Source: a virus
Taxonomy: Duplodnaviria > Caudoviricetes
Virus record (IMG/VR): IMGVR_UViG_3300034095_000299
Location: 1 to 37,761 of that record
Direction: 5' to 3' (one strand)
Length of the DNA: 37,761 bases
In this document: positions 1 through 37,761 of the stretch, piece after piece
Position numbering within the stretch: position 1 is the stretch's first letter
How the letters are laid out: every line of letters begins with the position of its first letter
Position numbers and translations under genes: made by a program
Notes under the pieces: generated by a model
The model's input: only the letters and a program-made list of their open reading frames with translations
Told to the model about the DNA's origin: nothing
Databases searched by the model: none

Positions 1-230
1 TGTCAACCGCGAAGAAAGCACTCGACCAGTTCGGGACACCTGAACTTCGATCACTACTGAACGAATCCGGTCTTGGAAATCACCCGGAGTTCATCCGGTT
101 TATGTTCCGAGCGGGTAAGTCAATTTCCGAAGACCGCTACGTTGGACAGGCAAACGGTGCAGCCCCATCACAGGGACGGCCGCGAGACTTCGCCAGCCAA
201 GCAGCCTTCCTTTATCCCAAACAGTCCTAA
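1..230 (+). CDS. Capsid assembly/scaffold protein, 3' fragment (runs in from upstream of the window)
   Basis: Frame +3 is open from base 3 to TAA 228-230: ...KKALDQFGTPELRSLLNESGLGNHPEFIRFMFRAGKSISED...FLYPKQS*. The GLGNHPE motif and the position directly before the major capsid gene are typical of BPP-1-like scaffold genes. Not in the ORF track. Confidence 0.75.
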   Translation, partial: STAKKALDQFGTPELRSLLNESGLGNHPEFIRFMFRAGKSISEDRYVGQANGAAPSQGRPRDFASQAAFLYPKQS

Positions 231-249
231 TTCATAAGGAAACACTCTC

Positions 250-1275
250 ATGGCAGTAATCGCAAACAGTAACTCAAATTTGACTCTTGCCGATTGGGCA
301 AAGCGCACCGATCCGGATGGACGCGTCGCACTCGTGGCTGAACTCCTCTCGCAATCCAACGAGATCCTCGAAGACTGCGTGTACAAGGAAGGCAATCTGC
401 CAACCGGCGACCGCGTTGTCATTCGTACGGGTCTTCCAACCGCGTACTGGCGTTCCCTCAACCAAGGCATCCCGAACAGCAAGTCATCGACCGCACAGGT
501 TGACGAAGCATGCGGCATGCTTGAGGCTCGCTCCGAAGTTGACAAGGATCTCGCAATGCTCAACGGCAACACGGCTCAGTTCCGTTTGTCCGAAGACACC
601 GCGTTCCTTGAGGCGATGAATCAGACCCAAGCGCAAACTATGTTCTACGGCAACCCTGCCACCGACCCAAAGCAGTTCCTTGGTCTTGCCACTCGTTACT
701 CGTCCACCTCGGCTGGCAACGGAACGAACATCATCCCCGGTGGTGCATCGTCCGGTTCGCTCAACACCTCGGTGTACCTCGTTGTGTGGGGCGACAACAC
801 CGTGTACTGCCCGTTTCCTAAGGGTTCCAAGGCAGGACTTCTTCACGAAGACCTCGGCGAGCAGACTGTGTATGACGGTGCGAACCGCATGCAAGCCTAC
901 GCAACCCGCTACCAGTGGAAGAGCGGTCTTGTTGTGAAAGACTGGCGTTACGTTGTCCGCATCCCAAACATTCTTGTTGCTGACCTTATTGGTGGCACTG
1001 GTACGCAAGCCGCTACTAACGCATTCCAACTGACCAAGTTGATGATGCGTGCGATGTACAAGATTCCGAACCTTGATTCGGGTCGTGCAGCGTTCTACAT
1101 GAACCGTACCGTTCACAGCGGTTTGGCAGTTCAGTCCCTTGACCGTTCACAGGCTGCGTTGGCCGTTCAGCCAGCACTGTCGCAGTTCGGTACTGCTCGT
1201 AATTACCTGTCGTTCCAGGGTATTCCGATCCGTCGCGTTGACTGCCTGTTGAACACCGAAGCCGTTGTCTCCTAA
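250..1275 (+). CDS. Major capsid protein (BPP-1 Bbp17-like)
   Basis: 341 aa; TLADWAKRTDPDG, RTGLPTAYWRSLNQG, GMLEARSEVDKDLAMLNGN, RLSEDTAFLEAMNQTQA and DWRYVVRI match my recollection of the Bbp17 family; SD AAGGA at 236-240. Confidence 0.9.
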   Translation: MAVIANSNSNLTLADWAKRTDPDGRVALVAELLSQSNEILEDCVYKEGNLPTGDRVVIRTGLPTAYWRSLNQGIPNSKSSTAQVDEACGMLEARSEVDKDLAMLNGNTAQFRLSEDTAFLEAMNQTQAQTMFYGNPATDPKQFLGLATRYSSTSAGNGTNIIPGGASSGSLNTSVYLVVWGDNTVYCPFPKGSKAGLLHEDLGEQTVYDGANRMQAYATRYQWKSGLVVKDWRYVVRIPNILVADLIGGTGTQAATNAFQLTKLMMRAMYKIPNLDSGRAAFYMNRTVHSGLAVQSLDRSQAALAVQPALSQFGTARNYLSFQGIPIRRVDCLLNTEAVVS

Positions 1276-1303
1276 ATTTACTTCCTAGAAAGGAATTACC
1301 AAA

Positions 1304-1798
1304 ATGATGATTGATCAACTCTCAGTTGTTGCAGGAACAGTTCCCGCAACTGGTTCGATGACCGGACTCGCACTCGGGACTGGTGCGGCTGCAACCGCCG
1401 TGTCAACCGACGCGATTGACTTGGGTATTGCTCGCGATGTCGGTGAAGGACAGGAATTGTTCTTCATGATCCACGTTATCGCTGCTGTTACTGGTGCTAC
1501 CTCGGTGCAGTGGGATGCGATTTACGCAACCGACTCTGCATTGACCACTGGCGTCATTGTTGGCGGCTCAACCGGAGCAATTCCAATTGCTGCGCTGACC
1601 GCTGGTTCGGTACACACGATTTCCGTGAATCCGGTTCTTCGATACAACGCAACCACGGAATCGTCCAAGGCTGCTCGGTATCTCGGACTGCGCTACATCG
1701 TCATTGGAACGGCATCTGCCGGTTCCTACTGTGGCTACATCACGCTCACTCCGCAGGACGGCAAGAAGTTCTACGCCTCCGGATTCACCGTTGCGTAA
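1304..1798 (+). CDS. Capsid cement/decoration protein (Bbp16-like)
   Basis: 164 aa, beta-rich; MMID...STDAIDLG...RYLGLRY...YASGFTV; immediately after the capsid gene; SD AAGGA. Confidence 0.8.
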   Translation: MMIDQLSVVAGTVPATGSMTGLALGTGAAATAVSTDAIDLGIARDVGEGQELFFMIHVIAAVTGATSVQWDAIYATDSALTTGVIVGGSTGAIPIAALTAGSVHTISVNPVLRYNATTESSKAARYLGLRYIVIGTASAGSYCGYITLTPQDGKKFYASGFTVA

Positions 1799-1811
1799 TT
1801 AGGATTCAACC

Positions 1812-2027
1812 ATGCCAATGTATCGCGCCAAAGTTAAGTGCTACATCGACAATTCCGTCCGCGAGGAAGGTGATGTCTTTGAGTACAACGGAGATTCAAA
1901 TGACTGTGTCGAATTAGTGACAGGCACAGGTAACGGCGAGCCAACGGTTGATGCTTCCGGAAGGAAGTGGAAAGCCAAGGGCAAGCGTAAGTCTTCGGAT
2001 GATGAAGCGGACGTTGACGAGGGTTGA
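1812..2027 (+). CDS. Small hypothetical protein of the head module
   Basis: 71 aa, SD AGGA at 1801-1804; basic then acidic C-terminus; followed by a terminator. Confidence 0.7.
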   Translation: MPMYRAKVKCYIDNSVREEGDVFEYNGDSNDCVELVTGTGNGEPTVDASGRKWKAKGKRKSSDDEADVDEG

Positions 2028-2050
2028 ACCTTTGATTTGATTTGCCGCAT

Positions 2051-2090
2051 GGGGGGAGTCGCTGGGAAACCACGGCTCCCCCTTGTTTCT
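2051..2090 (+). terminator. Intrinsic terminator after the capsid/cement genes
   Basis: GGGGGAGTCG...CGGCTCCCCC stem followed by TTGTTTCT; expected position for lowering expression of the lower-copy tail genes. Confidence 0.7.
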
Positions 2091-2103
2091 AGGAGGTCGC
2101 ACA

Positions 2104-2784
2104 TTGAGTTCAGAAGTCGATATTTGCAACCTAGCACTATCACACATCGGGGATGAGGCGACAGTCTCAAGCATTGACCCACCTGAAGCATCGTTTCAGG
2201 CAGGTTTGTGCGCCCGTTTCTACCCCATTGCTCGCGACTCCCTGCTGCAAATGCACAACTGGAACTTCGGTTCTAAGCGTGTCAATCTTGCACAGGTAAC
2301 CAACGTGTGGCCGGAGTGGGAGTACGCATACGCAGTGCCTGGTGACTGCGTGACCATTGTCAGTGTGCTGCCCCCTGACGCTGCCAACGACTACGCGACG
2401 CAGTTCGTCCCTACCGACAGCCCGTCATTTGGACACAACTACTCGCCGCTCATTGCGGCAGGTCAGTACGTCCCGCAGCCGTACGCCGTTGAGGCTGACA
2501 CCCTTGGTGCGGGTGTGATCTACACCAACCAGGCGAGCGCAATGCTCCGGTATCAGTCCCTTGTGTCTGACCCAACCAAATTCACGCCGCTGTTCGTGAT
2601 GACGTTGTCTTGGCACTTGGCATCAATGCTTGCAGGGCCGATCATCAAGGGCGACACCGGGTCAGGTGAAGCGAAGCGATGCCTACAGATGATGGCTGGG
2701 TATCTGTCTCAGGCGCGAACAAGTGACTCAAACATGCGAAACATCAAGGTGGAACACATCGTTCCCTGGTCAGCAGGAAGATAA
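2104..2784 (+). CDS. Head-tail adaptor (tail tubular protein A-like)
   Basis: Start revised to TTG 2104, 7 nt after AGGAGG 2091-2096; SEVDICNLALSHIGD, HNWNF and WEYAYAVPGDC are typical of this adaptor family. Confidence 0.8.
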   Translation: MSSEVDICNLALSHIGDEATVSSIDPPEASFQAGLCARFYPIARDSLLQMHNWNFGSKRVNLAQVTNVWPEWEYAYAVPGDCVTIVSVLPPDAANDYATQFVPTDSPSFGHNYSPLIAAGQYVPQPYAVEADTLGAGVIYTNQASAMLRYQSLVSDPTKFTPLFVMTLSWHLASMLAGPIIKGDTGSGEAKRCLQMMAGYLSQARTSDSNMRNIKVEHIVPWSAGR

Positions 2785-2786
2785 AC

Positions 2787-5723
2787 ATGCCGATGACACG
2801 CACCTTCTTCCGTTCGTTTGCCGGCGGCGAGTTGTCGCCTGAGATGTTTGGACGCATTGACGATGTCAAGTTCCAAACTGGGGCGGCAAAGTTGCGGAAC
2901 TTCATTGCCATGCCGCAAGGCCCGGCAGAGAACCGACCCGGAACAGCGTTTGTGCGAGAGGTCAAGAACAGCGCAAAGCGAACTCGACTGATCCCGTTCA
3001 CCTACAGCACAACGCAAACGATGGTGCTTGAACTTGGTGATGGGTACATCCGCTTCCACACGCAGGGTGCGACGCTGTTGGTTGGCACTCCAAGCGCATT
3101 CAGCACAACAAAGACCATTACGGCTGTTGATATTGCCACAGAAACTGTGACAAGCAACGCGCACGGCTATGCAAACGGAACACCAATCCAAATTGCAGCC
3201 ACAACAACAATTCCAGCAGGTTTGTCTGCCCTCACAACTTATTATGTTGTTGGCGCAACCACAAACACATTTCAATTCTCTTTGACTGTTGGTGGAGCGG
3301 CAATTGATATTACAAGTACTGGTGCTGGAACAATTACGACAAACCAAGTTTATTCTTTGGGCGATCTTGTAAGTTCCGGTGGGTCAAACTATTACTGCAT
3401 CCTTGCGTCAACAGGCAATCTGCCAACCAATGCAACGTATTGGTATCTGATTCCTTCAGCCGCATACGAGATCCCTACCCCGTACGCAGAGGCTGACCTG
3501 TTCGACTTGCACTATGTGCAGTCTGCCGATGTGCTGACCATCGTCCACCCAAACTACGCACCACGCGAGTTGCGCCGGCTTAGTGCAACAACGTGGACGC
3601 TGTCAACGATCTTATTTGTGTCGCCAGTTGCAGCACCTGCTGCGCCAACGGTAACTGCTAATCGCGGTCGATCCATCAACATTTTGAGTATTACAAACGC
3701 CGCAATTGCGGTGATTGAAACAGTTGCCGACCACAATTTGGCTCTTGGAGATCCGGTTGAAATTAGCGGTGTTCTTGGAATGACAGAGGCAAATGGATTT
3801 TGGATTGTCCATAAGAACACGCCTGGCGATAAATTAGAAGTGCAGTCTTACACGACAGGTGAACACTTTGATAGCACTAATCCACCTGTTGGTATTTACA
3901 CAAGTGGTGGAAGTATTCAGTACGCCAACCAGTCGCAAGAACTTGACAACTTCTATGTCATTACATCTATTGCAACAAACGGGTTTGACGAAAGTGTTGC
4001 TAGTCCTTCGGGGACAGTATTCAATAACTTGAATGTGACGGGCGCGTCGAATGATTTGACATGGACGGCTGTGTCAGGGGCATTGCGATACAACATCTAT
4101 AAGAAGCAAAATGGTTTGTATGGTTATATCGGACAATCCGATACCAATTCGTTTACTGACAACAACATTGCGCCTGACATGGGAATCACGCCTCCCATCG
4201 TTGACCCGGTGTTTATGTCGGCAGGGAACTACCCACAAGCCGTGAGTTATTTCGAGCAGCGTCGGGTGTTTGCCGGCACAACAAACGAGCCACAAAGCAT
4301 GTGGATGACGCGCTCAGGAACCGAAAGCGACATGTCGTACTCGCTTCCTGTCAAGGACGATGACCGAATCAACTTCCGTGTCGCAGCGCGAGAAGCAAAC
4401 ACCATCCGTCATGTCATCCCGTTGACACAGTTGATCCTCCTGACCAGCGCAGCGGAATGGCGCGTCAGCCCGGTGAACAGCGATGCGATCACACCAACCA
4501 CGGTGTCTGTGCGTCCGCAGTCGTACGTTGGCGCAAGCAACGTGCAGCCTGAGATCATCAACAACAGCATGGTGTACTGCGCTGCAAGAGGCGGTCACGT
4601 TCGCGAACTCGGCTACTCATGGCAGTCGAACGGGTTCATCACTGGCGACCTGTCGATCCGCGCTGCACACCTGTTCGACAACTTCAACATTGTTGACATG
4701 TGCTACGCCAAGTCGCCGCAGCCACTCTTGTGGTTTGTGTCAACGACAGGCAAACTGCTTGGGCTGACCTATGTCCCTGAACAGCAGATCGGTGCATGGC
4801 ATCAGCACGACACCGACGGCGTGTTTGAGTCCTGCACCGTTGTCGCAGAAGGCAACGAGGATTCCCTGTACGTCATTGTTCGACGCACTATCAACGGCAA
4901 CTCGGTGCGATACGTTGAGCGGATGGCAACTCGGCAGGTCAACCTGCTCAAAGACTGCTTCTTTGTGGATGCGGGATCGACGTTTAACGGCACAAACTCG
5001 ACCGCGACAACTGTTACGGTGACGGGTGGCACGACCTGGGGGCCGGCAGACGTACTGACAATTACCGCCTCCTCAAGCCTGTTCGTGTACCCCGGAACCA
5101 CCGATGTCAACGATGCCATTGTGTTGACAGATTCCACAGGTGCTTCCTACCGCCTCAAGATCCTCGCTACGAGTTCCGCGACTGTGGCAACAGCCAAGGT
5201 GGACAAGGTCATTCCGGTCGCTCTCAGGGCAACTCCGACCGCTGTGTGGGCATTTGCACGGGACACGGTCAGCGGACTGTCGCACCTTGAGGGTAAGACG
5301 GTCAGCATCCTTGCCGACGGGGCAGTGATGCCGCAGGTAGTGGTGACCGGAGGGGTAGCAGTCCTTGAACGTGCATCGGTAGTGGTTCACGTTGGTCTGC
5401 CGTACCAAAGCGACCTACAGACCCTGCCGGTGGCATTGAACATTGACGCATTTGCGCAGGGGCGCGTGAAGAACGTCAATCAGGCATGGATTCGGGTGTT
5501 CCAATCGTCGGGTGTATTTGTCGGGCCTGACGCAAACAAGTTGACAGAAGTCAAGCAACGCATTACCGAGCCGTACGGTTCACCGCCAGCCCTGAAGTCC
5601 GATGAAGTCAGCGTTGCTATGACCCCGACATGGGCGCAGTCCGGTCAAATCTACATTCGGCAGAGCGACCCGCTCCCGCTGACCATTGTCGGCATTACCA
5701 CAGAGATTGTTGTCGGCAGTTAA
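2787..5723 (+). CDS. Tail nozzle (tail tubular protein B-like) with inserted accessory domains
   Basis: 978 aa; SFAGGELSPEMFGRID, RLIPFTYS, YVQSADVL, YPQAVSYFEQR, GAWHQH, QSDPLPLTI; follows the adaptor gene. Confidence 0.85.
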   Translation: MPMTRTFFRSFAGGELSPEMFGRIDDVKFQTGAAKLRNFIAMPQGPAENRPGTAFVREVKNSAKRTRLIPFTYSTTQTMVLELGDGYIRFHTQGATLLVGTPSAFSTTKTITAVDIATETVTSNAHGYANGTPIQIAATTTIPAGLSALTTYYVVGATTNTFQFSLTVGGAAIDITSTGAGTITTNQVYSLGDLVSSGGSNYYCILASTGNLPTNATYWYLIPSAAYEIPTPYAEADLFDLHYVQSADVLTIVHPNYAPRELRRLSATTWTLSTILFVSPVAAPAAPTVTANRGRSINILSITNAAIAVIETVADHNLALGDPVEISGVLGMTEANGFWIVHKNTPGDKLEVQSYTTGEHFDSTNPPVGIYTSGGSIQYANQSQELDNFYVITSIATNGFDESVASPSGTVFNNLNVTGASNDLTWTAVSGALRYNIYKKQNGLYGYIGQSDTNSFTDNNIAPDMGITPPIVDPVFMSAGNYPQAVSYFEQRRVFAGTTNEPQSMWMTRSGTESDMSYSLPVKDDDRINFRVAAREANTIRHVIPLTQLILLTSAAEWRVSPVNSDAITPTTVSVRPQSYVGASNVQPEIINNSMVYCAARGGHVRELGYSWQSNGFITGDLSIRAAHLFDNFNIVDMCYAKSPQPLLWFVSTTGKLLGLTYVPEQQIGAWHQHDTDGVFESCTVVAEGNEDSLYVIVRRTINGNSVRYVERMATRQVNLLKDCFFVDAGSTFNGTNSTATTVTVTGGTTWGPADVLTITASSSLFVYPGTTDVNDAIVLTDSTGASYRLKILATSSATVATAKVDKVIPVALRATPTAVWAFARDTVSGLSHLEGKTVSILADGAVMPQVVVTGGVAVLERASVVVHVGLPYQSDLQTLPVALNIDAFAQGRVKNVNQAWIRVFQSSGVFVGPDANKLTEVKQRITEPYGSPPALKSDEVSVAMTPTWAQSGQIYIRQSDPLPLTIVGITTEIVVGS

Positions 5724-5735
5724 CAGGAGAAAGAC

Positions 5736-6464
5736 ATGAGTTCATTTGCATACGCAGCATCGTCAAGCAGCCTGATGAACATCCTTGGTTCGTCGGCAAC
5801 CCCTGCCGGGTACAGCGCGGGTGGATCAACGCTTCCTGCCGTTGGCGGTGCAGCCGGCACAAGTTGGACGAGCGGCGAAGCACTGATGATGGGCGGTTCG
5901 ATCATGTCGGTGTTCGGTGCTGTCAACAGCGCAATCGGTTCGTTCTACGCCGCTGACAGTCAGAAGACGCAACTCAAGATGCAAGCGCAGAACCAACGGT
6001 TTCAGGCGCAGATGTCAGCGATTAACGCTCGCGGTGCTGAGATGCAAGCGCAGCAGTCGCTTCTCGCCGGCGAACGGGCAATCGGTCAGTACACGATGGG
6101 TGCAGGTCAACGCCGCGCATCCGCTACCGCGTCAATGGCAGCGAGAGGAATTCAGGGTGGTGTCGGCAGTGCGCGTGAGGTCACCGCAAGCATGGACTTG
6201 ATCAAGGAAATTGACAAGTTGACCATCAGTTCTAACGCCGTACGTCAGGCTGAGGCAGCGCGAGCGCAGCGGATCAACTACATCAACCAAGGTGTGATCG
6301 CGGGTACAAGCGCGAACAACCTCATGGCTACCGCTGGCACAATCAGCCCGTACTCCAGTTCGTTTAGCAGTCTGCTTGGTAGTGCCTCAAGTATCGGGTC
6401 AACGTGGGCTACACAGCGTCGTATGGATGAACTTATTGCAGCGCAGTCACAGCGCAGATTCTGA
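5736..6464 (+). CDS. Small internal virion (ejection) protein
   Basis: 242 aa, Ala/Gly/Ser/Gln-rich with a hydrophobic N-terminal segment and a coiled-coil-like middle; SD AGGAG; first of three ejection-protein positions. Confidence 0.65.
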   Translation: MSSFAYAASSSSLMNILGSSATPAGYSAGGSTLPAVGGAAGTSWTSGEALMMGGSIMSVFGAVNSAIGSFYAADSQKTQLKMQAQNQRFQAQMSAINARGAEMQAQQSLLAGERAIGQYTMGAGQRRASATASMAARGIQGGVGSAREVTASMDLIKEIDKLTISSNAVRQAEAARAQRINYINQGVIAGTSANNLMATAGTISPYSSSFSSLLGSASSIGSTWATQRRMDELIAAQSQRRF

Positions 6465-6505
6465 TAAAAACCGCAAACCCGTCGAAATCCACGGGATTAA
6501 ACACC

Positions 6506-8563
6506 ATGCCAACAGTCCCAACATCGTTTGTGCCACAAGCCGACATTTCATCACAAGCGGGTGTCGCACCGTTTGAGGCAACGCCCGGTCAGCCAGCACA
6601 GAACCTAGCAGCGGGTCAAGCGGTCGAACTTGGCAACGCATTGGTGCAAGCCGGCAATGTGGAGTACCGCATTGGCGCGATCATGCAGGACAACCTGAAT
6701 GACGGCAACGCCAAACAGGCTGAGACACAGTGGTTGACACAGGCGCAAGACGTGCTGCGCGGTCAGAATGGTTATTTCAACTCGTACGGCAAAGATGCCG
6801 ACACCAAGTATCAGGCAACACAAGACGCGCTGTCAGCGTCTGCAAACGCGGTGATGGATGGACTTGGCAATGACACGCAGAAGGCGATGTTCATGCAAGC
6901 CACTTCCCGGAACATGGCTCAGTTCCGTGGGCAGATGCTTGACCACAAGAGCAAAGAAGCATTTCGGTTTGCTACAAACGAGTCACAGGCTCGCGCAGTC
7001 AACTACATCAGTAACGCCGTCAACGAGTACCAATCACGCGGTCAGGTTGACCAAGACGGTCAGCCAACTGGCGCGTTCAACGCGAGCGCAATGACTGCAA
7101 TCAATGAAACGCGGGAATACGCCAAGAGCGTTGGCATCCCATTGAACTCGTTTCAGATGCTTGAGATGGAGCGCGGCGTAACTACTGCTATCACAGGTGG
7201 CGTTGTCAATCGGCTTATGCTCAATGACGAATACAAGGCCGCGCTTGATTACGTTGTTAGTCAGAAAGAGAACGGCCTCATTGACGAGAAAGCAGCGCAA
7301 AGCCTGTTGACATCAGTTTCAGCAAACCGCGACCGACAGATGACAAGCGAGATTGCCGACAGCATCTACGAACGCGGGACGCTTGACACACCTGCCGGAA
7401 CAGCAAACTTTGAATCGCCTGTAAAGGGTGGGGCAATTACCCTTGTCACTCGACCTGGCAAGGATGGCGAAACGCTTCCTGTTGGCGTGTCAATTACTGC
7501 TGAGGTTGACACTCCTGTTGTCAGCCCGTCGGACGGCATTGTCATTGGCAGGGATGGCAAGGAAACCGTGATCAGAATGGATGACGGGTCAGAGGTGTTT
7601 CTTGAAGGTGTTAGCGACACCGAGTTATTTGAGGGTCAACGATTAAAGCGAGGCGAAGCAATTGGTTCCTTTGCCAAGGACACCCCGGTGTCATATCGAA
7701 TCGTTCGTAATGGTGAACCAATTGACATTCGTAACGTCAACTCCCTTGACCCAACCATGAACAGGGATGCCACTCGACGGCCGCAAACCGAACAAGAGGC
7801 ACTGGCTATTGCAGGGTCAATTGATCGACGCGAGATTAGGGATGCTGTCAAGCAGCGAATCAGTCAGCGGTATTCGCAAGACCGCGCAATGGCAGCGCAA
7901 GAGAACCAGCGCGTTGTTGAGGCAGTTACACGGGCGCAACTGACAGATCCAAATGCTATTGATCCGGCATTGTTTGCCGCTCTCACACCAGCCCAACAGT
8001 CTGATGTCATTGGATACAAGCGCAAAGCAAATGACATGGACATCATGCTTCAAATTGCTGAAAACCCAAGAATTCTTACTCGCCAATTTGTGTTTGACAA
8101 CAAGTCAAAGTTGACCAACGAAACATTTATTAAACTACTCGACCAAGTTGGCAGCGGCAAACTTATTGAAGCAACAGTTGATGCTGACCTAGTCAATGCA
8201 ACACTTGCTGCTAGTGGCTTTAAGTTGACACCTGAACAAAACTTGCAAATGCGCGTCAATATTGAAAATAAGATTTACGAAATGCAATCAGATACAGGCA
8301 AGAAGTTAGATCGCGACCAAAAGCGAATGATCATTGACGCAACAATGGCTGACACCGTAGTTAAGCCGGGTTGGATTTGGGATAGCAAGCCTATGCCGGC
8401 TGCTATTTACACGCCTTCTGAATTGGAAGGTCAAATGGTGACGCTTAATCCTGCACGACGAGCGGCAGTCAACAGGTACTTGCAATCCGAGGGCATCAAG
8501 AATCCGACTCCTAGTCAATTTGAAGCGGCATGGAAAACATTGCGTAAAATAGGAACTAAATGA
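6506..8563 (+). CDS. Internal virion (ejection) protein with a degenerate M23/LytM-like domain
   Basis: 685 aa, mostly helical; segment ~7406-7740 follows the M23 pattern but lacks the Zn ligands. Confidence 0.65.
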   Translation: MPTVPTSFVPQADISSQAGVAPFEATPGQPAQNLAAGQAVELGNALVQAGNVEYRIGAIMQDNLNDGNAKQAETQWLTQAQDVLRGQNGYFNSYGKDADTKYQATQDALSASANAVMDGLGNDTQKAMFMQATSRNMAQFRGQMLDHKSKEAFRFATNESQARAVNYISNAVNEYQSRGQVDQDGQPTGAFNASAMTAINETREYAKSVGIPLNSFQMLEMERGVTTAITGGVVNRLMLNDEYKAALDYVVSQKENGLIDEKAAQSLLTSVSANRDRQMTSEIADSIYERGTLDTPAGTANFESPVKGGAITLVTRPGKDGETLPVGVSITAEVDTPVVSPSDGIVIGRDGKETVIRMDDGSEVFLEGVSDTELFEGQRLKRGEAIGSFAKDTPVSYRIVRNGEPIDIRNVNSLDPTMNRDATRRPQTEQEALAIAGSIDRREIRDAVKQRISQRYSQDRAMAAQENQRVVEAVTRAQLTDPNAIDPALFAALTPAQQSDVIGYKRKANDMDIMLQIAENPRILTRQFVFDNKSKLTNETFIKLLDQVGSGKLIEATVDADLVNATLAASGFKLTPEQNLQMRVNIENKIYEMQSDTGKKLDRDQKRMIIDATMADTVVKPGWIWDSKPMPAAIYTPSELEGQMVTLNPARRAAVNRYLQSEGIKNPTPSQFEAAWKTLRKIGTK

Positions 8564-11500
8564 TGGACAAAGATATTACCGATCCAAGTTTTAAGTACGC
8601 ACCATCACAAAATCCTATTGATGCATTGAACAGTTCCGGATCTGCCGCGTTGCCAAACACAATGGCGCAGCAGGTTGACTTTGTTCCGTCGGGCGATGAC
8701 TTTGCTGACAAGATTGATAGGCAGACGCGCCAGCGCGTTGCCGACCAAACCAACGCCATGAACTTGGCGATTTTCAAGGCAGCAGCCGGCAACCCGGACG
8801 AAGCGGCCGCAGCGCAGCGTCTTGGGTACGAGACAGGCGTTGGTGCAGACATTGCATCACGCAACATGAAGACGCTTCAGGAACGCGCTGCCGTTGACCG
8901 CATTGGTCAATTGGACTTGATGAGGGCTGACCCCATTCTTGCAAAGATGCTGTCCGATCAGAACTTTGCAGCCATTGCGCTTGATGACGTTGAAAACTTG
9001 CAATCCACTGGGTCGATGCTTGACTCGGTAATGGGAGTCAAGAACGAGTTCTTGGCTGGTCGTGAGTACGGATACGCGACAACAAAACTTGGAAGACTTG
9101 GCGGGAAGATGCTTCAAGACTTTTATCTTGGCAAGCCGCTTCTTGAAACCGACCGAGCAGAAGCAAGACGGCAAATTGCCGAAATGCAGAAGTTGCGCGG
9201 CAGTGGTGGGTTTGCTGAGAGTTTTGGTGCGCTTGAAGGGCAGATGGAATCCGGCTTGCCACAACAAATTGAGATGGCGGGTGTTGGAGCGGTTGCCGGC
9301 GGTGCAATTCTTGGTCTGCCTTCGGGCGGCATTGGTCTAGTACCAGGCATGATTGCCGGTGCTGAGTTGGGGTTCTTGTCAGCCTCTGCTGTGCAATCGT
9401 TTGAAATTGAGTCAGGATCGTCGTTCATTGATTTGCTTGAACAAGACATTCCCGAAGACACGGCGCGTACGGCAGCAACCATTGTTGGCACAATCAACGC
9501 CGCGCTTGAAATGATTCCCCTGAAGTTCTTCACTAGCAGGGCAAAGTCGCTGATCAAGTCAACGGTGCAAGAACAGGTAGTCAGTTCGCTTGTGCAGGTT
9601 CCGGGCATTAAGAACGCTGTTGGCAAGTTCATCAAAGAGTGGACTATGGGCATTGGCGTTGAAAGCGTGACCGAAGTTGTGCAAGAAGTCACCAACATCA
9701 CCGCCGAAGAGTTTGCAAAGTACGAAACAGACCCTGAATTTCAAGCAAAGATGACAACACCGGAAGGTCGAATGGAGGTTGCCAATCGCCTTCTTGAAAC
9801 CTTTGAAACAGTAGCAAAGGGCATGGCAGTGATGGGGTTCATCATGCCAGGTGCGAACTTTGCGCTTGACGCGAAACGTGCGCGTAAGGCCAACAAGACC
9901 AAGCAATTCTTCAAGGACATCGGCAAGGACGCTGCAACCTCAAAAGTGCGCGAGCGCAACCCGAACTCCTACCAAGCCTGGTTTGCAGAGCGAGCAAAGG
10001 GAACCGGCGCAGAAACGATCTTCGTTGACGTTGACAAGGTGCGCGGTGCAATGGTCAGGAACGGGATCAACCAAGAGCAGTTGCAGTTCCTGCTGCCTGA
10101 CCTGTACAAGCAGTTGCAAGCAATTGGTGCTAACAGCGGCGTTGATGTCACCATCCCTACGAGCGTGTACGCGGCTCGGTTGGTAGACACGGCATTTGGT
10201 CAGGACTTGCAGAGTGACATGCGTTTGAACCCGGATGACATGTCAATCAATGACAACAACGAGTATGTGAAGTCGAGAGACACTCGCGTCGCTGAGTTGG
10301 TTAAGTTGTCAGAGGAAATGACCGCAAGCGACGAGATCCTTGCCGAAAGCGCAAAGGTAGTAGAGAACCGCGTTGTGTCTGAGATCATGGCGGTAGGCAA
10401 GTACACGGAACTTGAGGCAAAGGCAATGGCCGCTGCTCACGTTGCGTTTGCTGTGGTTAACGCTCAGTCGTTGAACATGACACCTGATCAGTTTGACATT
10501 CAGTACGGCATGGCAACGCGTGGGGAAGGACAGGCAGCACCAGCAGCCGCCTCGCTTGAGCAAGCCTCACGCGTTGATTTAGGACTTGGCGAACAGACTG
10601 AGTTTGACGAGGCAAGTCAACGTCCCGAAGTAGTTACATGGGCAAAAGAGAAGTTTGGCAACCGCACTGCACCGGATGGATCAATTGTGTGGCAGAACTT
10701 TACAGAATGGTTTGGCGATAGCAAGACTGTTGATGCTGAAGGTAAGCCAGTAATGGTTTACCACGGCACAGATAAGAAGTTCACAAAAGTGAACATGAAA
10801 AAAGGTGCGCAAGGGGTGTTTTGGGTTGCGTCTGACAAAGCGGCAATTGAGAGTGGAGAAGTTGGTGCTGCTGGTAGTGGTGTCATTATGGAATTGTTTG
10901 CATCCATAAAGAATCCTGCTGGGTGGAATGAATACGACAAAAAATCATTTGCGGAATTGATTCGAGATGGATATGACGGCGTGATTTTGCGAGACAAAGA
11001 TGGCTCGTTTAATGCGATTGCTTTTACTCCGACTCAAATAAAATCAGCGGGTGAAAACGTAGGTACGTTTAGTAAGACTGCTCCAAGCATTCTTGAACAA
11101 GCCGCTACTGTATCTGCAACCACCTACTCCGCGCTAGACAGGGCCGTAGGCGATGTCACCGCCAAGTCGCTTGTTGCCAGCGGTTGGAAAGAACAGATCA
11201 AGGGCTGGGTCAACAAGGGCATCGTCAAGCAAAGCGAGGTTGAGTGGAGCGGCCTTGTTGAATACCTTGACATGCAGGAAGGGAAGATCACCAAGGAAAC
11301 GGTGAGCGAATTCCTGAAGAACAACGGGGTAAAGGTTGAGACTGTCACGCTTGGTGATCGTGGCGACATGGTGAAAGCCGCTGCAATTAAAGGATCCTAC
11401 GACGCCGAAGCGGCACTTGGTGGGTCATTACAAACTGAATTTGACACTTACCGTAAATTGGTAGAAGCAAACGCGTCGCGTGGTCAAATCGCTGAAGCGG

Positions 11501-14500
11501 CTGTTCCAATCAACAAAGAATTAGAATTTGAGTTTGGAACTGACCTTGATGAGTACATTCGTGATGCCGCCAAAAGTGGTGGTGTTGAAACTAAGTATTC
11601 GCGGTATGTGCTTCCAGGCGGCGAGAACTATCGCGAAATTCTAGTTACGTTGCCTGTTGGGTTTGCGCCACCGGCTCCTGCAATGTCAAAGGAAGGCCTT
11701 GCTGCTCGTCAAGTTGTGTTTGACAAATACGCTCCACGACTTGCAGAAATTGAAACTGAACTCAAGGAATACCGAGGGCCTCAATGGGCTGATGAAGAAA
11801 TATCGGTAGTTAGCAAAGCAATCAATTTGCTCAAAAATGAAAGAGATAAATTAGAAGATAAACGCGACGCTGAAGCAAACGCGTTGTATCGCATTCCAAG
11901 TGCGCCCGAAGTAAAGCCGTTCATGTCTTCGCACTGGGACGAAAGCAATGTTCTTGTCCACCTTCGCATGAACGACCGCACCGATGCCGATGGCAAGCGC
12001 GTGTTGTTTGTTGAAGAAGTGCAAAGTGATTGGGGTCAACAAGGGAAAAAGGTTGGATTTGAAGATGCTCGTGGTCGTTCTGCCGCACTGGCATCACTGC
12101 CAATTGAGCAAAAAAAGTTAGATGAATTGACTCAGGAATACAGTGCAATTAGCCTTATTGATCAAGACCGTGCGGTTCTGTTATATGAACAGGCAGAGGC
12201 GCAACGAACTGTTGTTGAAAATTTGCAATACGCTGCGTATGGGTCTATCAATATTGCTAAAGCCCCATTTGTTGAAACTACAGACGGCTGGCTCAACCTT
12301 GGACTAAAGCATGTCATGCTTGAGGCAATCAACGGCGGCTATGACCGCGTTGCGTTTGTTGACGGAGATCAAAGCGTAACAAGATACAAAGATGCTTTAA
12401 CTGAAGCCGTTGATGAAGTTGAAATTGATCGAAACGATGACGGCACTTACAACTACAAAGCCATTAAGGATGGCAAAGAGTTAAAGGCAGAGAAATCTGT
12501 AACTGCTGAAAGAATCGAAGAGTTGTTTGGAAAATCAGGCGGTGCTGACCTTATACAACAGGCTGACGCTTTCCCTGATCAAATCAACACCATCAAATCT
12601 GAAGATATTAAAATTGGTGGCGAGGGAATGCGGAAGTTCTATGACGATGTGTTGCCATCGGCAATGAACAAATTGCTCAAGAAGTATGGCGGGGAGAAGT
12701 TAGGAATTGCCAAGATAAACATGTCAGGCGATGCATCAAGCAACGCGGAACAACCGTGGAATACTGATGTTGTCCGTAAGGCAATTGCTCGCGGTGCAGA
12801 AATTTACGCCGTTGATAAGAACGGACAAGAATCTTTAATTCGCAATGAAACCGATTTGCAAAAGTTGCTTGATAGTTTAGATGGTGACTTGACTCGCGGG
12901 TTTATCTATGGCGATGTCGGCGGGTTTGATACTCAGCCGTCATTTGATGTCACTGCTGCTTTCATTGAAAAGGTTGGTCAAGGCCTACCGTTGTTCCAAG
13001 CCGCCCCGTCCCCAGGTCGCCGTGGGTCATTCGATCCAACTCGTCTGCTGACCACGCTCAACACGAAGGCTGACCTGTCAACCTTCCTGCATGAATCGTC
13101 GCACTTCTTCTTCAGCGTTTACACAGACATTGCAAGTCGCCCAGGTGCGCCAGCGCGTATCGCCGCCGATGTGCAGATTCTCCTTGACTCGTTTGGTGTC
13201 AAAGACATTGCTGCTTGGAACGCCATGACGTTTGAGGAGCAACGTAAGTACCAAGAGCAGTTTGCTTACAACTTTGAGATTTACCTCTTTGAAGGCAAGG
13301 CTCCGAGCATTGAGATGCAGGGTCTGTTTGAGCGTTTCTCCAAGTGGTTGCGCCGTGTGTACACCTCTATTTCCACCGAACTGAACGACATCTACCGTCG
13401 CGAGTTTGGCGAAGACCTGCCGATCCTGACCGACGAAATCCGTGGGGTCATGGGTCGAATGCTTGCAAGCGAAGCGCAGATCAAGCGAGCGGAGGCTGTC
13501 AATGAAATGAAGCCGCAGTTCCAAACTCAAGCAGAGTCAGGGATGGATGACGCACGTTGGGCTGCGTACCAGGCGATGATTGAAGAGGCGCACGACCAAG
13601 CGGTCACCGATCTGACCAAGGCAAGTCTGCGTCAGATGGAGTGGCTGTCAAACGCCCGTTCGCGATTGCTCAAAAACATGCAGTCAAAGCATGACACGAT
13701 CCGCAAGCAGATGCGTGAGGAAATCGAAGCCGAGGTGATGGCCGAGCCGCTGTACATGGCGATGTCAATCCTAAAGACCGGACAGGGTCGCGCCAAGAAC
13801 GGCGAACTGGTGCAGTTCAACGACAAGTTCAAGTTGAACCTTGAGGCTGTCAAGAAGATGCTGCCGTCCGAGGAGATTGCCAAACTTGGGTACGGCAAGT
13901 ACGGGATGGTGTCTGAGGATGGCATCCCACCTGACATGGTCGCCGAGATCGTTGGCTTTGTGAGTGGCGACGAATTGGTGCTTGCCCTGCTGACCGCCAA
14001 GCCGGCAAAGGAAGAGATTGCCGCTCGACTCGACAAGCGCATGATGGACGAGTACGGCAAGATGAACACCCCCGAAGCAAGGGAGGCTGCTGTACAGGCT
14101 GCGATCCACAACGAAGCCCGTGAGCGGTTTGTTGCCGTTGAGGCGCGTTTCATTGCCAAGGCAACCCAGCCTGTCCGTGTGATGATTGACGCTGCCAAGG
14201 CAGCAGCGCGGCAGATCGTTGGCGCAAAGAAGATCGACGATATCTCCCCAGGCGAGTACGCCGCTGCCGAGGCGCGAGCCTCCCGTGACGCTGCCGAGGC
14301 GTACAAAGACAGACAGACCCCTGACGCTGCCTCCAAATCGACCTACACGCGGGTCTACAACGAGCAGATCGCCAAGGGGGTCGATGAGGCTACCGCTGTT
14401 GCCGAAGCCACTAGCAAGGCTGCTGATGCCTCTACGAAGGCACAGGGCAAGGCTGACGCGTACAAGGCAAAGTACGGCGACCGGACTCCGGAGCAGGTCA

Positions 14501-17094
14501 TCATTCGTGCGAAGCAAGCGCAGGTCTTGCAGAACCAATTGGTCAAGGAAGCGACCTCGTCCCTTGAGGAAGTTGACACCGCTGTCAAGGACTTCCGGAA
14601 GTTCTTCGGTTCTGACGAGAAGATTGCCAAATCGCGCAACATGGACTTGGTTGACGCTGCACGGGCAATCCTGTCGTACTACGGGTTTGGGAAGGTTGGC
14701 AAGAACCCTGCCGACTACATTAGGAAACTTGAGGCATACAACCCTGAGTTGTACGCAGAGATTGAACCGCTGATCAGTCAGGCAAGTACGGGTGTTCAGG
14801 ACTACACACAGATGTCAATGGACGATTTCCGCATGTTGCGCGATGTCGTTGACGCTTTGTGGGCGCAGTCACGACGCGACAAGCAGATCACCGTTGCCGG
14901 CAAGAAGATTGCGCTTGATGGTGTGTTGTCAGAACTTGACGCACGACTCAATGAGATTGGCGTACCAACAACCGTACCAGGCGAGAAGAGCGCACTGACA
15001 ACCAAGCAGAAGTTTGCTGCCCATCTGTACAGCGCAAAGGCATTGCTGCGCCGAGTCGAGAACTGGGCAGACGCAACGGACGGTGCTGGTGGCGTTGGTG
15101 CGTTTACCAAATACATCTATCGGCCTGTAAAGGACGCTGTCAACGCGTACCGAGTAGACCGCAACAACTACGTCAAGCGGTTCGTTGACCTTGTTAGCAC
15201 ACTTGACCTGCCCGTTGGCAAGATCACATCACCGGAAATCGATTACACGTTCGGCGTTGGTAACGGCGGCATTGGTAAGGCTGAACTGCTCGGCGCAATG
15301 TTGCACACTGGTAACGAGAGTAACTACAAGAAGTTGCTAGTTGGTCGTGGGTGGGGGTCACTTAACAGTGACGGAACGCTTGAAACAGCACGTTGGGACT
15401 CGTTTGTTCAGCGGATGATTGCCGAGGGCGTGTTGACAAAGAATGACTTTGACTTCCTGCAATCGGTGTGGGATCTCAACGAGGAAATAAAGCCAATCGC
15501 GCAGAAGGCGCACCGCGACCTGTACGGCTACTACTTCAAGGAAGTTGAAGCAACGCAGTTCACAAACACGTTCGGCACATACCGAGGTGGGTACGTTCCT
15601 GCAAAGACGGACGCGGCAATTGTTCGTGACGCGCAGCGTCAGGCAAAGGCCGAGGAACTCGACGCAGATTTCCGGTCATCTATGCCAAGTACAGGCATGG
15701 GATTCACCAAGAGTCGCGTTGAGTACAACAAGCCACTGAGCCTCGACGTACGGTTGATGGCGAAGCACATTGATGATGTGTTGCGGTTTGCCAACATCCA
15801 GCCGGCTATCAAGGACGCGCTACGCATTGTCAACAACCGTGGGTTCGCTGACAAGTTAAGCCGCATTGACCCGACCGTTGTCGAGTTCATGTTGCTGCCT
15901 TGGCTGAACCGAACCGCCCGTCAGTCAACAAACGAGCCTGGTAGAAATAAGGCCGTTGACAAATTTTGGCGCGTTTTGCGCTCGCGCACAGGCATGGCAA
16001 TTATGTTTGCTAACCTGCGAAACGCATTGCAGCAGGTGACCGGGTTGTTCCCATCTGCGCTCAAGGTGTCGAAAGGCGCGTTGAAGGACTCGCTGCTTAC
16101 TTACCTTGCAAGTCCACGAAAGACCGCCGAGGCAATTGCCGGATTGTCTCCGTTTATGAACGAGCGCATGCACTCGCAAATCTTTGAGATTCAAGATCAA
16201 ATGAACGACCTGCTGTTGAACCCCAACAAGTTCGACAAGATTCAGAAGTGGTCGCAGCATCACGGTTACTTCCTACAGTCAGCGTTTCAAAACTTTGTTG
16301 ACATCGTGACTTGGAACGGCAAGTACAACCAAGTGCTGTCAGAAATTCGTACTACTCTTTCTGACAGCGAGGCACAGGCTGAGGCTATCCAACAGGCTGA
16401 CGCTGCCGTCCGTTCGACGCAGGGAAGCATGTCGGCAGAGGACGTTGCAGCCTTTGAGGTTGGCTCGCCGTTCTACAAGACCTTTGTGCAATTCACGGGT
16501 TACTTCAACATGCTTGCCAACCTGAATACTGACGAGTATGTCAAGGTGTTGCGCGACCTTGGCTGGCGCGGCAACAAGGGCAAGTTGGTGTCAATCTACA
16601 TGCTTGGGTTCCTTGCCCCGACTTTGGTGGCAGACGCTATTGCTCGTTCCCTTGGTGCTGGGTGGGACAATGATGACGATGGATACCTTGACGATGTTGC
16701 TGACTGGTTCTTCGGTAGCCAAGTACGGGCGGGAGCGGCAATGGTTCCGTTCGGGTCAGCCGCCTACACCGCGTTGTCGGCAGGGTTTACCGATAAGACG
16801 TACGACGACCGAATCACAAGCAGCCCATCGGTTGGTTCGCTTGAGGCATCGACTGTTGGTGTTGGCAAAGCCATTGTCAACCTTGCATCTGATGACAAAG
16901 AACTTGAAGGCAGAAACGTGCGCGATGTGTTGACACTCATTACGAATGCAACCGGAGTTCCCGTGTCTGTCCTCGGTCGTCCAATCGGTTACCAAATGGA
17001 AGTCGAGCGCGGGAAGATTGAGCCGACCGGAGCAATTGACTACATGCGCGGACTGATCACCGGAGTGCCAAGCGCAGAGAGTAAGAAGAAGTGA
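8560..17094 (+). CDS. Giant internal virion protein / large polyvalent protein (ART-like, EEVQSD and HExxH domains)
   Basis: 2844 aa; ATGA overlap with the previous gene; VYHGT...GYDGVI...TQIKS, VLFVEEVQSDW and TFLHESSH motifs; helical C-terminal half. Confidence 0.75.
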   Translation: MMDKDITDPSFKYAPSQNPIDALNSSGSAALPNTMAQQVDFVPSGDDFADKIDRQTRQRVADQTNAMNLAIFKAAAGNPDEAAAAQRLGYETGVGADIASRNMKTLQERAAVDRIGQLDLMRADPILAKMLSDQNFAAIALDDVENLQSTGSMLDSVMGVKNEFLAGREYGYATTKLGRLGGKMLQDFYLGKPLLETDRAEARRQIAEMQKLRGSGGFAESFGALEGQMESGLPQQIEMAGVGAVAGGAILGLPSGGIGLVPGMIAGAELGFLSASAVQSFEIESGSSFIDLLEQDIPEDTARTAATIVGTINAALEMIPLKFFTSRAKSLIKSTVQEQVVSSLVQVPGIKNAVGKFIKEWTMGIGVESVTEVVQEVTNITAEEFAKYETDPEFQAKMTTPEGRMEVANRLLETFETVAKGMAVMGFIMPGANFALDAKRARKANKTKQFFKDIGKDAATSKVRERNPNSYQAWFAERAKGTGAETIFVDVDKVRGAMVRNGINQEQLQFLLPDLYKQLQAIGANSGVDVTIPTSVYAARLVDTAFGQDLQSDMRLNPDDMSINDNNEYVKSRDTRVAELVKLSEEMTASDEILAESAKVVENRVVSEIMAVGKYTELEAKAMAAAHVAFAVVNAQSLNMTPDQFDIQYGMATRGEGQAAPAAASLEQASRVDLGLGEQTEFDEASQRPEVVTWAKEKFGNRTAPDGSIVWQNFTEWFGDSKTVDAEGKPVMVYHGTDKKFTKVNMKKGAQGVFWVASDKAAIESGEVGAAGSGVIMELFASIKNPAGWNEYDKKSFAELIRDGYDGVILRDKDGSFNAIAFTPTQIKSAGENVGTFSKTAPSILEQAATVSATTYSALDRAVGDVTAKSLVASGWKEQIKGWVNKGIVKQSEVEWSGLVEYLDMQEGKITKETVSEFLKNNGVKVETVTLGDRGDMVKAAAIKGSYDAEAALGGSLQTEFDTYRKLVEANASRGQIAEAAVPINKELEFEFGTDLDEYIRDAAKSGGVETKYSRYVLPGGENYREILVTLPVGFAPPAPAMSKEGLAARQVVFDKYAPRLAEIETELKEYRGPQWADEEISVVSKAINLLKNERDKLEDKRDAEANALYRIPSAPEVKPFMSSHWDESNVLVHLRMNDRTDADGKRVLFVEEVQSDWGQQGKKVGFEDARGRSAALASLPIEQKKLDELTQEYSAISLIDQDRAVLLYEQAEAQRTVVENLQYAAYGSINIAKAPFVETTDGWLNLGLKHVMLEAINGGYDRVAFVDGDQSVTRYKDALTEAVDEVEIDRNDDGTYNYKAIKDGKELKAEKSVTAERIEELFGKSGGADLIQQADAFPDQINTIKSEDIKIGGEGMRKFYDDVLPSAMNKLLKKYGGEKLGIAKINMSGDASSNAEQPWNTDVVRKAIARGAEIYAVDKNGQESLIRNETDLQKLLDSLDGDLTRGFIYGDVGGFDTQPSFDVTAAFIEKVGQGLPLFQAAPSPGRRGSFDPTRLLTTLNTKADLSTFLHESSHFFFSVYTDIASRPGAPARIAADVQILLDSFGVKDIAAWNAMTFEEQRKYQEQFAYNFEIYLFEGKAPSIEMQGLFERFSKWLRRVYTSISTELNDIYRREFGEDLPILTDEIRGVMGRMLASEAQIKRAEAVNEMKPQFQTQAESGMDDARWAAYQAMIEEAHDQAVTDLTKASLRQMEWLSNARSRLLKNMQSKHDTIRKQMREEIEAEVMAEPLYMAMSILKTGQGRAKNGELVQFNDKFKLNLEAVKKMLPSEEIAKLGYGKYGMVSEDGIPPDMVAEIVGFVSGDELVLALLTAKPAKEEIAARLDKRMMDEYGKMNTPEAREAAVQAAIHNEARERFVAVEARFIAKATQPVRVMIDAAKAAARQIVGAKKIDDISPGEYAAAEARASRDAAEAYKDRQTPDAASKSTYTRVYNEQIAKGVDEATAVAEATSKAADASTKAQGKADAYKAKYGDRTPEQVIIRAKQAQVLQNQLVKEATSSLEEVDTAVKDFRKFFGSDEKIAKSRNMDLVDAARAILSYYGFGKVGKNPADYIRKLEAYNPELYAEIEPLISQASTGVQDYTQMSMDDFRMLRDVVDALWAQSRRDKQITVAGKKIALDGVLSELDARLNEIGVPTTVPGEKSALTTKQKFAAHLYSAKALLRRVENWADATDGAGGVGAFTKYIYRPVKDAVNAYRVDRNNYVKRFVDLVSTLDLPVGKITSPEIDYTFGVGNGGIGKAELLGAMLHTGNESNYKKLLVGRGWGSLNSDGTLETARWDSFVQRMIAEGVLTKNDFDFLQSVWDLNEEIKPIAQKAHRDLYGYYFKEVEATQFTNTFGTYRGGYVPAKTDAAIVRDAQRQAKAEELDADFRSSMPSTGMGFTKSRVEYNKPLSLDVRLMAKHIDDVLRFANIQPAIKDALRIVNNRGFADKLSRIDPTVVEFMLLPWLNRTARQSTNEPGRNKAVDKFWRVLRSRTGMAIMFANLRNALQQVTGLFPSALKVSKGALKDSLLTYLASPRKTAEAIAGLSPFMNERMHSQIFEIQDQMNDLLLNPNKFDKIQKWSQHHGYFLQSAFQNFVDIVTWNGKYNQVLSEIRTTLSDSEAQAEAIQQADAAVRSTQGSMSAEDVAAFEVGSPFYKTFVQFTGYFNMLANLNTDEYVKVLRDLGWRGNKGKLVSIYMLGFLAPTLVADAIARSLGAGWDNDDDGYLDDVADWFFGSQVRAGAAMVPFGSAAYTALSAGFTDKTYDDRITSSPSVGSLEASTVGVGKAIVNLASDDKELEGRNVRDVLTLITNATGVPVSVLGRPIGYQMEVERGKIEPTGAIDYMRGLITGVPSAESKKK

Positions 17095-17128
17095 TAGTAC
17101 CCGTATGGAACATGCAAATGAATATTCT
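17095..17128 (+). promoter_or_regulatory. Candidate late promoter, copy 1 (TAGTACCCGTATG; CCCGTA-N17-TATTCT)
   Basis: 13-nt exact match to 36810-36822; both copies directly follow a gene end and have a TAnnnT hexamer 17 nt after CCCGTA. Confidence 0.45.
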
Positions 17129-17154
17129 TTCAGCAACCTTTAGGAGCCAAGTCC

Positions 17155-19632
17155 ATGACGATTAGTTCAACAGTACGAATCGCTGGGCCGTTTATAGGCA
17201 CAAGCACAGCGACCGTATTTCCATTCGCTTTCAAGATATTTGCTGCTTCAAACTTGCAGGTTGTTCGCGCTGACTCTTCAACAGGACTTGAGTCAACGCT
17301 CATACTGAACACCGACTACACGGTGTCATTGAACACCGACCAAGACAGCAACCCCGGTGGCAACGTGACGCTCCTCGCCGTACTGGCGACCGGGTTCACG
17401 ATGGTGATCACCTCGGACATTGCGAACCTGCAACCGACCGACCTGACCAATCAGGGTGGCTTCTACCCCGAAGTCATCACGGACGCGCTTGACCGGGCAA
17501 CGATTCAGATTCAGCAGATGGCTGACGAGTTGACACGGTCTATCAAGATCCCGATCTCTGACGGCTTGAGCCTTGACATGGAGTTGCCGCCAGTTTCCGG
17601 AAGATCAAATAAGTATTTGGTATTTGACGCAAACGGTTTGCCAATTGTTTCAGCCGGCTCAGGTACGGATACTGCGCTTCGCACTGATTTGGCTGTATCG
17701 ACGGTTGCTGCCGCAGGTGCTGGTTTAGTTGGATACCGCAATTCTTCTGCATCATCTATCGCACGAACGGTGCTTTCCAAGTTGCGTGACACGGTCAGTG
17801 TCAATGACTTTGGCGCGGTAGGGGATGGGGTGACCGATGATACGACAGCATTTCAAAATGCAATAGCCTCACTTGTTTCAATTGGATGCGGAACATTACT
17901 AATTCCAAAAACAGCCAATAGTTACCGAATTAGTTCTACTGGTGCTTTGTCTGTATCAAACACAAATGGTATTAGCATTATTTCTAATGGAGCAACCATT
18001 GCTTGTTCTGCTAGATCGTCTTTATCTAATGCTACTGGCTTTATTACAGGAACAAATGTTGACAATTTAACTGTTGATGGATTAAGGTTTGTTTGTTATG
18101 ACACTGTTTCTAGATATGGTAATTCCGACGCAGCGTTTGATTCTTACTGTAATACGGCAGATTTTCCCGGGAAAAATCCAAAATGTTCCGCTCCTTATTT
18201 TGGAAGTCTTACCACCATAGTTACAAATTTTAGATACGGTTTACTTTTAACTGATGTTGAAAATGTTGTAATTAAGAATTGTTATTTCGGTAACGATTTT
18301 TATCAACCAATAAATTTTCAAAGTACTGGTTCAACAACACTAGGAACTGGAAACAAGAACATTTTAATTGAAAACACAACATTTGATGGCGTAAATATTT
18401 CGGGTATTTATTGGGAAGAAACAACAAATATTACTATAAATAATTGCTTGTGGAACAACTGTTCGGATACTGATTTGGATCACGCAATATATTTATTCAA
18501 AAATACCAAAAACCTTGTAATTACAAATTCACAAACTATTGGAGGAATGTATGGGGCCGCATTTCCTTTAGGTTTGTACGGTGTAGATACAGTAACAATA
18601 AACAATGTATTGGTTGATAATTGTCACAATATTGCATTATATATGTCTGCTGTATCTCCAACATATGTCGGTGGAAATAATTTAGGTGTTGTAAAAAACA
18701 TAACGGTTAATAATTTTACAGTTGTAAATCAAACTACAAGTTTGTTTGCAACAGCATCTGCCTTAATCTCCATACCAGCAGTAATCGCAAATGAAGTTGG
18801 GGTAGAAAATGTTTGTTTATCAAACATATCTATTTATGGGTGTCTTTCGCCTTGCTTTAGTTTAATGAGTCATGCTTCTGCTGCATCACCACATAAAAAT
18901 ATTGTTTTAGATGGATTTTATTTTAGCAATGCAAATCTTTTAACTGCTAGTAATGGTTGCATGAGTGTAGGAAAATCAACTAATACAGTAATTAAAAATG
19001 GAGTTATCCTTGATGCTTCAAGAATAGCAGGTACTTGTGAAGCAGTAATAACATTACAAACTGATTTAACAAATGTATTAATTGACAATATTTCTATAAT
19101 CAATCAAAGCAGAGCGTTTAATCCTGTTGGTGGAACTGCACCCTTTTGTATCCGTAGTACGGCAACACCAATTACTGGGTTAGTTCAAAATTGCAACTTT
19201 GTTAATTACAATGCTGGTGCAATTAATTCTGCTGATATTGCAAATTACAACACGACACTAAGACATAAAAATCTTGTGACATTTGGAAGATTGGGTTTGT
19301 ATTTTACTTCGGGCCTAACAAATTATTCGCAACCAATAATCATTTCCCAGCCGGAAGTAACGCTTACTGTTAACAGTGCAACTCCAACAGTTCAATATGT
19401 TACTGAGTTTGTAACTGCAAACACAGTTGCTACTAGCATAACAGATTTTACAAATGGAGTTGACGGACAAGAAATAACAGTAAGGGTAAACGATGCAAAC
19501 ACAACATTTGATTTTACTGGGTCATCGCTAAAAGGAAATGTAGGAGTTGATTTTCTTGCAACGAGTGGTGATGTATTGTTTGCTAAAAAACAAGGAAGCA
19601 ACTGGTATTGCACAATCTGCGACATTTCATAA
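17155..19632 (+). CDS. Tail spike/fibre with T7-type N-terminal anchor and parallel beta-helix (putative depolymerase)
   Basis: 825 aa; N-terminal FPFAFKIF...DYTVSL...DALDRATIQIQQ anchor; ARTVLSKLRDTVSVNDFGAVGDGVTDDT (pectate-lyase-3-like entry motif) then Asn/Ile-rich repeats; SD AGGAG. Confidence 0.85.
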   Translation: MTISSTVRIAGPFIGTSTATVFPFAFKIFAASNLQVVRADSSTGLESTLILNTDYTVSLNTDQDSNPGGNVTLLAVLATGFTMVITSDIANLQPTDLTNQGGFYPEVITDALDRATIQIQQMADELTRSIKIPISDGLSLDMELPPVSGRSNKYLVFDANGLPIVSAGSGTDTALRTDLAVSTVAAAGAGLVGYRNSSASSIARTVLSKLRDTVSVNDFGAVGDGVTDDTTAFQNAIASLVSIGCGTLLIPKTANSYRISSTGALSVSNTNGISIISNGATIACSARSSLSNATGFITGTNVDNLTVDGLRFVCYDTVSRYGNSDAAFDSYCNTADFPGKNPKCSAPYFGSLTTIVTNFRYGLLLTDVENVVIKNCYFGNDFYQPINFQSTGSTTLGTGNKNILIENTTFDGVNISGIYWEETTNITINNCLWNNCSDTDLDHAIYLFKNTKNLVITNSQTIGGMYGAAFPLGLYGVDTVTINNVLVDNCHNIALYMSAVSPTYVGGNNLGVVKNITVNNFTVVNQTTSLFATASALISIPAVIANEVGVENVCLSNISIYGCLSPCFSLMSHASAASPHKNIVLDGFYFSNANLLTASNGCMSVGKSTNTVIKNGVILDASRIAGTCEAVITLQTDLTNVLIDNISIINQSRAFNPVGGTAPFCIRSTATPITGLVQNCNFVNYNAGAINSADIANYNTTLRHKNLVTFGRLGLYFTSGLTNYSQPIIISQPEVTLTVNSATPTVQYVTEFVTANTVATSITDFTNGVDGQEITVRVNDANTTFDFTGSSLKGNVGVDFLATSGDVLFAKKQGSNWYCTICDIS

Positions 19633-19641
19633 AGGTGAAAA

Positions 19642-19899
19642 ATGGCTTTATCTAAAACACAACATGTTTTGTATCTTGGAAAAACTTTAGATTTTAATAA
19701 TGCATACATCAAAGTAAATTCATTAAGTGGAAATAAAAACACAATGAATTTAGTTGTAGATATTTTTGATACAAAAGATGGGTTAAAAATATCTGGGATG
19801 GTTTGTGGATTTGTGCATGATCCAAACGAATCAGTATTTAGGCAAGCCTACGAGTATCTTAAAACTTTGCCAGAATTTGCCAACGCCACGGACTGTTAA
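19642..19899 (+). CDS. Small tail-fibre-associated protein
   Basis: 85 aa, same low GC as the spike C-terminus; ends QAYEYLKTLPEFANATDC, a motif I recognise from small genes following tail fibres; SD AAGGTG. Confidence 0.65.
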   Translation: MALSKTQHVLYLGKTLDFNNAYIKVNSLSGNKNTMNLVVDIFDTKDGLKISGMVCGFVHDPNESVFRQAYEYLKTLPEFANATDC

Positions 19900-19965
19900 T
19901 GATCAAGAACCTAGGCGGTGTATTCGGATTTGAATTAGCAATTGCATCAGCGTAAAGAATCACAC

Positions 19966-20190
19966 ATGACCTCCTCTCACAACGAAGAACTGTTTCTCGC
20001 CATTGGTCGCCTAGAAGGCAAGGTGGATTCGTTGCTATCAATGCACACTCAACACTCGGCTGCTCTGAAGGAACACGACGAGCGCATCCGATCTCTTGAA
20101 TACTCACGCGGCTACATGCTCGGTTGGTCAGCGGCTATTGGAGCCGGCATGAGCCTCGCTGCTAGTTTCTTAATTCGCGCATTTACCTAA
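19966..20190 (+). CDS. Holin-like protein (coiled coil plus C-terminal transmembrane helix, XhlA-like architecture)
   Basis: Start revised to ATG 19966; IGRLEGKVDSL...HDERIRSLE followed by hydrophobic GYMLGWSAAIGAGMSLAASFLI. Confidence 0.55.
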   Translation: MTSSHNEELFLAIGRLEGKVDSLLSMHTQHSAALKEHDERIRSLEYSRGYMLGWSAAIGAGMSLAASFLIRAFT

Positions 20191-20199
20191 AGGAACACT

Positions 20200-20736
20200 A
20201 TGGCTACTGACATTACTATCGCTACCGAACAGCCCTCGTACCGCATTAGTTCAGCAGCGGCTGGCACGGCCTACTTGGCTGCTGTCCCTACCCTGACCAT
20301 CCCTGCAACGACAGGCACGACCTTCCTCATCCCGTCAAGTGCTGGCGACAAGCCGAGCCTGTTGCGGTTGACCCCGTACCACACGGCGAACAACGCGACG
20401 GGTCTTGGCATCCGCGTCATTGGTTGGTCTGTGTACACTCAGGCAAGCGGCGTGGATCTGTACGTCCCCAACCTGCTCGCCGAGTTGACCCCTGCTTACA
20501 ACGCAACGTCAGGCAGCATCCCGACCGTGACGTTTGAGGGTACTGCTCAGTACTTCTTCCACGGGTTGACTGCTGCTTCGGGCGTACCGACCGTGAACCT
20601 GTACAGCCCAGGCACTGCTGCCATCCTTGGTACTCCTGCTGCTCACGCGGTCATCGACACGATTGGTCACCGCTACATCACCATTCAATGCAAGTCAAGC
20701 AGCGGCACGTTGAACGCCTTCCATTCATTCCTCTGA
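20200..20736 (+). CDS. Hypothetical beta-rich, probably virion-associated protein
   Basis: 178 aa, Thr/Ala/Gly-rich, SD AAGGA, lies among fibre genes. Confidence 0.6.
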   Translation: MATDITIATEQPSYRISSAAAGTAYLAAVPTLTIPATTGTTFLIPSSAGDKPSLLRLTPYHTANNATGLGIRVIGWSVYTQASGVDLYVPNLLAELTPAYNATSGSIPTVTFEGTAQYFFHGLTAASGVPTVNLYSPGTAAILGTPAAHAVIDTIGHRYITIQCKSSSGTLNAFHSFL

Positions 20737-20751
20737 TCGACAGGCACACCT

Positions 20752-22008
20752 ATGCGAAGTCTCCTCGGCCGCTTCCACCGTCCCATGTCTCGCGGTGCTA
20801 TGGGTGACATGCTGACAATGAATAGTCTTGGCGATGGCTCTACGCTGAACCTTGATTTTACTACGGGTGTGTTGGACTCAAGGCTGACATTTACGCGAAG
20901 TACTACTGCTACTTACATCAACAGCAGCGGGTACGTCACAGTGATGGGCGCAGCGGCTACCAACGATCCCACCAAGGCGCGCTTTGACTATGACCCGGCA
21001 ACGCTTGCGTTGCGTGGGTTGCTGATTGAGGGGCAAGCAACAAATCTTCTCAACTTTAGTGAGACATTTGCTACAACGGGCGGAACCAACAACAATTGGG
21101 CTGATACAAACCTCACGCGCACAAGCACCAACAACACTAGCCCGCGCAATGACGCGACCGCGCTACAAATTACCGCAAGCGCGGGTAATGGAACTATCAT
21201 TAGTTCGGCCGCAATCGGGACTTCGGCTTCTCGCACGTTGAGTGTTTGGCTACGCAGAGTTACAGGCACCGGCAACATTCAATACACGCTCGACAACGGC
21301 TCAACCTACACCACACAAGCGATTACATCATCATGGGTGCGGTACTCGTTTGCGGCTACAACCGCTGCGCAGCGTGTCGGATTTCGTGTCGTTACAAGCG
21401 GAGACGCAATTGAAATTTGGGGCGCACAACTGGAAGCCGGTAGCGGTGCATCAAGTTACGTTGCCACCGTTGCAAGTCAGGTCACGCGGAATGCGGATAT
21501 GTGCTACCTAACTGACTTTGCTGGTTGGTCTGCTGGCGGAAACTTCAACACAGCAGAAGGCACCTTGTTTGTCGATCAAGCGGTCACTTACGTTGGTACA
21601 ACAAGTTACCCGATGGGTGGCTTCAGCACATCAAACACAGCAGGAAGTCGTTTCGGTTGGCAGTACCGCCAAGGCGATGCGCCGCAGGGTTATCGCGGTT
21701 TAGTTAATGCAGGATACGTTTTTGAATTGCCCGTGGGAGCGGGATGGACTATTCCTTCCGGAACAACCAGATTTCGACACGCAATGTCTTGCGGCGGCAA
21801 CACATTCCTGCGTCAATCACTTAAAAGTTCTGCATCGAGTGGTTCGCCCACACAGAACAACTACAGCGATGTCTCAACTCTGAACATTAGCGGGGTAGCG
21901 GCATTTACGCTTACTCAATCCGCATTTGCGTCATCCGTCAGAATTGCAAAGGTTAAGTATTGGCCTCGCGCATTCACACTTAACGAACTTGACTCATTGA
22001 CAACCTAA
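20752..22008 (+). CDS. Fibre/spike protein with lectin-like (LamG/ConA-type) domains
   Basis: 418 aa; LTFTRSTTATY...RFDYDP...GLLIEGQATNLL and GAQLEAGSGASSYVAT...VTRNAD motifs typical of phage head-spike/tail fibre proteins. Confidence 0.7.
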   Translation: MRSLLGRFHRPMSRGAMGDMLTMNSLGDGSTLNLDFTTGVLDSRLTFTRSTTATYINSSGYVTVMGAAATNDPTKARFDYDPATLALRGLLIEGQATNLLNFSETFATTGGTNNNWADTNLTRTSTNNTSPRNDATALQITASAGNGTIISSAAIGTSASRTLSVWLRRVTGTGNIQYTLDNGSTYTTQAITSSWVRYSFAATTAAQRVGFRVVTSGDAIEIWGAQLEAGSGASSYVATVASQVTRNADMCYLTDFAGWSAGGNFNTAEGTLFVDQAVTYVGTTSYPMGGFSTSNTAGSRFGWQYRQGDAPQGYRGLVNAGYVFELPVGAGWTIPSGTTRFRHAMSCGGNTFLRQSLKSSASSGSPTQNNYSDVSTLNISGVAAFTLTQSAFASSVRIAKVKYWPRAFTLNELDSLTT

Positions 22009-22013
22009 ACACT

Positions 22014-22316
22014 ATGGACTATATGCTCCGCACCCCCACAGAGTCCGCTATGGAAGACATCCTCATCGCTGCTGGCCTTGCCCAGGAGACCACAGATCAC
22101 GAAGGGGAGGTCATGGTGGTTCCTACTGAAGGGATCTCCATTGACCACATCGGTGCCATCCCACCCAAGACCGACAGCGAGGGCAACATCCTCAGTCCCG
22201 GTGACACCCGTTGGCACACCAACATCCGCGCCATGATCGAGTTGACCCCTGAACAGGTCACGGCTTTGCCGACCTTTACCCCTGAGCCGTCCATCCCATA
22301 CCGGGTGTTTGCCTAA
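22014..22316 (+). CDS. Small fibre-associated protein
   Basis: 100 aa; IDHIGAI...WHTNIR...PYRVFA; coupled to the next gene by TAATG. Confidence 0.65.
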   Translation: MDYMLRTPTESAMEDILIAAGLAQETTDHEGEVMVVPTEGISIDHIGAIPPKTDSEGNILSPGDTRWHTNIRAMIELTPEQVTALPTFTPEPSIPYRVFA

Positions 22317-23551
22317 TGGCCACAAACAAACGATTACAACAAAAACCAAAAGTATTAAGTACTAAACAGCAAGACTATTTGTCTTCGTTGCAAACTTTAA
22401 TTTCAGCATCTAGCAGAAGTACTTCGGTTACTAGTGCAACTCTTAGCACAAACACCTTTACGGGACTCAACACATTCTCCGCCGGTATCTCTTCAACTAC
22501 TGGGGCTTTCAGCGGAGTCCTTACGGGGACAAGCACAACCGCATCGACATCGTCTGTCACAGGTGCAGTCATTGTTGCTGGTGGTGTGGGTGTTGCTAAA
22601 GACTCCTATATCAACGGACACAAGATTGGTCGTGGTGCGGGAGACTTCGATACCAACATTGCAATCGGTCGGCTTGCGCTTGGCAACAACACGGGAACAT
22701 CTGTTACTGCTATTGGTGTTCAAGCGGCAGATGTAAACACGGGTAGCACAGTATTAGCGTTTGGGTATCAAGCGGCGTACCAAAATAAATCCAATAATCT
22801 AGTTTCCATTGGTCCCGGTTCAGGAGTTTCTAACACAGGCGTAAACAATGTTTTTGTAGGTGGCAATGCAGGAACTTCCAACAACGCCGCAAACTGCATT
22901 GCAATTGGTTTTAATGCCGGTGCAAACAATCTTGGTGGTGGTCTTACGGCTATCGGCTCTGCGGCAGGTGCTGCAAATAAGGTAGGCGGTCAATTCTTAG
23001 TTGCTATTGGAGCAAGTGCAGGATATGGCAATAATGGATACGGATGTACCGCAATCGGATATGTGGCACTAAGTGCTAATTGTTCAGGACACCGAAATAC
23101 TGTAATCGGTAGTAACGCTATGGATGCTGCCACAACAGCAACCAACAATACTGCTGTGGGCGCACACTCGCTTGGTGCAGTAACAACAGGCGCGGGTAAT
23201 ACGGCATTGGGTGGCTACGCTTGTGACTTGCTTACTACAGGCAGCAACAATGTAGTCATTGGATTTGAATCCGATGTTGCCGCTGTCGGTGACACTAACT
23301 CAATCGTCATCGGCAAAGGTGCTGTTGGGCTTGGAACTAACACAACTGTCATCGGCGTAACTGCAACAACATCCACCAAACTGTTTGGCTCGTTGCTGAT
23401 TACAGGTGACACCGTATCGGTTGCCACTCAGAAGACCCCAGCCTCTGCTACAGCGACAGGCACCAAGGGGGACATCGTTCACGACACCAACTACATCTAT
23501 GTCTGCACGGCTACCAACACTTGGAAGCGCGTAGCAATTTCTACTTGGTAA
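22316..23551 (+). CDS. Tail fibre with glycine-rich 16-17-residue repeats (YadA-head-like beta-roll)
   Basis: 411 aa; about 13 repeats of the type NxAIGxxAxxxNxG; C-terminal TPASATATGTKGDIVHDTNYIYVCTATNTWKR. Confidence 0.7.
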   Translation: MATNKRLQQKPKVLSTKQQDYLSSLQTLISASSRSTSVTSATLSTNTFTGLNTFSAGISSTTGAFSGVLTGTSTTASTSSVTGAVIVAGGVGVAKDSYINGHKIGRGAGDFDTNIAIGRLALGNNTGTSVTAIGVQAADVNTGSTVLAFGYQAAYQNKSNNLVSIGPGSGVSNTGVNNVFVGGNAGTSNNAANCIAIGFNAGANNLGGGLTAIGSAAGAANKVGGQFLVAIGASAGYGNNGYGCTAIGYVALSANCSGHRNTVIGSNAMDAATTATNNTAVGAHSLGAVTTGAGNTALGGYACDLLTTGSNNVVIGFESDVAAVGDTNSIVIGKGAVGLGTNTTVIGVTATTSTKLFGSLLITGDTVSVATQKTPASATATGTKGDIVHDTNYIYVCTATNTWKRVAISTW

Positions 23552-23579
23552 CACTATGACCATACCGGGTGTTCGCCTG

Positions 23580-24065
23580 ATGTACCGCGTTGCGCTGGCA
23601 TTCCTGCTTGCAGGTTGCTCGCCTGTCAGCCGCATTGCCAACAACACGAATGAGATCCGCACCCAGGCTCAATTGCTTGCCGACCACGGCATGGCAATCA
23701 ATGACCCGGTAGTGGTGACAGGCGCGACCCGTATTGACACCCTTGCCGCAGGGATACACATTGCCCTAGGAGGCGTTGAGGATAAGACCCCTGCTTGGAT
23801 GTCAATGTTGACATGGATCGCCATAGCAGCCGTTGTAGTGGCTGTGGTGGTATTGCTGTGGCAGACAGGCCTTGGGACAATGATAAGAATTGCCGTGGGC
23901 TGGCTTCCTCGCAAACAGCGTCAGGACGCAGACCTTGCCGCAGGTATGCTTGACCCATCGAAACCAGAGGACGCTCGCGAATATATCGCTGCCCGTCGTG
24001 CCTCTGATCCATACTTTGATGCGGCCTTCAAAGAGGCACGGGCGGCACACAAGGAGACACAGTAA
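23580..24065 (+). CDS. Lipoprotein with internal transmembrane helix (unimolecular-spanin-like topology)
   Basis: From ATG 23580: MYRVALAFLLAG-C lipobox; second hydrophobic stretch LTWIAIAAVVVAVVVLLW. ATG 23556 is an alternative start. Confidence 0.55.
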   Translation: MYRVALAFLLAGCSPVSRIANNTNEIRTQAQLLADHGMAINDPVVVTGATRIDTLAAGIHIALGGVEDKTPAWMSMLTWIAIAAVVVAVVVLLWQTGLGTMIRIAVGWLPRKQRQDADLAAGMLDPSKPEDAREYIAARRASDPYFDAAFKEARAAHKETQ

Positions 24066-24178
24066 TGCTCGCAGATTTTTCTTCAACGCTTGGGTCGATT
24101 TGGTTTGCATTGGCAGCAGCCGCAATTTCCTTCGGTGCTGGATGGCTACTCAAAGGAAAGTACGGGCATAAGTTCTAA
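24065..24178 (+). CDS. 37-aa single-pass membrane protein
   Basis: MLADFSSTLGSIWFALAAAAISFGAGWLLKGKYGHKF*; SD AAGGAG; TAATG overlaps at both ends; below the ORF-track length cutoff. Confidence 0.75.
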   Translation: MLADFSSTLGSIWFALAAAAISFGAGWLLKGKYGHKF

Positions 24179-25095
24179 TGGCAAACATTCCGTTTCAGGT
24201 ACGGGCAGCGTCGAGGAACATACACCTTGTCGATTTGGATTGCAGCCTGAAATCGAATGAATGGTGGTTCCTACTGTCCGGGGATCGCCACCACGACAAC
24301 CCACACGCTGACCATGAACTCGAACTCAAACACCTTAACGAAGCGCGCGACCGCAACGCTGGCATTATTGATGTCGGTGATTTGCATTGCGCGATGGAAG
24401 GCAAGTTCGATCCTCGGCGCAGCAAAGCGGGTATTCGTGAGGAGCATGCAATGGCTCCAGACTATCTCGATTCCTTAGTGCGGTACGCGTCAGACTTCTA
24501 CGCCCCGTACTCAAAGAACTTTGTAGTCATTGGTCGTGGGAACCATGAGTCCGCGATTCTTAAGAATTGCGAAACAGATATCACTGAGCGCACATGCGAG
24601 CGGATGTCACAGATTTCCAAATGCAAGGTGCATGCGGGTGGGTACGGTGGGTGGGTGCGATTCAACATTGAAATGCACAAGAACGAGCGGTATTCGCTTG
24701 CACTCAAGTATTTCCACGGTGCTGGCGGTGCTGCTCTGATGTCGTTTGACACGCTCAAAATTCGACGCGCTGCTGCCGTTACTCCTGACGCTGATGTCAT
24801 TGTGCAGGGTCATGTACACAAACAGTGGTTCATGCCGTTGTCGCGTGAGCGGCTAGTGTGTGACCGAGGTGGCGCACGAATTGTCAGCGACATTCAATAC
24901 CATGTACGCACAGGTACTTACAAGGACGAGTTTGACGACGGTCATGCAGGTTGGCACATTGAGCAAGGCAGAGGGCCGGAAGTACAGGGTGCAGTGTGGA
25001 TGCGTTTGTTCCTTGCGAAGCGCACCTCAAAGACACGAAACGGCAAACCCGACACCAAGTACACGCTCACTCCCGAATTCCATCTTGCACACTGA
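24178..25095 (+). CDS. Calcineurin-like metallophosphoesterase
   Basis: 305 aa with the five family motifs in order: GDRH, GDLH, GNHE, FHG, GHVH. Confidence 0.85.
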   Translation: MANIPFQVRAASRNIHLVDLDCSLKSNEWWFLLSGDRHHDNPHADHELELKHLNEARDRNAGIIDVGDLHCAMEGKFDPRRSKAGIREEHAMAPDYLDSLVRYASDFYAPYSKNFVVIGRGNHESAILKNCETDITERTCERMSQISKCKVHAGGYGGWVRFNIEMHKNERYSLALKYFHGAGGAALMSFDTLKIRRAAAVTPDADVIVQGHVHKQWFMPLSRERLVCDRGGARIVSDIQYHVRTGTYKDEFDDGHAGWHIEQGRGPEVQGAVWMRLFLAKRTSKTRNGKPDTKYTLTPEFHLAH

Positions 25096-25104
25096 GGTAT
25101 TGCC

Positions 25105-25371
25105 ATGCGTGTACGACTTGGTGGCAAGTACTGGACGCTTCGCTTCGTCGCAAACATGCGCGACTACGGTGACATGCACGACCCAGGTCATTTGAAAGGT
25201 CGCATCATTCGCATCGGAACCTGGCCGTCTGAGCAGGACAGGATGGATACGCTCATCCACGAAGCATTGCACTGCATCAGACCCGAACTCGACGAGGCTG
25301 CGGTTGCTGACACTGCAACAGACATTGCGCGATTGCTGTGGAAGTTGGGCTATCGGCAAGTCATCAAATAA
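25105..25371 (+). CDS. Small HExxH zinc-metallopeptidase-like protein
   Basis: 88 aa; DTLIHEALHCI followed by ELDEAAV; SD GAGG. Confidence 0.7.
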   Translation: MRVRLGGKYWTLRFVANMRDYGDMHDPGHLKGRIIRIGTWPSEQDRMDTLIHEALHCIRPELDEAAVADTATDIARLLWKLGYRQVIK

Positions 25372-25411
25372 AAACCCCTACGCCGCAGTGTGTGGTGCTG
25401 CAACGCAGGGG
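25365..25411 (-). terminator. Intrinsic terminator of the leftward operon
   Basis: Minus strand: CCCCUGCGUUGCAG / CUGCGGCGUAGGGG, 14 pairs including G-U, then UUUUUAUUU. The G-U pairs only work on this strand. Confidence 0.8.
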
Positions 25412-25433
25412 GAGAGGATCGGACGGATTCAGT

Positions 25434-25937
25434 CTAGCGGATTCGCAGACTCGTTCCGCGTGGAAGCAGACGGCATCCCGCAATTTCAATGCCGTTGTCA
25501 AGTGCGGAGCGAATGACATCCTTGTCAGGCTCGCGGACAATACGTTGGAAAGCGGGATCAAGTGCAGACGGATCGTCAATCTCAAGCGATTGCTTGCCTC
25601 CGTTGCCGGCAACCGAAAGTTTAAAACGCGGGGTTTCAAGTTTCAGTTTGCCCGTCTGCTCCATTGCTGCCTTCAAGCCTTCCTTGAGGCGTGTAGCCAG
25701 CGCATCGTCGGCAGCAGCGAGCGCACGGATTCGAGAGGCTTCCTTGCCCCTCGACTCCGCTCGCATCTGTAGTTCTGTGATAAACCCTGCGTAAGATTCG
25801 GCCTTGCTTTCAAGCGCACCGTCAAGTCCCGCAAGGTGTTCATTTAGCGCGTCCTGCGCTTCGGGGGAGTCGATACCCCCATCAAGAACTGCGTCTAAGA
25901 TACCCTGCATTTCGGATGTGATTGCGTAAAGCGACAT
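25434..25937 (-). CDS. Siphovirus Gp157-family protein
   Basis: 167 aa; MSLYAIT...ESKAESYA...EPDKDVIRSAL..G.EI.G..L..GTSLRIR; adjacent to an ERF gene, as is usual. Confidence 0.85.
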   Translation of the reverse strand: MSLYAITSEMQGILDAVLDGGIDSPEAQDALNEHLAGLDGALESKAESYAGFITELQMRAESRGKEASRIRALAAADDALATRLKEGLKAAMEQTGKLKLETPRFKLSVAGNGGKQSLEIDDPSALDPAFQRIVREPDKDVIRSALDNGIEIAGCRLLPRGTSLRIR

Positions 25938-26737
25938 TAGAAAGGAACCTCCTCTTTCACCGACTTCTTGGAATTGCCAAGGACGCGCATGATTTGAAGC
26001 GTGTCACCAATGCGCTCGACATCAAGGGTGATTGACTCGTTGACAGTCTCACCAAGCAGGGTCGCGTACTCCTGCACACTTGTCGCAATCCACACGATGC
26101 CGTGTTCGCCTTCAGCCTGAATGGCGTACGGCTTGCCTGGTCGCGCCACTACGCGCAAGATCTTAAACACCCCGGCGTACTCTTCAGGGTACGCATCGGC
26201 AACGATCCGATCCTTGACAGGCTCTGCCTTCGCAGGTGCTGCCTTTGCAGGGGGCGCAGATGCCTTCGGCGCAACGACAGGCGCACCCTTGGCTTCCGTT
26301 GGCTTGAACGTCTTGCGAGGCTCAGGGCGGTCATTACGGTCACCGCTGCTGCCGGCGTTGCCGTCATCGTCTTCCTCGCCGACGATTCCGGTGATGGCTG
26401 CAAGTGAGTATCGGCGCAGGTAGGTAATGCTCGATCCCAACTGCTGCACCGTTGCACGGTCAGGAAGTGCAGACCAAATCGTTTCGGCCATCCATTCCCC
26501 GCTTGAGTGCAGCAAGGTAGTGGTCACGCCAACCGAGCCGCCATCGTTGCTAACGGTCTGAACTGCGCTGATCCCGTGCGCTGCAAGTGGTGCGCGTACC
26601 GCGTTAATAATCGCACCAAGCGTTGCGTACTTTGACTTAAAGTGCGGGTTGACCGCGTCCAAGTTGGGGTTCTTGATGCTGCCGTTTGCCGCCGCCAGTG
26701 CCTTCGCCAACTCTCCGATTGTTTCGCTACGTTGCAT
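25937..26737 (-). CDS. erf: ERF-family single-strand annealing recombinase
   Basis: 266 aa; NPHFKSKYATL, LLHSSGEW, GSSITYLRRYSLAAITGI.GEEDDDGN. Confidence 0.9.
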   Translation of the reverse strand: MQRSETIGELAKALAAANGSIKNPNLDAVNPHFKSKYATLGAIINAVRAPLAAHGISAVQTVSNDGGSVGVTTTLLHSSGEWMAETIWSALPDRATVQQLGSSITYLRRYSLAAITGIVGEEDDDGNAGSSGDRNDRPEPRKTFKPTEAKGAPVVAPKASAPPAKAAPAKAEPVKDRIVADAYPEEYAGVFKILRVVARPGKPYAIQAEGEHGIVWIATSVQEYATLLGETVNESITLDVERIGDTLQIMRVLGNSKKSVKEEVPF

Positions 26738-26804
26738 GTAAAGTCCTCTCTAGTGACTGCGCGGAACGCCGCGCACGACTGACACAACATGTGTCAATGT
26801 GATG

Positions 26805-26832
26805 ACTATACGTCCTAGCATCCTAATGTCAA
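26805..26832 (-). promoter_or_regulatory. Sigma70-type promoter for erf-gp157
   Basis: Minus strand TTGACA (26832-26827), 16-nt spacer, TATAGT (26810-26805). Confidence 0.65.
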
Positions 26833-27254
26833 TGGGTAATGTAAATGGAAATGCGAGATTCAGCAGTATTCCCGTATGCCTTTGTGGCAACAAGACTTAC
26901 GACCTGCGAGTCATCGGCGTAGATAACGCCCGTAAGACCATCAAGAACTGCTCTGCACAATTTGTCGATGTCTCCGTTTCCCTTGCCTGGGTGGGTCGCC
27001 GCGCCGGCGCGGAGTACGCCCTTTGCGTTGTAGTGGCTTGCCGGCCTCACGAACGTGAACGAGATTGATACGCCAACCGTCCCGTTTGTTGGCACATCAA
27101 CCCACGCCGCTCGCGCTGCAAGGGCTACGTTCGCTCTGTAGGGCTTCACGCGAGCGCAAGACTCTACGAGGGCAATGCGACCGCCTCGCGTTTTAAACGC
27201 CTTCTTGCTGCCCTGCGGAGCGGCGATGCCGGGTACGCGGAACTCAATCATCAT
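26829..27254 (-). CDS. rusA: RusA-family Holliday junction resolvase
   Basis: PQGSKK...GDIDKLCRAVLDGLTGVIYADDSQVV; start ATG 27254 or 27251. Confidence 0.9.
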   Translation of the reverse strand: MMIEFRVPGIAAPQGSKKAFKTRGGRIALVESCARVKPYRANVALAARAAWVDVPTNGTVGVSISFTFVRPASHYNAKGVLRAGAATHPGKGNGDIDKLCRAVLDGLTGVIYADDSQVVSLVATKAYGNTAESRISIYITH

Positions 27255-27399
27255 CGGTTCCACGCGCCTTGTATCGGTTGGCTATTTCGCGAGCAAGTTC
27301 AAGCCGCAAGTATTTGATTTCTTCAGACGCTTCAAGCAGCAGCGGATCGGTTGACTCGGAGGTTGCAATGCGGTCAACAATGTCTTCTAGTTCAATCAT
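27244..27399 (-). CDS. 51-aa hypothetical protein
   Basis: MIELEDIVDRIATSESTDPLLLEASEEIKYLRLELAREIANRYKARGTDDD*; ATGA-coupled to the upstream gene; DIVDR...EAxxEIxxLR is a common small-phage-protein pattern; not in the ORF track. Confidence 0.7.
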   Translation of the reverse strand: MIELEDIVDRIATSESTDPLLLEASEEIKYLRLELAREIANRYKARGTDDD

Positions 27400-27599
27400 C
27401 CCGTGCCTTTGTAGTAAACATTGTCAAGTTTTTCAACAAATTTACTTCTGATCGTTTCCCTTAAACAGTCGCTTTCCGCTTGCGCTTTCGCAAGTTTCGC
27501 TTCAAGCAATTTGATTTGTAGTTCAAGTAATAAAACGTCCCTGCCGGGGGAACGCCCCCCAGCAGGAACGCCGCAAAAACCATCGTCAGGAGTTGGCAT
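27396..27599 (-). CDS. Hypothetical coiled-coil protein
   Basis: Start revised to ATG 27599 (MPTPDDGF...LLELQIKLLEAKLAKAQAE) so that it tiles with its neighbours. Confidence 0.6.
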   Translation of the reverse strand: MPTPDDGFCGVPAGGRSPGRDVLLLELQIKLLEAKLAKAQAESDCLRETIRSKFVEKLDNVYYKGTG

Positions 27600-27750
27600 T
27601 GGCAACCTTGGCTTTGTGCCGGCTACCACGCAAAATGCGCGACACGCTGCCAGCACTGATGCCGTACTTCACGGCAATATCGCACTGGCGCATCCCGGCT
27701 TCCTTGTCAACACGCACACCCTCAACAATAAATGGACTCAATTTTTTCAT
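27586..27750 (-). CDS. 54-aa helix-turn-helix protein
   Basis: MKKLSPFIVEGVRVDKEAGMRQCDIAVKYGISAGSVSRILRGSRHKAKVANANS*; clear HTH pattern; ATGA-coupled; not in the ORF track. Confidence 0.75.
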   Translation of the reverse strand: MKKLSPFIVEGVRVDKEAGMRQCDIAVKYGISAGSVSRILRGSRHKAKVANANS

Positions 27751-27962
27751 GGCACTTTCCTGTTAATTGTTTGAAGCAATGACTTGATCTCTTCCGCTGC
27801 CTTCGCCCTGTCAAATTCTACCCCGCTGTCAATAACCCCGCCAATGACACCAAGCATCTTGCTTTGGTGTTGAATGTTCCTGATCTGTGCGCGTAGTTGC
27901 GTCACGATTAGGCCGCGTTCGTTGAGGAGCGATTCGTAATAGCCTGGTGTTGGTGTACTCAT
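27747..27962 (-). CDS. Hypothetical protein
   Basis: 71 aa, ATGA overlaps at both ends. Confidence 0.65.
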   Translation of the reverse strand: MSTPTPGYYESLLNERGLIVTQLRAQIRNIQHQSKMLGVIGGVIDSGVEFDRAKAAEEIKSLLQTINRKVP

Positions 27963-28162
27963 GCCGTCCCGTCCTTATGTCTTACGATTTTGTATTTTTT
28001 TTCAGCCCGAATAGAGACTCTGATGCGGTCGTTGATTTCAGAATTCTGTACCTGCGCGAATATCTGTGCGATTTGGCCTCCGTCTTCGTCGTAGATAATG
28101 GCTGAGTCGCCGTATTTGCGAAAAGTTACGGTCAAGCAGCCAAGGGGTAATTTAGGAGACAT
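27959..28162 (-). CDS. Divergent CsrA/RsmA-like RNA-binding protein
   Basis: Start revised to ATG 28162 (67 aa): LTVTFRKYGDSAIIYD...DRIRVSIRAEKKYKIVR parallels CsrA LILTRRVGETLMIGD...QVRIGVNAPKEVSVHR. Confidence 0.5.
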   Translation of the reverse strand: MSPKLPLGCLTVTFRKYGDSAIIYDEDGGQIAQIFAQVQNSEINDRIRVSIRAEKKYKIVRHKDGTA

Positions 28163-28541
28163 ATTTGATCTTGGTTGAAGGTTCGCATTTGGTGATAAAG
28201 TTGACACACTTATTAAGCAAATCGTCGCGCACCGACTCAATGGTGTCATCCGGGTCGCGGACGCACAGGCTTGTGAACCGCGTCCCCTCAATCCTTGTAG
28301 GCGTTGAACTGACGAGGTACACGGATGACCGCCAGTACTGAAATACAGGATTCCCATCACCCTCGTCAACGCGGTGCAGCATGGGGTCGCCAGCAACAAT
28401 AATCATTGCCGGCAAACCAACATGCTTTGCCAGCCCCTCTCTAATGCCGCGCTCGTTGAGAAACGCAGGAATGCCTGTTGCGTGTTCCCAAGAAACGTCT
28501 TCCATCACAGGCCGCGCCCATCGGTTGTCATCGTCTTTCAT
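28152..28541 (-). CDS. Hypothetical protein
   Basis: 129 aa, ATGA-coupled to the upstream gene; no motif recognised. Confidence 0.65.
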   Translation of the reverse strand: MKDDDNRWARPVMEDVSWEHATGIPAFLNERGIREGLAKHVGLPAMIIVAGDPMLHRVDEGDGNPVFQYWRSSVYLVSSTPTRIEGTRFTSLCVRDPDDTIESVRDDLLNKCVNFITKCEPSTKIKYVS

Positions 28542-28858
28542 TGTTGCTTTGCACTTTCTGCTTTAAGAATTGCTATTTCATCCTTGAAACAATCCCAGCC
28601 GCGACCGTTTGCATGTTCGTGATATTTGTGTCGCGGTGCGCTTGCAATGCCCGTTGTTACCAACGCAATAATATTTTCAAACGATATGCAAGACAAACAC
28701 CTTGCTTCGTCGCGTTCCCTGCGAATCAAAGTCGCCTGGTTTAGCCAAAACGTAAACAATTGCTTGTAATCGTCGCCCCTTGCGGAAAGCCTGTCTACCT
28801 CTGCCGTTAAAGTGTCAATCTCTTTGCACAATGTTGCTAAGTCTCTTAAGTCGCTCAT
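28538..28858 (-). CDS. Hypothetical protein
   Basis: Start revised to ATG 28858 (ATGA overlap); ERDEAR...RGWDCFK. Confidence 0.6.
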   Translation of the reverse strand: MSDLRDLATLCKEIDTLTAEVDRLSARGDDYKQLFTFWLNQATLIRRERDEARCLSCISFENIIALVTTGIASAPRHKYHEHANGRGWDCFKDEIAILKAESAKQQ

Positions 28859-29184
28859 GCCGTCCTCCCAAACAAAGTTGTTGGTATCGGTAATGTCCAC
28901 ACACGCGCTGCTCGGCCTGACCGTGTTGGTCGCTTGCCGTCAGCAACAATCAGTCCATCGTTCATCAGGCTGTTGACACACGCGCTGCAAGTTTGATGTG
29001 TCAAAGACAATCGCACCTCAAGTTCGTCGCAAGTGCCTGGTTGTTGAGTAATCGCGTCAAGCACTAACGCGTTTAGCGTCCCAAGGCGCGGTTGAATGTC
29101 TGACCACGCTGCGTCTTGTGTATCCCACCGCGTTGTTTGCCGGCGCGTACTGCGCGGTTCGTTGCCGTCAAGTGATCGTTTCAT
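28855..29184 (-). CDS. Winged-helix DNA-binding protein
   Basis: Start revised to ATG 29184; VLDAI...GTCDELEVRLSLTHQTCSACVNSL..DGLIV..GKRPTRSGRAARVW. Confidence 0.75.
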   Translation of the reverse strand: MKRSLDGNEPRSTRRQTTRWDTQDAAWSDIQPRLGTLNALVLDAITQQPGTCDELEVRLSLTHQTCSACVNSLMNDGLIVADGKRPTRSGRAARVWTLPIPTTLFGRTA

Positions 29185-30293
29185 GCGATTTCCTTTGCCT
29201 TTACAGCGGCAATATGATTTCCAAGGTATTCGTGTGAATAACAAAGGCGATGAGCATGTTTCATCATGTAGCGTTGCTCATATGCGCTTTTGCTAATGTT
29301 GTAATCTTCGCGTGTGCGTTGATTTTTGCTTGTCGGTTTCCACAAAGAAGACCGATTTCTGTACTCGCCCATGCGCGGATGTGCAGTTTTGGAGAAATAC
29401 CGACAACCTTGACGGACAAATAATTCAGCCGCAGCGTCAGAAATTCGTACCCCTAATCCTAAGCCTTGGTAATCAGGAAGCACCACAGTTCTATGTCCAC
29501 GCCAAGCGTTTTTTAGGTTTCCATTTGGGAACGGGAGAACAGCAGAGAATCCGACAGGGGTTCCGTTCCAACAGACGATCCAACACCGTGCGCATTTATT
29601 GATGTTTCCGTCGAGATAGTGATGGTTGCGGAACATTGCCCATGCTTCGGTGGAACAAGGAAGCATTTCCAAAATAATGTTTGGTCGCCTTTCATACCCC
29701 CTTGCGATGAACTTTTCGCTGCTTGTGTCAAATACCCAATCAGGACGAAGCCATTCAATTATGTCGTAATGGCATGAAGCAAACACCAATTTCTTAATGT
29801 TTTTTTGATCAACATAACGTCGAATAGAATTTGCACATGATTTAGCAACATTTCTGTCTACTACGGAAGTAAATTCATCAATTACAGCACCATCTTGCAA
29901 TCGTCTAGCCAAGTCTGCACGAAACTTTTCTCCCGTTGATAGAACATGGTATGGACGCATCCATGCAGGAATAGAATTAAAGCCAACGGCAGACAATCGT
30001 TCACTGGCATCTATGTCATTGTCAAAATGAGAACAAATAGCAAGTTGCGAATTCCATGTAATGGCTGTTTCGTTGCCAAATTGCTTTAGAATAGTTGATT
30101 TGCCTGTTCCTGATGCTCCAACAATTAGTCCAATTCCATATTCTAATGGAAGCATTGGAAGGCGCGGCGGAATAAATTTACTAGTTCCATCAAACGCATA
30201 ATCAAATGCGGCTGATAGTTTTTTTACCGTGTCGTCTATTTGCACAGAAACGGTGGCCGCTTCAATGTTTGAACATTCAAATAAATAGTTCAT
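29181..30293 (-). CDS. ABC-type ATPase fused to a GNAT (Mom-like) acyltransferase
   Basis: 370 aa; Walker A GASGTGKS, signature LSTGEKFRA, Walker B AVIDEF, H-loop ASCH; C-terminal FRNHHYL...RTVVLPDYQGLGLG acyl-CoA-binding motif; no transmembrane partner gene. Confidence 0.8.
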   Translation of the reverse strand: MNYLFECSNIEAATVSVQIDDTVKKLSAAFDYAFDGTSKFIPPRLPMLPLEYGIGLIVGASGTGKSTILKQFGNETAITWNSQLAICSHFDNDIDASERLSAVGFNSIPAWMRPYHVLSTGEKFRADLARRLQDGAVIDEFTSVVDRNVAKSCANSIRRYVDQKNIKKLVFASCHYDIIEWLRPDWVFDTSSEKFIARGYERRPNIILEMLPCSTEAWAMFRNHHYLDGNINKCARCWIVCWNGTPVGFSAVLPFPNGNLKNAWRGHRTVVLPDYQGLGLGVRISDAAAELFVRQGCRYFSKTAHPRMGEYRNRSSLWKPTSKNQRTREDYNISKSAYEQRYMMKHAHRLCYSHEYLGNHIAAVKAKEIA

Positions 30294-30607
30294 GCGTCCT
30301 CCGGTGGTCGATCAGCAATGTACTTGCGTACCTGCTCCGCGTCTTCAAGCAAAGCGCGTACTTCGGCCATTGGGAAGTCTGACGGAACTAGGTCTTGGTC
30401 AGTCAGTTCAACGTCATCAAGCGCAATCTCAAGGATGTTCCAAGAGATCAGTTCCAAGCCTTGCACCCCGGTGTAGTGTCCGGGCTTGTGATATTGCCAA
30501 TGCACCTCAAGCGTTGCGGTCACAACGTGTTCGCTTAAGTACTCGGCAGCCTGATCATCGGTAACCCACTCCGACAGAACGTCAATTTGCATAATTTGCT
30601 TGGTCAC
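30290..30607 (-). CDS. Acidic hypothetical protein
   Basis: Start revised to GTG 30607 (SD GGAGG, GTGA overlap with the upstream stop). Confidence 0.65.
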   Translation of the reverse strand: MTKQIMQIDVLSEWVTDDQAAEYLSEHVVTATLEVHWQYHKPGHYTGVQGLELISWNILEIALDDVELTDQDLVPSDFPMAEVRALLEDAEQVRKYIADRPPEDA

Positions 30608-30858
30608 AGAGTCACCTCCGTGTCGCGGTGAGCGCAAAGAAACGCAGCCTCGGCGGCGTAGATTTCGTCAATGCAAGCGTCAAATGCAAACTCGTTGTCA
30701 ACGTCAACGCAAGCGCGTTCGTTGTGTGCGCGAATGACGCGCTGGCTTACGCTGTCGTTAATTTCCCTAGCGGCCGCGACAAGAACGTCACAGTAGATGC
30801 GAGCGAGGTGCGGGTTGGTTTGTGCGTCAGTAACAGTAACTTTAAACTTGGTAGTCAC
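30604..30858 (-). CDS. Hypothetical protein behind leader repeat 1
   Basis: Start revised to GTG 30858, just downstream of SD GAGAGGA. Confidence 0.65.
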   Translation of the reverse strand: MTTKFKVTVTDAQTNPHLARIYCDVLVAAAREINDSVSQRVIRAHNERACVDVDNEFAFDACIDEIYAAEAAFLCAHRDTEVTL

Positions 30859-30860
30859 GA

Positions 30861-30945
30861 TCAGTCCTCTCAAACTGGGTGCGTTGCAACAGTATCGGCT
30901 GTCGCAGCCCGCCCCCTTTAAAGAAGGGGACAGGTGCGCGGTCGA
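30861..30945 (-). repeat. Structured intergenic leader repeat, copy 1
   Basis: 44 of the first 46 nt identical to the copy at 31239; shared GGTGCGCGGTC at the other end; variable hairpin between. Confidence 0.9.
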
Positions 30946-31236
30946 TTAATCGCTGTCTTTGGAGATGTCAATAGTCACCATCTTGCCACTTAGAACCAAG
31001 ACATCATCGTCTTTAGGTTTGTTGGTGTATTTCTTCACTTCGCCCGTGCGGTCAACCGCAAACACTATTCCATCCTCCGTAAGACTTGAAGGTACAAAAT
31101 GTTGAACAAGGGTGTAAGCCTCGGAGTCGAGCGCAGAATTTTGCAATTCAAATGCAAGCGTCTTTGCCTCTTCAAATGTCTTGGCGGTTGTCTGTCGCCA
31201 AATTCCACGGCTGCGGTGTGTCGTTACGGTAAACAT
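30946..31236 (-). CDS. Hypothetical protein bracketed by the two leader repeats
   Basis: Start revised to ATG 31236 after SD GAGAGGA; exactly fills the gap between the repeats. Confidence 0.7.
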   Translation of the reverse strand: MFTVTTHRSRGIWRQTTAKTFEEAKTLAFELQNSALDSEAYTLVQHFVPSSLTEDGIVFAVDRTGEVKKYTNKPKDDDVLVLSGKMVTIDISKDSD

Positions 31237-31238
31237 GG

Positions 31239-31319
31239 TCAGTCCTCTCAAACTGGGTGCGTTGCGGCAGTATCGGCTGTCGCATCCTTCCCCCTCGCGG
31301 GGGTTGGTGCGCGGTCAAT
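31239..31319 (-). repeat. Structured intergenic leader repeat, copy 2
   Basis: See copy 1; includes a CCCCC-GCGA-GGGGG GNRA hairpin on the minus strand. Confidence 0.9.
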
Positions 31320-31321
31320 GT

Positions 31322-31600
31322 TTATTTAGTCTCGCCTAGTGCAATAAACGCTGCAATGTCTGTCTCGGTTGTAAAGCGTTGACCACCAACCCAAATGTGC
31401 TTTATCTGTTGCGTGTGCATCCATCGGTGAATAGTTGCACGGGATATGGTCAATCCGTACTTTGTCTTAAATAGTTCTCTTACATCACTTATCTTGAGCG
31501 CAGGTTCCTTTGCCTGTTCGTTTGCTAATCGTTGAATTTCTCGCGCTCCGACGCGTTGTCCTTCTTTTTGCGCCCATCTTTGAGGTCGTGTGTTTGACAT
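31322..31600 (-). CDS. Excisionase/MerR-type HTH protein (DUF1580-like)
   Basis: Start revised to ATG 31600; ISRATIHRWM...WVGGQRFTTETDIAAFI. Confidence 0.7.
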   Translation of the reverse strand: MSNTRPQRWAQKEGQRVGAREIQRLANEQAKEPALKISDVRELFKTKYGLTISRATIHRWMHTQQIKHIWVGGQRFTTETDIAAFIALGETK

Positions 31601-31653
31601 GCCATGCACCTTTCTTGTTTGCGTTATCAGCGGCACGCGCCTTTGACTTCAGT

Positions 31654-31682
31654 ACTCTACGACAAGGTATATCGGTACGCAA
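31654..31682 (-). promoter_or_regulatory. Leftward early promoter
   Basis: Minus strand TTGCGT (31682-31677), 17-nt spacer, TAGAGT (31659-31654), upstream of the first leftward gene. Confidence 0.55.
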
Positions 31683-31784
31683 GGGGTAGTACATGAGTTT
31701 GTTGACAGATTTCTGCATAATTGCAGTTTCCTAACTACAAACACGCATAAAATAAATTGACAGACGCGTCATGTATAGTGTCGG

Positions 31785-32620
31785 CGCGGAGATGTGGGTG
31801 AGACTCCCATTTGCGACGAGGCACAAGGCCGCAAGGTACGCCCCTCGTTTCCCAGGCAATGGGGTAATTAACCTACCGACAAGACAGGGCGCGGCAACGC
31901 GCTGCTGTCTGCATAAACCTATGAATAATTTAAACCTTTATGCAGATCGACATAGTTGAATGACTGTGTCGATGCGGTCAACATTCCAATTTGACCTGCA
32001 TTTCCTGCTCCGGAAACAAACGCGGCTCGGGACTTTCGTCAACCGAGCCGCGCATCCGGGGGACTTGAGTGTACCAAAGATACGGCGTAGATCGAAACCT
32101 ACGCCGCTCCATGGTAACGGGTTTGTGGTACTGTGCGTTCTTGTCTAGGGGATCACAAGTAACAACCGACACACAGTACGCATTTATTTCCAAACTCTTT
32201 GACCTGGTCGATACGCGCCGATGACGGCATATGCCAACAGGCGATTGACACTTGGTTGAAGGGATGCGGAGACACGGACGGCGGAACGTCCGGCGAAATC
32301 ATGGGTAAGGCAAGCAACCGTCATGTGGGTTCACCGAATAGTTTCGGATCCCGTAGTGCTTCCAGCGTGGCAACTGCGCTTTGTGCAGACGGAATGAATA
32401 GGACGGTAGTAAGACCTTTGTGATCGGTGAGATACCCGGCGAAGGCCGACTGTGTTTGACAGTCGTAGGTGCAGGTGCGCAACCTAGGCGAATTTGTCCT
32501 CGCTAAAATTGGGGCAGCACCCTCTTCTGTTGATGCGCGGCTCCGGCCATGCAACGACGCAGTAGCCCCGCCGAGGGGTTACTGCATCCACGCTCTCCGG
32601 TCATGCAACGAGGGATGTGC
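31785..32620 (+). ncRNA. Candidate large structured non-coding RNA (or structured single-stranded DNA element)
   Basis: At least 15 nearly contiguous inverted repeats, GCAA tetraloops and G-U pairs on the plus strand, no credible ORF; TATAGT at 31774-31779. Boundaries approximate. Confidence 0.6.
32541..32611 (+). repeat. 17-nt direct repeat flanking an 11-bp hairpin
   Basis: CTCCGGCCATGCAACGA (32541-32557) and CTCCGGTCATGCAACGA (32595-32611), 16/17 identical, either side of GCAGTAGCCCC-gccga-GGGGTTACTGC. Confidence 0.85.
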
Positions 32621-32774
32621 AAAGCCAAGCAGTACGTCGACAAATCGTCAGCATCGAAGTGCTTGAAAAAACGAAATTTCAAAAACAAACCTACTCAATT
32701 GAATTCAAAGACCCGGCCTAATACCATCGAATTCGATGGGTTTAACTATGCACGTTTGATAGACATGCATAGAT

Positions 32775-32803
32775 TTGCGCGTAACTTGAAACATGTATAT
32801 ACT
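32775..32803 (+). promoter_or_regulatory. Rightward promoter, probably giving a leaderless mRNA
   Basis: TTGCGC-N17-TATACT, then 7 nt, then ATG 32811; no SD. Confidence 0.6.
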
Positions 32804-32810
32804 CTCGCGT

Positions 32811-33260
32811 ATGACAACAATCACATGGATGGACAACCGAAAGTTGATGGAAGAGATGTGGCCGAAGTGGAAACTTGAGCCTGTGCTGTCAAGTTTATTG
32901 AACGAGAAGTGGGGGTCTTTGCATCAGGACAAGTTGCAAGCATGCATTCGCCAGCACCGACTTGTTCGTGACTTTAAGCCTGAGATTGCAGCGATACACA
33001 AAGCGTATTGCGCTCTCATCCCTCAGAACCTAGTAGGTGAACGCGAGGTTGAACAGACTCGCAACGACCTACAGCGTTGCACCCCGATCAGCACTGAAGA
33101 GTTTGCTGAGTGGGATGTGTGGGCTGAAGCAATGCTCAAAAACGTGTCCGACGCGGAACTTGAACAAGTGCGCGAGTTCATTGGTCATGTACCGGAGTCA
33201 CGCCGAATCCTTGCCGTTGCTGTTGAGCATGTCCGCAAGCCATCCGTGAGGTACGCATGA
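32811..33260 (+). CDS. Putative replicative helicase loader/inhibitor (G39P-like)
   Basis: Start revised to 32811; W..L..DKLQACIRQH...DFKPEIAAI resembles the (F/P)xPxIAEI motif of phage helicase loaders. Weak, by eye. Confidence 0.45.
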   Translation: MTTITWMDNRKLMEEMWPKWKLEPVLSSLLNEKWGSLHQDKLQACIRQHRLVRDFKPEIAAIHKAYCALIPQNLVGEREVEQTRNDLQRCTPISTEEFAEWDVWAEAMLKNVSDAELEQVREFIGHVPESRRILAVAVEHVRKPSVRYA

Positions 33261-33592
33261 GGTACGAAAGCAAACCAGTATTGCAGCAAATGAGCGCACT
33301 TGCCATGTATTTGCAAGGAGAGGGATTTACCGTTGGCATGACGCACACCGGATTTATTGCTATTGATTCGGAAGGTGTGGTGTTTCAGGTCAGTCCGTTC
33401 AGGACAAGCGCACAGATTCAACACCCCATACACAAACGATTCCGCGAGGAATACTCGCGCAAACTCCCACAAACGCATTGGTTTGAGGAGCGGATGGAAA
33501 TTCTAATTAAGTGGGCAAACAATCCAAAGAGCAAGGAATGGACTCGAAAGATGTCAACATCAAGACGACCTGTGCAGCGGACAAACGCATGA
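33257..33592 (+). CDS. Hypothetical protein, paralogue A of a tandem pair
   Basis: 111 aa; ATGA overlaps at both ends; aligns without gaps to the next gene. Confidence 0.8.
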   Translation: MRYESKPVLQQMSALAMYLQGEGFTVGMTHTGFIAIDSEGVVFQVSPFRTSAQIQHPIHKRFREEYSRKLPQTHWFEERMEILIKWANNPKSKEWTRKMSTSRRPVQRTNA

Positions 33593-33930
33593 TGTACCCA
33601 ACCACCCGCAATAAGACAAAGATCCTTCGAGCAGTCATGTACCTACGGCATGAAGGCTTTACCGTTGGCCAAACAAAGACAGGGTTTGTCGCTGTTGACG
33701 ATGACGGCATTGTCATTCAAGCAACCCCGTACCGTACCAGCGCACAGATCTTTCATCCCAAACTCAAGATCTACCGTGAGGAATATGCGCTGTCCATACA
33801 GGAAACCTATTGGTTTGCTGAGAAACTGCCATTGTTGACAGAGTGGGCAAAGGATCCAAACGCAAAGGAACCCGGTCGTGTGTTGTCAATTTCCCGCAGA
33901 CCCGTACCCTCACAACAAAGAACCGCATGA
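33589..33930 (+). CDS. Hypothetical protein, paralogue B of a tandem pair
   Basis: Start revised to ATG 33589 (113 aa), supported by the ATGA overlap and colinearity with paralogue A. Confidence 0.8.
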   Translation: MMYPTTRNKTKILRAVMYLRHEGFTVGQTKTGFVAVDDDGIVIQATPYRTSAQIFHPKLKIYREEYALSIQETYWFAEKLPLLTEWAKDPNAKEPGRVLSISRRPVPSQQRTA

Positions 33931-34025
33931 TTCATACGCTTTGCTCTATACCGATTGCTTTAGTCTTCATTATTTCGTGTGGCGTGTGGCTATGGTTCTT
34001 TGACGATTCATCTCCGGACTACTAA
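33927..34025 (+). CDS. 32-aa membrane peptide
   Basis: MIHTLCSIPIALVFIISCGVWLWFFDDSSPDY*; ATGA and TAATG overlaps. Confidence 0.55.
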   Translation: MIHTLCSIPIALVFIISCGVWLWFFDDSSPDY

Positions 34026-34570
34026 TGCGACACACCAACCTACCCAACCATTTTTATGTGCAAGTTGACAACCAATACCTTGGCGCAAACATGCCAGCCG
34101 GCACAACGCCCGGTATGTGGCATGCCATCTACGCTCGACCCGGTCAGTACTTGTCCTGCCATGTCATCCTTGCGTCCGGAGCGCACTGGTCAGGTCTGCC
34201 ACTACACGCGCTGTCAACGACCGAGTCCTTTGACCCTGACTTTGATGACTCCTCGCAGCCGTGGGGAGCAATGGGAAACAACATCGAAGCCGTGCAATTC
34301 AAGGCACTTGAAGGTTTGACTGTTAACGCGTTCCGCGCCGAAACGTCAGGCATACACACAGGTATTGTGATTGATTGGGCTGATGGTTACTCGCGTTACC
34401 CCGCAGAACACAAGCCGTTGAGCCTGATCATTGCTGACGAAGGTTGGTTCTTGCTGTTGCCAAACAATCATTTCACTGTCAAGGACAAGCACTTTGTTGA
34501 CACCAAGAAGTACGTTGATCAAATGAAATTCTATAAAAGAGGCGATCTCGTATATTGGGAAACTGATTGA
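34025..34570 (+). CDS. Hypothetical protein
   Basis: 181 aa, beta-rich and aromatic; SGAHWSGLPLHAL, EHKPL, LLPNNH; no family assigned. Confidence 0.75.
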   Translation: MRHTNLPNHFYVQVDNQYLGANMPAGTTPGMWHAIYARPGQYLSCHVILASGAHWSGLPLHALSTTESFDPDFDDSSQPWGAMGNNIEAVQFKALEGLTVNAFRAETSGIHTGIVIDWADGYSRYPAEHKPLSLIIADEGWFLLLPNNHFTVKDKHFVDTKKYVDQMKFYKRGDLVYWETD

Positions 34571-34587
34571 CTTATATACTGACGTAG

Positions 34588-34830
34588 ATGACTATAAACA
34601 CTTACGACGAATTCAAAACGCATATCCGCGAGACACTTGAGTCGCAAGGATCGACACGCGGGGAACTTGCGGTTGCAATGGATAAGGCAGGGATACTCCG
34701 AGCGCACACGGTGAGGTGCTTGCTTGGTACGCCCGGTACGGTGATCGGTAAACGAAAGCCAGCATTCGACTCTGCGCTTGCCATTGCCGGCGCAGCAGGG
34801 TTCGACATCGTCCTGCGTAAACGCACATGA
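34588..34830 (+). CDS. Small HTH-like protein, probably leaderless
   Basis: 80 aa; TRGELAVAM...HTVRCLL...RKPAFDSALAIAGAAGFDIVL; TATACT (34575-34580) lies 7 nt before the ATG. Confidence 0.65.
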   Translation: MTINTYDEFKTHIRETLESQGSTRGELAVAMDKAGILRAHTVRCLLGTPGTVIGKRKPAFDSALAIAGAAGFDIVLRKRT

Positions 34831-35150
34831 TCACCAAGCGTATAGCCATCGTCGCTGTTAATGAAGACGGCTATCGCATCGGGCAATCGCATCACAACGC
34901 AAGAATCTCAGATTATGCAGTACAGTGCATAAGAGACGCACGGGAGGAAAGAGGGCTTTCCTACGGCAAATTAGCGTCAATGTTTAAACTCTCAAAGTCC
35001 ACCATACAGAAATTATGCAACTATGAAAGACGCGCCCAAATCCCTCGCGCTTACAAAAAAGTCACCCAGTACCTCTGTGATCAAGCGACCAGTGGGCAAG
35101 CCGAAGCGCGGCCCGGTCATGCACAACCCCAAGGCAGCGGAAGTACTTGA
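34827..35150 (+). CDS. HTH DNA-binding protein
   Basis: 107 aa; GQSHHNARIS...GLSYGKLASMFKLSKSTIQKLCNYERR. Confidence 0.7.
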   Translation: MITKRIAIVAVNEDGYRIGQSHHNARISDYAVQCIRDAREERGLSYGKLASMFKLSKSTIQKLCNYERRAQIPRAYKKVTQYLCDQATSGQAEARPGHAQPQGSGST

Positions 35151-35487
35151 TTGGCTGTCAACGGGTGGAACACTGCTTGAGTTTGCCAACCGCAAGGGCA
35201 ACCCGGATGTGCGTACGGTTCATCTATGGAAAGAGGAAGACGAGGAATTTGCTGCACTTTATAAGGTCGCCCGTGACAAGGGACAAGAAGCAATGCTTGA
35301 GGAATGCAAGACCCTGTGCGACACAGAGCCTACAGACGCAGTACAAGCCGCTTGGAGGCGTTTGCAGGTCGATACCCGGATGAAGTGCCTTCGGATGTGG
35401 AACCCCGCTCGGTGGGCAGAGCGCGTTGACATGAACCATTCCGGTGGCATCAGCCTGATGGTGGCAACAGGCGTACCGGAGCGGTAA
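35023..35487 (+). CDS. terS: Terminase small subunit
   Basis: PDVRTVHLW...EFAALYKVAR...RLQVDTRMK.L..WNP.RW; directly upstream of TerL with TAATG overlap. True start may be GTG 35077 or ATG 35119. Confidence 0.75.
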   Translation: MKDAPKSLALTKKSPSTSVIKRPVGKPKRGPVMHNPKAAEVLDWLSTGGTLLEFANRKGNPDVRTVHLWKEEDEEFAALYKVARDKGQEAMLEECKTLCDTEPTDAVQAAWRRLQVDTRMKCLRMWNPARWAERVDMNHSGGISLMVATGVPER

Positions 35488-36812
35488 TGGCTCGCACCGT
35501 TAGTTTGCAGTACAAGCCGCGAGCATGGCAACGGACTTGCCATGTCAGTAAGCGCAGGTTCACTGTGCTTGCCCTGCACCGTCGCGCCGGCAAGACCGAA
35601 CTTGCCATCATGGAACTCATTGACAAGGCGATTCGGTTTAAGCAGGAACTCGGCCTGTTCTTCTACATTGCCCCGTTCCTAAAGCAAGCCAAGGCTATTG
35701 CCTGGGCGCGGCTGAAACAGAAACTTGCGCCGCTCTTGCAAGAGAATGCGATTGACATTAACGAGGGCGACCTGCTTGTCACGTTTAAGCACAATGGGTG
35801 TGTCATTCGTATATTTGGTGGCGACAACCCCGACGCAATGCGCGGTGTGCGACTTGACGGATGCGTGATTGACGAGGTGTCGCAGGTCAAGCCGGAGGTG
35901 TGGAACGACATCATTCAGCCGGCATTGTCTGACCGTCAGGGTTGGGCAATGTTCATTGGCACACCGTCAGGCATCAACCTGTTCAGCGAGTTGTACTACC
36001 GCGCACAGTCGTTGCCCGATTGGAACGCCGCTCGGTACACGGTCTACGACACCCAGGCAATTGACCCCAATGAAGTCGAACGATTGAAGCGCGACATGCC
36101 TGAGACTGCGTTTGCTCGCGAGTATCTGTGCGACTTTGCCGCCGCCGGCGATGACCAGTTAATTAGCCTGTCTGACGCTGAACTTGCAGCAAGCCGCGAA
36201 TATACGGACAAGGACATTGAAGGATCACCCCGCATCATTGGCGTTGATCCTGCGCGGTTCGGTGATGACCGCAGCGTCATTGTCAAACGTCAAGGATTAA
36301 TCATGTTTCCGCCTCTTGTGTACAGGGGTATTGACAACATGGAACTTGCCGCTCGCGTTGCATCGGTCATGGAGTCTTGGGAGCCGGACGCTGTGTTTGT
36401 TGACAGCGGTGCAGGTGCAGGAGTCATTGACAGACTGCGTCAACTTGACTTTGACCCCATCGAAGTGCCGTTTGGTGGCCGCGCTATTCAGCCCGATCAG
36501 TTTGTCAATCGACGCACCGAGATGTGGTGGGGCATGAAGGAATGGATTGAGCAGGGTGGTGCAATACCGAATGACGTTCAATTGAAGCAAGAGATGGCAA
36601 CGCCTGTGTATTGGTTTGATCAGGCTGGTCGCAAGGTGCTTGAGTCAAAGGACGAAATCAAGAAGCGTTTGCAAGGTGGCGCATCACCTGACCTTGCCGA
36701 TGCGCTCGCGTTGACGTTCGCATATCCGGTTCGTAAACGATCCTTATTCGACAAGTACAAGCGCAAGTCAACTGCAAACGAAGAGTATGACCCATACAAA
36801 CACGTTGTCTAG
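35487..36812 (+). CDS. terL: Terminase large subunit
   Basis: 441 aa; HRRAGKT Walker A, CVIDE Walker B, IGTP coupling motif, nuclease GVDPARFGDD and SPDLADALALTF. Confidence 0.95.
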   Translation: MARTVSLQYKPRAWQRTCHVSKRRFTVLALHRRAGKTELAIMELIDKAIRFKQELGLFFYIAPFLKQAKAIAWARLKQKLAPLLQENAIDINEGDLLVTFKHNGCVIRIFGGDNPDAMRGVRLDGCVIDEVSQVKPEVWNDIIQPALSDRQGWAMFIGTPSGINLFSELYYRAQSLPDWNAARYTVYDTQAIDPNEVERLKRDMPETAFAREYLCDFAAAGDDQLISLSDAELAASREYTDKDIEGSPRIIGVDPARFGDDRSVIVKRQGLIMFPPLVYRGIDNMELAARVASVMESWEPDAVFVDSGAGAGVIDRLRQLDFDPIEVPFGGRAIQPDQFVNRRTEMWWGMKEWIEQGGAIPNDVQLKQEMATPVYWFDQAGRKVLESKDEIKKRLQGGASPDLADALALTFAYPVRKRSLFDKYKRKSTANEEYDPYKHVV

Positions 36813-36843
36813 TACCCGTATGCACGGTGTAGAGGGCTAATTT
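36810..36843 (+). promoter_or_regulatory. Candidate late promoter, copy 2 (TAGTACCCGTATG; CCCGTA-N17-TAATTT)
   Basis: Exact 13-nt match to 17095-17107 with the same spacing to a TAnnnT hexamer. Confidence 0.45.
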
Positions 36844-37290
36844 ATGCTGACGATTCGCCGCGCAACAATTGACGATGTGGAGGTTCTTACGCATATGAGT
36901 AGGCAATTCCACAACTTCGCGCCACATGCCGCGATGATCAACGCAACCGACACGGAACTGGAAGCCGCGATCCACGCGCTTATGGAACATGGGTGTGTGT
37001 TCGTCGCTGACCTCGGTGGCGTAGTCGTTGCCATGCTCGGCGCAATCATTAACCCCATTTGGTTCTGCCCCCGTGTCAAGATGGCGCACGAACTTGCATG
37101 GTGGGTCAACGAAGACGCACGGGGTAGCCGAGCAGCAATCCTGCTTGTCAAGGCTTACGAGGCGTGGGCAAAGGAACAAGGCGCACAGGTCGCCACAATG
37201 TCAGACCTGATGGTCAACACCACCGTGGAGCGGATGCTCACTCGGATGGGATTCCAGGCAAGCGAACGAACATACGCAAAGGAACTGTAA
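36844..37290 (+). CDS. GNAT-family acetyltransferase
   Basis: 148 aa; IRRATIDD, ELAWWVNEDARGSRAA, YEAWAKEQGA, RMGF. Confidence 0.85.
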   Translation: MLTIRRATIDDVEVLTHMSRQFHNFAPHAAMINATDTELEAAIHALMEHGCVFVADLGGVVVAMLGAIINPIWFCPRVKMAHELAWWVNEDARGSRAAILLVKAYEAWAKEQGAQVATMSDLMVNTTVERMLTRMGFQASERTYAKEL

Positions 37291-37721
37291 TGCCAGTATT
37301 TACGACTATCGGTGGAGCAATTCTTGGAAGTTCGGCAGCAATTGCAGCCGGCGGTACAGCGGGTGCAGCAGCCGCAGCAACAGCGGCAACTGTCGGCGCG
37401 GCAGCGGTTGGAGCCGGCGCAGCAGCAGCAGGTGTTGGCATTTCAGCAGCATCGTCAATGATGGGGCAACAAGCGCAACAGGACGCAATGCGTCAGCAAA
37501 AGAAGGCGCAGACCCAAGCAACTGCCGCAGCAGCATCACAGCAGCGTCAATCCGAAATGGCAATCAACGCTGCCAACCGCCGCTCACCTGATGTCAGCAG
37601 CATCATGGTTGGTGCATCGAAGGCAGCAGGTGGTGGTGTGTCAGGAACAATGCTTACCGGGCCGGCAGGTGTTGACCCGAACTCGCTCGCGCTCGGACGC
37701 AGTTCGCTGCTAGGTGGATAA
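37290..37721 (+). CDS. Ala/Gly-rich small virion protein preceding the portal gene
   Basis: Start revised to ATG 37290 (SD AAGGA, TAATG overlap); ends GTMLTGPAGV...LGRSSLLGG, typical of genes just upstream of podovirus portals. Confidence 0.7.
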   Translation: MPVFTTIGGAILGSSAAIAAGGTAGAAAAATAATVGAAAVGAGAAAAGVGISAASSMMGQQAQQDAMRQQKKAQTQATAAAASQQRQSEMAINAANRRSPDVSSIMVGASKAAGGGVSGTMLTGPAGVDPNSLALGRSSLLGG

Positions 37722-37723
37722 AC

Positions 37724-37761
37724 ATGAGTCAATACACTGGCGACAACAACTCGTACGAAAA
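37724..37761 (+). CDS. 5' end of a gene running off the window, probably the portal protein
   Basis: ATG 37724 (MSQYTGDNNSYE...), 2 nt after the previous stop; identity inferred only from gene order. Confidence 0.4.
   Translation, partial: MSQYTGDNNSYE

Follow-up and report, generated by a model that had tools for sequence, protein, structure and literature searches.

The stretch at positions 31785-32620 of the window (by which we mean the whole 37,761 nt of phage DNA analysed here) is a cluster of separate elements, comprising a tRNA mimic, two likely minus-strand terminators and a large RNA gene, that had been misread as one molecule. The phage RNAs in this cluster are undescribed; the best reading of the large one is that it substitutes, as RNA alone, for a replication initiator. 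Its family is confined to related phages without an initiator-type gene, and it thus likely starts DNA copying as an RNA primer. The predicted mechanism, a primer and R-loop origin resembling that of ColE1 RNA II and replacing a lambda O-like initiator, has in our estimate a probability of about 55%, while some role of the large RNA in replication initiation is highly probable.

The IMG/VR record corresponds to an 88% complete virus encoding a T7-like tail, internal virion genes, terminase, Erf, RusA and Gam. Scans of the window ORFs (40 against PHROGs and 21 against Pfam) yielded no polymerase, primase or initiator; one ORF gave a weak PHROG match to 'helicase', its Pfam match being a MarR-type HTH. 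The helicase, primase and polymerase scans covered the window and a 31-ORF subset of genome G002. The stretch sits between divergent early operons and is best read as a hub for control and replication in a podovirus-like phage. Judged by the capsid protein (76%), the nearest phage with a named host is Limnohabitans phage DC33, from which the large RNA family is absent, and BLAST of 31700-32700 against 50,697 phage records gave no match. TGCATAA/ATGCA and TTGACA motifs recur around divergent promoters (31711-31762 and 32750-32770) and are candidate operators for the HTH proteins encoded at 31325-31636 and 34827-35147. Elsewhere in the window, a 370-aa protein (29184-30293, minus strand) has a P-loop region fused to a GNAT acetyltransferase domain, and all PHROG matches of a giant 2844-aa protein of the virion region (8560-17094, plus strand) are of unknown function.

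The large RNA family and its genomic slot

The large RNA lies between A1, the tRNA mimic described below, and a gene starting at 32811. Among 61 distinct loci spanning this slot, 49 contain the RNA only and 12 a DUF1376-like gene only, with no locus containing both or neither; where A1 occurs alone, the DUF1376 gene precedes the 32811-family gene. In 34 whole records chosen by hand (17 RNA carriers, 12 with A1 only and 5 terminase relatives), the DUF1376 initiator is present in 0 of 17 RNA carriers and in 16 of 17 non-carriers (Fisher p = 1.5e-8, on rows that are not independent). PF07120 likewise matches none of the 17 carriers and 6 of 6 controls, and the large-RNA model (model R2) matches 0 of 21 other records. 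In the carriers, 13 of which are at least 90% complete, a replicon-encoded initiator protein was found in 0 of 17 with a DUF1376 query, with PF07120 and with Phage_rep_O, HTH_36 and Phage_rep_org_N (PF04492, PF13730 and PF09681). The initial annotation had offered three guesses at a function, namely replication primer, protein sponge or scaffold, of which the first is now the best supported. One terminase relative (G032, the record of L056, 98% complete) has neither the RNA nor DUF1376 and may hold a third type of replication module.

The replaced gene scores above the DUF1376 cut-off and is annotated in PHROGs as 'primosomal protein'; from this annotation and its position, it is likely a replication initiator. 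Its homologue in L227 contains internal iteron-like 12-mer repeats. The neighbouring gene (32811-33260, plus strand) is leaderless (TTGCGC-17-TATACT-7-ATG) and is kept in both RNA-type and initiator-type phages. Its product matched nothing in Pfam, PHROGs or PDB, the last compared both by profile and by fold; PF11417 occurs on 11% of a 0.93 cluster, and rows for G39P/G40P loaders reached E values of 0.27-2.7, below significance. We regard it as a candidate helicase loader, weakly similar to G39P. All sequences come from related metagenomic phages, and the functions given for DUF1376 and the 32811 protein are annotations.

Two trees indicate that the exchange between initiator and RNA recurred, in more than one event. 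On the tree of the 32811 family (39 rows) the label changes 3 times, with at least 2 changes forced; on the A1 tree (48 rows), built from short, stem-rich sequences and with 3 labels taken without confirmation in the stored locus, it changes 8 times, with at least 4 forced and one clade rejected. A1 is 99% identical between L160, which has the RNA, and L165 and L178, which have the initiator. Haplotypes with an HNH gene ahead of the large RNA of the window, B, possess the same switch-like leader as the initiator genes and start with MAT-, like several initiators; the window haplotype has lost both leader and HNH gene. In the conserved leader of L186, L180, L088 and L322, GAGCGNNTGC covaries with its complement about 45 nt downstream. 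This leader, for which L088 gave no Rfam gathering match, is likely a translational or attenuation switch ahead of the initiator.

B is predicted at 32142-32611 on the plus strand, with a putative 5' end and conservation in relatives from about 32150. Sequence comparison places a candidate extended -10 box (TG-G-TACTGT, 32129-32134, plus strand) ahead of it; in haplotypes with an HNH gene this site stands ahead of leader, HNH gene and B. B is a member of an undescribed family of RNAs of 300-470 nt (types B, D and E). The 3' pattern common to the family was found at 96 viral loci, of which 93 are real (62 of type E, 16 of B, 12 of D and 3 others), and L311, L322 and L354 are intermediates joining D and E. 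The E structure, derived from the same 18 sequences on which it was scored, has 65 pairs including a pseudoknot, with 97.8% paired and changes on both sides in 28 of the pairs. On its plus strand the family has GNRA and UNCG loops and invariant G-U pairs. The 15 distinct B sequences show little divergence and are too alike for a covariation test; compensatory changes occur in L041 and L138 (32196-32262 and 32415-32445), and the long-range ATGACGG/CCGTCAT stem (32221-32324) does not vary from one B copy to another. A model made from the family without B has its best window match at 32458-32611 (22 bits, E = 1.6e-5, the next best there being 0.054; E = 6.8e-6 in a second run), a weak match suggesting that B is homologous to E. 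The AACCU strand at 32481-32485 (plus) pairs with GGGUU at 32576-32580 in a long-range helix that covaries across D, E and the intermediates (GACCC/GGGUC, AUCCC/GGGAU, AACCC/GGGUU), with B aligned there. This helix competes with the local hairpin at 32559-32585, and the two likely form a folding switch.

Among the matches listed in a metagenome scan for the large RNA, 4 of 80 loci were real; three of these four have A1, two the 32811-family gene and none an initiator. Two unrelated HNH genes precede B, one in L088 (3745-4338, HNH_3+AP2) and one in L134 (2874-3551, HNH, below cut-off); they share the same first residues and stop exactly at the start of B. Such genes, which precede B in many haplotypes and are missing from the D and E variants, are likely homing elements that spread the B cassette. 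In L037 and L311, a short ORF for a basic protein of about 50 aa, which contains a GDP(N/D)W..TIPL motif, ends at the start of the D-type RNA; it is leaderless in L037. The contig of X4 record 26 (window 32204-32629) follows B from 32204 on and has unlike sequence upstream, which suggests another 5' variant of B.

A candidate RNA-primed origin

In lambda, loss of the O gene removes the initiator together with its internal origin. If loss of the O-like gene had the same effect here, the RNA must supply or enable origin opening. We propose that host RNA polymerase would transcribe B from about 32142, and that the folded 5' part of B would position R1 (32535-32557, plus strand), the inner copy of an imperfect direct repeat, for pairing with the template DNA strand at R2 (32590-32611, plus strand), the 3' copy and candidate hybrid and origin site. 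The RNA-DNA hybrid would then persist at the 3' end of B, opening the origin as an R-loop, and would be turned into a primer or D-loop by RNase H and Pol I. On the displaced strand the 32811 protein, which is retained, would load the host helicase, with a leftward antisense RNA limiting firing.

Besides the antisense elements of the E type and the weak likeness of the downstream gene to G39P, the scheme is in keeping with R1 and R2, which covary by identity: across 12 classes their tails agree at 45 of 60 positions, where 100,000 shuffles gave a mean of 25.5 and a maximum of 42. Mismatches combine G in R1 with A in R2 at 7 positions and A with G at none; C/T and T/C are each seen at 3, in a comparison from which 3 misregistered rows had been removed. 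The G/A bias is compatible with wobble pairing of R1 RNA to the template strand of R2; the R1 hairpin and shared ancestry may account for part of the excess. A DGR/DRT was rejected, as reverse transcriptase PF00078 is found in 0 of 17 carriers and the repeat mismatches are not confined to adenines. AT-rich tracts follow R2 in the window clade, and GC skew singled out no origin. The E type has antisense promoter elements, with a -10 box in 18 of 18 rows and a -35 box (at least 4 of 6) in 16 of 18, whose hexamers fall within a stem; upstream, 11 of 12 have a minus-strand terminator. B and D yielded no antisense promoter, and of these elements the window has the terminator alone.

The slot-exclusion data could also arise if B, in place of the initiator, acted as a diffusible scaffold bringing the 32811 loader or host restart proteins to a DNA origin nearby, without itself being the primer, a role for which the elaborate pseudoknotted fold and the AT-rich tracts after R2 would also be suitable. 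However, a scaffold leaves the identity covariation of R1 and R2 unexplained, and B, D and E are swapped before near-identical 32811 proteins, so that no co-evolution of protein and RNA is seen. We consider a scaffold rather unlikely.

The presence of two different HNH genes before B in many haplotypes, and of Erf, RusA and Gam genes in the window, raises another possibility: the RNA could be a selfish or accessory element, spread by the adjacent HNH gene, that displaced the initiator in a phage replicating by recombination (Erf/RecT, RusA, Gam), its own job being unrelated to replication. Yet none of the spanned loci lacks both RNA and initiator, D and E keep their fold without an HNH gene, and searches yielded neither a reverse transcriptase in the 17 carriers nor an intron model match, so this explanation appears improbable. 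A slightly smaller chance still is left to the structure acting as single-stranded DNA, as a primase or primosome assembly signal replacing an iteron origin, with transcription merely opening the duplex. Covariation is the same for RNA and single-stranded DNA, and the A2 palindrome (see below) behaves as a DNA element. The contigs from 4 RNA runs span coding and non-coding parts equally (X4 mapping) and, being contigs only, carry no information on strand, ends or level. Against such a signal stand the GNRA and UNCG loops and invariant G-U pairs of the plus strand, and a multi-domain fold of 300-470 nt with a candidate promoter exceeds the usual size of such single-stranded DNA signals. The RNA primer is our preferred reading of B.

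Separate elements within the 836-nt stretch

The initial annotation described near-continuous plus-strand structure and a single RNA of about 830 nt. The stem arms that it listed are present, at the positions given or at most 2 nt off, and the plus strand folds better than shuffles (-339.9 kcal/mol over 836 nt, z -9.47, 20 shuffles; minus strand z -4.05, 20 shuffles). The plus-strand stems are real, but the signal is patchy, some hairpins belong to the minus strand and homology is broken. By part, z is -6.9 for 31908-32003, -5.7 for 32004-32066, -2.1 for A1, -1.2 for B alone and -3.0 for the 3' core of B, against a background in which 11 of 77 windows of 120 nt elsewhere in the genome have z < -2 (lowest -6.5). 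The strongly folding windows elsewhere include 19681-19800 (z -6.5), 18721-18840 (z -4.5) and 1921-2040 (z -3.6).

The view that undescribed functional non-coding RNA is encoded here was supported. No Rfam family reached its gathering score in the window, 31500-32900 gave only two chance matches at E <= 10, and relatives contain covarying RNA families. No tRNA or tmRNA was found in the window by ARAGORN, in agreement with the annotation, nor any tRNA gene near the region in the window and relatives (Rfam scans and ARAGORN covered the window and member loci), and an ORF conserved across the region, sought in the relatives, was not found. RNase P, tmRNA, group I/II introns, SRP domain IV and HEARO, compared by their known motifs, were rejected for lack of a model match or for a wrong order of elements; for group I/II introns there was no Rfam intron match and no flanking exons were observed. 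Six motif strings were absent from the searched part of the supplement of PMC10690425, a catalogue of candidate RNAs that may hold either RNA unnamed.

Among relatives (80 terminase-anchored and 42 32811-anchored loci), the anchored loci retain 31771-32076, followed by B, HNH gene and B, short ORF and D, or E. Homology has breakpoints near 32076 and 32150, and the interval holds unrelated cassettes or an HNH gene. More distant phages retain only 31786-31912, the hairpin at 32014-32066 being carried separately, and B, D and E are interchanged among phages with 97-100% identical terminase. A1 lacks the large RNA in 32 of 70 A1 loci. The single RNA of about 830 nt was not supported by this comparison, since its parts evolve separately, and one 830-nt fold is unlikely given the modular conservation, the invertible A2 loop and the minus-strand A3 and terminator-like site. 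An ornate RNA of the GOLLD/ROOL type would fit the folding score of the whole span and the fact that all 59 loci with both have A1 on the strand of the large RNA (so that a read-through precursor is possible), but its parts are separable, 400-1385 nt apart with ORFs inserted, minus-strand elements lie inside and Rfam holds no match, which makes it very improbable.

Several small elements separate A1 from B. A2 (31908-31946) is an AT-rich palindrome. Of 28 distinct haplotypes, 4 (L023, L027, L028 and L138) have its loop in inverse orientation, and the palindrome is likely a DNA site rather than an RNA structure. Two small hairpins at 31946-31999 occur in the close clade only, the first being deleted in L041. 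A3 (32004-32066, minus strand) is a terminator-like hairpin with a GAAA/GCAA loop and a U-rich tail; the GNRA loop and U-tract of the 32021-32052 hairpin fall on the minus strand. A3, found alone in L047, L048 and L075, is likely a terminator of leftward transcription; a strict terminator scan of the window did not flag it. A leftward -10 box (TACACT/TATACT, 32068-32073, minus strand), a putative promoter, marks the end of close-clade conservation. It is followed by a terminator-like hairpin (32082-32107, minus strand) flagged by the terminator scan (2 found, 1.5 expected by chance), which matches the position of the antisense-RNA terminator in E-type relatives (11 of the 12 E loci displayed). 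Two hairpins that had been listed as plus-strand RNA both resemble minus-strand terminators instead. In L074, L278, L314, L340 and L383, but not in the window, a conserved element, CCTCGTCAGAGAGG, lies between the leftward -10 box and A3, ahead of the RNA or initiator promoter, and is possibly another small leftward RNA.

A1 (31786-31912, plus strand) is a circularly permuted tRNA mimic, predicted from a model, a 63-row alignment, tertiary covariation and bulge palindromes. It consists, in order, of the anticodon-stem 3' strand, a variable loop (AGAU), the T arm, a capped acceptor-like arm with a 7-nt bulge, the D arm, the anticodon-stem 5' strand and a 3' hairpin. A -10 box (TATAGT, 31774-31779, plus strand) precedes it; of 49 distinct upstream sequences, 47 have a TANNNT hexamer 6 nt ahead of the A1 start. 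A sigma-70 consensus scan found no full promoter for A1 in the window. A pattern scan recovered at least 119 viral loci. Of the large-RNA loci with enough flank, 53 of 61 have A1 upstream on the same strand. A pattern scan of GTDB for A1 gave 27 loci, real only in L383, a 3.4-kb phage-like contig binned as Nocardiaceae, so that no host is assigned.

The A1 model (model R1), built from 18 distinct sequences, aligned 63, including members found via the large RNA. In this alignment, which was fitted to the structure, 98.3% of cells are paired and both sides change in 26 of 37 pairs, against at most 12 when pairing partners are slid. We placed A1 positions on tRNA numbering by our own assignment. 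A1 covaries at the tRNA tertiary contacts 15-48 and 22-46: among 38 distinct cores the Levitt pair (15-48) is A-U in 22, G-C in 10, A-C in 4 and G-G in 2, and the rows have A/A (49), G/G (13) or A/G (1) at positions 22/46. U8, G9 and G12-C23 are invariant, these positions being part of the search pattern for most rows. The T-loop-like hairpins noted in the initial annotation were supported; in A1 the T-loop is canonical in few rows and insertions are frequent. A1 is not a circularly permuted tRNA gene, as its acceptor arm consists of 4 bp, bulge, 7 bp and cap and it has no anticodon loop; a tRNA model matched only the 3' half of L159 (20 bits) among A1 loci.

At bulge positions 2-5 (of 7 nt), 7 of the 15 distinct 4-mers are palindromes, and 43 of 58 rows have one (binomial p 1.5e-5, in a register picked after inspection; other loops gave 0-2). 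This suggests that A1 could homodimerise through its self-complementary bulge in most clades, the window's own clade (CCCA bulge) being an exception; a role of the bulge as antisense seed was dropped in favour of self-complementarity. In A1, as in the YrlA Y RNAs (RF02553; PMC4201824; bioRxiv 10.1101/312249), the arms follow the order T-acceptor-D, the acceptor arm is closed and the Levitt pair covaries. In contrast to them, A1 has often lost the T-loop and the GG of the D-loop, and has a longer acceptor arm (palindromic bulge, GNRA cap) and an additional 3' hairpin. The long terminal Ro60 stem with the YrlA 5' GNCGAAN0-1G motif is absent from the window copy, which starts GCGGAGAUG (the A1 terminal stem is 3-4 bp), a Ro60 gene (TROVE, PF05731) was found in 0 of 6 records, and RF02553 gave no match at E <= 10 in the window and 12 member loci. 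A1 would then be a separate core RNA beside the primer RNA, tentatively a putative tRNA-shaped decoy or adaptor for a host tRNA-binding protein.

Known RNA replicons and the meaning of the exchange

In ColE1, an upstream RNA segment pairs with the template strand near the origin, and a G-stretch is involved. The lambda O-P and SPP1 G38P-G39P modules encode an initiator and then a loader. Our slot resembles them in the order of initiator and loader and in the iteron-like repeats inside the initiator gene of sister phages, but in the window a non-coding RNA gene stands where the initiator gene would be.

In the ColE1 system, a transcript of 550 nt stays bound as a persistent R-loop; RNase H cleaves it and Pol I extends it, the helicase is then loaded on the displaced strand, and an antisense RNA exerts control (PMC5043065). 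An RNA pair replicates ColE1 and the marine RNA-based (MRB) plasmids without an initiator protein (PMC5043065, PMC3035462), and as of 2010 RNA-mediated initiation was described there for these two plasmid types only (PMC3035462). B shares with ColE1 RNA II/RNA I (PMC5043065, PMC6380287) the lack of a replicon-encoded initiator and a predicted structured non-coding transcript of about 500 nt, and the E type a predicted short antisense unit at the 5' end of the long RNA. However, compared with these accounts, B belongs to a tailed phage, has no Rfam match and swaps with an O-like initiator gene ahead of a phage loader-like gene, and the antisense overlap is only about 15-20 nt in the E type and putative in B. 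The MRB plasmids of Vibrio, a protein-free RNA replicon that evolved independently (PMC3035462), indicate that the principle can arise repeatedly; these Vibrionaceae plasmids are described as conserving RNA I, whereas the phage family conserves the long RNA. GOLLD, ROOL and OLE (PMC12286853) are likewise large, structured, pseudoknotted RNAs with loop self-association, GOLLD and ROOL being phage-associated; unlike them, the window RNAs are shorter, match no Rfam model, have no tRNA genes nearby and are tied to a replication slot. The logic of mutual exclusion has previously been applied to helicase loaders (PMC11087808), and among the titles screened there was no report of RNA-mediated initiation in a tailed phage.

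It is tempting to suggest, at somewhat less than even odds, that a freshwater tailed-phage lineage has repeatedly traded its protein initiator for a self-contained RNA origin. This would be a third, independent family of primer RNAs, with R1 as internal guide to R2, swappable B, D and E types partly spread by HNH genes, opened DNA passed to the phage loader, and a self-dimerising, Ro60-independent tRNA mimic alongside. A1 contributes a tRNA mimic whose tertiary covariation is unusually clean and for which a dimer interface is predicted. Large non-coding RNAs of bacteria and phages mostly have no assigned function, and the natural exchange of a gene for an RNA points to one here. If our reading is correct, RNA can substitute for an O-like initiator inside one phage family, forming a minimal replicon with a predictable guide-target rule, which would account for phage genomes seemingly without replication genes.
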